From assembly GCF_011745625.1 (NCBI RefSeq), contig NW_027191456.1, positions 992,001-1,056,000 on the forward strand: DNA of 64,000 bases, given 5' to 3'. This document shows, in pieces, positions 1-64,000 of this stretch. The first letter of the stretch is position 1; every line of letters starts with the position of its first letter. The stretch comes from Cladosporium halotolerans. Taxonomy: Eukaryota. Position numbers and translations under genes: made by a program. The notes under the pieces were generated by a model. It was given only the letters and a program-made list of their open reading frames with translations. It was not told where the DNA came from and searched no databases.

Positions 1-1
1 A

Positions 2-1063
2 GACAAGAAACTGTACAAGAACATCGAAGATGCACTGGAATCGCAGTATGCGACTCTCGTCCAGCTGTCTGCGTCGCTTAGTCCGCCTCCCGAGATCAGC
101 AAGCGCAATGATAAGCATAGAGATTCCACTGCAAGCGCTCAAGATTATGGAAGAAATGAGAGGAAGCGCAGTCGCACGGTTGAGATCCCGGAGATTGATC
201 TCTCCCGAGCGTCCCCCTTCGGACCCCTGAGTCAAGTGTCGTCCAGGCGCACGTTTGCGTATCTGATTGCAACCCTCAATGCAAGTCACTCTGACTACGA
301 CTTCTCGCACCTTCTACGACCCTCAGACTTCCAGAAGGAGCGTTCCCTCCGTGCCCTTGTGCACAACGTCGACTCGACGCTCTACAACTTGCGCCCCCGT
401 CACAGCAGCCTGGTTGCGAACCAGCAATACCTTGCACCGCCGAACCTCTCCAGCTCAGCTCCCGTGTCTAATGGTCTCGGCAATGAGGTATGGGGCCCTA
501 GGATGTGGTCTCTCATTGACAAGGAGATGAACCTCCGCGAATGCGAGAGATACAGCTACATGCCTCAGGACGACCCATTTGACGGCGAGGAGGGCGCAAT
601 ATGGAGTCTGCACTACTTCTTCTTCAACAAGGAGCGCAAGCGCGTCTGCTATCTCTATCTTCGCGGTCTCAGCGTGCTTTCGCACTCGCCTGTCCATGCG
701 CCCATGCACATTCACCGAACTCGCCAAAGCCGCGATTCTGGCGTCTCCGTCGGTGAAGGTGCCGGCAAGCGAGCAGATTACTGGCTCGGCTCAAGCATCG
801 ATGAAAATATCATGGATGAGGGCGAGTACGAGGATGACGACGATGAGATCATCCACGACGAGTATGAGCACCAGGACGACGAAGTTGAAGTCCCCTACAT
901 GGACCTGGACGAAGTGAGAAACCGCATTGTCGACGGCTACAACTACGATTTTGAGGAGATTGAATACGAAGAAGATACCTCCTCCTGGGCTGTCGACAAC
1001 GGGACGAAGACGAGAGGCGTAAGAGGCATGAGCGAGGAGATTGGCGATGCGATGGAGATATGA
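2..1063 (+). CDS. MAF1: Maf1, repressor of RNA polymerase III transcription (5' end lies outside the window)
   Basis: Frame open from base 2: DKKLYKNIE...SPFGPLSQVSSRRTFAYLIATLNASHSDYDFS, then DPF..GAIWSLHYFFFNKERKRVCYL, and an acidic C-terminal tail typical of Maf1. Confidence 0.93.
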   Translation, partial: DKKLYKNIEDALESQYATLVQLSASLSPPPEISKRNDKHRDSTASAQDYGRNERKRSRTVEIPEIDLSRASPFGPLSQVSSRRTFAYLIATLNASHSDYDFSHLLRPSDFQKERSLRALVHNVDSTLYNLRPRHSSLVANQQYLAPPNLSSSAPVSNGLGNEVWGPRMWSLIDKEMNLRECERYSYMPQDDPFDGEEGAIWSLHYFFFNKERKRVCYLYLRGLSVLSHSPVHAPMHIHRTRQSRDSGVSVGEGAGKRADYWLGSSIDENIMDEGEYEDDDDEIIHDEYEHQDDEVEVPYMDLDEVRNRIVDGYNYDFEEIEYEEDTSSWAVDNGTKTRGVRGMSEEIGDAMEI

Positions 1064-1887
1064 GCATCCATCAACCTCTCAACACGTGCATCTTCCGGTG
1101 AGACGGCAAATGCGCTTTTCAACTACCAGCCCGAACCATCCGTCACTTCGCCGCAATGGCAAATCGCCATCTGTTCAGCAAACCAAGGAAAACACACTTC
1201 ACTTACTCATGCTCCATACCCCCTGGGAGCACTCGACCCGCAAACAGCAACGACTTTCACTTTCGTCCTTTGGCGTTACACGGTCGTCTTTTCAGCGCGC
1301 GCGTAAGGGGTGGCAAGTTTTGGGATAAAGCACGCGATGATACCAGCTGGGTGTTCGGTGTTTTACTGTACGTGTATTTTCGGCGCATTGGGATCACGGA
1401 TGGTTTGCTCTTTCAAGACACTTCTGTTGTCTGTCTCTGTCTTCTTTTCGTATGCAGCAGAATGTGGAGGAGAGCGTAACCCAGCCGGTGTAGCGTGTCA
1501 GTCATGAGATTCTGCAAATAATGAATTCAATGTCAATTACTTCAACTTTTCGCTGGATGACCGCGCTCTGACGGACTCATTATTCTAATTGTTCCATTTT
1601 TGCTCTATCGCCAACAATATCATGATCTTGCAAGGTCCCTGTATTCGAGAACACTGTCTCCTGTTGGCGACCGTCTTGTCTACTGCACGGAATTCGACAT
1701 TTAATAGGGCGATATCCAGTACGCTCGATGTCCACTACTATCAACACCACCAGATCATAAAGTTCATCAAATGCCAAAAACGCCAACCAGTGCGCGGACC
1801 AAATCCATCAAATCGGTCTCACAGCCCTCAAATCGGCTGTCCGGCAACCTGCAAATCAAAATCGTCAGCACAAACCCCCTTCATCGT

Positions 1888-3815
1888 TCAATCAATGAAC
1901 TCCTCCCACAGCGAACTCACCTTGAACGGATGCGCCTCCGTGTTGTAAACCCACTCGTTCTTGCCCACGCCCTCCACGCCGCCAACCTGCCACTCCGCCG
2001 CGGGGTCCGCGTGGATCAGGTACGCGTACTTGAGCACTTCGGCGAAGAAGAAGGACTCCTGGAAGTTGCTGAAGGAGCCGCCGTTGGCGGCGTTCACGTT
2101 CGTCACGCTGCTGTACCCGCTGCCGACGCGCGTGATGTCGGCTACCGCGCGGAAGCCGGCGTAGGACCACTGTTGGACATCTGTTAGCGAGCTGTTGGTC
2201 GGTCGTAGGGAAGGCGAGGGACTGGGAGGGACGTACGTCCTGGTACTTCCTGTCGCCCGTCGCGCGCCACGCGTAGTAGAAGCTCTCCAGCACCTCCGGG
2301 CGCAGCTGGTAGCCGGCGCTGGTGATGTAGAAGCCTGCTTCCTCGTAGAACTCACGCTGGTCGGCCGGCACGCGGCGCGAGTCCCAGCCGAAGCCCTCGG
2401 GCCCGATGCCCGTCAGCGTGCTGTTGTACGTGGCTTCGCAGCCGGCGACGAGCTCGAGGCCGAAGTCGATGTAGCGCTGCGAGCCGAGCACGAGGCCGCC
2501 GAGAATGAAGTTGCCGCCGTCGAAGCAGGCTAGGTGGCCAGACGAGAGGCTGAGGGTGCGGTTATTGTAGGCCGCGAGGAAGGTTAGGTCTGGGCGGCTG
2601 GCGGGGTGCGAGGCGAGGTGGTCGATGGAGCTGTCGGCTGCGAGGATCCAGCTGGGAGGCGTGAGTGGTTGAAACGGGTCATGAGGATTGTGTGGCTTAC
2701 CGGTCTTTGTACCCGTCGAAGCGAGAGGTGTCGTAAACGTACATCTAAAATTGAGGGTCAGTGGTGCTCGAGAGATTGCGATTGTGCCGTATCTAACCTT
2801 GATGAGGTACTCGTAGAACGAGTCGGTGCCGCCATTCCATCCGCCAGAGGCATCGACGAAACGACCAGAGTTGATATCAATATTGGTGCCTACGAGGCCT
2901 GGCCATGGCTCGGACGAAGCAGGCTGGGGGCTAAGAAGGTAGCCCTCGGCTTTCTGGGTGAGCTGGGCGTAGGTCTCATTTCCAGTCAAGTCGGACAAGC
3001 GAGTCCATTCGAGCACCAGGGTGCCGGCGGTGGCCAGGCCGTTAGTGCGCGATCCGTCATTGCCGCGGTTGCTGAAGATGAGGTTGTTGTGCGGAATGCC
3101 GGAAGGAGTCTCGAAAGCGTAGCTCATGTTGTTCGCCAGGTTCACTGCTTGGTCCAGAAGCGCGTCGACTTTGCTTGACTGGATCGCTTCATCAGCATAC
3201 CGAACAGCAAACCATAAACAGCATTGACAATTGCTTGGTACTCACATCGTCCACCATATCCGCCAATGGGCCCTTGAGCAAATCGTAGCCCGACAACAAA
3301 CCCGCCACGTATCTGATCGTGGTTTCGAACAAGCTGACAGGTTCATCGTTTGCGCTCACACTCCAGTCGATATCAGGCACATAGTCCACGATCTGGTTGA
3401 CGATTTCCGGAATCTGCATGACCAGAGCAGTCGATAGAGCGTCGATTGCGGAAGCACCCCAGCCATTGCTAGATTGCCATCAGTCATGACTATACTTCTC
3501 TAGTCAGAGATTCGTCTAGCGAAACTCACCGAGAGTTTCCAAAAGTGTTGTCGACGGGATACAGCTCGTCGTTCGGGAAAGCGTATCTGCGCCATGTCAA
3601 TCAGCCTGTCGTTCTTTACATCGATCCTCCGATACCTTCAACCAAACATACTTGTAATATCCATCCCAAGCCGTCTGGAAAACATCCTGCACCTCATCCG
3701 CTCTCTTCCTCGCCTCGTCTGCCGAAACTCCCCTCTCGTCGAGTCTCCTCGCCGGCAGCGCCAAAGCGCTCTGCGCCGCCAGCGAAGTGGTCGCTGCAAT
3801 TAGCGTATAACGCAT
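1888..3815 (-). CDS. Secreted class I alpha-1,2-mannosidase (GH47, MsdS-like), about 6 introns
   Basis: Signal peptide [19 protein letters not shown] from ATG at 3815. GH47 motifs [50 protein letters not shown] and YNTEAHP are spread over several ORF fragments separated by GT..AG introns. Confidence 0.93.
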
Positions 3816-5106
3816 GGTCGGTAACAATGTAGTTGTAGAGCTATGCTGGCGACGAAAGATATCCAGTACCAAATGCAAAAGAAGCGGCTCGAACGAGAAA
3901 GACCGTTCACTTCCTCAGCTCTCAAACAGCGACAACGAAGTCAACAAGATAAAGCAGCAGCAGTGAAAATAGAAAAAACGCACCGGGCCTCGCAGCCTTC
4001 ACATGCCACTCACTTAAGTTCCGTCCCAAAAGGCAAGCGCGAAGGGAGAGACCCGTCCTGCCCTGCCCTGACCTCACCTAGTCCTAGTCCAACGGCCGAG
4101 GGGGCGCCTCTCTGCCCGCCTACCTACCTACCTTGCCGTCCTACCCAGCACGCACGCACGAGCGCTCGCCCATCCCATGCCATGTCTCATCGCATCGGGC
4201 GACGCAGAGTCGCAACGCCCCCAACGGCGCGTGAACTCTGCGGCCCGCGTCGCGCGCGCGCGCTTCGGCTACGTGCGTGTGATGCGGGCGAGCGAGGCGG
4301 ACTGGGAGTCGGGATGTTTATGCCCGTCTACGTACAGTCGATAGTGCCGGGTCGAGTATTTGCTGTTTAGTGCGGTGTAACCTTGCACGCGACTGCATGG
4401 GGAGCATGTGCGGTGATCAGCGGGCTGCTTTGGGACGAGGGCGATCGGCGGGCGGGATCCTTTGCAAAGGTTCGCGTGGAGGGCGAGCGCGCGCGAGGTG
4501 TGTCGATCAGCAGTAAAGGCACGGCGTCTTGTTCTTCTTCGCTGGGAAAAGGAGCAGACGCAAGACGCGAGTGAGATCGAGCTGCCGGAAGCACGTACTG
4601 TACTGCACTGCACGCTGACGATGTGACAAAATCCGCAGCCAGATGCCGCGAATGCCGAGCTGCCTCGCAGTGCCTCGCAGGACCTTGCAGCGAAAAAGAG
4701 GGGCGCTCTTCTCGGACGACGCAGGTCGACGATCCCCAGGAGCAACTATTAGGAGGTGCAGAAGGCGGCGGCTCGAAAAGGGAAGCGTGATCCCTGAGCG
4801 TGACTCGGTTGGGCGGGCTTGTAGGGGAGCTCGGGTCAGGAACAGGGAGGGATCTGCGTGGGGAAGGTTTATGGGGCTCTGGGGTTGCGCGATGCCGCTG
4901 TTGATCACAATAATGAGAGGCCGCATGATTGCGCAAGATGCGCTAGACCGGACTGGCAGGTCGTCATGCTCTGTTGGTTATTGCGTAGGGGTCATGGGTT
5001 GGAAGTAAAGGTTGGAGGTTGAGGCTGGCATGTAACGATGGATGTGAGACGGGCCAGAAAATGAACGCTAGAAGTGTAACTCCATATGTACTGTATGAAT
5101 ATAAGA

Positions 5107-5139
5107 AATAATCAAAAGCAATAATCAAAAGCAATAATC
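5107..5139. repeat. Short tandem repeat, 13-bp unit AATAATCAAAAGC x2.5, in the kinase 3' region
   Basis: aataatcaaaagc aataatcaaaagc aataatc read directly. Confidence 0.8.
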
Positions 5140-5297
5140 CCAAGACCGCAGAATCGCTCGCACAGCATCATGCACGCGGTGAAATACCGTAACACGCAAA
5201 CCAAAGACAAGACAGCTCTCGCGTGCCGGCCACGGGTCCCGGTGTCACGACAGCAGCTACCCTGCAGCGACGCAGAACACCTCGTGCCAGCAGCGAG

Positions 5298-7022
5298 TCA
5301 AGCGTCAAGCATGAACGCATCATTCTCCAACAAACTCTTGCTCGCGACGAAACTGAATCCGCCGAACGGATCGCCCTCCGCCTTCGAGTACTGATCAGCC
5401 TCGATCTTTGGGAAATTCGCGCTCGCGCGCGTGACAACCGGACTCAGCGGAATGGACGTGAACTCGTCGCTGAAATTCTCCGCCAGCTCCGGGTCCGTGA
5501 TGACAGGCATGATCGGGGGCTCGACCTCGCGGCGCTCCAGCTTCCGCCAGTCGATCTTGCGGAAGAAGCGGTGCGCCTTGAGCGCTTTCAGGTCCTTGGC
5601 CGTGGTGCCGCCGAGGCGCTTCGCGGGCTCCTTGCGCAGCAGGCGCGTCAGCAGGTCCTTCGCGTCCGGGCCCAGGAAGTAGGGCAGCTGCAGCTTCTGC
5701 TTGAGGATGTTCTGCTGGATCTTGGCGTGGTTGCCGCCGCCGAACGGCGGGCTGCCCGTCAGCAGGTCGAAGCCGATCGCGCCCAGCGACCACCAGTCGA
5801 CGGCGAAGTCGTACGCAGTGCCCTGCACGACTTCCGGCGCCATGTATTCGATCGTACCGAGGACGCTGTTCGTGCGCGAGTCTTCTTCTTCCACGGCGAC
5901 TTTGGACAGGCCGAAGTCGGTGAGGAGGAGGTGGCCTTCGGAGTCGAGGAGGCAGTTCTCGGGTTTGAGGTCGCGGTAGATTACACGCACGTTGTGGTGC
6001 AGGTGCTCGAGAGCGAGCACGATCTCGGCCATGTAGAAGGCTGCCACGTCCTCGGTGAACATGCGTTCGAGGGCGAGGTGGTGGAAGAGCTCGCCGCCTT
6101 GAGCGTACTCCAGGATGAGGTAAAGACGCTCGTGGTCCTGGAAAGCGTAAAACAATTTGACGACGAAAGGATGGCGGTTGACAGACTCGAGGATCGCGCG
6201 CTCCGTCTTGGTTTGTTCTATCAGACGCTTGTGCACGGTAAGCGAAGCCTTGCGGAACTGCTTCTGAGCGTAGAGACGGCCCGTCGCCTTCTGCTTGACC
6301 AGATGAACGGTGCCGAAGGCGCCCTTGCCCAGGCAACGCAATGGCTCGAAGTCGTCCGCGCACATCTTGCGGTGGACAGACTTGTTGCGCATACCCCCCT
6401 CAATGGCTTGGGACGCGAAGATCGGGGTCTGAGTGCCGGCGTCCGGGCTCATGAATTCCTCGTCCAGGTCTACCTGGTACGAATCCATCTCGGCTCGGTC
6501 GGCATCGCTACCGCGCGACGAACGCGAGCTTTCGTAGCCCAAGGAAGAGTTCGAAATCACCCTGGCGAGGTTGTTCGGGCGCTCTGCAGCGGGACGCTCT
6601 CCATTGTCCAGAGACAGCGCGTCCAGCCTCGACTTGAGCGCGCTGATCCCTCCACCCGTAGTAGCAGCTCTCATGGCAGGGCTGTTCGTACCACTGCCAG
6701 TGTCGATCATGCGCGTAGCGCCCATAAGCGGCGTGGGCGCAGCAGAGACATCAGACTCCTCGCCGCACGAAGTCACAGGCGTGTGGAAACCCTTGATGAC
6801 AGTGGCAGCTGGCGCGGCCGGCGGCATGCCCTTCTTCTTGTTCTTCTTCCGCTTCTTCGCTTCCTTCTTGATTGCCTCGTGATCAAGTTTGGGGATCGGC
6901 ATGCGCTCTTCCTCAGGCGGAACCTCGCGTACGGGCTGGCGCGCGGGCGACGCAATCGCAATCGGAGGTGAGACCTGGGTGGTCAAAGCAGGCAGTTCGC
7001 TGTCGATGTCCATGGCCGGCAT
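5298..7022 (-). CDS. AGC-family Ser/Thr kinase, S6K/Psk1-like
   Basis: GKGAFG loop, YAQK, YRDLKPEN, DFG and GTIEYMAPE, plus an AGC C-terminal tail with hydrophobic motif FGGFSF; 574-aa uninterrupted ORF. Confidence 0.9.
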   Translation of the reverse strand: MPAMDIDSELPALTTQVSPPIAIASPARQPVREVPPEEERMPIPKLDHEAIKKEAKKRKKNKKKGMPPAAPAATVIKGFHTPVTSCGEESDVSAAPTPLMGATRMIDTGSGTNSPAMRAATTGGGISALKSRLDALSLDNGERPAAERPNNLARVISNSSLGYESSRSSRGSDADRAEMDSYQVDLDEEFMSPDAGTQTPIFASQAIEGGMRNKSVHRKMCADDFEPLRCLGKGAFGTVHLVKQKATGRLYAQKQFRKASLTVHKRLIEQTKTERAILESVNRHPFVVKLFYAFQDHERLYLILEYAQGGELFHHLALERMFTEDVAAFYMAEIVLALEHLHHNVRVIYRDLKPENCLLDSEGHLLLTDFGLSKVAVEEEDSRTNSVLGTIEYMAPEVVQGTAYDFAVDWWSLGAIGFDLLTGSPPFGGGNHAKIQQNILKQKLQLPYFLGPDAKDLLTRLLRKEPAKRLGGTTAKDLKALKAHRFFRKIDWRKLERREVEPPIMPVITDPELAENFSDEFTSIPLSPVVTRASANFPKIEADQYSKAEGDPFGGFSFVASKSLLENDAFMLDA

Positions 7023-8024
7023 GTTAATCCGCGGCGCTCAAGGTCGGTACTTGGGAGTTTTCCGTGATCCTGAATGTATCTTGTGTGGAGCCTACACCGT
7101 GCCGTGGTGAAAGTGCTCGCTCACTCTCCCTTCCTGTCAAAGTGACTGCCTTCTCTTTTTCTCTTCACCCCTCTCTAGCCTTTTTCGCCCACCTCTCACG
7201 GTGGGCCTCTCACCAGTAGCCAGTCCAAGTTGGCGAAGCTCGACTCAGTCCTCGACAAGCCTCCAGCGATCCCCAAGAAAACGGAAACGGCGATCTTGCT
7301 CTGCGCGGTCGCGGCAAGTGTGACGGTTTCGGCGCGCGTGTAGTAGCCCATAGATGAAGGGAGCTTGCTCGAAAAGGGACGAAGTGTGCTGTGCGTGTGT
7401 GTGTCGCCAGGTCCTGCTTCCCCGGCGGCTGTATTAGATGTGTACGGTGTGTCGTAGGTGAGGAGTGTGTGGGCAAGGCGTTTGCTCTGCGGCTGGGTTG
7501 GGTTGGATCCGGGACGCTCTGGCCGTCTTTTTACAGCGGGGAACGCGGACGGCCCCAGATGACGCTCCGCAGACGCGACGAGGCAAAGCCGCAACGTTCT
7601 CGATTCGATTGGCTGTCGCGCGAGGATGTTGTGTGATCGACTGCTGGCCCGAGAAACGAGGCTGAGACTCGGTGCGAGTGTGGCCCCTCGAGTAGTGGCA
7701 CGATCGTGCCCCTTTGCAGCCTCCGTGTCCGGATGTGGAATGCGGCGCATCTTTGTCTCACTCTTCAGACTTCAGAGTTCCTCGTCAGGAGAATCGCTGC
7801 TGGTCGTGCTCCAGTTATGGACGAAGAGGTTAGTTTACAAGACTTGTTATGATCTTGCCATATTCTCCGGCGACATCTTGTTTGTGAACCATCGTGTAGG
7901 TACCGTCGGGTAGATACTAAACACACGGTGAAACCCACCGGGTCGATGGACAACAGTAACTGTTTCTAAAAAAGAACATTACTATATCAACACCATAGTC
8001 ACACAAGTCTTCGCTCGTCCACCA

Positions 8025-10119
8025 CTACACCTTCCGCCTCAACAACCCCCTAAAGAAGTCAAAACTATTGCTATCGCTCTGCAACTGCCATCTCTTCCCC
8101 GTCTCGCGATCCTGCCACCCCAGCTCCTCCGCAACCAGCAGTCCCCAATCGCTCGTGATCCCCTTGATCCTCGCCCGCGCCCCGCCCTCCGTCTCCAGCG
8201 TCACGATCTGGTCCGTGTGCAGCCACGAGCGGTAGTACGCCTCTTCGAACTGCTTGTCGAATCCCGCGCGGCAGAAGCGCGTGTACAGTGCTTCGAAGTT
8301 CGCGAGGATGGACGCGAGGAGCTTTTCCGGTGTGAGGGACGGCAGGCCTGCACGCGCGGCGAGCTGGGACAGAGAGGTTGTCGGCGCGGCGTTAGTCAAG
8401 TTCAGCCCGATCCCGACGACCAGCGTGTAGTCGCCGCCGGCGTAGCTGGAGTTGACGAGGATGCCGCCGATTTTGACGTAGGCCTTTTCGCTCGCGGGCT
8501 TCGTCGGGTCTAGCGCGTAGATGTCGTTCGGCCATTTCAATTTGATGGGCATTTTGGCGTACCCTTTGTCGTAGCCCTGCACGCCTTGCACGACGGCGAG
8601 CGCCGCGAGGTATTGCACGAAGACGACGGGTGCGGTGCTGGAGAGCGAGAGCGAGTGCCGCAGGACGAAGCTGAATGGCATGCCGCCTGGTGGGGAGACC
8701 CAGACATTGGAGCCGCGGCCACGGCCGGCGACTTGGGTCGTGGCTGCTGCGACGAGACCGCTGGGGAGATGTTCGAGCCAGGAGGGGTTTTTGTCCAGCA
8801 TGGTGTTGGTGCTGGTGACGACTTCGCCATACATCATAATTTTGCCGAAAGTGTGTTGCGACTCGCGCTGTTGTGCATGGTAGTCTTTGAGGTTCCAGAA
8901 GAAGGCGTTGTGGTTGAAGTAGGGAGTCTGCTTGCTGTCGGGCGTGCTCGACTCGTGCAAGAGGATGCGTTTCGGCAGGGAGTTATAGTCGACTAGCCTG
9001 TCCTCAGACGGATCAGTCTTGTTCTTCTCGCCAGCTGCTTCTGAGACAGCCTTGTGCACCGCGCTCATGTCCCAGCTGTCTCCGCTATCTGACTGCAAGA
9101 TAAACGTCTCGTTCTCGCCCTTGATAATCTCCCTTCCGTCTTCCTTCTTCATAATTCCAGCTTCTTGCCAGCCGTGCACCAGCTCAGAGACAACACCTGG
9201 TTCTGCAGCAGAAAAGTGCAAAAGAGATAGGGACGGTACCGCTTCAGTCTGCTGGCTCACTTCGAGCCCAAGCTTAATCAAGCATGCTTTCATGAAGTCC
9301 ACTCGTTGTTTCTCGTCTTCGACCAAGGCATCGATGACTTCACGGTAGTTAGCCGGGCCTGACGGCTCGTCACGGTTGAGATTAGTACCGGAGAATCTGA
9401 ATGATGTTAGCCCATCCCAACAATATCCTTTCCTGGGCCACCTACTCAGGATGCGGTCCGGACAGTAGCGCTCCTCCCTCTCCGCTCTTGCAATACACCA
9501 TAGCAGCATCGCCACCCTCCACAGCAAGCTCATCCGTATACCTCGCAACGACCTCAACTCCTCGGTCCTTGAACGAATCAGCATCAACAAAGACCCCACC
9601 GCCATTATAGTAAACTCTCAAACTCTCCGGCACCGCACCCCCACCCGCCGCCAACGCCTCCTTCACAACCCCCAACCCCGCCGCCCTCGTCCCCATCTCA
9701 GACCCATACTCAAACCCCCCAAACGCCAAACCCCTACACGTCCCCGGAAAAAACGCCAACTCCCTCTCCCCCACAACCTCCATCCCCTTCCTCCCCACCT
9801 CCCACTCGCACCTGCCCGCCCCATAGTACCCGCCCGCGCAGAGCCCCAGGTACCGCCCGCCCATCTGCACGTACTGCTTGATGCGCCTGTTCCCCTCGCC
9901 ATTCAGCGCTCGCGCGTACCCCATGTCCGCGCCGCCCGGCATCACGAGCAAAGCGCACGACGCCATCCAGGGCTCTTTGAGGATCTGCTCTGCGCTCACG
10001 GTCAGCACCGCGTAATGCGGGCCGAGCAGGCGGCGGAGAGACCAGACGGCGTGCCGGACGGAGGAGGTGGTTGAGCCGGCGCCGGCGTAGACGAGGACGT
10101 TGACACGTTTGGTCGACAT
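8025..10119 (-). CDS. BPL1: Biotin--protein ligase (holocarboxylase synthetase); 2 exons, intron 9397-9445
   Basis: N-terminal BPL_N domain (VLVYAG, LLVMPGGAD, YLGLCAGGYY, SGPHPEF across the splice). Catalytic motifs QVAGRGRGSNVWVSP, KWPNDIY, KIGGILV and C-terminal SFDFFRGL. Confidence 0.94.
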
Positions 10120-10255
10120 GGTGGGTTGGTGGTTGTTGGGTGAAGTGGCGGGTCACGTGCGCAGGTGGTGAGGGTTCGAGCTTGCGGTGGAGAACGTGAG
10201 TCTTGACTCTTTTAACAACTTGTTGATTTTTTCTGGGGAGAAGAGATATTTCGAG

Positions 10256-10696
10256 ATGTCGAATGCAGAGAGTGATCGCAAGCCTGACGATGGTGCTGAG
10301 GATGATGATGAGCCTGATGAGTGGTTTGTTCGAGACCGATGTCTGGCTTAATGACGGGGTGCTGATTGACGACTTGCAGGGACAAGAGGATCTTCAGCAC
10401 TGGTTGCTCAGGTATGTTCTCTTCCTTTGGGAAAACCAGATGACCAGCCGAATTGTCTCAATCTGACTTGTCGACAGAGGAAAACACCAAGCTGAACGAT
10501 TGCTTCTACGAAAAGAAGGACTGGCGGGCGTGCAAGGACGAGGTAAGTCGCGCCAATGACCGTCCGGGAGATTCTTCTCTCGAGGGCGGTCTTGTTATTA
10601 AACAGGACTTGACAATAAAGCTTGCAGATGGAAGCGTTCAAGCAATGTTGGAAGCGGCAGGGCAACGATGACAGGACCGAGGCCAAAGACGCCTGA
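10256..10696 (+). CDS. COA4: Twin CX9C mitochondrial protein, cytochrome c oxidase assembly factor 4-like; 4 short exons
   Basis: Spliced by hand: MSNAESDRKPDDGAEDDDEPDEW|DKRIFSTGCS|EENTKLNDCFYEKKDWRACKDE|MEAFKQCWKRQGNDDRTEAKDA*. Contains two CX9C motifs. Confidence 0.85.
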
Positions 10697-10998
10697 TCTG
10701 GCTTGCTCGGTGGTGGAGGAGCTTCCAGAAACAGCAGCTTCCACAAACAGCTGTAGCAACACTGTGTATACTACAATATTTGTACAATAGTACTTCTACT
10801 CTTACATGCATTCAGTACATTAGACCCTTTCAATGGCATTATACCCACGCATCGTGACGCCCTCTTTCTTCTGCGCCGCCACATGATGCGCCGCGCCCGA
10901 GGTGGGCGAACGTCCATGCCGCCGACTTTCATCTCGAAGTCGACGAGCTCCAGCAACCGCCGAGACCCACGACATCACCTTTCTCACCACCCACCACC

Positions 10999-12000
10999 AT
11001 GAGCGTACCAGCTTCCCGCCGCGCAGGCGCCGGCCTCCTAGCACATCTCACCACGACATCCAGACAAGGCACCCACCAAACCCGCCAACACGCGACTCGC
11101 TTCTACCAGCACCGCGCCATCTCATCAGCAACCCGCCTCCACCAGCAACCCTCGAACAACAGCAACACCACCCCTCCCACACAACCCCCGGCCCCCAAGA
11201 ACGTCCCGCGCACCCCCACGCCCCAAACTGCCGCCTCACAAGTCAAACCCGCCAACTCGAACAACGGCGCCCTCTCCCCCACCCCCGACGCCCTGCACTC
11301 CCTCACGGACGGCCTCACCGACCCGCCCCCCACCCTCTCCCCCGACGAGAAGCAAGTCGACTGGACGCGCTCCTACCACGGTCTCTCCTCCAGCCCCTTC
11401 ACGGCCGAGCAGGCCGCCATCCTGCAGGCGGAGCTGCACCCGGACGACATCGAGGTCAAGCCCGACGGCATCCTGTACCTGCCTGAGATCAAGTACCGGC
11501 GGATTCTGAACAGGGCTTTCGGGCCGGGCGGCTGGGGCCTGGCGCCTAGGGGCGAGACGATCGTGACGGGCAAGTTGGTTACGAGGGAGTACGGGCTTGT
11601 TTGCGGAGGACGGTGAGTTTGCGACCCCTTCGTTTGAGAAAAAAGAAAGCAGGCAAGGCAAGGCAAAGGTGCACGGCTGACAGAAGATTGTGTTGATAGA
11701 CTCGTCTCCCTCGCCCGCGGCGAGCAAGCGTACTTCGACCCCGACGGCATCCCGACGGCTACTGAAGGGTGCAAATCGAACGCGCTGATGCGCTGCTGCA
11801 AGGACCTGGGCATCGCGTCGGAGCTCTGGGATCCGAGGTTTATTCGCGGGTTCATGCGCGAGTATGCGCGGGAGCTGTTTGTGGAGCATTTGACGACGAA
11901 GAAGAGGAGGAGGCATTTTATGAGGAAGGACGATGAGGTTAGGTGGCCGTACAAGGAGGTTCCTGCTGGTGGGCAGGCGGGGCAGACGGGGAGGAGGTGA
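10999..12000 (+). CDS. MGM101: Mitochondrial genome maintenance protein Mgm101; intron 11613-11699
   Basis: Arg/Ser-rich presequence; [70 protein letters not shown]. Confidence 0.94.
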
Positions 12001-12661
12001 GTGGATGGAGGATGAGGAAGGGATGGTGGATGGTCTGTATTGTACGACGCCACGGCGTGTGGACACACTGGTCCGGTTCGGCGAAGGTCGGAAACTGTAT
12101 AAAAGACAAGCGAGAAAGGGCGGCCGCGGGTTGTCAAGCGGCTTAGACATCATGTACCATATCACAAAGACTTGTACGATACTGCACTTACACGGAACGA
12201 CAAGACGGGCCAAAAGGGTTGGTCTCAATCTCAATATCTCTTCTAGTCTTTCATACTAGTGGCAGTGATAAATCGTAGTAGTACATCTGACTTTCCCTTC
12301 CCAGAAAGCCTCAATCCTAGCCCTGTCCAGTCTCCCCCTTGACGGCGCAGAACCTATCACACCGCACGAGGCGACAGACTTCCTTTCTTCTTGCTCCGAG
12401 GACAATAGCTGATGATTACCTAGCTTTTCTGCAAGTTTTGCGCGGCTGGGCGTTTTCCCTCTGAGGATCGCCCGATGTCCGTCCCTTCTGAATGAATTTT
12501 TTCCGATATTGTGAACGCCGAAGAACTCCTTCGCTATGCCCTTGTCTCGTGACTGACCTTTGTCAAAACCCCACGTCTCCTCTCGTGGTCCTTTTTCCGT
12601 TCTGAGCCGCCCATTTCTGATCTTTGAAGAAGGCAGAGGCCTCCATCCTCCCTCCCCAAAT

Positions 12662-13810
12662 CTAATACCTCGGCCCACCGTACGGCATAGCCCCTGGCGT
12701 CATCCCACCCGCACCGCCGTACGCACTCGCGCCTCCAAACCCAGGCGTCGCATACCCAGCGTCCATCCCCTGCACCGGCCCACCGCCCCCATACGCCGAC
12801 CGATTCCCGTACGCGCTCTGCCCGCCGTACGCCGAGAAGCCGCCCGCGCCCCCCGCGCCCAGCATGTCCGGGCTCTGGCCGCCGCCGCCGTTCGCCCCGT
12901 CCGCGTCGAACCCGTTCGCTTCCCCGGCGCCCGGATCGCTCAGCTCCTGGATCACGCCCGCCAGCTTCTGCTGCAGCGCGCGGATGCCGTGGTGCAGCAC
13001 CGTGTCCGGCGGCATCGCGCCCGTCGTCTCCAGGTTGAAGTAGAACGCGCGCGGCTCCGCGTCGTAGTCGAACGGCTCGCCTTCCTGCGGGGGCTCTTCC
13101 ATGGGGCCGTTCTTCGCGGGCTCCGGCCACTCGGCTTTGGCGTCCACTTCGTACCACAGCTGCGTGTGCCGCAGCTTGTTCCACGGGTCGTACTCGAAGC
13201 CGATGGCGGCGGTGGGGGCCCACTTGCTGTGTTCTTTCGCGATGCCCTTTTTCGCGACGCAGCGCAGGCGGAGTTCTTGGCCTTTGCGCAGCTTGCAGAT
13301 GAGGGGCCCGTTGCGGTCGTCGTCGAGGCAGATGGGCGAGCCGAGGTCTGGGAGCGCGGAGTCGTCGTGCGCGGCGTAGCGGGGCGCGCCCGTCTGGGAC
13401 TCGATGAAGAGGTCTTTGGCGTAGACTTGCAGGTGGTCGTCCGAGGAGCGGTTGGCGGCGTTGAGCGAGAGCACGACGGAGCACTGCTCGCAGTACTTGT
13501 CGCAGTTGTCGCAGTCGCGCGAGTACAGGAGGTCGTCGATGTTCTTTGCGCTGAGGGGGAGGAGGCCCAGGCGGTGGGCGAGGAATTCGTCCGCCAGCAC
13601 GGACGTGTTGGATTCGATTTCTACCAGGTCGATGGCGATTGTGGGGATCTCCGCGAGCATTACGCGGCGCACGGAGTTGGCGAAGGGGAGTGTTGTGTTG
13701 CGCAGGGCGAAATCGATGGTCTCGTGGTTCATGGTGCGGATCGTGACTTGCGGGCCAGAGTCCGAGGTGTCGATGTGTTCGCCATAGGGATCGTAGTCGT
13801 AGCCGTTCAT
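12662..13810 (-). CDS. RPB3: DNA-directed RNA polymerase II subunit RPB3
   Basis: ANSVRRVMLAEIPTIAIDLV, LADEFLAHRLGLLPL, Zn site CDNCDKYCEQC, ICKLRKGQEL, KKGIAKEHSKW. Confidence 0.96.
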   Translation of the reverse strand: MNGYDYDPYGEHIDTSDSGPQVTIRTMNHETIDFALRNTTLPFANSVRRVMLAEIPTIAIDLVEIESNTSVLADEFLAHRLGLLPLSAKNIDDLLYSRDCDNCDKYCEQCSVVLSLNAANRSSDDHLQVYAKDLFIESQTGAPRYAAHDDSALPDLGSPICLDDDRNGPLICKLRKGQELRLRCVAKKGIAKEHSKWAPTAAIGFEYDPWNKLRHTQLWYEVDAKAEWPEPAKNGPMEEPPQEGEPFDYDAEPRAFYFNLETTGAMPPDTVLHHGIRALQQKLAGVIQELSDPGAGEANGFDADGANGGGGQSPDMLGAGGAGGFSAYGGQSAYGNRSAYGGGGPVQGMDAGYATPGFGGASAYGGAGGMTPGAMPYGGPRY

Positions 13811-14494
13811 CTTGAAGGCGGGTGAGGTAAAGTGAGGTCGAGGAGGTGGATGTCGGCGGCGCGAGTGGATGTATCTCGTGCTGCTTAAGCTAGTCGCAAA
13901 GACGGTTGACGTTCCTCGAAAGCGCGATTCACGCGACGCTAGTGTGCGGGTATACCCGTTGCCTGGAAGAATGCATGGCTATGGGAAAGTGAAGACAATG
14001 TGCATGTGATGAGACGCTTTGTGGTGAGAGCCCCAATTGATAGAGAGAAAGTACCATGTGTGTGTTCTCGTTCGAGATGCTGCTTTGACGGTGCCTGTGT
14101 TGACTACAAAGGCGAGCGATTAGGCCCATCAGCCAACCCATCGCGGTCAAGCGTGAAGAGCCTCTTCGCTTCCAACCGAACGCCTGAAACGCTTCACACG
14201 GCCCGAAGTCGGGAGCAAATAAGAATTACCGATGTTGTAGATGCTTTGAAAATGTTTTGTTATTTTTTTCAGCTTTGGGTATCTAGCGCGTACATAAAAG
14301 AGGTTTTACGCCAGAGCCATCAATCAGGACAGTCAGGAATACAATGCATGCGTGCACCGCTGCCGCAAACCCGAATTCACAAGAAAAGACACAAGCCTTC
14401 AGCGCCCATCCTACCGTTTGTTTGTGTTCTTTTTTCCGTTTCTTTTCGTTTCGTTTCCATATCATAGACACGTGCTCCTCTTTCCTACACAAGC

Positions 14495-16123
14495 TTACAG
14501 CTTCTGCCTCTCCATGCCCTTCCAGCCCCACTGCTGCGCGATCATCTCCGCCGCGCGCTCGCCGATGGCCAGCACGGTCAGCATGGGGTTGATGGACGGC
14601 ATCTCAGGGAAGACACCGGCGTCGGCGATGCGCACGCCCTGCAGGCCCTTGACCTTCAGCTCCGGGTCGACGACGGCGTTGGCGTCCTTGGACACGTCGC
14701 CCATCTTCGTCGTGCCGGCCGGGTGGTAGACGGTGTGCGCGACGCGGCGGCCGTACTCGGACAGCGCCTCGTCGGTCTGGATCGCCGGGCCGGGCGCGAC
14801 TTCGCGCTTGATCCAGTCCTTGAAGGGCGCTTGCTGGGCGATCTGGCGCGCGGCCTTGAAGCCGGCGACGATGGTGGCGGCGTCGTAGCCCTCGGGGTCG
14901 GTGAAGTAGCGGAAGTCGAGGGAGGGCTTAACGCTCGGGTCGGCGGAGGTGAGGAAGAGGCGGCCGCGGGAGCGCGGGCGGGGGATGTTGGGGGTCATGC
15001 AGAAGGCGTTAAGGGGCGAGTCGTAGCCCAGGCGGTCGGTGTTCATCGTGAAGGGGATCTGGTAGCAGTGGCACATGACGTCGGCGATGTCGCTGTCGTC
15101 GCCGGCGGCGTTGGGGACCTCGCGGCGGAGGAAGATGCCGGCGTCGGAGTCCATGGTAGTCTGCGCGGCGGGGACGGGCTTGTTGAGCTCCCAGAGGATG
15201 ATGCTCTCGGGGTGGTCGAGGAGGTTCTCACCAACGCCGGGCAGGTCATGGAGGACGGGGATGCCGAGCTCGGAAAGCTGCTGCTTGGGACCGAGACCAG
15301 ACAGCATCATGAGGCGAGGGGTGTCGACTGCGCCGGCGCAGAGGATGGTCTCGCACTTGGGGCGGATGGTGTGGCGGGTGCCGTCCTGCTGCTTGAGGTT
15401 GAGGCCGGTGACCTTCTTGCCGGAGAGGTTGAGCTTCTCGACCCAGGCGTTGGTGAGAACGGTCAGGTTGGGGCGGTTCTCCTCGCCGCGGAGGATGGGG
15501 TGGATGTAGGCGACGGAGGCACTGCTGCGGCGGCCATCGTCCGGGTTGTAGGAGACGTTGAAGAAACCGACGCACTCCTTCAGGTGACCCTGCTGCTTGA
15601 TCTCCTTGTTGTAGTCCTCGACGACGGGGATGTTGAGGGCCTTGGAGCAAGAGTTGACCCAGTCAACGCAGAGCTGGTTGCGGTGCTTCTCGTGCACGGG
15701 CTGGACGGTGTTGCGGAGGTTGTCCAGCACCCTCATGAAAGTCTTGAAGTTCCAGCCCTTGCAGCCCTGAGCCTCCCAGCGCTTGCAGTCGTACTCGAAA
15801 GGCCTGAAGCTGATGAGGGTGTTGTGGCTGGAGCAGCCGCCGAGGACCTTGGCGCGAGAGTGCCTGATGTGAGAGTTGCCCATGGGCTGCTCGGTGGTGG
15901 GGTAGTCGTAGTCGAGCTCACCGCCGAGGAGGTTGAGCCAGTCCTTGAGCAGGAGCACGCGATCATCGAGGTAGTCGGAGGGGCCGGCCTCGATGAGGAG
16001 GACCTTCTTGTCGGGCATGTACTCGGAGAGACGCGAGGCAATGACACAGCCGGCGGTACCGCCACCGACAATGACGAAGTCGAAGCTGCCCGCCTCGGAG
16101 CCGGGGATGTGGGAGGTGGTCAT
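14495..16123 (-). CDS. codA: Choline oxidase (GMC flavin oxidoreductase), intronless
   Basis: FDFVIVGGGTAG; RHSRAKVLGGCSSHN, the His FAD-attachment motif of choline oxidases; HTVYHPAGTTKMG; INPMLTV; C-terminus QKL. Confidence 0.9.
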   Translation of the reverse strand: MTTSHIPGSEAGSFDFVIVGGGTAGCVIASRLSEYMPDKKVLLIEAGPSDYLDDRVLLLKDWLNLLGGELDYDYPTTEQPMGNSHIRHSRAKVLGGCSSHNTLISFRPFEYDCKRWEAQGCKGWNFKTFMRVLDNLRNTVQPVHEKHRNQLCVDWVNSCSKALNIPVVEDYNKEIKQQGHLKECVGFFNVSYNPDDGRRSSASVAYIHPILRGEENRPNLTVLTNAWVEKLNLSGKKVTGLNLKQQDGTRHTIRPKCETILCAGAVDTPRLMMLSGLGPKQQLSELGIPVLHDLPGVGENLLDHPESIILWELNKPVPAAQTTMDSDAGIFLRREVPNAAGDDSDIADVMCHCYQIPFTMNTDRLGYDSPLNAFCMTPNIPRPRSRGRLFLTSADPSVKPSLDFRYFTDPEGYDAATIVAGFKAARQIAQQAPFKDWIKREVAPGPAIQTDEALSEYGRRVAHTVYHPAGTTKMGDVSKDANAVVDPELKVKGLQGVRIADAGVFPEMPSINPMLTVLAIGERAAEMIAQQWGWKGMERQKL

Positions 16124-16708
16124 GGTGAAGGTGTGGCGGGGTGGGTGTACGCGAGAGGCGGAAGTATGGACTTCAAGAGTGCCTACGAGTGCACAAGAAC
16201 AAAACGGTGGAGACGAAGCGAGGGTAGAGAGGATGGAGGGGGTGAGCAGGTGGAGAGAAGGAGGAGGAGTTCAGCACGGCAACCTTAATAAGAAAAAGAC
16301 CCCAGCAGGTGAAGCAGTATAAGCTCCGGGCGAGGGCAGCGAGCAGTTTGGCCTCCCCACCTCCAGCCAACGTCGCAGAGGTCGCGCGCAAAGTCAAACG
16401 CGCCAGCTCCAGATCGCACGGCTCGGCGGCATCGTGGGAGATCTCGGGGCGATGCTCAGGCATTGCACGCTAGCAGGTCGCAGGCGGACATGGGGGAGCC
16501 CGCGGACACCGGAGGATGAGAGCAGGTGAGGTGGTGAGGTCTGAGCACTCCTGCGCATCGGCGGGCAGCGATACGGTGAGGCGAGCGATGGGCTCGGGAG
16601 CATTGGATGGGCAGATTTTTCGGCGCGGTCTGGCGTTGATTTGTCGGTGGAATGCCTGAGACCTGGCCCGTCCACGCTCCCAGGGCTACGCCGGCCTTGT
16701 TCGAGAAG

Positions 16709-16750
16709 GCCTTAGAGCAGCCTTAGAGCAGCGTTAGAGCAACCTTAGCA
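16709..16750. repeat. Imperfect 11-bp tandem repeat (GCCTTAGAGCA x~3.8) in the codA/BADH intergenic region
   Basis: gccttagagca gccttagagca gcgttagagca accttagca. Confidence 0.8.
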
Positions 16751-17509
16751 CCGCCCCGACCTTTCTTTGCCTCCATCCAGCAAAGCCATCCTATCGTCTG
16801 CGCTGCGAGCGCTGCTATCTTTCACGCACCCATGCGGGCGTGAGGGCCGCGGATAACCTTGATAGAACATCGTCACGCCATTCGCCTGTCACGCCGTGAA
16901 ACACGAGACGCGCCTCGACCCTGGGACGTCCGCCATCCTTCGTTCCCTCATCACGTGATCGGATCCGGATACAGACTTTTTTCGCAGGGCCCACTTGGCC
17001 TGCTGCAGCCTGTCACGGCTGCTGTCGGCTCCTACATGTCGTCGGCCACGGTCTGCGTCTGCACGCCGGCTGTTCTACGGAAAACTTAGACCAGCCTCTA
17101 TCTATCCCCGGCGAGGCATGGCACGTCGTAGCATTGGGGGAGGCGGTGGCTGACCAGTCCGGCTGGGCGAGATCTCAAGCCTCTCGCGTCACCAACCGAT
17201 CGAGCATGCTGAAGTCAAACTCAAAAGAGCTCGTCTGTCATCGAGAGCTTTTAGAAGCGAGGGAGCTCGTCCGACCGTCGTTAGCTGATCTTTGGCTCCG
17301 ATCTCCTACAAGCCAAAGTCTCGTCAGCGGACCGCGACACTTTCTCCACTCTTACATACCTGCCCTACGTGCCGCACGTGATCTTCGCATTGCCTTCGGT
17401 CGTGCACCTCACCTCTGCTCTGTCTGGAGCTCTGTAGCAACAAAAGCCTTCTCTTTTCTGTCGGTCTGCATATCAGTGCAAAATCTATCCCGGCAATCCT
17501 CTACCCACC

Positions 17510-19027
17510 ATGGATTCTTCAGTTCCCCAGCTCGACCAGCAGCACCTCTACATTGCTGGCCAGCACTACCACACAAAAGACACTTTCGAGACCATCGACC
17601 CATCCACAGACAAGCCCATTGCCAAAATCGCAAAGGCAGACCGTACAGCCGTCGACGCAGCCGTCAAAGCAGGCAAAGCTGCATTCCCATCATGGGCCGC
17701 CACCCCTCCAATGGAGCGCTCGCGCATTCTCCTCAAAGCTGTGGCACTTCTCCGTCAACGTAACGATGAAATCGCCCAGATCGAGACCAGAGACACCGGC
17801 AAACCCTTCTCGGAGACCAGCACCGTCGACGTCGTTACTGGCGCCGATGTCCTTGAGTACTACGCCAACATGATCGCCGCTGGTGGCCTCAACGGCGAGA
17901 CGACCCAACTCCGCTCCGACGCCTGGTTCTACACCACAAAGGCGCCCCTCGGCGTCTGCGCCGGAATCGGTGCCTGGAACTACCCCATCCAAATCGCCCT
18001 CTGGAAGTCCGCTCCCTGCCTCGCCGCCGGCAACTGCATGGTCTACAAGCCCTCCGAGTTCACGCCCCTGCACGCCCTCAAGCTCGCCGAAATCTACACG
18101 GAGGCCGGCGTGCCCCCGGGCGTCTTCAACGTCGTCCAGGGCGCCGGCGACGTCGGCGCCATGCTCACCTCCCACCCCAACATCGCCAAGGTCTCCTTCA
18201 CCGGCCAGGTCTCCACCGGCTGCAAGGTCGCCTCCGCCGCCGCCGCCGGCATGCGCTATGTCACCATGGAGCTCGGCGGCAAGTCCCCCTGCATCATCCT
18301 CCCGGACGCCGACCTCGAGTCCGCCGTCGACGGCGCCATGATGGCCAACTTCTTCTCCACCGGCCAAGTCTGCACAAACGGCACGCGCGTCTTCGTCCCC
18401 CGCAGCATGCAGGCCGCCTTCGAAGCCCGCCTCCTCGAGAAAATGTCCCTCATCCGCCCCGGGCCCCTCATGGACCCGGCCACCAACTTCGGCCCCCTCG
18501 TCTCCAAACCCCACTGGGAGAAAGTCACCTCCCTCATCGCCCACGGCATCGAGAAGGACGGCGCCAAGCTCCTCGCCGGCGGCCTCGGCGCCCCCGCCCT
18601 CCCCGCCGGCACCCCGCAGCAGGGCTACTGGGTCAAGCCGACGGTCTTCACAAACTGCACCGACAGCATGCTCATCGCGCGCGAGGAGATCTTCGGCCCC
18701 GTCATGACCATCCTGCCCTACGCCGACGACTCCCAGTCCTGGCTCGACGAGCTCATGAGCCGCGCCAACGACACGCGCATGGGCCTCGCGGCGGGTGTTT
18801 TCACGAGGAACATTGACCTCGCGCACAAGGTCGTCGCGCGCGTCGAGGCGGGCATCACATGGGTCAACACGTGGGGCGAGTCGCCGGCGGAGATGCCGGT
18901 GGGCGGGTGGAAGATGAGCGGGCTGGGCGTGGAGAATGGGCCCCGGGGCTTGGAGAACTGGGTGCAGAATAAGAGCAGTTTGGTCGAGATGGGGGGTGTT
19001 GTTGGGACGGTTTTTGCGAAGTTGTAA
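17510..19027 (+). CDS. Betaine aldehyde dehydrogenase (BetB-like), intronless
   Basis: [46 protein letters not shown] and [20 protein letters not shown] (BetB-type signature); EEIFGPV; C-terminus AKL; divergent from choline oxidase. Confidence 0.9.
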
Positions 19028-19783
19028 AGGGATGGAGTGCTTTCTAGGATGTGATCTGATAGTGAAGAAGAGGCTTCAGGGTGACGTTTCTTCTTTTGGG
19101 GCCACTTCGCTGCCATTTATTTGTATGTACACGTTTGATACCATGGAAAAAATCGAGGAATTTGTAGCGCAATGAGGCTTGCATTGTGATTTGTATTATG
19201 GAGAATTGGGCGGGCGGGACTATGTCTCGCCGACTATCCTGAATTACTTTCGAGAGAGAATCTCAGGTCTCCACGCCCAGAAGCCTACGCCCAGAGGTGG
19301 GCGAGTTGGCGAAACCCCAATCTGCCACGCTTCCACGCTGCCCGCCTTTACACTCCCTCACTATCATAGTGGGGCAATGTGGCAGGCTCTTCTCCTACAG
19401 AGTATCCATATTCTCGTGTTCGAGTTCGTTGTGCGAGTTCTGAATCGACCCGTAGTGCTGAAGGTAATACCTCTCAGGTTGTGCGCACTACGTCCTGGAT
19501 GGACGTTGCGGCTGTTAGGTACTTTCACCAACAGCAATTGCAGCTTTTCTTTCCCGAGTGTACCGTGCGTCGTTCAGCGACAAGGCTAGAAGTTGGGGTC
19601 CGTATCGTAGGTGGATGTCCAGGAGGACTTTCGTGTTGAGTTTGGCGCACAGGGTGGGTATGCTGCCATTATGGGCTGACTCGTTCTGGCGTCTAGTCTA
19701 TGCTTGCGAGAAGCACAGAACATGTGCTTTCGGAAATCGTTCGGAAATCGTCTCATCTCCTTTCCTTACCACGTGGGCATCTT

Positions 19784-20671
19784 TCATCGCTTCCCGCCAG
19801 CCATGCTAAAGCCTCTCGTCATGAACCCGGCGCTGTTGCCCAGCGAAGCGCTCTGATCGCGGTTGGAGAACAGGCTCTTGACGTTGTCGTTGTCCATCTT
19901 GCGCTTCTTCGACGCCTCCTGCTGCTGCATGACCTTGGCCGTCAGAGACGCCGTGGCCGAGTTGTTGATCTTGCCATTCCCATTCCCATTCGCTTCCTCA
20001 CGCGCAGGCGTAGAAGCCTTGGACGTAGCCTCTTTGCTCCCATTCTCAGCTTCCACCACCTGCTCGTCCCTCTTCTTGCGCTTCTTCCCACTCCCCGACA
20101 CCTTCTTCAGCGAATGCGCCAGCCCTTTCTCCTGCAGCGTCTTAGCGCGCAAGCTCAGTCGCGCGATATCCGTGTCCACAAGCGAGTTGATCGGGATGAT
20201 ATCGTTGCTCGCGTACTCCGCGTCGCACGTCAGGCACTTCTCGCCCGACACCTCTTTGATCGCGGACGCGGAAAACGCATGCCCGCACGGCACGATGTAC
20301 ACAGCCTTAGACCCAGCGCCCAGCTTGTCGCCCGTGACCGGACACTTCCACGCCTTTGTGTCGGCGTCGGTCTCGAACTTGACTTCCACGACGTCCTTCA
20401 GGCTCTTGACCGCGCCCTTAGTCTCGCGCTCCGCTTCCTCTTTGCGCGCGCCTTCCACCAGGTACTCGAGGATGGTGTCTTTGTTGTAGAGCTTGCCGGT
20501 GGCGTCAGAGACGACGGGCGCCGCGAGCGGTTGTCGGGAGATCGGGTCGGTGCTCCACTGGTAGGCTTGCTGTTCGCTTTGCGACTCTTTGATTTCGGCG
20601 GCCGTGGGGTTGCGCGCGGCTTCTTTGACCAGCTCGCGCCGCGTCGGGATGCTGCCGCCGTCGTTGCCCAT
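19784..20671 (-). CDS. RTF2: Replication termination factor 2 (Rtf2/DUF602 RING-like protein)
   Basis: Start MGNDGGSIPTRRELVK at 20671; GKLYNKDTILEYL; CPVT..VPCGHAF..CLTC RING-like region. Confidence 0.9.
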   Translation of the reverse strand: MGNDGGSIPTRRELVKEAARNPTAAEIKESQSEQQAYQWSTDPISRQPLAAPVVSDATGKLYNKDTILEYLVEGARKEEAERETKGAVKSLKDVVEVKFETDADTKAWKCPVTGDKLGAGSKAVYIVPCGHAFSASAIKEVSGEKCLTCDAEYASNDIIPINSLVDTDIARLSLRAKTLQEKGLAHSLKKVSGSGKKRKKRDEQVVEAENGSKEATSKASTPAREEANGNGNGKINNSATASLTAKVMQQQEASKKRKMDNDNVKSLFSNRDQSASLGNSAGFMTRGFSMAGGKR

Positions 20672-21280
20672 GGCGGGGTTGGTGGGTGGGTGGTGGGGGA
20701 GAGCGTGGGCGCAGAGTGTCGTCGTAGATTGCCTTAGGTTTTGGTGCACGCGACTTTCACTTTCCTCTTCACGTGCACGCGTTCCAGAAGCGCGCGGAAG
20801 CGTCGTCGGCCTGTGCAGAGCGTGGGGGAGGCAGGTCCGGAGTGGGTGGTGGCAGACGGCTGGCCGAGGGCGAGTGGGAAAGTGGTCCCACACTCGCCGA
20901 GGTTGAGAACTCCACCGAGCGCCCGCCAGCTCCCCTGATCCGAGTGCGCTCGCGCTGACAATTGGGAATCGCTTCATTTATTATTCGGCTCTCCGCGAAC
21001 TGCGAACACCTCGCTTGACGTCTTTGGATTTCATGACTCCTGCTTGCCCGACTTTTTGTTGCTTCGACCAACCAGCTCTTGGCCCGCCGGACTTCACTTC
21101 GTGAGCCGTAATTATTTATCGCGAACCCCAACTTGCCGCTTTGGGAAGGAAGCACGTGCCGCACAAAGTCGACCACGCCTCCTGATTGAGACAGACGCAA
21201 GCGAGCGAGCAAACTCCACGGCAAGCTGTGAGGCAGACGACTCTAGTCTGGTCAAATATCACAAGAGTCAAGGAGCCGTC

Positions 21281-22715
21281 ATGGGGGAAGTCCAGCCTCC
21301 AGCCGCCAAAAGGCGCCGTGTTTCGAGCTCAGCCGCAGATATGCAATCGGCCATTGCCCAGCCAGGCTCGATCAAGATCAACGTCACAGGAGCCTATATC
21401 ATCGACCGCCTGGATTCAGACGACGGGTCTCAATCAAGTCACAGCAGCCCCCGGAGCCATACCGAGGATGAAGACCAGCCATATCAGCACCATAAGCGCG
21501 ATATCCGACTGCCGAACCACACTTCGGTAGTGAGTCACGTGGCGGCTGACATTGGCGGTTCTCTGGCCAAGATCGTCTACTTCTCGCGAGAGAACGGCCA
21601 CGCCGAGTCCGGAGGCAGGCTCAATTTCGTCTCGTTTGAGACAGACAAGATCGACGACTGCATTGAGTATCTTCGCTCGTTACAATCGAAGCACCATGAA
21701 TCCAACGGCGCCAAAGCAAATACCCTCTCAGTCATGGCCACCGGCGGTGGCGCTTTCAAATTCTACGACCGCATCAAAGAACGTCTAGGCGTGGACGTCG
21801 TGCAGGAAGACGAAATGGAATGCCTCATCAAGGGCCTCGACTTCTTCATCACCGAAATTCCTCAAGAAGTCTTCACCTACCACGACAACGACACCGAGAA
21901 CCCAATGCACTACCAAGAAGCCCGCTCCGACGTCTACCCCTACCTCCTCGTCAACATCGGCAGCGGCGTTTCCATGATCAAAGTCTCCGGGCCCTCGCAG
22001 TACCAGCGCATCGGCGGTACCTCGCTCGGCGGCGGCACGCTCTGGGGTCTCTTGTCCCTCCTGACTGGCGCTCGCACTTTCGACGACATGCTCGCCATGG
22101 CCGACTCCGGCGACAACGGCTCCGTCGACCTGCTCGTCGGCGACATCTACGGCGAGGGCATGGGCTACGAGAAGATCGGACTCAGCGAGCGCACCATCGC
22201 CAGCAGTTTCGGCAAGGTCCTCAAGCGCAAGCGCGAGGCGGAGCGCGATGCAGAGGACGGCGGCAGCCGCTTCGGCGAGAAAGGCGAAAGCAGTCGCGCC
22301 GGCGGCGACGGCACGGGGAGCAAGCTCGTCGGCGACGGCCGCATGTTTGCCCCAGAGGACATCTCGCGGAGTCTGCTGTACGCGATAAGGTATGCAAATT
22401 CCCTTCCCCCTCAGCTCGTCCTTTCCAGATCACTCACGCTAACCATCGCAAAGCAACAACATCGGCCAAATCGCCTACCTGCAGTCCGAAAAGCACAACC
22501 TCCAGCGCATCTACTTCGGCGGCTCCTTCATCCGCGGCCACCAGCAGACCATCCACACCCTGTCATACGCCATCAACTTCTGGAGCAAAGGCGAGAAGCA
22601 GGCGTTTTTCCTCCGCCACGAGGGGTACCTCGGCGCTGTCGGCGCGTTCATGAAGCGCCGGCCGGCGGGGTGGAAGAGGAGGGGGAGTGTGGACGAGGTG
22701 GTGGGGGAGGAGTGA
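21281..22715 (+). CDS. CAB1: Pantothenate kinase (fumble family, type II); intron 22390-22453
   Basis: [51 protein letters not shown]. After the splice: [32 protein letters not shown], stop TGA at 22713-22715. Confidence 0.94.
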
Positions 22716-23170
22716 TTTAATGTTGCGTGGCGATTTGGTTTGGAGCACTTTTGACCCTTGGGATGGTTCCTTATCGCGCAAGGATACTGCGAAATATCGC
22801 AGCGGCGACGCAAGTCTGCGTTCTTTATTTCTTCTTTTCACGGCCTTATCATGTCTCCGCCAGGGAGAGCGGAGACGATGCTTGCATACCATTCACAACA
22901 TCGGCATTCACGCGGCGGCGGCATGAAACACATTTAATGTAGAGCATCCTCGTTGGTTATGAGCGGCTGGATGAGGGGTTGAATTTGGACTCCCAGCTAC
23001 CGACCCTTTTTACGGCATATTTATACCTTTATTGTAGCATGAGAATTTCTAGACATTCTTCAATTACCATGATCTCCAGGCCCCAGTCCTGTCAAGGTCA
23101 AAGTCTATGCACACTATGGAAACGGTGGGATTGGTTATTCATGAAGGACAGAAATAGCAGTACCATGAGA

Positions 23171-25108
23171 TCATCTAGCCGACTCCCTCGCAGCCTTCAA
23201 TCCCGCCCCAACAAGCCAGACCGCCCCGCGAACTCCCATACCAACCAACGAAACCGTCTCCCTCACAAGCCCCGGTTCCTTCCCCCTCTCGCGGTCTCGC
23301 CTCTTCTTCTCCTCCCGCTTCATCTTCTTCACATCCTTCCCGCCCGCATTGCTACCCTCCTTCCCCTCCGAATGATCACCACCAACAACCTTACCCGCCA
23401 TGATCATCCTCGTCGGCGGCGGCGCAAACTCCACCGCCTCCCTCCTCACCATCTCATTCTCCAGCACCGCCACAGCCAGCACCGCCGCAACCGCCACATC
23501 AAGCACGTACGGCTCGTCCAGCGCCAGCAAGCCCGGCGTGTCCAGCACCGCGACGCCCGCGCCGAAATCCAGCGTCAGCAGCGCCAGCGTCTGCGCCGCG
23601 AGGGCCGCGGGCGTCGCGCGCGGGTGGTGCAGAGAGATTTTGGCGCGTGCCTCGGGACCGCTGCCTGTGGTCGCGGGCGAGACGGTGATGGGCAGGGAGC
23701 CGAGGGAGGCGTGCGCGAGCGCGTAGGTTGCGCTTAGGCTGCCGGAGGCGGAGCGGGAGCGCGTCGTGCGTCGGATGGTGCTGGTGTGGTGGCTGTGGGC
23801 TTGGGCGAGGGCGTTCTGTGCTAGGCGGGCGGCGGCGGGCGAGGAGCCGGTTGGGTCGGTCAGGGCGATCGTGGAGGCCAGGGGGCTGGTGGCGGCTGCT
23901 TGGATGGCGTCTAGGGCGGCTTGGTGGGGAAAGAGGGTTGCTGGGGGTGAGGTTGCGGTTTGTTGGGTGCTAGGTGGAGGGAGGGAGAGGTAGGCGGTCG
24001 GCATTGGGAGGGCGGATTCGGGGCAGGTCTTGTGGATTGTGAGATCTTTTGGTTCAGTGATTAAGGTTGGTTTTGAGGTAGGGCTAGGGGCGTTTGATTG
24101 CATGGAGTAGAGGGTTTTGCCATCGGCGCCGAGCGTGAGGGACATGTTCTGATCTTTCGGTTGTTCGAGATCAAGCTGGACTCTCCTCCCGGTTGGTGGA
24201 CACGATGTCGTGGACGCGTGCCATATGGTCAGTACGTCTGCCGAAGAAGCTCGAGGGACGTCTGTATATGAATTGCAAAGAGCGACGGCAGAGTCCTCTC
24301 GCTTCAACGCTGGCCAATGTGCCGAGCTCGCACTATTACGTGTGTTGCTGGAATTGCCCGTCAATGGAGAGCTGGTCACAAGGGGAAAATACTGCTGTTG
24401 AGAGAGTGGCTTCGAGTGATCATATTGCGGGAACATTGACCTTGTTGGCTGATTGGATGTTGCACCTGAAGAATACCGTCCAGTTGCGTCGCTGTTACTG
24501 CGCACCAGTGTGGATCCGTCTGAGCGAAACGACACTGGTGATGGATATTCCTGCTTCGGAGTCGCTGCCGGCTTGAACGATAGCTTGGTTGGTAAAGGCG
24601 AGAGCTGATCATCATCGATTGGAGTTGCAACGGGATCATCGCGAGCAGTCGGAGTGGAAATACTCTTTGGAATCATAGGCCGTTTTAAGCGGGCAACTGG
24701 AGTGCGTATCCGTGGTGGCGACGACGGAGTGAAACTCGTGTTGATTGGAAGTGGGCAAAGTTGATCCTCGTTGACAAGCGGCTCTACCATTATCGGCGAC
24801 TTAGAGAAATTCGGAACGCTTGATCTTTTGCGAGCGTGCTGTCTACGCGTTGAAGGGGTTCCACCGCCCATGTTAGAGCTCAATGTGGCTGGAGAAGCAT
24901 CATTGGTATCGGACGGTGAGTGTCCGCGGTCACTATGCGTAGGCCTTGTAGTTGTAACTTGCAATGCGACGCCCTTCATGCCAGCCTGGGCGGGAGACGA
25001 AGTCGCTGATCGAGGTTGCTTGAGACTCGACTTGCGCGGCGCGTACGATGACGGGGATGGAAACAGCTGCAACGGAGTGCCAGTTGAAGGAGTGTTTGTA
25101 GTCGCCAT
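23171..25108 (-). CDS. Fungal hypothetical protein with Pro/Ser-rich N-terminal half
   Basis: 645-aa ATG-initiated ORF with a low-complexity N-half, a SMFPQYD..PLSQQQYFP motif and a hydrophobic C-terminal domain; no function recognised. Confidence 0.75.
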   Translation of the reverse strand: MATTNTPSTGTPLQLFPSPSSYAPRKSSLKQPRSATSSPAQAGMKGVALQVTTTRPTHSDRGHSPSDTNDASPATLSSNMGGGTPSTRRQHARKRSSVPNFSKSPIMVEPLVNEDQLCPLPINTSFTPSSPPRIRTPVARLKRPMIPKSISTPTARDDPVATPIDDDQLSPLPTKLSFKPAATPKQEYPSPVSFRSDGSTLVRSNSDATGRYSSGATSNQPTRSMFPQYDHSKPLSQQQYFPLVTSSPLTGNSSNTRNSASSAHWPALKREDSAVALCNSYTDVPRASSADVLTIWHASTTSCPPTGRRVQLDLEQPKDQNMSLTLGADGKTLYSMQSNAPSPTSKPTLITEPKDLTIHKTCPESALPMPTAYLSLPPPSTQQTATSPPATLFPHQAALDAIQAAATSPLASTIALTDPTGSSPAAARLAQNALAQAHSHHTSTIRRTTRSRSASGSLSATYALAHASLGSLPITVSPATTGSGPEARAKISLHHPRATPAALAAQTLALLTLDFGAGVAVLDTPGLLALDEPYVLDVAVAAVLAVAVLENEMVRREAVEFAPPPTRMIMAGKVVGGDHSEGKEGSNAGGKDVKKMKREEKKRRDRERGKEPGLVRETVSLVGMGVRGAVWLVGAGLKAARESAR

Positions 25109-26056
25109 GGTACCAGACCAGAGACTTGACGTAAAGAAAACTAAGAAATAAGAAACGAAATGGTATCAAGCGCGCTGGAAGACAAACCTACCTTCGACCA
25201 CGTCCAGCGACACACCCTGAATCTATATGTCTTCCACAGCAGGCGGCTAGAAGAAGGCCTGTGGGCGCGTGCACGACAATGTGCCGGGTCGTAGAACATC
25301 GGCCTGCAGCCCATCAATGGCCCGCGATGATGGAACCGAAGCCTTCGCGCCGGGAAGTGATCATGCGCTGCGACCGTGCAGGATATTTGCACACGGACAA
25401 CTCAAATGCCGGGACGAATAGAATGTTGTACCGCATGAATGTGGCCGTATAGGGATGTGCCAAGTAGGTGATGTGTGGATGCGCCTTGGGGCTTCTCTAA
25501 GCGCCGAAGTACTAGGACGACTTGTAAGCGCCCAAAGTGTGATCTTCGCGACTAGGTTACACCGATTGGCCCGAGCAGTGAAGAACTCGCTACCTGTGGA
25601 AGAGGTCGTTCATTTTGTGCAAATAGCGTTAGTGAGAATCGCAGCATCCAAACACAGCATGTTGCTGTCACCGCAGGCATATGCAGTTCAATAGCGGCTA
25701 CGATATGCTGGGTTCATGTGCTGTTATATCGATAGCTGGCGGCAATATTGCATCATCATGGATCCAGGTTGAGTCAACAGAGACTTGTGCGACTGCCCAT
25801 GCATTTGATGCAGAAGAGAAGTGAGGTTGGAGGTTGGACGAGCGGTGTCTGTCGTCTCGTAAGGCAGCTGCCAAGGCAAGCTTTCCTCCAAACCAGTGAC
25901 GTTGCTCAGACGCAGGCCACGGAGCGGAGCATACCAGACCGCAAACATGCATTTTGCCAGGTCACTCTGCTGCAGCACCGTCCATCTCGCAATATGAATC
26001 CCTGCTTCAGCTGATCTTGTTCTTCCCCTCTCTGCACTTGGGAGGCATTTCCTAAA

Positions 26057-27193
26057 ATGGTCTCCTTCTGGCCCTTCGGCCGCTCCGACAGCTCATCTGC
26101 CGCCTCGTTCGAAAAGACGCTGTCGACCCTAAGCTCAAAAATAAACCGCTGCTCGTCCCAAATCGACTCTCTCCGCTCCAAGCAGCGCCGTTACAAAGCC
26201 CTCTGGACTCTCTACTCCGCCTTCGCCTACATCCTCGTTGCCGCCATCCTCACCCTAGTCACCGGCTGGCCACAATGGGGTGCCGCTGAATACACGGCCG
26301 TCGCCGGCGGGCCTGTGGCTATCATCGGTGTACGCTGGCTGCTGAATGCATGGTACGACTACAGAGTCAACAAGGTGCAGACACGTCTGCGGGATGCGAC
26401 AAAAGAGCGTGAGAAGGTGATCGAGAAGCTCAAGATTGCTACCAAATACGACTCCACGCAGCAGCTGCTGGACAAGTACGGCGGCAGCTCCCGGAAAGAG
26501 GAGCAACAACAGACGGGCAAGACGCCCAAGCGCAAACCATCTGGCCGCCAGAGTCTGCCAGATCACTTCCAGCAACAGCAGCAACAGCAAGGCCCACGCA
26601 CAGGTTTCGCCCCGCCGCCCACAGCCAACATCCCCGGCCGGCAACCCTCGCCGCAAAACCCGATCGATGCCCGCCTACGCGCCCTCGCACCGCCCCAACC
26701 GCAATCACAAGAGTCAAACGAATCCTTTGCTCCTAACGCCTTTCCCTCCCAGCATCGCCCTGCGCCCCCAACCGGGCAGGTAGTGCAATACGCCCCTGCC
26801 TCACAACCAGCTTGGTATGACCGGATCTTGGACGTCGTTCTGGGAGAGGACGAGGCGGCAGCGAAGAATCGCATCGCACTGATTTGCGGGCAGTGCCGGC
26901 TGGTGAATGGGCAGGCGGCGCCAGGGGCGCGCAGTCTGGAGGACGTGGGCCGTTGGCGGTGTAAGGACTGCGGAGCGATGAATGGCGTTGAAAGCGAGGT
27001 CGGGAAGGTGTTACAGCATGCGGAGAGTAGAGGAGTGCCTGTGAAGGATGAGGAGATGGAAGTGAAGCAGGAGAGCGAGGAGGAGCATGCTGGTGCTGAT
27101 GAGCCGGTGGAGGTGCCTGAGCGGGATTCGGGAGCGGATACGCCACCGGCTGGCTCAACTAGGAGCAAGGCCAGGCAGAGGAAGAAGGCGTAG
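26057..27193 (+). CDS. LNP1: Lunapark, ER three-way junction protein
   Basis: SFEKTLS, two TM segments, coiled coil KLKIATKYDSTQQLLDKY, WYDRILDVVLGEDE, and C4 zinc finger LICGQC..NG..WRCKDCGAMN. Confidence 0.92.
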   Translation: MVSFWPFGRSDSSSAASFEKTLSTLSSKINRCSSQIDSLRSKQRRYKALWTLYSAFAYILVAAILTLVTGWPQWGAAEYTAVAGGPVAIIGVRWLLNAWYDYRVNKVQTRLRDATKEREKVIEKLKIATKYDSTQQLLDKYGGSSRKEEQQQTGKTPKRKPSGRQSLPDHFQQQQQQQGPRTGFAPPPTANIPGRQPSPQNPIDARLRALAPPQPQSQESNESFAPNAFPSQHRPAPPTGQVVQYAPASQPAWYDRILDVVLGEDEAAAKNRIALICGQCRLVNGQAAPGARSLEDVGRWRCKDCGAMNGVESEVGKVLQHAESRGVPVKDEEMEVKQESEEEHAGADEPVEVPERDSGADTPPAGSTRSKARQRKKA

Positions 27194-27580
27194 ATGGGAG
27201 GAGGGACCTCGGTTGAAGGCTTGCACATGAGCATGGGTACTCACCTAGCTCGCGATACAAAAACAAACCAAAACAAGCATGCGCACAAGTGCCAAAGATT
27301 ATAAACATGTAATACTCTTATTCCATTTCAAAGCTGCAAAAACTTTCGAGAGCACAGCTTGTCGTTTCAACGTCAAAAAAGACATGCTTTCCAGCAGTCC
27401 TTCCCTCATCTATTCTCCATGCAAAAATATTGACCAGACCCCCTTTTTGGTATAACTCCTTGCTATGGCTGCGCGATGCGCATTCCTCCCTTTAAACGCC
27501 TACTGGCACCTCAGCGGCCTCCTTTTTCCTTCGGCATCCCCAGAGTTGATTTTGTCTTTGCTTCCGCGTAATCGTCACGC

Positions 27581-29101
27581 TTAGTACATGCGGGTGCAGT
27601 TCCTGAGGAAGTACTCGGTGAACTTCCTGCCGACCTTCTGCTCAGCGACGTGGATCAGGTCGCCCTGCATGGCGTAGTCCAGGTCGTTTGCGCTGACAAT
27701 CTCACCCTCGAGGAGGGGACCCTCAGTGTGGCGCACCTGCCTTGAACGCTGCTTGTTAACCAGCAACCAGCTGCGAAGGGTCTCGGCGTCGACCTCGAGG
27801 AAGCCGGCGAGCTTGGTGATGTCCATGGTGGTGTAGAGCTTGAGGTACGAGCGGACGGTCGAGGCGAACATGTTGTTCTTGACCTCCTTCATGAAGATGG
27901 AAAGGTGGTGCTCGATCGGGTCGACGTTGAGCTGGGGGTTATCGAAGTCCGGAGGTGTGGGAGAGATGAACTTGGGGCAAGCGGCGCGGAAGAGCTCCTC
28001 GAAAACGGGCAGGGCCTCGGGACCGCCGCGCTGCATGCGCGCGAGCTGCTCGCCGTACTTCTCGCGGAGGGCAGTGTGGATCGTGTCGTCGAGACGCGTG
28101 GGGTGGAACGCAACGCAGATGGCGACAAGGGCGTACATCTGATCGCTCTTCTTGGCGATGCTGTCGTACTGCTGGCCCTTCTGGAAGTTCTTGGTGCGGG
28201 AGATGTAGATGAGGATGTGGTTGAAGGCGCGGAGGGCGTCGGCGTAGCGGTGCATCATCATGTAGCTGAAGCCGACGTGGTAGTAGGTGGAGAAGTTAGC
28301 AGCGGTGACACGCGCGAACATGGCCTTCTTGTTCAGCTCAATGTCGTCGAGGGTCTTGAGCGCAAGGGCGAAGTCACCGAGCAAGCAGTGAACTCTCAGC
28401 AGGCCGATGATGGAGAAGTAACCCAACATCTGGTACAGAGGGCGGCCGCCGTACTCGCCCATGTAAGGCGCGGGGTCTTCGTTGCGCTTCCTAGCCGCGA
28501 GCTGCTCGCTGATCTGCGACCTCTGGATAAGGGAGTACAGGACGTTGAGGACAGAGTAGCATCCCCAAGTGTTCGGGTTCTCGCGGAGAACGGCGACATC
28601 CTCCTCGTTGACCTGCGTAGTGGCCTGCTGAAGCGCGACCTTTTGGCGGTATGAGCAGAAAGACTGGAACTGGTAGATGAACTCGTCGACCACGTCCCAG
28701 GCCCAGAAAGGCTGTATCCGCATATTAGCGCCTCCAAACTCTCACAAATTTGAATATTCTCTTTCTCCACGTACAGATGGCACCTCAATATCCACCGGTC
28801 CCTCGCTGTTCAGAATGAAATGGAACAGGTTGCAGTACTGGTCGTAGCTCTGGATCTTGGTCTCGATAGTGGCCTGGTACTCCAGAGGCTGCGCAGCGGC
28901 CTGCAATTGCGCCTGCAAATCCTGCGGTCCGCTGCTCAGAGAATCGGTGCGCTCGAGGCCGTAGTCTTCGCCCTCGCCGTCGGTGTAGCCAACCTGCTGG
29001 CGGTAGTCGTTGGCGAGCGCCTCCTCCTCGACGTCGGAGTCATCGTCGAGGGGTCGCTCGGGCTGGGCCTGTTGGTAGGCGGGTGCTTGACGGACGGACA
29101 T
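27581..29101 (-). CDS. eIF3L: Eukaryotic translation initiation factor 3 subunit L; intron 28712-28774
   Basis: SYDQYCNLFHFILN, WAWDVVDEFIYQFQSF, LGYFSIIGLLRVHCLLGDF, ACPKFISP, RSYLKLYTTM. Confidence 0.95.
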
Positions 29102-29581
29102 GTTGGGCGTGCTGGGGCGTATTCCTCTCGTCACTCGACAGAAGCTCGTCGTCGCACTGGTGTCGTTAATTCGGGGCCTGCAGCGCGCAAATTCATGCCA
29201 AGGCGGGGACCGCTGGTGCCTGAAATTGCAGCCTTAAAGCCCATCACAGCTCCAGAGGTCTCTATCGCAACGCAGAAAGACGTACCGGGTACAATTATGC
29301 ATATCGATTGTAACTGACGTCCCCAGCCAGAATGAGGAGCAGCAATTGCTGATGAAAATGGTTGTTCATTTTATTGCTCGGTCCACGACTGCATATGAAT
29401 GCGATGAAATCGTCTAGCACGCGTGGACCTTTTCCGACTCCAATGATGAACGAGTGAAACTCACCTGACATGAACGGCTAAGACGCCGGAATCCACTTCA
29501 CTGTGAGACATATCGTCCCTCACGCAAATGCGGGCAGCATACAACGGTCGGCATCATTGTTATGTACCGTGAGATATACGC

Positions 29582-29723
29582 TGACCGAGACCTCTCGGGC
29601 GAAAATAGTCGTATAACCCTGCAGCTCTAATGCAGGGTTAGGGTTGGGGTTAACCTTTGCGTACACAGTCACACCTCTTTGAGTGACGGAAATCCTTTTC
29701 AAAACGCAGATCCGTCTCGGTCA
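29582..29723. other. 142-bp element bounded by a 10-bp inverted repeat, containing internal hairpins and telomere-like TTAGGG motifs; identity unknown
   Basis: TGACCGAGAC (29582-91) / GTCTCGGTCA (29714-23); internal TAACCCTGCA-7nt-TGCAGGGTTA followed by GGGTTGGGGTTA. Confidence 0.45.
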
Positions 29724-29972
29724 AGGGAACATTTCAGGCCTTATCTATCTGTGTAAGCATTGTTGATAACGCATTGTTAACGCGGGAAAAAACGTCAAAA
29801 GGTGCACTTTATGTCAGGTTAAAGGACTTTCATTATTTCGTTGGTATCAACGCTCGACCAAACCATTCTAGGCGGGAGCACAACAAATCATAAACCCAAA
29901 ACGCCGCTTCTAATGACCATAAGGAAGAATGCTCGCTAACGTTATACAATCTTCAGGAGCAAGTGCCAACGT

Positions 29973-30980
29973 CTACCACTTTATGACGCGTTCGGACTCA
30001 CCCTCCCTCGGTGGGAAATAGGTGTTGATAAGCTCGATGTAGTAGCTCTTCAACTCCTTGACCTCAGGGATACCGTCGCTCTTGCTGTAGAGATCGTACG
30101 GGTTGAACGCCTTGACGGCCTTGAGCATCTCGTGATCCTTCTCGTTCATCATCCACCTGTAGCCACCGGCAGAGTGCCAGGGGTAGAAGGAGTGGTAGCG
30201 GATCATCGCCAGAGCCTCGTCGGGCAGAGTGCTCTGCTCTTTGCACAGGTGGTACAGGTACTCGTCGTGGCCCCAGGAGAGCATGACGTTGTCGAGACCG
30301 CAGCCCTCGCTGTAGATGCCGTGCTTGGTGCTGTAGACGGGATCTTTGGAGTCAGGGTTACCCGCGAAGGTGCCGGGGTAGATGATGCTGTCCTCGAAGG
30401 CGCAGCCGACGGGGAAGGTATCGCCAACGACATCCCACTGGCCCTGGGCGCCGTAAAAGAAGAGAAGCTTGCCGAGATCGTGGATCAGACCGGTCAGCTG
30501 GAACCACTTGGGCTTGCCGTCGCGACGGATGGCCTCTGCGGATTGCAGAAGGTGCTCAATCTGGGACAGAGAAGTGTCCGGGTCGGACTCGTCGATGAGG
30601 GTGTTGAGCTTCTCCATGGCCTGCCAGATGGTCATCTCGGCGCGGGTCTTGGACTTGAAGTCGTTGCGGGCCTTGAGGTTGTAGGCGACCGTCTGCTTCT
30701 CGTGCTGCTCGCGGTAGAAGTTCTTGACGCGGTCGCAGGCATCCTCGTACTGACGGAACTGAGTCTTGTCCTTGTCGGCGTCGAACTGCGATTGCTCGTA
30801 CAGGTCGACTTCCTCCTGACTGGCAGTACCATTCTTGACGCGCATGGCGGCCTTGAGGACATTGACCTCGTCGACAGCATCAGAGGTGGCCTCGAGGGCG
30901 AGGCCATCTCTGTGATCGACGAACTCCTCAGCAACATTGGGGGCCTCGACGGGAGGCATGGCCACGGCTGCGGGTGCCAT
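29973..30980 (-). CDS. MIOX: myo-Inositol oxygenase
   Basis: FRQY, QHEKQT, IDESDPD, HLLQSAEAIR, GLIHDLGK, QWDVVGDTFPVGC, SWGHDEYLY, MIRYHSFYPWH, FNPYDLYSK; ATG at 30980. Confidence 0.96.
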   Translation of the reverse strand: MAPAAVAMPPVEAPNVAEEFVDHRDGLALEATSDAVDEVNVLKAAMRVKNGTASQEEVDLYEQSQFDADKDKTQFRQYEDACDRVKNFYREQHEKQTVAYNLKARNDFKSKTRAEMTIWQAMEKLNTLIDESDPDTSLSQIEHLLQSAEAIRRDGKPKWFQLTGLIHDLGKLLFFYGAQGQWDVVGDTFPVGCAFEDSIIYPGTFAGNPDSKDPVYSTKHGIYSEGCGLDNVMLSWGHDEYLYHLCKEQSTLPDEALAMIRYHSFYPWHSAGGYRWMMNEKDHEMLKAVKAFNPYDLYSKSDGIPEVKELKSYYIELINTYFPPREGESERVIKW

Positions 30981-32126
30981 TGTGAATTGACTGTGGATGA
31001 CTTGGTTGGATTGATCAATCGATGTTTCTGGATGTATGGGAAATCGAAGGGTCACAGAAGTAAAGAGATTGATGGGATGGCTGGATGGATGGTGAGACGA
31101 TTGAACAGCCGGGCGACGATACGACCTTTTCTATCCATCGGACATCTAGTGAACCCCATAACCCCAGGGGCCCTCCACTTGCCTTGTGCGAGACGAGCAG
31201 GCAAGACAGCCTTGCCCCAGGCAAACTCCGATCAAGGTCTGGGTGAGACTCTCTCCACAAGCATACCCCAAGCGCCCACACCTGCCCTACGGACGCCGGT
31301 CTGGAGACGCCCCAGACGGAGTCGTCGAAGCCAAAACATCGTCATGCGCAGCTGTACCCCTCCCCATTGGCCTTCACTTACCCACCATCGGAAAATCCTG
31401 TCGGAGCGGAAGCAAGAAAATCCCTCAACGACCCCACCTGACTTCTCCTTGCGGTAGGCCGGAAGCAAAGTTGCTGCGCGCCGCCGATCGCTTGCATCAT
31501 GCGGCGGCTGACTTTGCAGGTGTTGCGGACAGACTTGCCTCTCCTGCTCAGACTCAGCCCCCGAGCCGTCGTTTACCGGGCAAGCTAGGCGCAAGGTTTC
31601 TCCGACAGGTTTTTCCTAGCGCCTTGGCCCCGAGCGATACGAGGTCAGCTCGGAGGCCGCTAGCTCGGCAGGCCTACCGAAGGGAGTGTAAGTGAAAGCC
31701 ACGTGGGAGGCCCTCCGATGTGACGAGAGGCGTAAGGTGGCAGGCCTTGTGTTTCGACCCTCCAGGCTGCAGAACATTCCAATAGGCTTTGGTCTTTGCT
31801 TGCTGTTCGTCGGACAAGGCGACATCCACCCTGTCACGTGATCATGTTCTCACGCCATAGCGCTCGTCACAATCTCACCCCGGTCGCCGACGACCCCACG
31901 AAATCAAACACCGAGCCCCCCACGTTTAGCGCTTGGGTTTAGGGCTGTTGCTGCATCACCGTCAACGAAACTGTGCGTTCTGCGTAGTCACACGCTCAAA
32001 TAATTGCGCGTTCGGCATTTGATAGGCCGAGCAATCCAAGGAAAAACAGTTATGAACCCCTCCCTTGCCAATTTCATGCTCGCAAGAACACCCGAACACA
32101 TCAAGAACCCGGAAGGAGACGCAAAC

Positions 32127-33165
32127 ATGTCCGTCAACACTCACTTCAAGCTCAACACTGGCGCATCCATCCCCGCCGTCGGCCTTGGTACATGGCAATC
32201 AGGCCCTGGAGAGGTTGCAGCTGCCGTTGAGCACGCTCTCAAGAGTGGCTACACTCACATTGATGCTGCTTACGTGTACGGAAACGAAAAAGAAGTCGGC
32301 GAGGGCTTGAAGAAGGCCTTCGAGTCTGGTGTCAAGCGCGAGGATGTCTTTGTGACCTCGAAGTTGTGGTGTACCTTCCACAGAGACCCGATCAAATGTT
32401 TGAACGAGACGCTGGAGAGGCTGGGCCTGGAATACATCGATCTGTGGCTCATGCACTGGCCTGTGCCAATGAACCCGAACGGCAACCACCCTCTGTTTCC
32501 TAAGCATGAAGACGGCTCCCGAGACCTCGACACTGAGTGGTCATACATCGACACGTACAAGAAAATGGAAGAAGTTCTGAAGACGGGCAAGACCAAGGCC
32601 ATTGGCGTATCAAATTTCAGTGTTCCGTATCTGGAGAAGCTGCTCAAGGAACCCAACATCACCGTGCCCGCTGCCAACCAGATCGAGAACCACCCGTACC
32701 TGCCCCAGCAAGAGATTGTGGATTTCTGCCAGTCCAAGGGTATCCAGGTCCAGGCATACAGCCCGCTTGGGAGCAGTGGCAGCCCTCTGTTCCAGGAGGA
32801 GGGCGTGAAGAAGGTTGCCGAGAAGCACAACGTTGGTCCCGGCACCGTCCTGATCAGCTACCAAGGTAATTCTTGATTGCCCTGTCATTTTCACGAAGGC
32901 CAATGCTGATCCCACGACTTTCAGTCGCCCGCGGTATCACACCGCTTCCCAAGTCCGTCACCGCCACAAGAATCGCAGAGAACCTCAAGGTGGTGCCGCT
33001 CGACTCCTCCGATATTGAAGCACTGAACGATATCCACAAGACCAAGGGCCTGACGCGCTTCGTCTACCCTGCTTTTGGCGTAAGCAATCTCCGTTGTCTG
33101 CCTGTTCCACTTCGGTATGGCTAACGCTCTCTTAGGTCAACCTGGGCTTCCCCGACAAGCAGTAG
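32127..33165 (+). CDS. NADPH aldo-keto reductase, candidate D-glucuronate/hexuronate reductase; introns 32866-32924 and 33080-33135
   Basis: IPAVGLGTWQ; catalytic tetrad in IDAAYVY / TSKLW / LMHWP; AIGVSNF; PLPKSV. Substrate is inferred only from the divergent MIOX neighbour. Confidence 0.9.
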
Positions 33166-33304
33166 GCTTGATGTGACTTGAAAAGCGTTTGAACCCGGAC
33201 GTCCCATAGACCATGTACAGCGACATTGTAACGAATGCATCAATGATTCATTGACCATGCGGGCCGTCTCCTAGTTGCAGGTGCAAGTTTCTCGCGTAAT
33301 CATC

Positions 33305-33675
33305 TCATGTCTTCTCGCGAGCTTTCACAGCTTTGGCTTCCTGCTTGAGAACGTCCTCTAAGCCCTCGTTCTTGCGGGCGAGTAGTAGAACGTCCGAAGT
33401 ATTAATCGTGGACCGTCCAGCATGCTTCGCAAAGGCCTCGAGATCATGGCTCACATTTTCTGATTCTCAGTAAGTATCAAATTCCGGGGCAAAATGGTCA
33501 CACGATCCTCGTTCGTACCTATTTGCTGCCACAATGTCTCGCTCAGTGCGCCGATGAAGTGAGGGGTGGCGTTGATGTCTTTGGTCAAGGAGATGGAGTC
33601 GATGGTCTGGCCAACACTGTACCACAGAGCAGCTTTCAGTCGCTCTTCTTTCTCTGCATCGCTGGAGGGCGCCAT
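33305..33675 (-). CDS. MHF1: CENP-S / MHF1 histone-fold protein; 1 intron
   Basis: ERLKAALWYSVGQ..ATPHFIGALSE..QI|ENVSHDLEAFAKHAGRSTINTSDVLLLARKNEGL, spliced by hand. Confidence 0.92.
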
Positions 33676-34323
33676 GTCTGGTTGTGGTGGTGATTGCGAT
33701 AGAAGACGTGTCGCGCGTTCGACGCGTTTCATGACGGCGCGCGGGATTTGCCGCTGGCGTCACTCAGATTGGAACTTCTCCCTTTTGGTGACGTGACAAT
33801 CATCAGACGTCAAGATTCCAAGTCAGCCTCCTCGAACATCCTTAGTGAAGGTCGACAAGATGCCGGGCGCAGCCATTCAATCAAAGGGACTCGGTCATTG
33901 ATCCGGTAACAGCGATCGTGGTTTGGTCGACAGTGTGGCCGCCCATGGATCCCGCGCGGACTTCAACTTTCACTCACGGTCGCGGTATGGGATAATTGCA
34001 GGGACGGAGGTTCTTCCAAGTCAAATGGAGCACTCTGCTGAAGAGCATGCATCCTCTGGAATGCGACGTGCGCGCCTCGACGCGTGCTTCGCGCGAAGAA
34101 TGCTCGCTTGCCTCGTACCAAGCCAACTTTTCTACGGACATCGCATGCCTGGCGTAGCGATTCATGTATCCAGCCTTCAGAGATACAAAATGATGGTGAG
34201 TAGTGGCTGTGAAGGTACGCACGCCATCTCTGCAAGTATATTGCCTCTCTGTTCTCTCTTTCTCGTTGGGACATGATTCATTGAATCGACTTGCTGTCGA
34301 TACCGCTATACACACATATTATC

Positions 34324-35958
34324 ATGATGTCAAGAAGAACGATCTCAAGCGCATCGGCGCTTTACGCAATCTTCGTCACTTTGCCAGTAGTCTCTTGTCA
34401 CATACAAATGACATGGCCCTATCCCTTGCGCTCCAAGTTGAACCCATCAACGCCCGAAAACCTCATCGACTACAGCATAACCACGCCACTCAGTATGAGT
34501 GGATCAAATTACCCATGCAAAGGCTACCAACATGATCCCAACCAGATGCCCACCGCTATATATGCCGCTGGTTCAACGTACAATATCACGCTGGGCGGCT
34601 CGGCGACCCACGGTGGTGGATCCTGTCAGATATCACTATCATACGATCACGGAGAAACATTCCGCGTCATCAAGAGTGTGATTGGCGGGTGTCTGGAGAA
34701 ATCGACATACGACTTCACAATACCTTTATATGCGCCTAGTGGTGAGGCGCTTCTGGCGTGGAGCTGGCAGAACAAAATCGGAAACCGAGAGTTCTACATG
34801 CAGTGCGCCGTTACCCAAGTAATATCCAGTTACGCAAGCCGACAAAGAAGGCAGACAACATCATTCGACAGTATCGATAGTTTGCCTGGCATCTGGAAAG
34901 CGAACCTCCAGAGCATCAACACCTGCGTGACTATTGAGGGAGAGGACGTCGTGTACCCAAGCCCAGGGCCGGACGTGGAGTACGGCGACGGTATGAATAG
35001 TTCTAGCACGCCATCACCGGGGGACTGCGACACAGTCACGATTAGAACCATCAGCACAAGCCCTTCTTCAACGGATCCCTACACGAGCTACAACACCGCC
35101 GATGATACTTCCGCTGGAGTAATGCCCGCACCATTTCCTGACGAAACAGAGTCGTCGTCCGTCGTGGCAGATGAGTATCCACCAAGTACATCTTCTCCAC
35201 CGGCCTTGGGGCGCTTTGCAGCAATGGAGATGGACTTGATGCCGTCGACAACCACTGTGTTCATAGACTGCCCAGAAACGATCACTATGACAATCTACCC
35301 CAGCGAAACTACGAAGCAACCTGTCTATACCACCTCTGTGCCACCTTCTGCCTGCACAGGGACATCAGCCGCATGCCCATGCGCCCCAGGCTACGACTGC
35401 CGTGTTATCGGTACTTGCACTTGGGCCTGCATCGGACAAGGGCAGACCAGTCCCCGAACCGGCTTTCACACTATCTCAACCGCCTCCCCGACGAGAACGA
35501 CAGTCGTCACGACTTACACCGTCATCCCGGAGCCCCCAGCCAATGGCCGCCCACCCTACGCCAACGCCGCCAACATCCAATCGTACCTCCCCTGCGTGCC
35601 AGGAAGCTTCATCTGCACCTCTGCGACAGAGTGGTATACATGCGACTACAACTCTGCCGGCGCCTGGATCTATACAGCGCCGCGCCGCGTCGCGGACGGT
35701 ATGGAGTGTCTCCCACAGCTGGTAGCGTATTCGTCTTCGACCTGGCAGTACGCCCAGCAGAATCATGCTCCGCAGGGCATGCACCGCGACGATAGATACG
35801 TGCGTGCGAGGCCTGACGGAGACTGCGATACGGACGGCTCGATTCTATGTATGAGCGGGGGGAGTGAGTTTGCGGTCTGTGATCATGGGGGTTGGGTGAG
35901 GATGGGCGCTGTGGCTGCGGGAACCGCTTGTAGAGGCGGAGTAATTGTTTCTGCGTAA
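34324..35958 (+). CDS. Secreted lytic polysaccharide monooxygenase, AA11 family, with Ser/Thr linker and Cys-rich C-terminal modules
   Basis: Signal peptide ending VVSC is followed by His1 (HIQMTWP); [40 protein letters not shown]. Confidence 0.88.
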
Positions 35959-36239
35959 TGACAGGGTCGGGAACATGTTGTTGAGTCTTTCTGGTGTTGC
36001 ACTTCTATGTGGGGGCGAGGTGCAATTTGGCAATTGTGAGCTTAAATGGCCAAAACAAGGAAATCGAATTCTTCTCCAAAAAATCTCTCGATTCTCTATC
36101 CATTACTCGCTATGATACTATAGACGTTTGGGGCCATTTTGCATTTGTGAACGTTCTATTGCTAGAAACTTAAGGCAGCGTAGACCTCGGCAAGAACAGT
36201 GATGATAGTCTATTGGCTCATGCTCGATTCTTTGCGCAT

Positions 36240-37304
36240 CTAAAGCTTAGCCTTGTTGATCCTCTCGCCAATCTCATTGAACTCGATCTTGGTGCCTGTC
36301 CGCAGAGCCTCTTGCAAAGCCGCGCCAATCTTGACAGCAGACACAGCACCGCTAAGCTTGAAAGGCAGCTTCTTGTCGTCCAGCACGCACTCAGTGAACT
36401 CGTTGCTCTCGGTAACGAAAGCAGGCCCAAAGCGGTCGTAGTACGTTTGGGCAATCTCACGCCTAATGCCGTTAGGCTCGTGGTGCTCGACCAGATCGTT
36501 GGCCGCGTTCTGGTTGACGGTGAGCTTGCCGTGCGTGCCGATGATCTCGGTCACGTCATGTTGGCCGGCGGCCATCATGCGAGAGGCGAAGAAGTAAGCT
36601 ACGCGCCCGCCCCAGAATTCGACGACTCCAACGCCGTTATCGACGTCCTGGTGTTGAGCCAGGCCTGGGTAGCGTGCGTTGACGCCGACGGCGCTGATGC
36701 TCTTGACGATGCTATCAGCGCCAAAGAACCAGAGTGCAAGATCAATGTCATGCACAGTAGCATCGACAAATACGCCGCCCGAGTGCGCCGCATAGTGTAC
36801 GAAGTAGTCGTCGTCACGGAATTTGTCGCAGGTTTGCGAGCGCAGGATAGTCGGACGGCCGATGCCACCGTTGTCCGAACGCTCGAAAGCGGCACGGTAG
36901 CTGGCGTCGAAGCGGCGAGAGAAACCACAGAGGACCTTAAGGTGTGGTTTCTTATTGGCGGCCTCGACGACAGCTTCGCAAGTGGCAATGTCGGTGCTCA
37001 GGGGTTTCTCGCATAGCACGTGCTTGTCTGCCTCAATGGCACGGATGGTTTGAGGGGCATGCTGAGTGGTGATGCCTGCGACGCATACTGCCTCGAGGCC
37101 GGGGTGCTTCAGCATCTCGTCGAAGTCTTCGTAGATCTTGGTGCCATATGGAGCCAGGTTGGCTTGGGCCCAGGCACGAGCATTGGGGTCCGGGTCGCAG
37201 ACAGCAACCAGCTCAGCACGAGGAGTCTTCTCCAAGAAGTGGCGAGCGTGACGGGCGCCCATTCGGCCGAGGCCAGAGACAGCGACTTGGAGCTTGCGAA
37301 CCAT
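36240..37304 (-). CDS. Gfo/Idh/MocA NAD-dependent oxidoreductase, inositol 2-dehydrogenase-like
   Basis: GLGRMG, HVLCEKPL, GFSRRFDASY, SGGVFVDATVHDID; C-terminus AKL. Confidence 0.88.
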   Translation of the reverse strand: MVRKLQVAVSGLGRMGARHARHFLEKTPRAELVAVCDPDPNARAWAQANLAPYGTKIYEDFDEMLKHPGLEAVCVAGITTQHAPQTIRAIEADKHVLCEKPLSTDIATCEAVVEAANKKPHLKVLCGFSRRFDASYRAAFERSDNGGIGRPTILRSQTCDKFRDDDYFVHYAAHSGGVFVDATVHDIDLALWFFGADSIVKSISAVGVNARYPGLAQHQDVDNGVGVVEFWGGRVAYFFASRMMAAGQHDVTEIIGTHGKLTVNQNAANDLVEHHEPNGIRREIAQTYYDRFGPAFVTESNEFTECVLDDKKLPFKLSGAVSAVKIGAALQEALRTGTKIEFNEIGERINKAKL

Positions 37305-38301
37305 GCTTGTTTTGTCTGGGGTCTGGAGAAGGGGACGAGTGGGAAGTATGCAGTGGTCAATGAGACGCTCGAAGAAGAGATACGACGAAAGAAGACGATC
37401 AACGCGAAACAGCGGTGTCTGCAATTAGGCGAGCTGTAGGTTTGGATGCAGGTAAGGTAATGGGGTTTGCAATGAGACAGATGAGAAGGGCGAACGACTG
37501 GCCTTTTTCTATTTTGCTATCTCACCTGCCTTCCAAGGAGGCAGTCGGACAATGGTCAAGATGTTGAACAGCGTAAGGCACGAGGATGGATCCCTACCGT
37601 GTCTCTCGTTCTCTACGCTCCCCCACAGCACGTTCAAGACAGGCAGAGACCATGTCGATCTTAGGGTTTGCGGAGAGACTGGGGAAATCGAAGGCAATTG
37701 TCGCCGCACCTGCCGTTTGCAAGATCTCTGATCACCAATCAGGGCCTACAAACCTCGGGATTCGATTTCCGCGTTGGAGGACTTTTTGTTTTCCCGCCTG
37801 CTGGGTGTGTTGGAAACTTCACAAGATCATGTAACAAGATCATTTGGTGGTGCAAAACTGTTACGGAACAGCATGCTTGCTGAGCTGGAGTCCATTTCGG
37901 ATATCCAGTCAAATAACCTGACAAGCAGCGCCTGCTCATCCATGTCATCCGCCTTTCTATTTCCTTTCGTCAACCGTCTCCTAAAGCATGCCATCTTGAT
38001 TATGAACGCAATAAAATGTCTCACTTGCATGCTTTGAGATCATAGTTGCTTGTATAAGCTATAAATCTGCCTGAGACTCAAAGCAACATGTTACGTGATG
38101 ATGTCGCAGAGCATTGGGGTCCCACAATCTTGGGAGGTCAATGTATGTTCACGTGTTCGCGTCCTATCAACAGGACGCAACACCTTAGATGCTAGATGCA
38201 AAGCGGAAGGTGCGTGTGCAACACTAGTCGTTAACGGCATGGAATATTTAGTATGTATCATCAAGGTGCTCACGCCCCGAAAGCCAATTATCTAAAGTAC
38301 T

Positions 38302-39562
38302 TTACAACTTCGGCGAGCTTGCATCACCCAGACTATCAATCACAACCTTCAGAACCAAGTTCCCGTCGGCGTCTTTCGTCTTACCCGCCATTTCGAATGC
38401 TTTGACAGCCTCATCCAAGCCCTTGAACCGATGGGTCACTAGCTTGCTGAAAGCAGGGCTGTCGGGATTCTTGAGACTCGCCTGGACGATCTCAATGCTC
38501 TCAGCGTATGTGTTCGCGTACCTGAAGACGCCGACGATGTCGACTTCTCGCAGAGCTGCAGCGCCGAGGGGGATAGTCTGGATTGGGTGGCCCATACCCA
38601 CAAGCATGATGCGGCCACCAGGTTTCGTTGACTGTTCGCCAGATTAGCCTTATCAGACCTGCTGCCGCAATGGAATCAACTTACGAAGATGCCAGCTTGA
38701 ACGCAAGAAGGTACGCCAGTACACTCGAACACAACATCGACTTCACCGACGTTCTCCACCTTCCCAATTGCCGCAGCAGTCTCCTTGGCAATTGCAAGGT
38801 TCTCGTCCATATCCTTGCCTCGCTTCATTGGTACAAGATAGCTCGCATGAGCAAAGCCATTCTGAACAGCAAAATCCAGACGTCCTTGATCAATGTCGGC
38901 AATGATGACCTTACCAGCACCCTTGACCTTGGCCACAGCTGCACATAGCAAGCCTACAGCACCAGCGCCGTAGACGACCACGGTAGCGTTCTTTGGCATC
39001 AAGCTACGCCTGAAGGCGTGCAGAGCAACACCAAGCGGCTCAAGCAGTGCACCAACGTCCAGGCCCACCTCGTCGGGCAGCTTGTAGCACCATTTGGCTG
39101 GGTGATTAATTCGCTCTTGTAGCGTGCCCTGGAAGTGGGGGAAGCTCTTGCCACTACTTCTGAACTTCAACTCTTTGCAAATGTTGTACCGACCCTCATT
39201 ACAACGAGCACATGACCCGCACGGCAGCCCAACCTCAAGGGCAACTTTGTCACCGGCTTTGAAGCCAGACACGTTAGAGCCGACTGCGGCCACCACGCCA
39301 GCAGACTCGTGACCAAGAGATAGAGGCTCGCGGACAAGGATATCGCCGTTGCGGTGGTGTGTGTAATAGTGCAGGTCGCTGCCGCAGAGACCTGTGGAGG
39401 CGATGCGGATCTGGAGCTCGTCTGATTCGGGGGCTGAGAGCGGACGTGTTTCCTGGGGAGAATGTCAGGCAACTATTGAGAGACTTAAGACAAACAAGCT
39501 GTGCTTACTGTGCGAAGATCTTTCGCTCCGTGGAGAACAGAGGCTTGAACTTGTGTAGACAT
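38302..39562 (-). CDS. Zn-dependent polyol/sugar-acid dehydrogenase (sorbitol DH / L-idonate 5-DH-like); introns 39453-39508 and 38632-38684
   Basis: LHGAKDLR, GLCGSDLHYY, LGHESAG, structural Zn site CGSCARC..C, GAGAVG, ECTG, GVFRYAN; C-terminus PKL. Confidence 0.9.
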
Positions 39563-39942
39563 GATGCGTGTCGTCGTACTTCGGCGTTTGTGAGTGTGGC
39601 CAGACTCTCAGCTGAGAGAGGGCTTGGCGAAGACGTATGCCTTTTAAGATATGTGAGTGAAGAGAAAATGCTCAATGCAATATGAGAAGTTGAAGACTGC
39701 AAAGAAAAGCATGAGGGGTGAGTCGAGTATTAGGTCGTGAGCCCAAGAAAACAGTCGCATGATTGAGTCGCCGATTCCCGCGCGTCGGCGTTTGAAAGTG
39801 GGAGAATCGTCACCACGCCCCTCCAAACATCTTGCCAACAAACACTACATTTTCTCCGTCGAACCCACCGCTCTATAGCCTTCTCTTCACGCCTCACACT
39901 GATCTTCTCTGAACACTCTGTTACCTCAAATCGCTACATTTT

Positions 39943-40851
39943 ATGGCCAGTGAGCGGGCAGAGCAAGTCAACCAGCATCTCACGACCCAATCTGGCACTA
40001 TGTCTTCATCTATTCAGCAGCTCTTTAGCTTGGAGGGCAAGACGGCACTGGTGACCGGCGGCACGAGAGGGATTGGCCAAGCTATGGCAATAGCAATGGC
40101 AGAGTCTGGGGCCGATGTTATGCTTGTTCAGGTACACATTCAGCCACCATCACCTTTTCATCAACGCTGAAGCTAACCGCCATCCTCTATCCAGCGCGAC
40201 GAGTCCAACCAGTCCACCAAGCAAGCAATTGAGGCCCTCGGCCGTAAAGCCACCATATACACCGCCGACCTCGCATCGCAATCATCCGTGGCCGCTCTCG
40301 TACCTCAGATTCTGAAAGATGGCCAAAAGATCGATGTTCTGCTCAACTGCGGCGGAATCCAGCGCCGCCATCCCTCGCACCAATTCCCGGATAATGACTG
40401 GAATGAGGTTTTGCAAGTCAACCTCAGCACGGTATTTACGCTCTGCCGCGAGGTTGGGGCACATATGCTCTCTCGCGAGCCCGACGCCCATGGCCGCCGT
40501 GGCTCAATCATCAACGTTGCGTCTCTGCTGAGCTTCCAGGGCGGCTTGACCGTTCCGGCATACGCGGCGAGCAAGGGCGGTGTTGCGCAACTGACCAAGG
40601 CGCTTAGCAACGAGTGGGCAGCCAAGGGCATTTGTGTCAATGCCATTGCGCCTGGCTACATCGCGACGGAAATGAATACGGCGCTGATCAACGACGAGAA
40701 GCGTGCGGAAAGCATCTTGTCTCGTATTCCGGCGGGTAGGTGGGGCAGTCCGGACGACTTCAAGGGCAGCGTGGTATACCTCGCCAGTAGGGCAAGCGGA
40801 TATGTCAGCGGTGAGGTGCTCACTGTTGACGGCGGATGGATGGGCAGGTAG
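39943..40851 (+). CDS. Short-chain dehydrogenase, KduD / 5-keto-gluconate reductase-like; intron 40132-40194
   Basis: [73 protein letters not shown]. Confidence 0.9.
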
Positions 40852-41385
40852 ATAGCTCATCTGATACCTCCTTTGTTCAATGTTAGATGCCACAATGGTA
40901 CTTTGGAGCCATGTAAATTTGCCAAAGCATCGTGATGACTCCTCATAAGTTTTCGCCTCAATGCATGGGACATCGCACACTCCCCTGTCTCTTCCAGATA
41001 GCCTTCACCTCAACCAATCAATCCCTACGTGTCAAGAGTGACACAAGGTTCGCATCTTGCTTCCAGAAGCATGGCACGTGCGCTTGAGAGGTTAGGGCTC
41101 GCCCTCCTCGGCCCAATACTGACGCAAACCCTAGACTCCACGACCCCAAGAGCGGGGAAACTCACGAGCCGTAGCTCCATGAGGCGCTCCGAGCCCGTCG
41201 GCCAAAAGTACCGCATGCGTGAGAGCCTGGAGTAGCCGGCTGGCATTGGCCTGCTCAGAGCCCGCGTGCGACCTGCCAAAGACCGACGAGCGGGCATACA
41301 TTTCCGATGACCTAGCACGTTTGGCCCACCCTCGCAAGCCATTGCTCTTTCGCACTCGGTATCGCCTGCTTTAGCGAGAGACGTG

Positions 41386-43689
41386 ATGGCAGCTGTTTCT
41401 GAGGCCGGCGCCGCCGCTCCGAGAACCAGGACGGGCTGGTAAGAACGTTTTTCCGGCGCTAATGGATCATTGTTTCTCCTTTGGGTGCTGACTGCCTGTA
41501 TAGCCAGAACTGTAGATTGAGGCATCTCAAGTGTAAGTAAACCAATGTTTCCGTGGTGATGATCCCGGAATGAGTGGGTTGCTGATGACATGCCTCCATA
41601 GGTGACGACCGTAAGCCGGGATGCACGAGATGCCACAAGGCTGGTATTGAATGCGTACGGGGTTACAATATCCGGTTTAAGCATGGCAGCAACCCTAGGT
41701 GAGCCGATGCGATTGGTATCCTAACTATACATTGCTGATTCGAGCTAGTGTTGCCAATCTGAAAGGTTCAGGCCTAGCTAAAACGGAGTACGATTTCAGC
41801 GAAAGCCAGCCATGGGTTCGGACAGACAGGAATCTTACGTTCCTGGACGAAACTCCGGAGCTCAACAGCTTATATGACCGAGACTTCATCGATGTCATCG
41901 CCTACGGGCCTGAGAAAGCTCCAAGGCGACCATCGCCATCATCACAGTCACAAGCCCGACGTACTCCGGTGACGGCGCACGGAAGACCATCTGGGGAGGG
42001 CTCGTCAAAGCTTTCCCCTTCAAATCAGATCGTGCCTCTCGCCGCAACACCGTCCGGTTCTGCGCCAACAGAGTCTCCACGCAACTTCTTCAGCGCAGAC
42101 GATGGCAGATTTCATGAAATTGCGGCGCCAGAGAAACGACGGCGGCTCACCACGACTGGATATGTCTCCTATACCGAGTCGTTCCCTGGATCCATGTCAA
42201 GTGGTAGCCCCAACGCCGTCCAACACTCGTGAGTACATTATCCTTACGCGCTGTTCTGTCTTCGAATGAAGCACACGTCCGAGTAAGGCCGCTCTGACAT
42301 TAGTAACCAGGCCTCCGAATTTCTGGGACAGCTCTTCACACTCGGGATGGACTCCCTCAGGTATCGATTCGAATCTCGACATTGGGCCACAGAACGCAGC
42401 ATCGGATCCCTCATTTGCAGGGCTTCAGGCTTCTTTGTCGAACAATCCAGGGGCCGCTTTCGCCGCAGTATCAGACTCCTTCTCAAGGATCTATCTGGAG
42501 ACACCAGTCTGGCCGTTGAAAGATAAGGAAGAAGCGAGGCTTTTACGCTACTTCGTCGAGCATTTGGCCAGGAGTTTTGACCTTACAGATCCCCTTCAGC
42601 ACTTCCGACGAGTGGTGCCTCAGCGCGCTGCCATATGTCCTCCGTTATTGAACGCCATTTTTGCGTTGTCTGCGAGACACCTGAGTCGTATCGGCGAGTA
42701 TGACCATCTGATCTCGAACAAGTATATCCAGGAGTGTCTGCAACACCTCATACCGATGCTTGACGACAGCTCCGCTCTCCAAGATGAAAACCTCCTCGCG
42801 TCGACTATCATACTACGTCATGTCGAGGAAATCGAAGTCCCTCTGTCAGGCCAACAGCCCGCAGACCAAGAGAGCCACCTCTTCGGCGCCCATGCCTTCA
42901 TCACGGCCCAAGAACGCGCCACAATCACAGGCGGCCTACGCCAAGCAGCGTTCTGGGTGGGCCTTCGGCAAGAGATTTACGTCGCTTTCGTCAATCAGCG
43001 CTCCATAATTCCAGCGCTGGAACACTGCAATATCGACCGATCCTTCGAGGCGGCCACAGACGACATCTGGGCCTGCCGCATGGTCGTCCTCGCTGCCGAC
43101 ATCATCCGCTACTGCTTTGGTGAACACGATCATCCACAGTCAACCTACACTTTCCTGGCCGACTGCGCGGCGCAGTGGTTCAATAGCAAGCCGGCATCTT
43201 TCCTGCCCGTGTACGAGCAGCCGCCAGGCGAGCATAACGTCTTCCCTGAGTTGCTTTATGTCGCAGACGACGTCGTGACGGGCCTGCAGCACTACTATCT
43301 CGCGAAAATTCTCCTAGTCGCGCACAATCCGCGCATCCCCAGGTTGGGCCCGCAGCGTGCCACGGCGTTGAAGGCTGCGGACGCAGAGATTCTACATTAT
43401 GTTCGCATTCTGTGCGGAATTTGCATGAGTAACCCCAGCTCGCCGCCGAATTTCAAGTGAGTGGCCCTCTTCATGGCTAGTCGCTGACAGCTCACTGACG
43501 TATATCCTCAGCTACGCCGCCATGGCGATCGTGATTGCGGGCGACAAGTTCACGCAGCGCAGAGAGCAAGAGGCTGTGCTCAATATTCTGGTCACTTGCG
43601 ATCGCAAGCATGCTTGGATGACAGGGACGGTGCAAGAAAACCTCAAGACGAGCTGGGGCTGGCAAGGCTTGGAAACCACACGGCTGTGA
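41386..43689 (+). CDS. Zn(II)2Cys6 transcription factor with C-terminal fungal-specific domain; about 6 introns
   Basis: Splicing three small 5' exons gives RTRTGCQNCRLRHLKCDDRKPGCTRCHKAGIEC, all six cysteines. C-terminal domain EEARLLRYF..FDLTD..LLNAIFALSARHL..AAFWVGLRQEI; stop TGA at 43687-43689. Confidence 0.88.
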
Positions 43690-44889
43690 GGGTCATGTGG
43701 TCGGTATGATTGGTGCAAGTTCTCATGTGTAGAAGCTTTGATATTGGATATCGCTCGCGTGGCTTGCGTGCTTCTGTGATGAGAGCGACACAATGTGTCG
43801 CGTGTTGGACGCACCTAAGCGGGTTCCGACGAGTGAGGTGGGACCTGGCGTGATTAAGCTTAATAATTGTATCTTGACTGCACATGAGATCTGCCTCAAA
43901 CCAAAAGTCGGCTTCCATACTCAAATGGTCAGTCGTCCAGTGCGATGAGCAGTATTAAAATCGCTTCACATCTCATTCATGTCCTCCGAGTACCGCAATT
44001 AAGTACTGGTCCATTGAGATCGCTGATGCAGAGCGTCACAGGCTGTTTCTCGAGCGGCCTACGCTTGACTCGGTCGAAGTGACTTGGGCGGACGCTTTCC
44101 CCGAGTACGCGAGGCTATTTTGACCGTGCCGTTCTGACTAGTAAACTCGCACGGCAATAATGAAGACGGAGCCAGTCAAGGCAACCTGGAGATAACCCCG
44201 CCACACCGACAACGCCACGAAGGACTGGCGATGAAACAAGTGTGAGCGATGTGCCAAAGGTTATGACGGTGATCTTCTCTGGGGTCTAGGCATATCTGCC
44301 AAAATCAAGAGGCCAGATAGCACGCCGATGGTCAGGTGGTCGTGGGAAGTGACCAGCAGTGGCGTTAAGTCAACTCAGCCACATCGTCTTCAGAGTCCAG
44401 CCCTGTTGATCATCCCCAGCGCCCACTCACAGACCTTCCCCGGCCTCACGATGCGTAAGCCAAAGTGGCGCAAACAGCAACTGACAGGCGACTGCACAAA
44501 CATGCCAGCGACGCACTCGGCATCCGGCACAACTGGTCAAGCCAAGCGGGCCAGAATAGCAGGACGCGTACAAACAGCGAATAACAGTCGCCACTCACCG
44601 CCAGCCCTGCGACACGCCGTTGCCCAGCGCTTGGATGCGGCCGGGTCCCGCGGCGCAAGGCTGATGCGAGGGGTCTGAGCTTCGGTGGTCTGTCGCGTCC
44701 CCAAGCACAGTTCAAGTTTGCGGTGGTGAGTGACGTATGACGGCGCGCTTGCCAGCCCCGTGCTCAAGAGCTTCTTATAATTGCCCGCCCGATCTCTCTC
44801 TCGCACCTGCTACTCCTCTCAATTCACACCATCATCGTACCATCTCCTCAGTACATCTTCACAGAACAGAAAAAAAACAAACCGCCAAA

Positions 44890-45228
44890 ATGCCTTTCAC
44901 CGGATCGTATGTCTACCTCATTCGCCGCCAACGATTCGCACTTCGTTTCGGAAGCCGCCGGCAACACCCATTCCGACAACAACAAATGCTAACACCTTGC
45001 GCAGCGACATTATCAAGATCATTTGCGCCGTCGTGCTCCCGCCTCTTGGTGTCTTCCTTGAGCGTGGCTGCGGCGCCGACCTCCTCATCAACCTGCTCCT
45101 GACCATCCTTGGTTGTAAGTTCACCTCGACACGCGTTCGACCGGTGCTCCAGTAAGCACTGCTGACACTCCCTCCCACCAGACATCCCTGGCATCATTCA
45201 CGCCCTGTACATCATCCTGAAGTACTAG
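44890..45228 (+). CDS. PMP3: Plasma-membrane proteolipid Pmp3 (UPF0057); 2 introns
   Basis: Spliced: MPFTGS|DIIKIICAVVLPPLGVFLERGCGADLLINLLLTILG|YIPGIIHALYIILKY*. Confidence 0.93.
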
Positions 45229-46127
45229 ACTTGATCACCCGCGGTCTGCACCGACCCTACGAGAACACTGAACACGATACCCCAAACAAACACGAGAGCA
45301 CGCTTGATGCTTTGAGCTTTTCGCCGCCGCGACATGGAATTACGAGTTGGAGAGTCGAGTTGGTAGACGGAGGTGTTTTGTCCAACTCTTCTTCCTGTGC
45401 ACTTGGTTTTCGAGCGCAAAGGGAGCGTCAATGTATCTTTGACGTGGCTCAGCTTTGATAGCGAGCTTTAGGTTTCTAATTGAATGCGTAGTAATGTCTT
45501 TGTACTACAATCTATCCTAAACAACGGTTCCGTTGCTCCTTCCAATCAAGTTGTTCTTGTTAAGCCTAAATGATTTGTGCATTTTGCCATGTTCCACCGC
45601 AGATGCCTGGTCCATAATGGTAGCGGAAGCGTCACCTGTCTCCGTAGAGGACATGGGAAGATGTTGCGATCTGGGGAAAGGTATGACAAGACCCGCGCGG
45701 TTGTGCCGCAACAGCAGTACTTGTATAGACTCCCAGAGCCGCCAGGTCCATGTTGTCTCGAAAACCCGCGGCGCCGAGAGATTAGGAACGAAGGATGTTA
45801 GAGTCCCAAAGGTACAATCCTCCATCCTTGGGCAATCATGAAGAGCGGAATCCGCCCGCACCGCGGTACAATACTGAATGACGGACGTACATCGCTGTCT
45901 TTGCCCCGGAAAGCAATGTTGCAGTACTTCAAAGCGTCTTCTCTGCAATGATGGAAAATTAAATGGCCATTTTTCAACTGCGACCATCGAAGTGAACGGC
46001 AAAGTAGGTCTGGTCTGTGGCAATTGTGGCGTCCTGAAAGCTTCAGACGTAGCTACAATGACCACAATCCGCCTCTGATGATCCATAGAAGTAACCAAAC
46101 CCGTTACCACCCTCGCCAACCGCAAAA

Positions 46128-47258
46128 ATGAGCGCAGCAACAGACCTGCAAACTCTCCTCCGCTTCCTAACCCAAGACGCCAAGATCCCCCTCGCAACCG
46201 CCTTGAGCCACGTCAAGGCCCTCCAGGCAGCGCAACTCAACACCATCGACTCGATCGCCAAAGCCAAGCCCGAAGCTATCAAACAGATCTTCTCAGACGA
46301 AAAGCTCTCTAAGCAAGTGCACAACGCAGCGAAACGAGTCTCGAAAAAGCGCGCGGCTGGCGACGATGGTGCCGCCACAGCGTCCTCACCGAAGAAGAAG
46401 CGGAGCGAACGCAGCGTCTTTTCTCTGAAGGAAGAGCAGACGCCCGCTGAGATCGAGGCCTCGCTTGCGCTTCCGCGCTGTGAGCTGGAGGCAGAGGAGC
46501 TTAAGGATGTGGTGCTCTTCACGAATCGAGCACCGCTCGTGCTGGCTTTTGTCGTCGTGCTGCTGAAGTTCTCCATGCCGGAGCAGCCGTTGTCGAGCAG
46601 GTTGAGTTTGGCGCAGGCTTATGTGAGCGTCACGAGTCGGGCGAGAGCGGTCTCGTTGGGAATTGAGAGTGGTGAGAGTGCAGAGGAGTTGGGAATGGGA
46701 TTGGGGCAGGCTTCGGTGACGATTATGGGTAAGGAGTTAAGGGTTCTGAAGCGGTGGGGCTACGAATGGGAGGATGGCAAGGATAGCCAAAGGGCCCGGA
46801 CTGAGACGAATGAAGAAGGCGAGCAGCCGGTCGAAGAGAGTCCACCGCTTTGGGGCCTGGATCTGGAAGCGCTTAAAAGATCCAGAACGGAACCGCCGCC
46901 GCTCGCCAAAGCCCAGAGCGCCAGCACGACCAACATGCCCATCCATACACCGCAGGCTGCGCGCATGTACCTCATGAAGTCGTTCGACAACCCGCCGCCG
47001 AAAGACGCCGGCTCGGCTAAGAAACAATCGACGGGCTCGAAAGCCGCTGAGAAAGAACGTAACCTGGGCATGCTGCTGCGCGCGGTTGAGCTGCTGTATG
47101 AATCGTGGTCTCAGACGCTAAGCTTGGAGGAGCTGGACGGGCGTACGTGGGGTTGGTATGTTAAGGCTAGGCCGGCTGTTCAAGATGGTGTCGCAGGCTG
47201 GGGAGGCAAGAATGAAGTCAGACTGGCTGATATTCTGGCTTTGAGGCGCGAGGAGTGA
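46128..47258 (+). CDS. Hypothetical protein
   Basis: 376-aa ATG ORF with good start context (AAAATG), globular-looking segments (TNRAPL; WYVKARP..GWGGK) and a basic NLS-like stretch; function not recognised. Confidence 0.75.
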   Translation: MSAATDLQTLLRFLTQDAKIPLATALSHVKALQAAQLNTIDSIAKAKPEAIKQIFSDEKLSKQVHNAAKRVSKKRAAGDDGAATASSPKKKRSERSVFSLKEEQTPAEIEASLALPRCELEAEELKDVVLFTNRAPLVLAFVVVLLKFSMPEQPLSSRLSLAQAYVSVTSRARAVSLGIESGESAEELGMGLGQASVTIMGKELRVLKRWGYEWEDGKDSQRARTETNEEGEQPVEESPPLWGLDLEALKRSRTEPPPLAKAQSASTTNMPIHTPQAARMYLMKSFDNPPPKDAGSAKKQSTGSKAAEKERNLGMLLRAVELLYESWSQTLSLEELDGRTWGWYVKARPAVQDGVAGWGGKNEVRLADILALRREE

Positions 47259-47662
47259 GTGGTGAATGCCACTCAGGTTGGTGGTGCTCTGAACACTATG
47301 ACCGACGGAAAACTCAAAACTCACTGGATCCGAGATTGTTATCGGCCGGCATGATACAAGGCATTGACTGCCTCCCTTCGTCACATTATTTCTATCTGCT
47401 TGGTGCGATATTCGACAAGCTACGCGAGTTCCGGTGCGAATCCGCTGTGGCTGCTGATGACTGGCACCCCCTAGTGCAACTGCTGAAGACCGCCTTCTGT
47501 GATCTCGTAAGAACCGCAGCCTAGACGATAGGAAGATTCCTTTCTGTAAATGAGCCGATCGAGGTCTTACGCGACGTTGACCAAATTTTGACGAAGCTCC
47601 TGGAAGTCAATCGCATGCATCGGTTTCTTCTTGGATAACCTTTCGAATGGGTATTTGTACAA

Positions 47663-49042
47663 TCACTCTTCGTCGTCTTCCATCTCCTCGTCCTCATCTT
47701 CCGCGCCCGACCCGACGTCCTCCATATCGTCATCCTCCCACTGATCCTCATCTGAATCATACGCTTCTCCAACAATCTCATCGTCATCTCCCTCCTCTTC
47801 CTCAGGCTGACCCTTGGCCCGCCTCTCAGCCTTCTTCTTCTCGATGTTCGCTTTCTGTTCCGCTTTCCTCCTCTCCTTCTCCTGTCTTCTCTGTGCGTGC
47901 ACACGATCCATCTCCTTCAGCTCTTCCTTCGACTTGTGGATGTACTCGTGCCACATGACTTTGCCTGTACACAGACCCTCCTCGACCTTAGTCAATCGTA
48001 GGCGCATCCTAGGACCCAGCTCGTGCATCTTGATACCCCGGCGCTCGACCTTCCTGGTGGGATCCCGACGGTCGCTCAAGTCTTCTTGGCGTTTCTTTTG
48101 CTGCGATTTGTTCATCACGCGCCTCGTGTCCTCCTCCAGAATCTCAACTTCAGCATCCGTCTCGGGCTCGCTGTCACTGCCAGTTGTGAATCCATCCTCC
48201 CCATGCGGGTCAAGAAGGTAGTCTGCAACGTCGTCGAGTTTGCCCAAGTTGGGCAGTCCACCGCGGTTACGCTTGCTGCCTTGGTGCTGCAGCTTTTCGG
48301 CTGCGTCAAGTTTTCGCAGAGCCTTAGGAACGGATTTTGCGGTTCGTGTTTCGATGGCGAAATGTCTGAGATTGAGCACGTAGCTGGGGTTCTCGGTGTT
48401 TGCGTCGGCTGGCGAACGGTCCAGGAGCATGACACGCTTGATAGACTTCAGAGGCGTGGCTGTTGGGTTTATGGGTGGGAACAGGGACTGAAAAACGGTT
48501 GTGGTCAAGCTCTCCAAGTGTTTTGGGATGTTCTTCTTGTCTTTCGTCTCCTCCGTTTCGCCTTGCGCCGAGCTGAAGTTATTCATGACGAGCAGCGGCG
48601 ACGTCAGGTGCTCGGTACCTCCGCTCTTGGGTCTCTTCATGCTCTTGTGCACGTCCTTGCATAAACTGTACTTCTCCACTCTGAAGCAAAGCGTCGGTCC
48701 TCTCGGGGTCACGGCCAGGCGCAATTGCACATTGCCGCTATCGCTGCGGCTGAACAGAAGAAGGTGAGAAACTCCGAGCGGTCCAGCCATGGAAACGTAG
48801 TCGCGCAGTTTGTTGCTTCGTCGCTCCTTGAGCCTCGAGGCTGTGGCCGGCTCCATCATTGATCGTACATCTTTCACAAGTTGGGATACCGAAGGTCCAA
48901 CGTCCGAGGCACCAATGCGGATAACCATAGATTTGGGATTCCTGTCGCCGGGCTTGCCAGGCTTGACGGGCGCGCTGCCCGGCGCAGGCGGACGACCGGG
49001 AGCGCCGAGGTGAGTACGCTTCTTGACTCTTTTCTTAACCAT
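47663..49042 (-). CDS. SSF1: Ssf1/Peter Pan Brix-domain 60S biogenesis factor
   Basis: KKRTH, PKSMVIRIG, MEP.TASRLKERRSNKLRDY, PRGPTL, FQSLFPPI, ELGPRMRLRLTKVEEG, acidic tail; ATG at 49042. Confidence 0.93.
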   Translation of the reverse strand: MVKKRVKKRTHLGAPGRPPAPGSAPVKPGKPGDRNPKSMVIRIGASDVGPSVSQLVKDVRSMMEPATASRLKERRSNKLRDYVSMAGPLGVSHLLLFSRSDSGNVQLRLAVTPRGPTLCFRVEKYSLCKDVHKSMKRPKSGGTEHLTSPLLVMNNFSSAQGETEETKDKKNIPKHLESLTTTVFQSLFPPINPTATPLKSIKRVMLLDRSPADANTENPSYVLNLRHFAIETRTAKSVPKALRKLDAAEKLQHQGSKRNRGGLPNLGKLDDVADYLLDPHGEDGFTTGSDSEPETDAEVEILEEDTRRVMNKSQQKKRQEDLSDRRDPTRKVERRGIKMHELGPRMRLRLTKVEEGLCTGKVMWHEYIHKSKEELKEMDRVHAQRRQEKERRKAEQKANIEKKKAERRAKGQPEEEEGDDDEIVGEAYDSDEDQWEDDDMEDVGSGAEDEDEEMEDDEE

Positions 49043-49302
49043 GTTTCCGATGTACCTTTGTGGTGTATCGAACTCCAGAAGGTCGGCTGGAAATTTTGGG
49101 CGCAACAACGAGCCTTCGAGAATTAGCGTGAGAATTAAGCGCACGGCTAGATCCGGCGCACGATAAGCTCCACATCGACCCTGCAAGGCCGCCTCCGATC
49201 ACCAACGCCAACGCCTGCAGCGGGAACTTTTTCTGGCCGCGGCTACAGTTGGCTGGCTTTGCGACTGGACGACAATCTTGTGCAGTACACCTCATACCAA
49301 CT

Positions 49303-50814
49303 ATGCCGCCTTACAAGAAGCGAAAGCTCTCAAACGAGGCCACCGAGCCTGCGAGCCTGCAAAAGAAGAAGGCCACCAAGGACTCGAGACCTGCAAAGAC
49401 CGCACCAACGCCAAAAGCAGCGCAGCCGGAACCCGCAGACGATGGCGAGAACAGTTCAGACGATGCGGAAGAGCAGGTTGAGGATGAGGGTGCAGGAGAA
49501 GACGTCGCCGAAGCCGACGCCGAAGGAGAAAAGACATTTGCCGACTTGGGCTTGACAGAGTCCCTTTGCGACGCCTGCACAACGCTGGGCTTCAAGAAAC
49601 CCACACCGATCCAGCGAGAGTCACTACCTGTAGCACTCTCCGGCAAGGATCTGATCGGACTGGCTGAGACGGGATCTGGAAAGACTGCTGCGTTCGCCCT
49701 GCCCATGCTGCAAGCATTGCTGGACAAACCACAACCTCTGTTCGGCCTTGTCATTGCACCCACGCGCGAGTTGGCGTACCAGATCAGCCAACAGTTTGAA
49801 GCCCTCGGCAGCCTGATCAACGTGAAATGCGCAGTCCTTGTCGGAGGCATGGACATGGTGCCCCAAGCGATCGCCCTTGGCAAACGCCCTCATATCGTCG
49901 TCGCCACGCCCGGCCGTCTCCTGGACCACTTGGAAAACACCAAGGGCTTCTCCCTCCGCCAGCTCAAATACCTAGTCATGGACGAAGCCGACCGTCTCCT
50001 CGACCTCGACTTCGGCCCCATCCTCGACAAGATCCTGCGCGTCCTCCCTTTCGAGCGCCACACGATGCTTTTCTCCGCAACAATGAACACCAAGCTCGAC
50101 AACCTCACGCGCGCCGCCCTCCGCAACCCGACCCGCGTCAACATCTCCTCCTCCTCGTACCAGACCGTCAAGAACCTCGTGCAGAACTACCTCTTCATCC
50201 CCCACAAGTACAAGGACATCTACCTCGTCTCGCTCCTGCACTCCTTCGCCGGCCAGACCGCCATCATCTTCACCCGCACCGTCAACGAAGCCGCCCGCAT
50301 CGCCTTCCTCCTCCGCGCCCTCGGCCGCAGCGCCATCCCCCTCCACGGCCAGATGAACCAGTCCGCGCGCCTCGGCGCCCTGAACAAGTTCCGCACCGGC
50401 GGCAAAGAGATCCTCGTCGCGACGGACGTCGCCGCCCGCGGCCTCGACATCCCCTCCGTCGATCTGGTGCTCAACTTCGACCTCCCGCCCGACAGCAAGA
50501 CGTACGTGCACCGCGTCGGCCGCACGGCGCGCGCGGGCAAGAGCGGCGTGGCCATCAGCATCGTGACGCAGTATGACATCGAGATTTTCCAGCGCATCGA
50601 GAAGGCGCTGGGCAAGAAGCTGGAGGAGTTCGCGACGGAGCGCGACGAGGTGATGGTTTTTGCGCAGAGGGTGGGCGAGGCGCAGAGGGTTGCCGTGCAG
50701 GAGATGAAGGCTATGCACGAGGGGAAGAAGGGCGGGAGCAAAGGCAAGGGCATCAGCGGTGGGCGAGCGAAGAAGGGCGGGAGGAGGGAGAATATGGATG
50801 CTGAGGAGGGTTGA
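49303..50814 (+). CDS. RRP3: DEAD-box rRNA helicase Rrp3
   Basis: [64 protein letters not shown]. Confidence 0.93.
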
Positions 50815-51717
50815 GGGGTTTTTTGTGCGCCTCAGGCCCTTTGCTCATTGCCATTTGCAGATATTCAGAGTCAATGATGCCTTTCTTAGCGCGGCGTCAC
50901 GTGTGGCCTCATCTGAAACGTTTCGGTTATCGGGTCGTGTGTCTTTCATAATTTCATGCTTTCCACTATTTCCCGTCTGCCTACCTCTACTAGCGACAGA
51001 ACCTCTTTCTCGCTCACTTCTCCCTTTACACTGCTCCGCTCTGTCGACTGTCCTTATGATACAGCCTGCCCAACCAAGCCCATCCCTATCCAGCCTTCCG
51101 TGTGCATTCTGCTAGGTAGTAGAATGCGACCTGTGAATACGAAACAACGAGTAGGTATACGCTAGACCCGAAACCAGAGAGATGTTCTAGCCTGTAGTCG
51201 CTGATGGATGTCCTGGAAAAAGAAAAGCGGTGCCGCTGGCTCTTGTTCGCAATCTGTCCAAAGTCGTCGGCGTGTTCGCGCGCTTCGGTAGTCAGGTAGA
51301 GAGGCGGAAACCGCGAGGAGAAGAAAGGTCAAAGTGTGATGTTCATGCTCATAATTTCCCTTCGAGCTCAGGGTCGTGCCATGAAAGAGAACCTGCGCTG
51401 GATGAATCCAAAGAGAATTCACGGCGCTCGCTGGCGTGAGTGCAGACGAGGCGGGGTTGTAGAACTGTCGGTCCCTTGACGATGGGAGACTCTGTCGATT
51501 GGCTTGCTGAGAATCCGACTGTTCTGACGGGCACGCAAGAAATCTAGTCTTGCGTTGCGCGTTTGCGTGGATCGAGATGCCATCTTGTGACGTCCGTCCA
51601 AGAAGGATTCTCCGGGAGATACGTTGGGATGAACCCTTCTGTGCAGTTTTGGTCACTAGCGGGAAGACAGTGATTAGCCAACGAAAGACGAGCAATGAGC
51701 GGAGACTGGAGGCCAAA

Positions 51718-53472
51718 TCACAATTCCTCGTCATCATCCACCGTCGTGTGGTTTCCGTGCCCATTGCTCGTCTGAGGCTGAGGTGCGGCCGAAGGTGGAG
51801 CCACATTATTCGGTGCAGAGATCATGCTGTCTAAGCCAGAGACGCTTGATCTCTGCTTCTTAAACGGAGAGCCGACCGCGTCGGATGCGTCAGCGCCGCT
51901 CAACGGTTTGCCTTCGAGAGGTGGAGTGCCTGCAGTAGCAGTCGTGGATCCAGCAGATTGCGGTGTACCTCCGGGGGGTGTGTCGTTCGTGTAAACGTGA
52001 GGCGACTTCTTGGTTGTCTCTGACATTGGTTCCGCAGAGTGCTGGCGCTTGAGCTGGGAGGGGTGTCAGTGATAGATGAACTCATAGCGTTGCAATCAAC
52101 CAACCTTGATCTTTTGCACGCCGTCCGCAATCTCGCCCTGCCGTCTGGCGTCCTCTGGAGACAACATCTTGCCGTTTTCCTGCTTCACCTCGGTGTCATC
52201 GTCTTGGTCCATGCCTTGCTCATCGTCGTTGTCCTCGACATCACTATCCATGGCATCGTCGTTCGACGTCTTGCCCTTTGCCCTCTTCTTCGAGCTAGCA
52301 TTATCACGGTAGCCAGAGAAGCCCACTGTGCCAAATTTGTTGAGGGGTCCGAGATTGGAGAAGTCTGGTCCTGATGACTTGCGCTTTGCGCTGGCAGGTG
52401 TCTTTTCAGCCTCAGGCACCTCCAGTATGCCCATTTTACGAAGCTGCTTCTCACCACGGTAGAAGAAAGTGAACACCGCGTAAGGCGCTTCGGGAGGATC
52501 GAGTCCGGTGACCGTCTGAGTGCTGATCGATTTCGGGTCGAGGGATTTGGGCTTTGCGAAAGATGTTGTGTGATCGACATCCTCGTCGCCAGCTCCGTTC
52601 GTACCTCCATTCTGATCCGTGCCCTCATCGTCGTCGTGAGCGTCAAACTGCGGTGAGTACTCTCCTTTCTTAATTTCGCCGCTCGCAAGCACGCGGAAGA
52701 GTGCGACCTTGATTTGACCCGCAGCTTCCGGCATTGGTGGTTCGTCGTCTGAATCCGAATCAGAAGAAAGGTTAGGATCTTCCTGCATGATTTCCTCGCC
52801 ATCGTCATCCTCCCGTTTGATCTTGACGTCCTCCTCGTCACTGTCGAAACGCTCGGATTTCAGCCGTCGCTTTTTCTCGAGCTTCCGCTGTCTCTTCTGT
52901 ATCCGTGCGGCCTTGTCTTTGCTGCCCTCGAGATCCAGACCATTGAGCCATCGCTCCAATCCAACCTCTCTGAACAAGAACTCGCGCTCAGCAAGACCGC
53001 CGCCCTCTGACTCCGGAACGCTAACCCATCTTGAGTTAACCCAAGTCTCCTCACCGCGGCGCAGCAATGTGGCAACCTCCTCTTTCGGTCGTCCGTCAAA
53101 GTAAATGTACGCAGCGATCGTCTCGTTAGGACTGGTCGTCTGCGGCACGTAAGGAGGAACGACCGACTCATACCGACCCCGCTGGCTCGTCTGTCCAGGC
53201 AAACCGCCGACCATACGCGACCTGGGAAACGGGTTGTCTGGCGTGGCGTCGGGCGCCGAGTAGGGGACGTTCAGGCCGGGCGTGAGCAGGGTTATGGAAA
53301 TGGCGAAGTTTGGCTGCTCGAGGCGGGAGGAGTCGGCGTCCTTGACGAGCTTCGCGGGCGGCACGGCGATGTAGGAGGATATGCGCGACTGCCGGGTCTG
53401 CCTCTGGGTGGAGATTTCTTTCAACGGGCCATCCGAGTGGATGCTGACCGCAAGGCCCTTGAAGCAAGGCAT
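51718..53472 (-). CDS. Fungal hypothetical protein; one intron near 52050-52104
   Basis: 458-aa ORF MPCFKGLAVSIH..ETIAAYIYFDGR..EREFLFREVGLERWL..VFTFFYR splices (GTTGGT..CTGAC..CAG) into LKRQHSAEPMSETT..DDDEEL*. Confidence 0.8.
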
Positions 53473-54235
53473 CTTGCGGCCTGTGGCGGTGTAGCAGCGG
53501 CGCTGTGTGGTGGTGGAGGGCGTACGCGAGGGGAGGAGGGAGGAGCGCGCGCGGTCGGCGGGAGAATAGCAGCAATTCCAGACGAAGGCACCAGAAGGGC
53601 GAGCGAGGCGTCAGGCGCGACACGCACTGGGACGTGTGTCTCGTGTGTTTCTTTTGCCGGGCTTCACGTGCTCTGGCGGCGGTGGGAGGCCCGCGCAGCA
53701 AGCTCAGGCGCCAGGGTGCAACTGAGGGGGAGCCGCAGGCAAGTGGCGGGTGTCGAGGGCTGAGGGTGAGACACTGTGTGCGTGCGCCGCTTTGGGGATG
53801 CTCGAATGCTCAGGCGGTGAGGAGGGGAGAAAAGGACGAGACGGCCGAAAAGCTGCTCGCCGCACGCCTGACTCGAACGCGGCGCTCTGCTGTGTCGCTT
53901 TGCGTGGTGGGGGCCGTTTGTCGTCTGTGTTGTCGACACCGACCGCAGCCCGGCGAGGCACAGCAAACAGGCCCCGCCTTGATTGGCTGTCGGGCCCCGT
54001 CACCGCGTAGGGCAGCCCTCGTGGTCGCTCCAGTCAACGGACTCGAGTGGCACCAACAAACACCACTACAGCGTTTCCCTCGCACACGGCAAACACTTGG
54101 GCGTAGCCATCCGTTATATTTCCTGATTCCCTGCCTTGTGCATGAACTTCCATCGATGGCTTGAGACCCTTCCTTTCCCCGGTTCCCGCTCCCTTGCGAT
54201 CGCCATCACTCGGCCATCAAATCGAACCAGTCACA

Positions 54236-55259
54236 ATGTCAAAACGGAACCTCCTGATTTGCTTCGATGCCTTTGGCACTCTGTTCACACCTAGAAAGCC
54301 CGTTGCCCAGCAATACATGGAAGTCGGAAAATCGTTCGGATTGGCTGGGTTTACAGAAGACGACATTGCCAAGTCGTTCAAATCCGGTATGCGATCGATA
54401 ACTCGTTTCACAAGACTCGACTTATAAATTACTGACAAGGCTACCACCGAAGCATTCAAACAAGAGTCCAAGCAAAATTCCAACTACGGCAAAGCCACCG
54501 GTCTCGGCGCTGAAAAATGGTGGAGTAATGTATGCCGTCTAACTGTGCATTTGATCATCGAGCTTATCGCTGATCGATCCTAAGATCATTCACAACACTT
54601 TCAAGCCATACTACGGGCCTAGCGAGCAACCTCCCGCAAACCTCATCCCAGCACTCATCCATCGATTTCATTCCGAGGAGGGTTACGCCCTCTACCCGGA
54701 TGTCCTTCCTCTACTCAACAAGCTACGTCCAGATGACCGGACGACATACGGCGGAAATGTGATTATAGGCGTGATAACAAACTCAGACAACAGGACAGCA
54801 GACATCCTGACTTCTCTGGGCTTGCATGTGCATCCGTTGCACTATGGCCAGCCCTACAAACGAGGTGGCATGAGGCCGCGATACGACATTGATTTCACCG
54901 TCCTTTCATACGATGTTGGCCATGAGAAGCCCGATCAGCGGATCTTCGCCGCAGCAGAAGAGGTGTTAGGCACTCTCATGCACTCCACAGACGCAGACAC
55001 AAAGACACCAGCGGAGTTTCACCCGGAGCGATGGAGGAAGGTCTACGTTGGAGACGAGTACGCCAAGGATGTGATTGGTGCCACAAATGCTGGATGGAAC
55101 GCTGTGCTGATTGATCGCGAGTCTGGCGAGAGGCAGCCTGACGTTGAGTATCTTGACAACAAGCAGCCTGCTTCTCTATGGGATGTGTTTGAGAAGACCA
55201 AAGCTGTGGGCTTCAGCAGCCTCGAGAATCTCTCTAAATGGATCCCTTCAAGATCGTGA
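54236..55259 (+). CDS. HAD-superfamily hydrolase (REG-2/HDHD3-like); introns 54387-54452 and 54530-54584
   Basis: Motif I CFDAFGTL, II GVITNSD, III EKPD..IF, IV YVGD..KD..GA..AGW. Confidence 0.88.
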
Positions 55260-55349
55260 AGGAAATGCTGAACCCAGACGTAGTGATCTGAGGTTCCACC
55301 TTGCATACTCCCCTATTACACGCTCGCAGGATTCATAGAATTGCACAAG

Positions 55350-56097
55350 CTACGCCACCACCGGCCTCGCTTTCCGCAGCATCGCCGTCACCGCCGCAGC
55401 GCCATCGAGCATCGACTTTTCTCCTATCACCTCGAATCCGGCGTTCAGATACAGCTTCTTCCCCGCCGGCGAGGCCTCGAGATAGATATCTTGGCCAGCA
55501 GCATCAGCGAGCTCGCAGTCCTTTTCCAGCAGCCGCTTTCCGATTCCTTTGCCTTGACGGTCCGGATGCACGACCATAGATACCACGTCTACGAGAGTGG
55601 TCAGTTAGTCCGTATGCCACACTTCGGCCAAGATAGATCAAGCATCATGAGCAAAAAGAAACAGATCCAGATCCCAAAAGAAAGCCAAAAGACTCACACC
55701 AATAATCCTGCCTCTCTCCCATACACTCCTTCCTCACCTTCTCCATAGCCTCGTGCCACTCCCTCATAAACTCCCCATTGAATATCTCCGGCTCCGCCTC
55801 CTGCACCTCTCCATTCGCCTCTCCCTCTCCCTCCTCAGGCCCCGGCGCCTGCACCCCCGTGCACCCAACCACCTCCCCCGTCTCCGCGTCCACGGCTTTG
55901 AACCAAGTGCCCCCCGGTTTTGCCATACGCCGCTCGTTCCGCCGGATGCGCCACTGCAGGTATTCTTCGTGCTGCGCGGGCGTTCCGTTGGGTTTTGCGA
56001 GGCGGGCGTTGAAGACGTCGTTGGCGAAGGCGAGCACGCCGATGGGCGTTATGGTGGCGGCCTCGGTAGGGAGGGCGGGGAGGATTGTTATGGACAT
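55350..56097 (-). CDS. GNAT-family N-acetyltransferase; 1 intron
   Basis: WFKAVDAETGEVVG; acetyl-CoA motif VHPDRQGKGIGKRLL; YLEASPAGKKLY..GF. Confidence 0.87.
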
Positions 56098-56624
56098 TTT
56101 TGAGCTTTGAGATTTTTTTTGTCGGTGATTATGGGCGATCGTGTTGCTGGGTGAAGGAATTAAGATATATGGGAGTGTGTCGAAAGATACGTGGGCAGGT
56201 GAATTGAGAGAAGGGGAAAGTTGGCTTGCCTTCACGTATACACATTGAGCGTACTTATACTTGATCTGTGACTAAACGCCAGACTGGTAAAGACTCCAGC
56301 TGAAGCTGAAGTTGTTGCCTAGCCAAAACCGACCTAAACCGGCGCAGTTGTTTATCGCGACGTTGCGATTGATCCTTTCCGAGCACCTTCCCCATTTGAA
56401 GCCGAAGCCGGCGTTCGGCGCTCGGGACGGAATTCAGCGGTCTCTTTTTGATCAATGCAATCAGGCATCACATTTTCTTTTGTATGCCGTGATTCAAGTC
56501 CTCGTTATTCGGAATTGCAATCTCTCAGTAATTGAACACGCGCCTGCCCGAAAGCCGATCACTCCAGGGAATATAAGCCTTTGGAAATCTGGCATGACGC
56601 GCAAATGGCTCGCCAGCTCCGCGA

Positions 56625-58319
56625 CTACAAGTACTCCTTCGCCTCAAGACCAGGCGACTTCGCATACTGGCTCTTAATCACATCCTTGTCCGCCTTCTCA
56701 ACCACCTTCGCAAACTTCTCCCCGCTCTTCGGATCGTGCTGGAACAGGTGGTCCTGCACCAGGCGCCGCGGCGTCTCGCCCATCCACTGGAAGAGCGAGA
56801 AGTCCTGGAACTCGTCTAGGAAGCGATGGGTTAGCTGACTGGCGTTGGTGCTTAGCAAGGGGAGTGGCTTCTTACCTGCGCGGAAGATCTCCAGCACCTC
56901 GAGCGGCTCGTCGTCGCTGAGGTTCTCGATGAAGTGGCCCATGTTGCGCGGCACAATGCCGACGTCGCCTGCCATGTAATCGAAGGTTCGCGCGTTGCCC
57001 TCGGCTGCGAAGATCGTCACGCGCGCGCGGCCTTTGATGAAGTAGGACCTGGTGACGTCTGTTAGTACCGCTCTGGGTGCGATCTGCTGATTGCGAGCTG
57101 CTACGTACCACTCGTCGGCGTTCGGGTGCCAGTGCATCTCGCGCATCGCGCCGGGCTCGATGTCCAGGTGCCCTGCGGCGATGGTCTTGGAAATCGGGAA
57201 GTTCTTGCTGTCGACGATGCGCGCTTTACCGCCGCTGCCTTCGACAGGCGGGGTGTCGAGCATGCGGTGGGTGTATTGGTGCTTCGACTTCTTGAACGCT
57301 GGGGGCTTCTCCTTGTCGATGCTGTCGGGGATGGAGCCTGCAGGTATCTTCGAGTTAGCGATTTGATTGCTGCAGGTGCTTTGTCTGGAGGGTCGACGGC
57401 ACTGACCTTGGAAGATGTACTTGTCCTTCTCGTGGATGTTCTCGAAGATCTCCGGGGGCAGACGGAAGTTCTCTGCCACGACCGCCTTGGGAGTGTGCTC
57501 GATCCACTCGTTAAGCAGGAACGTGGAGTCCTCAGAGAAGTTGCCGTCGTCGAAGATGAGGAGGAATTCAGTTCCGTTCTCGCCCAGGCCTTGGAGCGAG
57601 TGCGGGTGTCCTGAGGGGAAGTACCACAAATCGCCCTCTTTGAGGTCGTCGATGAAGGAACCGCCTTCAGTGTCGAGAGCTGTGACGCGAACCTCGCCTG
57701 TAGAATGTTAGTCTCCGGCTGCGAGTTTGAAAGGACCCATCGAGCTCACCCTTTAGAACGTAGGCCCACTCAGCTTCTTTGTGCCAGTGAAGCTCGCGAA
57801 TGACGCCGGGCTCCAAGCGCATGTTCACGCCGGCAATCTCAACCGAAGCCGGAAGCTCGCGGACGGTGGTCTGTCTCGTCCACCCGCCTTCCTCAATACG
57901 AATGTGTGAGTCGGAGAAGCTCCTGTTGACGGTCAATGGGTGATGCTCTAGGAAGATGCAACCATGCTACACTGTACCATCGCAGGTTTGGCAGAATGCC
58001 GTGATCAGTGCTAGGAGGACGAACGAGATCTGGGTTCTGACGATCTCTGTCCTTGTTGGTAGGGCCTAGCACACTGGTGCCGTGGCCGTTGCGCTGATGC
58101 ATGTCAGTGTTGTGAAGCTACATTGTGGCTCTGAACAAAACCTACGACAGGCAATGGCTGAACGCCGTCGCCATAAGTGTCATGCTTACGGTCGTACGGG
58201 TCGTATCTGTACGGATAGTGGGCAGAAGTGTCTTTCTCAAGTGGTTGCTGGTCGACAGGTGCCGCTGAGCAGCTAGATAGCAGCAATGCTGCTGACAGCA
58301 ACAGGTTGGAGTTGTACAT
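56625..58319 (-). CDS. oxdC: Secreted oxalate decarboxylase (Mn bicupin); about 6 introns
   Basis: Signal peptide [34 protein letters not shown]; cupin 1 [12 protein letters not shown] / [13 protein letters not shown]; lid FSEDSTF; cupin 2 [13 protein letters not shown] / ARTFDY / GHFIEN. Confidence 0.93.
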
Positions 58320-60109
58320 CGCTGCGACTTCACTTCAATGCGATCACAGTCTCAATGCACAGCCAAACGGTCGACGAGTGTATGAGCAACAGAAGCAAAG
58401 CTCAATGGGTTGGAGGTGATTGCAAAATGTAGCTACCATGACGCGAGCGAGTGCCGAGGCGCGTACTGACATCACTTCCAAAACACCAAGACCCAGGGTG
58501 CTTTCACTTGCAGACGGTACAGCGCCCGCTTTAGCCGTGGCCAGCTTCGCCAGGGCCTTGATTGTACGCTCAGCACGTGAGGCGGCACAATCCGCCAGGG
58601 CGCGTACTGTCAGCCGTGCGAGCCGCATTTCGGGACCAGATACCGCAGGCACCCATCATTCGCATCAAAACAAGCAAGTCGGGCATCGGACAGGCGGATA
58701 TTGCGGGTATGAGGTCAAGACATCTTGGAGCCGCAGCTCTCCTGGACGAAGCTTCGCCCTGGCTGGCTTCCCCGCACGCCTCCCTGTCGGCCACCACCAA
58801 GCTCACCCAAGCAGCCGCTAGGAGTGGAGAACTCCCCCGCCACGCGATCTTGCTAGTGAAAGTGCATGTCTCTGGGGCTTGACCACGGACGAGTTCACGC
58901 GAGAAGGCTTGACAGCCACTGACTTCCACAGCACGCGAATGCCACGATAGCCGCCGTGCCCGGCGCATCCGCATGGTTGTCTAGAACCGGGACCTCAGAG
59001 CGCCGCCATTGCCGCCACCAGTGGGCCTAGACAGCGACAGGAGACCGCCGCTGCATCCGCAGCACCTACGGCGGACGTCGCCATGGCCGAGACGACCTTC
59101 CACTCTAGCGGATGGTATCGGCTCTGGCGGACTTGACCGTGCTATCAGGCCGCAAAGGCCGACGAGGAAATGTCGGAATCCGCGGAATCGCTTTTGCTTT
59201 CATTCTACTATATGAGCCGGGCAATCTCGCAACACCGTGAACGCTCGGATTCTGTCTTCGCCACGTCTTCACCACGAGACATCGACTTCGAGCTTCAATG
59301 ACAAGTGACTCTCGGGCTTGGCTCCAATTTGAGGCGCCTTATCACCTGTCGAGTCGCTTCGGACCCTCCCCTACCCCTCAGTGCGAGACGAATGCATGCT
59401 ATCATGGCACACTTATGCTTGACCTGAGCCTCCGTCAAGCTCTTTCTGAAGAGTGAACGAGCTGTCACCCAAAGTGATACATCTCCGCAGCACCCGCAGC
59501 ACCCAAGGTCTTGTCGACCTGCCAATTGCATCCAAGGCAGGTAGCTGTGACCACTAATCATGTCACAAATGCGTTCACGAACAGCTGCGGGGTACCTCTT
59601 ACGGTAGCACGCGACTTCGTAAGCCGTAGTGGCAACCTATGGCTGGAGCACGTTCGCGCCATTTGGAGTCATTCCCGCGCTGACCCCTGCCACGAAGAAG
59701 CTCTTGACCTTATTCCCTCCAGTGACACGATTCAAAATCATGCGTTGATGATGAGGGCACTTTTGCAGGTCGCGAAATCGATCAATCACTGAGCATGAGC
59801 TGAAGTGCCGATGTAGCTGATAGACACGGCGCCCAAAGCTTGTTGCTCTAGTCACGGCACGCGAACCGTACGCTTGCAGGACAGGTACGTACTCTTGTTG
59901 CTCTGCATGTAACAATGTACCTGCAGGCGCTCAATCAGAGCCGTTCGAGGCGGCTGGTGCTTGAACCATAGTATCCTCACTAAGCGACATATCTGAGGCT
60001 GGCCATATCATGTCTTACAAGCCCAAAGGTCAACCCTTCGGTTTCGACATATGAGTGACTGCAATCACCAAGTTCCCTCTGTAACCACTTCAAAAGATCT
60101 GCTTTCACC

Positions 60110-62292
60110 ATGAAGGTCGTCGATCAGGCGATCAACGACGTCCGCACGGATTATACTTGGAACCGCGCCGGTCGTCTTGCCAAACGCGGATTGAGAGCAA
60201 CACCGACGACGGCTGCTCACTACATTATCGACAAAGCTCCCATCGTCGGATGGCTGCCTCGATACAATCCAAGATGGATCATCAACGATGTTATTGCAGG
60301 GCTGACCATTGGGTACGAAGTCATTTCCGTACGTCGCTGACATTTGCTGACCAACGACGCAGGTTGATGTTGATCCCTCAGAGCTTGTCATATGCTAAGA
60401 TCGCTACGATTCCTGTCGAGTATGGGTTGATGTCCAGCTGGCTGCCACCAACCCTTTACGCAATCATGGGATCCACCAAAGGTCAGTGAGACCAACACTT
60501 TCAAGCGAGCATTTGCTGAACGTCTCAAGACCTGTCCACCGGACCGACCTCTCTGTTGGGTTTGACTACTGCCGAAGTCGTCCACGATTTTACGGCAGAC
60601 GGATACGCCCCAGAACAGATTTCATCAGCTGTGGCCATGTGCATCGGGTTCTACGGCATCATCGTAGGATTCCTCAATCTTGGGTTCCTCCTTGAATTCA
60701 TCTCTCTACCCATTCTGAGTGGTTTCATCTCCGCCGTTGCAATTGTCATTGGACTCGGCCAGATTCCCTCTTTACTCGGAGAAGAAGGAGGTAGCGATGC
60801 TACTGCTGGCAAAATCCACGATATGTTCGCTCAACTACCCGACGCAAATGGATACGCTTGTGGTATCGGCTTCGGGGGCCTCGTCTTCTTGACCATACTC
60901 GAGAAAGCCGGCAAGCGATGGGGCGAAAAGTACAAGGCCGTCTGGCTTCTGTCCATCACTCGCGCCTTCTTGTGCTTGGTCCTCTTCACGGGTATTAGCT
61001 ACGCGGTCAACGGAAAATACGGCAAAGACGATGACAGCTACTTGTTCGAAGTTGTAAAAGTCTCAGGCAAGGGCATTGTCACTCCCAAGGCGCCGCCTGG
61101 CCCCTTGATCTCGAAGGCTTTCCCCCGCAGCATTGCTGCCTTCATTGGTCCAGTCCTTGAGCATATCGCCATCGCCCGAGCTTTCGGTGTGAAGAACAAC
61201 TACGTCAGCGACCAAACACAGGAACTATGCTACTTCGGCGTCACGAACGCAATCAACTCTTTGTTCCATGTAATGGGAGTCGGCGGAGCCATGTCCAGGA
61301 CCTCAGTAAACTCGGCCTGCAAGGTCAAATCACCGCTTTCCGGTATCGTCACGACGGCAGTCATTCTCGTCTGTATCTTCAAGTTGACGGACGTCCTCTA
61401 CTGGATCCCGAAGGCCACACTCGCTGCGATTATCATCTCAGCCGTCTGGCCTCTAATCAACCCGCCATCGACGTTCTATAAATATTGGAAGACATCCTTG
61501 GCCGACTTCATCTCCTCCATGCTCGCATTCTGGGTGTGCCTCTTCGTTAACACCGAAGCTGGCCTTGGTGCAGCGGTCGGTTTCAACATCGTCTACGTCC
61601 TGTTACGTCAAACCTTCACCCGTGTCAAGTCCATCTCCAGCAGCGATGGCAAAGAAATCGCCGAGCTCCAACAGAGCACCGACTCACCACACATCACCCC
61701 AAACACCATCCCGGACGACGTCCGTATCTTCAAATTCCACGAATCCTTCTTCTTCCCCAACGCCTACGGCGTCAAAACCTCCATCCTCAACACCATCAAA
61801 ACCCACCACTCGCCCGCCTACAGCAACCGCCACGGCGCCGAGGCCGAGCGCATCTGGTCCGTCCAGGGCGAGCGCCAGGTCGCCCGCCTGCGCAAGAAAA
61901 TGCACATCACCGACCCCGACAGCCTGCCCCCGCTCAACGTCGTCGTCTTCGACTTCGCCCGCTGCAACCACTTCGACGTCACGGCTGTCACGCAGTTCCG
62001 CCAGCTCGTTGCGGAGATGCGGCTGTACTGCGGTAAGCAGCTTGAGATTCGCATCGCGGGCATGTCGGAGTATGTCCGTACGAGGATGTGGCGCGCGGGG
62101 TTTGAGGTTGTCGACGAGGAGGCTGTGATTAGGGGGGATGTGGAAGCGAGCGGTGCGCCCATGCATTTTGCGAGTTTGGCGAGGGCACTCACGGCGCCGA
62201 GGGGTAGTGCGGAGGGGAGTTTGAAGGAGCGGTTTGATGAGAAGAAGGGGGATGCAGTGGAGAGGGTGGAGGACGTTGAGGAGAAGGTTTGA
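60110..62292 (+). CDS. SulP/SLC26 anion transporter with C-terminal STAS domain; introns 60313-60362 and 60482-60529
   Basis: PIVGWLPRY..DVIAGLTIG|LMLIPQSLSYA, GSTK|DLSTGP, ISLPILSGF, EHIAIARAF, QEL, GAMSRTSVN, IPKATLAAII, STAS VVFDF..FDVTA. Confidence 0.92.
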
Positions 62293-63058
62293 GTCGACTG
62301 TAGGGTGTGATTTGGGGCTTCCATTGCAATGGCCTTGTCTCTTTTTTGGAGTTTTATTCGATGGTAGCTACGTTCATGGCTTATGTTTGCATTGAGAAAA
62401 ATATGACGGCAGATTTGAAGTTGAATGTCGTCCTGATGTGTTCTCAACTCATCTCATCTGAGTCCCCTAAGATACTCACATTGTTCTCAGGCATTACTGA
62501 ACGCATTAACATAGACATCCACGATTTTCCGACTTCTGCACCAATGTTGTCCTCGATCATTAGCAGGCTACAACGCAATCTCTGAATGATTGATGCCAGT
62601 GACACTTCGATTTAGCCGAGGTCAGCTCAAAAGCAATTGATACTGCACGCGTGCAAGGTGTCGTCGGTATCGATGCAGCTGAAACCTTCTGTAGGGCAAT
62701 ATTCCCCGCCCGCCACGCGATATGAAACGTGCATTAGCAGTGCATAACCACGGATTGGCGATCTGCAATCGGCAAGTGCGGCACGCTTTTACGGTTTGAG
62801 GGGAGGAGGAGCAGCCTCGGTTCCCTCGATAGCCGCAATCCCCGTCATATCCGTTCAGCTGGATCAATGGCTCCTCTACTCGATTTCACGATCTTCGAAG
62901 GAGCGATATGAGGGGTTAGATTGAGGGGCACAGGTTTGTCAGGCCGTCTCGCTTCAATTCACCGCATCAACCGCACTCGCCGGACTAGCCGTGCAAGTTC
63001 CTGGATTCACAACCACTTGCCTGCGTCCGTCTCGCAATCAGGGCGAAGAACCATTACC

Positions 63059-63952
63059 ATGTCGTCGCAGAACGGTTACAACACCCTCGCGCAAAATGGC
63101 TATGCTCCGAACGATGTAGACGCCGAAGGTGCGGCTCTACTTAGAAAACCTTCTGATCGAAATGGTGGCGAGACATCGCTGACTACTCGCCTGACCACCC
63201 ATTTCACCAACAACGTCAGCAAATCATGGGCAGACATTGCTCTGCTCGGTTGCTACATCATCACCGGGCTGCTAGATAGCAGCAGCGTGTTCATCTGGGG
63301 AAGTTTCGTGAGCATGCAAACTGGTAAGACCACCATCGTCCACATCCAAAACCGCCTCTAATGACAACCAGGCAACACCGTCTACCTGGGCCTAGGCATT
63401 GTAGCACCCCACGACAACGACCGCTGGATCCGTTCTGGCATCTCTATCGCGTTCTTCTGTCTCGGCAGCCTCTTCTTCAGCTTCTACCACCGCGCACTCT
63501 CACCTCGCAAGCGCTGGGTCCTCGTCTCGTCACATCTCATCCAACTGGCCCTAGTCATCGCCGCCGCGCTCATGGTCACGTTTGGCCCGCATACGAGCAA
63601 GGAAACGCCTTTCAATATCTTCATCGGCGCACCCATCGCTCTGATCGCTTTCCAGGCTGCCGGACAGGCTGTCACATCTCGCGTGCTGCAATTTAATGGA
63701 CTCACGAGCGTAGTCTTGACTTCGATCTACTGCGATCTGTTCTCTGATCCGGGACTCGTGGCGGGTTTTCAGGCGAATCCGGAGCGAAACCGGAGGGCTG
63801 CGGCGCCGGTGCTGTTGCTTTTGGGCGCGGTCTTGGGAGGCTTGTGGGCGCATAGTAGTGTTGGGTTGGCCGGGGCGCTTTGGACGGCGGTGGTTCTGAA
63901 GGCGGGTGTTGTCGGGGCTTGGGTGCTTTGGGCGGCTGAGGAGAAGTCGTGA
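63059..63952 (+). CDS. DUF1275 (YoaK-like) multi-pass membrane protein; intron 63324-63371
   Basis: ITGLLD..FVSMQTG|NTVYLGLG signature, AFQAAGQ, TSVVLTS, RNRR..LLLGAVLGG; about 6 TM segments. Confidence 0.85.
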
Positions 63953-64000
63953 GGCTAGTCGTTGATCTGTCTCGTGTCCAGACCACGGTTCTGGACGATT

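What the first reader, a model, noticed from the sequence alone, without database searches (positions are those of the whole stretch)
56625..63952. Candidate three-gene oxalate-handling cluster: oxalate decarboxylase + SLC26/SulP transporter + DUF1275 membrane protein
Seen: oxdC and a SulP gene are head-to-head across ~1.8 kb, and a DUF1275 gene follows SulP on the same strand. Established: OxdC converts oxalate to formate + CO2, and several SLC26 members (mammalian SLC26A1/A6) carry oxalate, with SLC26A6 also carrying formate. From memory and unverified: the brown-rot oxalate-resistance exporter FpOAR is DUF1275-like. Inference: this 'sulfate permease' may be an oxalate or oxalate/formate exchanger, and the three genes may form an oxalate export/uptake/detoxification module. 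I do not know of such a module being described in ascomycetes.
Basis: partly seen in the sequence, partly recalled or inferred. Interest (0 to 1): 0.8.

Follow-up and report, generated by a model that had tools for sequence, protein, structure and literature searches.

The report
Conserved oxalate decarboxylase–DUF1275 gene pair
In this Cladosporium-like fungus and many other ascomycetes, the oxalate-degrading enzyme gene sits back-to-back with a gene for a small membrane protein of unknown function, which makes that protein a good candidate for a missing fungal oxalate or formate carrier.

Summary
A 7-exon oxalate decarboxylase (OxdC, minus strand), a 3-exon SLC26/SulP gene and a 2-exon DUF1275 gene lie as described. 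Spliced RNA contigs from three studies match all nine introns.

FpOAR is described with SNARE-assoc relatives, not DUF1275 (PMC10003554). The window protein matches only PF06912.

The real signal is synteny. OxdC lies divergently upstream of DUF1275 in 27 of 30 informative lineages among 80 metagenome loci. These resemble Dothideomycetes, Eurotiomycetes and Sordariomycetes. No other gene family stays conserved around the pair.

SulP is facultative. It sits between the pair only in Cladosporium. SLC26A11-like genes adjoin the pair in two other arrangements.

In bacteria, 3 of 80 OxdC loci carry the genome's only DUF1275 gene. One overlaps the OxdC stop codon by 4 nt.

The DUF1275 model resembles one six-helix half of an MFS transporter.

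Best reading: DUF1275 carries oxalate or formate for OxdC. Transport itself is untested.

The parts
56625..58319 (-). Oxalate decarboxylase (bicupin) gene. Seven exons: 58319-58146, 58093-57978, 57922-57750, 57697-57407, 57337-57109, 57048-56876, 56815-56625. 448 aa, with a hydrophobic signal-peptide-like N-terminus.
   Evidence: Pfam Cupin_1 and Cupin_2. Gene model. All 6 introns spliced in RNA contigs of X8, X2 and X7. Best PDB match is B. subtilis OxdC 1j58, 1.2e-81, with the lid stretch FSEDSTF aligned to FSENSTF.
58403..58835 (.). Short divergent promoter between the OxdC transcript and the SulP transcript.
   Evidence: RNA runs X8, X2 and X7 show no depth in bin 58403-58669. The X2 contig on the SulP side starts at 58836. 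This is an inference from contigs, which cannot show true RNA ends.
58836..60109 (+). Long SulP 5' leader with a 144-nt GT..AG intron (about 59883-60026) and 21 upstream ATGs.
   Evidence: X2 record 2 covers 58836-59886. Joint 59882->60027 is seen in X2 only. uATG count. No Pfam family in four ORFs of this stretch. Poorly conserved even among Cladosporium-like loci.
60110..62292 (+). SLC26/SulP anion transporter gene, SLC26A11-/SULTR4-like. Exons 60110-60312, 60363-60481, 60530-62292. 694 aa.
   Evidence: Sulfate_transp and STAS. Both introns spliced in X8, X2 and X7. Orthologues at 54-99% identity in the listed hits. TM8 Glu and TM10 Ser-Arg conserved.
62293..63058 (+). Spacer between SulP and DUF1275, covered without a break by one spliced RNA contig.
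   Evidence: X2 record 3 (4,000 nt) runs 60027-64000 with the SulP and DUF1275 introns removed. The tool warns that a contig across two genes does not show a single transcript.
63059..63952 (+). DUF1275 (UPF0700/YoaK, TCDB 9.B.143) membrane protein gene. Exons 63059-63323 and 63372-63952. 281 aa.
   Evidence: PF06912 1.4e-31. Intron spliced in X8, X2 and X7. AlphaFold2 model of the 88%-identical C. allicinum orthologue has pLDDT 82. The model matches one half of MFS transporters.

Best explanation
The conserved unit is a divergent gene pair: a secretory-pathway oxalate decarboxylase and a DUF1275 membrane protein, expressed from a shared short promoter region. DUF1275 is a six-helix 'half-MFS' protein. 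It most likely pairs up to form a small anion carrier that moves oxalate to OxdC, or formate away from it. In Cladosporium an SLC26A11/SULTR4-like, probably H+-coupled, SulP gene has come to lie between the two genes. It is an optional third member, not the core. What is shown: gene identities, splicing, transcription, conserved adjacency and the fold resemblance. What is inferred: that DUF1275 is a transporter, its substrate, its direction and its membrane. A tentative placement is a vacuole or vesicle membrane. The otherwise variable N-terminal tail keeps an invariant E-x-x-x-L-L, which looks like an acidic dileucine sorting signal. OxdC needs acid pH (recalled).
For: 1. Fungal synteny. 80 metagenome loci were found with a DUF1275 alignment. 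In 22 of the 25 with at least 2.5 kb upstream, OxdC lies upstream on the opposite strand. After clustering at 90% identity there are 51 lineages: 27 yes, 3 no, 21 too short to tell. Gaps are 299-1376 bp, except about 4.8 kb where SulP intervenes.
2. Named genomes. OxdC and DUF1275 carry consecutive locus tags in Meristemomyces, Saxophila, Zasmidium and Paraconiothyrium.
3. Breadth. Best matches of the loci fall to Cladosporium, Teratosphaeriaceae, Pleosporales, Chaetothyriales, Penicillium-like and Xylariaceae-like fungi. OxdC-linked loci occur in both major clades of the DUF1275 tree, and the 3 unlinked loci are nested among linked ones.
4. No other synteny. Among 26 loci of at least 9 kb, the only families shared beyond close relatives are DUF1275 (26), OxdC (23) and SulP (9).
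5. Bacteria. 3 of 80 OxdC loci hold DUF1275. In each of those genomes it is the only DUF1275 copy. In L090 its start overlaps the OxdC stop by 4 nt, and that OxdC shows no signal peptide. In a Bacillus spizizenii genome the single DUF1275 gene lies 5.8 kb from the second OxdC paralogue.
6. Literature. Acetobacter aceti has a uctB-oxc-uctC-duf1275 region (PMC3720670, passage).
7. Fold. The model (pLDDT 82, pTM 0.78) aligns over residues 52-280 to single halves of MFS transporters. Z is 13.6-9.8 in all 50 rows shown, including the oxalate:formate antiporter OxlT 8hpj (Z 12.4, rmsd 3.6, 170 aligned residues). TCDB lists DUF1275 (9.B.143) within the MFS superfamily (PMC8154325 table).
8. Conserved residues. 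An Arg (R192) is invariant from fungi to bacteria.
9. Expression. All three window genes are transcribed and spliced.
Against: There are no transport data for any DUF1275 protein. Two papers in the library hold both 'DUF1275' and 'oxalate', and neither tests function.
The fungal OxdC looks secreted, so it does not obviously need an importer.
The bacterial link is sparse: 77 of 80 OxdC loci lack DUF1275 within 10 kb.
In a sample of 61 Acetobacteraceae genomes, true oxc was found in 2, and in neither is DUF1275 nearby. The A. aceti case is therefore not general.
Foldseek gave no PDB match at E <= 0.001. The VIA Z values of about 13 lie at the level the tool says helical bundles can reach by chance.
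No shared promoter motif rose above shuffled controls in 26 intergenic regions.
Three lineages have DUF1275 without OxdC, next to unrelated genes.
Contig depths cannot show co-regulation.
Confidence: 0.55

Rival explanations
1. One reading: all three genes form one module, and SulP is the key oxalate or oxalate/formate carrier.
For: SLC26-type genes adjoin the pair in three different layouts. In the first, SulP lies between the pair in Cladosporium-like loci L001, L002, L004 and L007 and in the window. In the second, the SulP orthologue lies just downstream of DUF1275 in L033, and in a fused Fusarium culmorum gene model P0068 carrying PF06912+PF00916+PF01740. In the third, a second SLC26A11-like paralogue lies downstream of OxdC in Xylariaceae-like loci L047, L048, L067/L068 and L078/L079. 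That paralogue is at most 51% identical to all 120 SulP hits, and its best PDB match is SLC26A11, 1.3e-38. One spliced RNA contig spans SulP and DUF1275. Oxalate almost completely inhibited sulfate uptake by the related H+-coupled AtSULTR4;1 (PMC8298490, passage).
Against: Of 13 lineages with long flanks on both sides, 4 have a SulP gene, 8 have the pair without one, and L022 has neither. In named Teratosphaeriaceae-type genomes the SulP orthologue is on a different contig from DUF1275. The best PDB relative is a 'probable sulfate permease' (9nf7, 1.4e-56), well ahead of SLC26A6 (5.2e-29). The TM8 Glu marks H+ symporters, not the mammalian exchangers. The same paper says no residue pattern predicts anion selectivity, so the substrate is not readable from sequence.
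Confidence: 0.3
2. DUF1275 serves OxdC in some way other than carrying oxalate or formate. Examples are supplying Mn2+ to the secretory pathway, moving bicarbonate or protons, or sensing.
For: The synteny evidence shows a link but not a substrate. OxdC is a Mn enzyme with a secretory signal, so metal loading happens in a membrane-bound compartment (the Mn requirement is recalled).
Against: The residues invariant from fungi to bacteria include an Arg but no His/Asp/Glu cluster typical of metal sites. In L090 the OxdC has no signal peptide, yet it is start/stop-overlapped with DUF1275. That fits substrate or product traffic across the cell membrane better. The A. aceti neighbours are CoA-pathway enzymes that need oxalate, not Mn.
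Confidence: 0.12
3. The pair is kept together only because two unrelated genes share a bidirectional promoter that is hard to split. The SulP position is an accident.
For: No common promoter motif was found. Three lineages have separated the genes. Most bacterial OxdC genes lack the neighbour.
Against: The adjacency survives in lineages resembling three fungal classes while every other neighbour changes. The same two families are also neighbours, in a different orientation, in three bacterial genomes that each have a single DUF1275 gene. A fungal promoter constraint cannot explain that.
Confidence: 0.08

Closest known systems
OxlT with oxc/frc (Oxalobacter formigenes oxalate:formate antiporter beside oxalate-decarboxylating enzymes)
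   Same: A membrane carrier gene is coupled to oxalate decarboxylation. The fold is MFS-type: OxlT 8hpj aligns to the DUF1275 model at Z 12.4, rmsd 3.6, 170 residues.
   Different: OxlT is a single 12-helix chain. DUF1275 has six helices and would have to dimerise. Identity is only 14% in the structural alignment, and there is no MFS_1 Pfam match. The partner enzyme is the Mn bicupin OxdC, not the CoA pathway. OxlT's gene context is recalled.
FpOAR, oxalate efflux protein of Fomitopsis palustris
   Same: It is a fungal membrane protein tied to oxalate handling, and a proposed secondary transporter (PMC10576180 passage).
   Different: It belongs to a different family. FpOAR is aligned in print with SNARE-assoc proteins (PMC10003554). 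The window protein matches PF06912 only. The original FpOAR paper was not held, and I had no FpOAR sequence to compare.
Bacillus subtilis OxdC (PDB 1j58) and OxdD
   Same: Both are bicupins. The HWH..E stretches that hold Mn in OxdC (role recalled) align in both barrels, and the lid stretch with its Glu also aligns. In a B. spizizenii genome the only DUF1275 gene lies 5.8 kb from the OxdD-like paralogue.
   Different: The fungal enzyme has about 60 extra N-terminal residues, including a signal-peptide-like start. In Bacillus the genes are near each other but not adjacent.
AtSULTR4;1 (PDB 7lhv) and SLC26A11 (PDB 9iar)
   Same: Same SLC26 architecture. The TM8 Glu equivalent to Glu347 and the TM10 Ser-Arg are present. 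AtSULTR4;1 is vacuolar, H+-coupled and strongly inhibited by oxalate (PMC8298490). SLC26A11 is reported as a lysosomal sulfate transporter (title in the search listing).
   Different: Similarity is modest (1.2e-30 and 2.6e-32). Neither protein has a known link to oxalate decarboxylase.
SLC26A6 (PDB 8opq), mammalian oxalate/formate/chloride exchanger
   Same: Same family (5.2e-29).
   Different: PMC8298490 states that no human SLC26 isoform except SLC26A11 has the TM8 acidic residue. The window protein has it.
Acetobacter aceti uctB-oxc-uctC-duf1275 region (DQ668372)
   Same: A DUF1275 gene lies beside oxalate-catabolic genes (PMC3720670 passage).
   Different: It is the CoA-dependent pathway in a bacterium. 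The link is not general in the family: neither of the 2 oxc-bearing genomes among the 61 Acetobacteraceae sampled has DUF1275 nearby.

Membership tests
Bicupin oxalate decarboxylase (OxdC, EC 4.1.1.2) | Two cupin barrels in one chain | tested here: met
   Cupin_1 matches in three stretches, plus Cupin_2. The protein aligns to both barrels of 1j58.
Bicupin oxalate decarboxylase (OxdC, EC 4.1.1.2) | Metal-binding His/His/Glu...His motifs in both barrels | tested here: met
   The HWH..E stretches of both domains align with identical residues to B. subtilis OxdC (exon 3 translation). Which residues bind Mn is recalled, not computed.
Bicupin oxalate decarboxylase (OxdC, EC 4.1.1.2) | Lid with the proton-donor Glu that separates decarboxylase from oxidase | tested here: met
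   FSEDSTF aligns to FSENSTF of 1j58. The role of this Glu is recalled.
Bicupin oxalate decarboxylase (OxdC, EC 4.1.1.2) | Enzyme activity and hexameric assembly | not testable with these tools
   Needs an assay.
SLC26/SulP anion transporters | Sulfate_transp membrane domain plus C-terminal STAS domain | tested here: met
   PF00916 4.6e-61 and PF01740 3.7e-07.
H+-coupled SULTR/SLC26A11-type carriers | Acidic residue on TM8 (Glu347 of AtSULTR4;1) and Ser-Arg at the start of TM10 | tested here: met
   LEHIAI aligns to LESVGI of 7lhv, LESIAV of 9iar and LEHIAI of 9nf7. MSRTSVN aligns to FSRSAVN. The meaning of these residues is from PMC8298490.
Mammalian SLC26A6-type oxalate/formate exchangers | No acidic residue at the TM8 position (cation-independent exchange) | tested here: not met
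   The window protein has Glu there. PMC8298490 says that human SLC26 isoforms other than A11 lack it. SLC26A6 itself was not shown residue by residue.
Canonical fungal plasma-membrane sulfate permeases (SUL1/sB/CYS-14) | Groups with them in a phylogeny | not tested
   No tool gave me those reference sequences. The best PDB hit is a 'probable sulfate permease' 9nf7 at 1.4e-56, but its source organism is not stated. Some sources label relatives 'sodium-independent sulfate anion transporter 11' or 'sulfate transporter 4.1'.
DUF1275 / UPF0700 / YoaK (PF06912; TCDB 9.B.143) | Match to the family profile above its cut-off | tested here: met
   Exon 2 scores 110.2 bits against a cut-off of 25.4.
Major facilitator superfamily | Six-helix MFS half-domain fold | tested here: inconclusive
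   All 50 rows shown by VIA-align are MFS-type chains, Z 13.6-9.8. The tool notes that helical bundles can reach about 13. Foldseek's best E-value was 0.029. No MFS_1 Pfam match. TCDB places the family in the MFS superfamily. The homodimer prediction could not be run.
FpOAR-type oxalate efflux proteins (SNARE-assoc/DedA-like) | SNARE-assoc domain | tested here: not met
   Only PF06912 was found at E <= 0.01. The FpOAR family assignment comes from PMC10003554.
Fungal metabolic gene cluster (enzyme plus transporter under shared control) | Adjacency conserved beyond background synteny | tested here: met
   27 of 30 informative lineages. Flanking genes are not conserved.
Fungal metabolic gene cluster (enzyme plus transporter under shared control) | Co-regulation by the substrate | not tested
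   Only contigs of runs under unknown conditions were available, and depth cannot rank genes.

The most novel reading that the evidence does not exclude
DUF1275 (UPF0700/YoaK) is a previously unrecognised family of half-size MFS carriers for oxalate and/or formate. It has been partnered with oxalate decarboxylase since before the split of the main ascomycete classes, and independently in some bacteria. In fungi it would load oxalate into an acidic vesicle or vacuole where OxdC works. An SLC26A11-like H+ symporter would be recruited in some lineages to retrieve the anionic product.
Probability: 0.4. Interest if true: 0.8.

Novelty: new variant of a known kind. Interest (0 to 1): 0.62.

Why it matters
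Oxalate secretion and breakdown matter for plant-pathogenic, wood-decaying, lichen and industrial fungi. As far as I recall, no oxalate transporter is established in ascomycetes. The one M. oryzae paper I read only 'predicted' two (PMC11776485). A gene pair conserved in lineages resembling three fungal classes gives a concrete, cheap-to-test candidate. It would also assign a first function to a widespread domain of unknown function: 390 representative clusters at E <= 0.001, and 30 of 61 sampled Acetobacteraceae genomes. Finally, it flags the SLC26A11-like fungal SulP clade as possibly not being a plain sulfate importer.

Tried and rejected
1. FpOAR = DUF1275. Rejected from the literature. The original FpOAR paper was not held.

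2. Whole-genome search of the window's own genome. No genome is held.

3. Cluster-member look-up to obtain locus tags and the M. oryzae gene identifiers. The database was switched off. It remains unknown whether Mooxt1/2 (MGG_09838, MGG_15133) are SulP or DUF1275 genes, and only the one paper mentions them.

4. HMM built from the fungal DUF1275 alignment, run on bacterial ORFs. It found only L120 and was too insensitive. I replaced it with a Pfam scan of 96 references from loci L081-L127: 95 ORFs with four or more hydrophobic segments, plus one added stretch of L120. I then ran phmmer with the two bacterial DUF1275 proteins against all 3,600 ORFs of the 80 loci. The remaining 86 membrane ORFs (L127-L160) were not Pfam-scanned.

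5. General DUF1275-oxc linkage in Acetobacteraceae. Not seen in either of the 2 oxc-bearing genomes among 61 sampled.

6. Shared promoter motif. No 6-, 7- or 8-mer exceeded the best value in 30 shuffles across 26 intergenic regions. The test was crude: mononucleotide shuffles, and region borders taken from alignment ends.

7. A gene hidden in the OxdC-SulP gap, or between the SulP paralogue and OxdC in L067. No Pfam family was found in the ORFs tried.

8. True SulP-DUF1275 or OxdC-DUF1275 fusion proteins. None among the best 150 representatives, whose longest member is 476 aa. P0068 looks like a merged gene model, because about 100 residues of unrelated text join the parts.

9. Homodimer prediction for DUF1275.

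10. Foldseek against the PDB. No match at E <= 0.001.

11. Earlier notes of this scan. None on this genome, and none holding both words.

12. Literature searches for a described OxdC-DUF1275 or OxdC-SulP module found none. One search was swamped by the surname Yoakum.

13. Run X6 showed none of the nine modelled splice joints and looks like DNA of a relative, so it adds nothing on expression.

Full report
WHAT IS THERE

Stop-to-stop frames and Pfam identify a bicupin on the minus strand (Cupin_1 1.6e-28). On the plus strand they identify an SLC26/SulP gene (Sulfate_transp 4.6e-61, STAS 3.7e-07) and a DUF1275 gene (PF06912 1.4e-31).

I built the gene models from the sequence:
- OxdC: 7 exons, 58319 down to 56625, 448 aa.
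- SulP: 3 exons, 60110-62292, 694 aa.
- DUF1275: 2 exons, 63059-63952, 281 aa.

All nine introns are GT..AG and 48-69 nt long. Contigs of a true RNA-seq run (X8) and of two further runs that behave as RNA (X2, X7) come from three studies. They carry every one of these nine splice joints. The models are therefore right and all three genes are expressed. A fourth run (X6) shows none of these joints and looks like DNA.

The organism is a Cladosporium. DUF1275 exon 2 is 88% identical to C. allicinum. The main SulP exon is 75% identical to C. fusiforme. No whole genome is held for the window.

REFINEMENT OF THE ANATOMY

The 1.8 kb between the two start codons is not an empty promoter. In X2 an RNA contig covers 58836-59886 and is spliced (144 nt, GT..AG) to 60027, just upstream of the SulP ATG. 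The OxdC-side contigs end near 58400.

SulP therefore has a leader of about 1.1 kb containing 21 upstream ATGs. The untranscribed divergent promoter is only about 430 bp. A single 4,000-nt X2 contig runs from 60027 to the window end, across SulP, the 766-bp spacer and DUF1275, with all three introns removed. The tool warns that this does not prove one transcript. I treat it as a hint that DUF1275 may still be driven from the shared promoter.

THE ENZYME

The best solved relative is Bacillus subtilis OxdC (1j58, 1.2e-81). Both barrels align. The lid stretch FSEDSTF aligns to FSENSTF and keeps the glutamate. That this glutamate makes the enzyme a decarboxylase rather than an oxidase is recalled. 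The N-terminus (M-Y-N-S-N followed by a Leu/Ala/Ser-rich stretch) looks like a signal peptide by eye. No predictor was available.

THE FpOAR ARGUMENT FAILS

Passages of PMC10003554 state that AtOT was found by homology to FpOAR (BAJ10704.1) and carries a SNARE-assoc domain. The Figure 1 legend describes an alignment of FpOAR, HbOT1, HbOT2 and AtOT with that domain marked. The window protein matches only PF06912. The original FpOAR paper was not held.

THE SYNTENY ARGUMENT SUCCEEDS, BUT FOR A PAIR

The first clue came from locus tags in the protein searches. OxdC and DUF1275 are consecutive genes in four named genomes:
- Meristemomyces frigidus (LTR85_010707/010708)
- Saxophila tyrrhenica (LTR77_002813/002814)
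- Zasmidium cellare (PRZ48_011721/011722)
- Paraconiothyrium brasiliense (SLS60_005895/005894)

In seven further cases the two proteins are reported on a contig of the same length.

I then scanned metagenome contigs with an alignment of 18 DUF1275 orthologues. I kept the 80 best loci and searched them with the three window proteins. Of 25 loci with at least 2.5 kb upstream of DUF1275, 22 have OxdC there on the opposite strand.

Clustering the loci at 90% identity gives 51 lineages: 27 have the pair, 3 do not, and 21 contigs are too short to tell. The gap between the two genes is 299-1376 bp, except where SulP intervenes.

The best named matches of these loci fall to Cladosporium, Teratosphaeriaceae, Pleosporales, Exophiala/Cladophialophora, Penicillium and Xylariaceae. 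A maximum-likelihood tree of the DUF1275 segments has two well-supported halves (99/97). Linked loci occur throughout both halves, and the three unlinked loci are nested among linked ones. Those three are therefore secondary separations, not an old paralogue. Their neighbours are unrelated genes.

Among the 26 loci of 9 kb or more, the only gene families shared beyond close relatives are DUF1275 (26), OxdC (23) and SulP (9). The pair is an island of conservation in otherwise scrambled surroundings.

WHERE SulP FITS

SulP lies between the pair only in the Cladosporium-like loci (L001, L002, L004, L007) and in the window. Of 13 lineages with long flanks on both sides, 8 have the pair with no SulP gene at all and one (L022) has neither OxdC nor SulP. 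In Saxophila, Vermiconidia and Neophaeotheca the SulP orthologue is on a different contig from DUF1275.

SLC26 genes nevertheless recur:
- In L033, whose SulP is 72-73% identical to Coniochaeta proteins, the SulP orthologue follows DUF1275 on the same strand.
- A Fusarium culmorum gene model (P0068) merges a DUF1275 N-terminus with the SulP orthologue, which implies the same order.
- In Xylariaceae-like loci (L047, L048, L067/L068, L078/L079) a different SLC26 gene lies downstream of OxdC. It is at most 51% identical to all 120 SulP hits. Its best PDB match is SLC26A11, 1.3e-38.

Three layouts and two subfamilies are hard to ascribe to chance for a small gene family. I regard SulP as a recurrent optional partner, not the core.

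WHAT KIND OF SulP

The best solved relative is a 'probable sulfate permease' (9nf7, 1.4e-56). Prestin, SLC26A11 and AtSULTR4;1 follow, and SLC26A6 stands at 5.2e-29.

The protein keeps the TM8 glutamate that aligns with Glu347 of AtSULTR4;1, and the TM10 Ser-Arg. According to PMC8298490, that glutamate is needed for H+-driven transport and is absent from human SLC26 isoforms except SLC26A11. The same paper says no residue pattern predicts anion selectivity. It also reports that oxalate almost completely blocked sulfate uptake by AtSULTR4;1, a vacuolar exporter.

The protein therefore looks like an H+-coupled symporter of the SULTR4/SLC26A11 type, whose pocket may well accept oxalate. It does not look like an SLC26A6-type exchanger. 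I could not run the phylogeny against SUL1/sB/CYS-14.

WHAT KIND OF PROTEIN IS DUF1275

An AlphaFold2 model of the C. allicinum orthologue was built from 40 aligned sequences, two of them bacterial. It has pLDDT 82 and pTM 0.78.

Foldseek found no PDB match at E <= 0.001. Its weak top rows are almost all MFS transporters. An exhaustive structural comparison aligned residues 52-280 to one six-helix half of MFS transporters in all 50 rows shown (Z 13.6-9.8). OxlT, the oxalate:formate antiporter, is among them at Z 12.4, tied with many others. The tool cautions that helical bundles can reach Z of about 13. The match therefore supports the TCDB placement of DUF1275 (9.B.143) in the MFS superfamily but does not prove it (PMC8154325).

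Residues invariant from fungi to bacteria include T88-G89-N90 and Arg192. The variable N-terminal tail keeps an invariant Glu and two Leu spaced E-x-x-x-L-L. This resembles an acidic dileucine sorting signal (recalled), which would point to an endosomal or vacuolar membrane. A homodimer prediction could not be run.

INDEPENDENT SUPPORT FROM BACTERIA

I fetched 80 prokaryote loci around OxdC. Pfam on membrane ORFs of the first 47 loci, and then phmmer over all 3,600 ORFs, found DUF1275 in three:
- L090 (Acidobacteriales)
- L120 (Solirubrobacteraceae)
- L132 (Rummeliibacillus)

In each of these genomes it is the only DUF1275 gene. In L090 its GTG start overlaps the OxdC stop by 4 nt, and that OxdC has no signal peptide. 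This is the pattern expected if the membrane protein brings substrate to, or takes product from, a cytoplasmic enzyme.

In a Bacillus spizizenii genome the sole DUF1275 gene lies 5.8 kb from the second OxdC paralogue. I chose that genome because I recalled yoaK and yoaN being close, so it is not an unbiased sample.

The literature adds an Acetobacter aceti uctB-oxc-uctC-duf1275 region (PMC3720670).

EVIDENCE AGAINST

- 77 of 80 bacterial OxdC loci lack DUF1275 within 10 kb.
- In 61 sampled Acetobacteraceae genomes, 30 have DUF1275 and 2 have true oxc, and the two genes are never near each other.
- No shared promoter motif was detected.
- No genuine fusion proteins exist among the best 150 representatives.
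- Nothing here measures transport or co-regulation.

MECHANISM I COMMIT TO

OxdC and DUF1275 form an ancient functional pair. DUF1275 is a dimeric half-MFS anion carrier for oxalate, or for the product formate. In fungi it probably sits in the membrane of the acidic compartment, or at the cell surface, where the secreted enzyme works. In some lineages an H+-coupled SLC26A11-like carrier joins them.

I put about 0.8 on the pair being functionally linked and about 0.5 on oxalate or formate transport as the function. I put about 0.3 on SulP being a working member in Cladosporium.

NOVELTY

Searches for DUF1275 together with oxalate (2 papers, neither on this), for OxdC gene clusters, and for OxdC with sulfate permease in fungi found no description of this pairing. 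Earlier notes of this scan hold nothing on it. It is a new variant of a known kind of system: a catabolic enzyme beside its carrier, with an uncharacterised carrier family.

Noticed in passing
window 58836-60109: The SulP mRNA has a leader of about 1.1 kb after splicing of a 144-nt intron. It contains 21 upstream ATGs. It is poorly conserved even among Cladosporium-like loci: only about 120 bp at 72% identity. This suggests translational control or a separate non-coding transcript.
   Followed up: partly
window 60027-64000: One spliced RNA contig of run X2 spans SulP, the 766-bp spacer and DUF1275. It may reflect read-through or a bicistronic transcript, or simply overlapping transcripts merged by the assembler.
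   Followed up: no
window 54146-56271: Upstream neighbours of OxdC are a HAD-like hydrolase gene on the plus strand (54146-55259, with an intron) and a GNAT acetyltransferase gene on the minus strand (55350-56271, with an intron). Neither family is conserved beside the pair in other loci.
   Followed up: partly
window 50000-50499 and 53000-53999: Stretches of unusually high G+C (0.62-0.67, against about 0.52-0.58 nearby), with long overlapping open frames on both strands.
   Followed up: no
L094 11649-13178, L095 12789-14366, L098 13145-14713, L099 12880-14331: In four Methylobacterium/Beijerinckiaceae loci a 14-TMS-type MFS gene (MFS_1, weak TRI12) lies 0.6-2 kb downstream of OxdC on the same strand. 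It may be a different transporter solution for the same enzyme.
   Followed up: no
L120 21-3039: In the Solirubrobacteraceae contig, cytochrome bd oxidase subunits I and II lie directly upstream of the OxdC-DUF1275 pair.
   Followed up: no
L093 11208-11627, L096 11210-11626, L118 11203-11592: Bacillus OxdC genes are followed at once by a YrvL-family membrane regulator gene. This is the known oxdC-yvrL arrangement (that it is known is recalled).
   Followed up: no
alignment A1, positions 23-28 of P0124 (window about 63125-63142): An invariant E-x-x-x-L-L sits inside the otherwise variable N-terminal tail of fungal DUF1275 proteins. It resembles an acidic dileucine sorting signal.
   Followed up: partly
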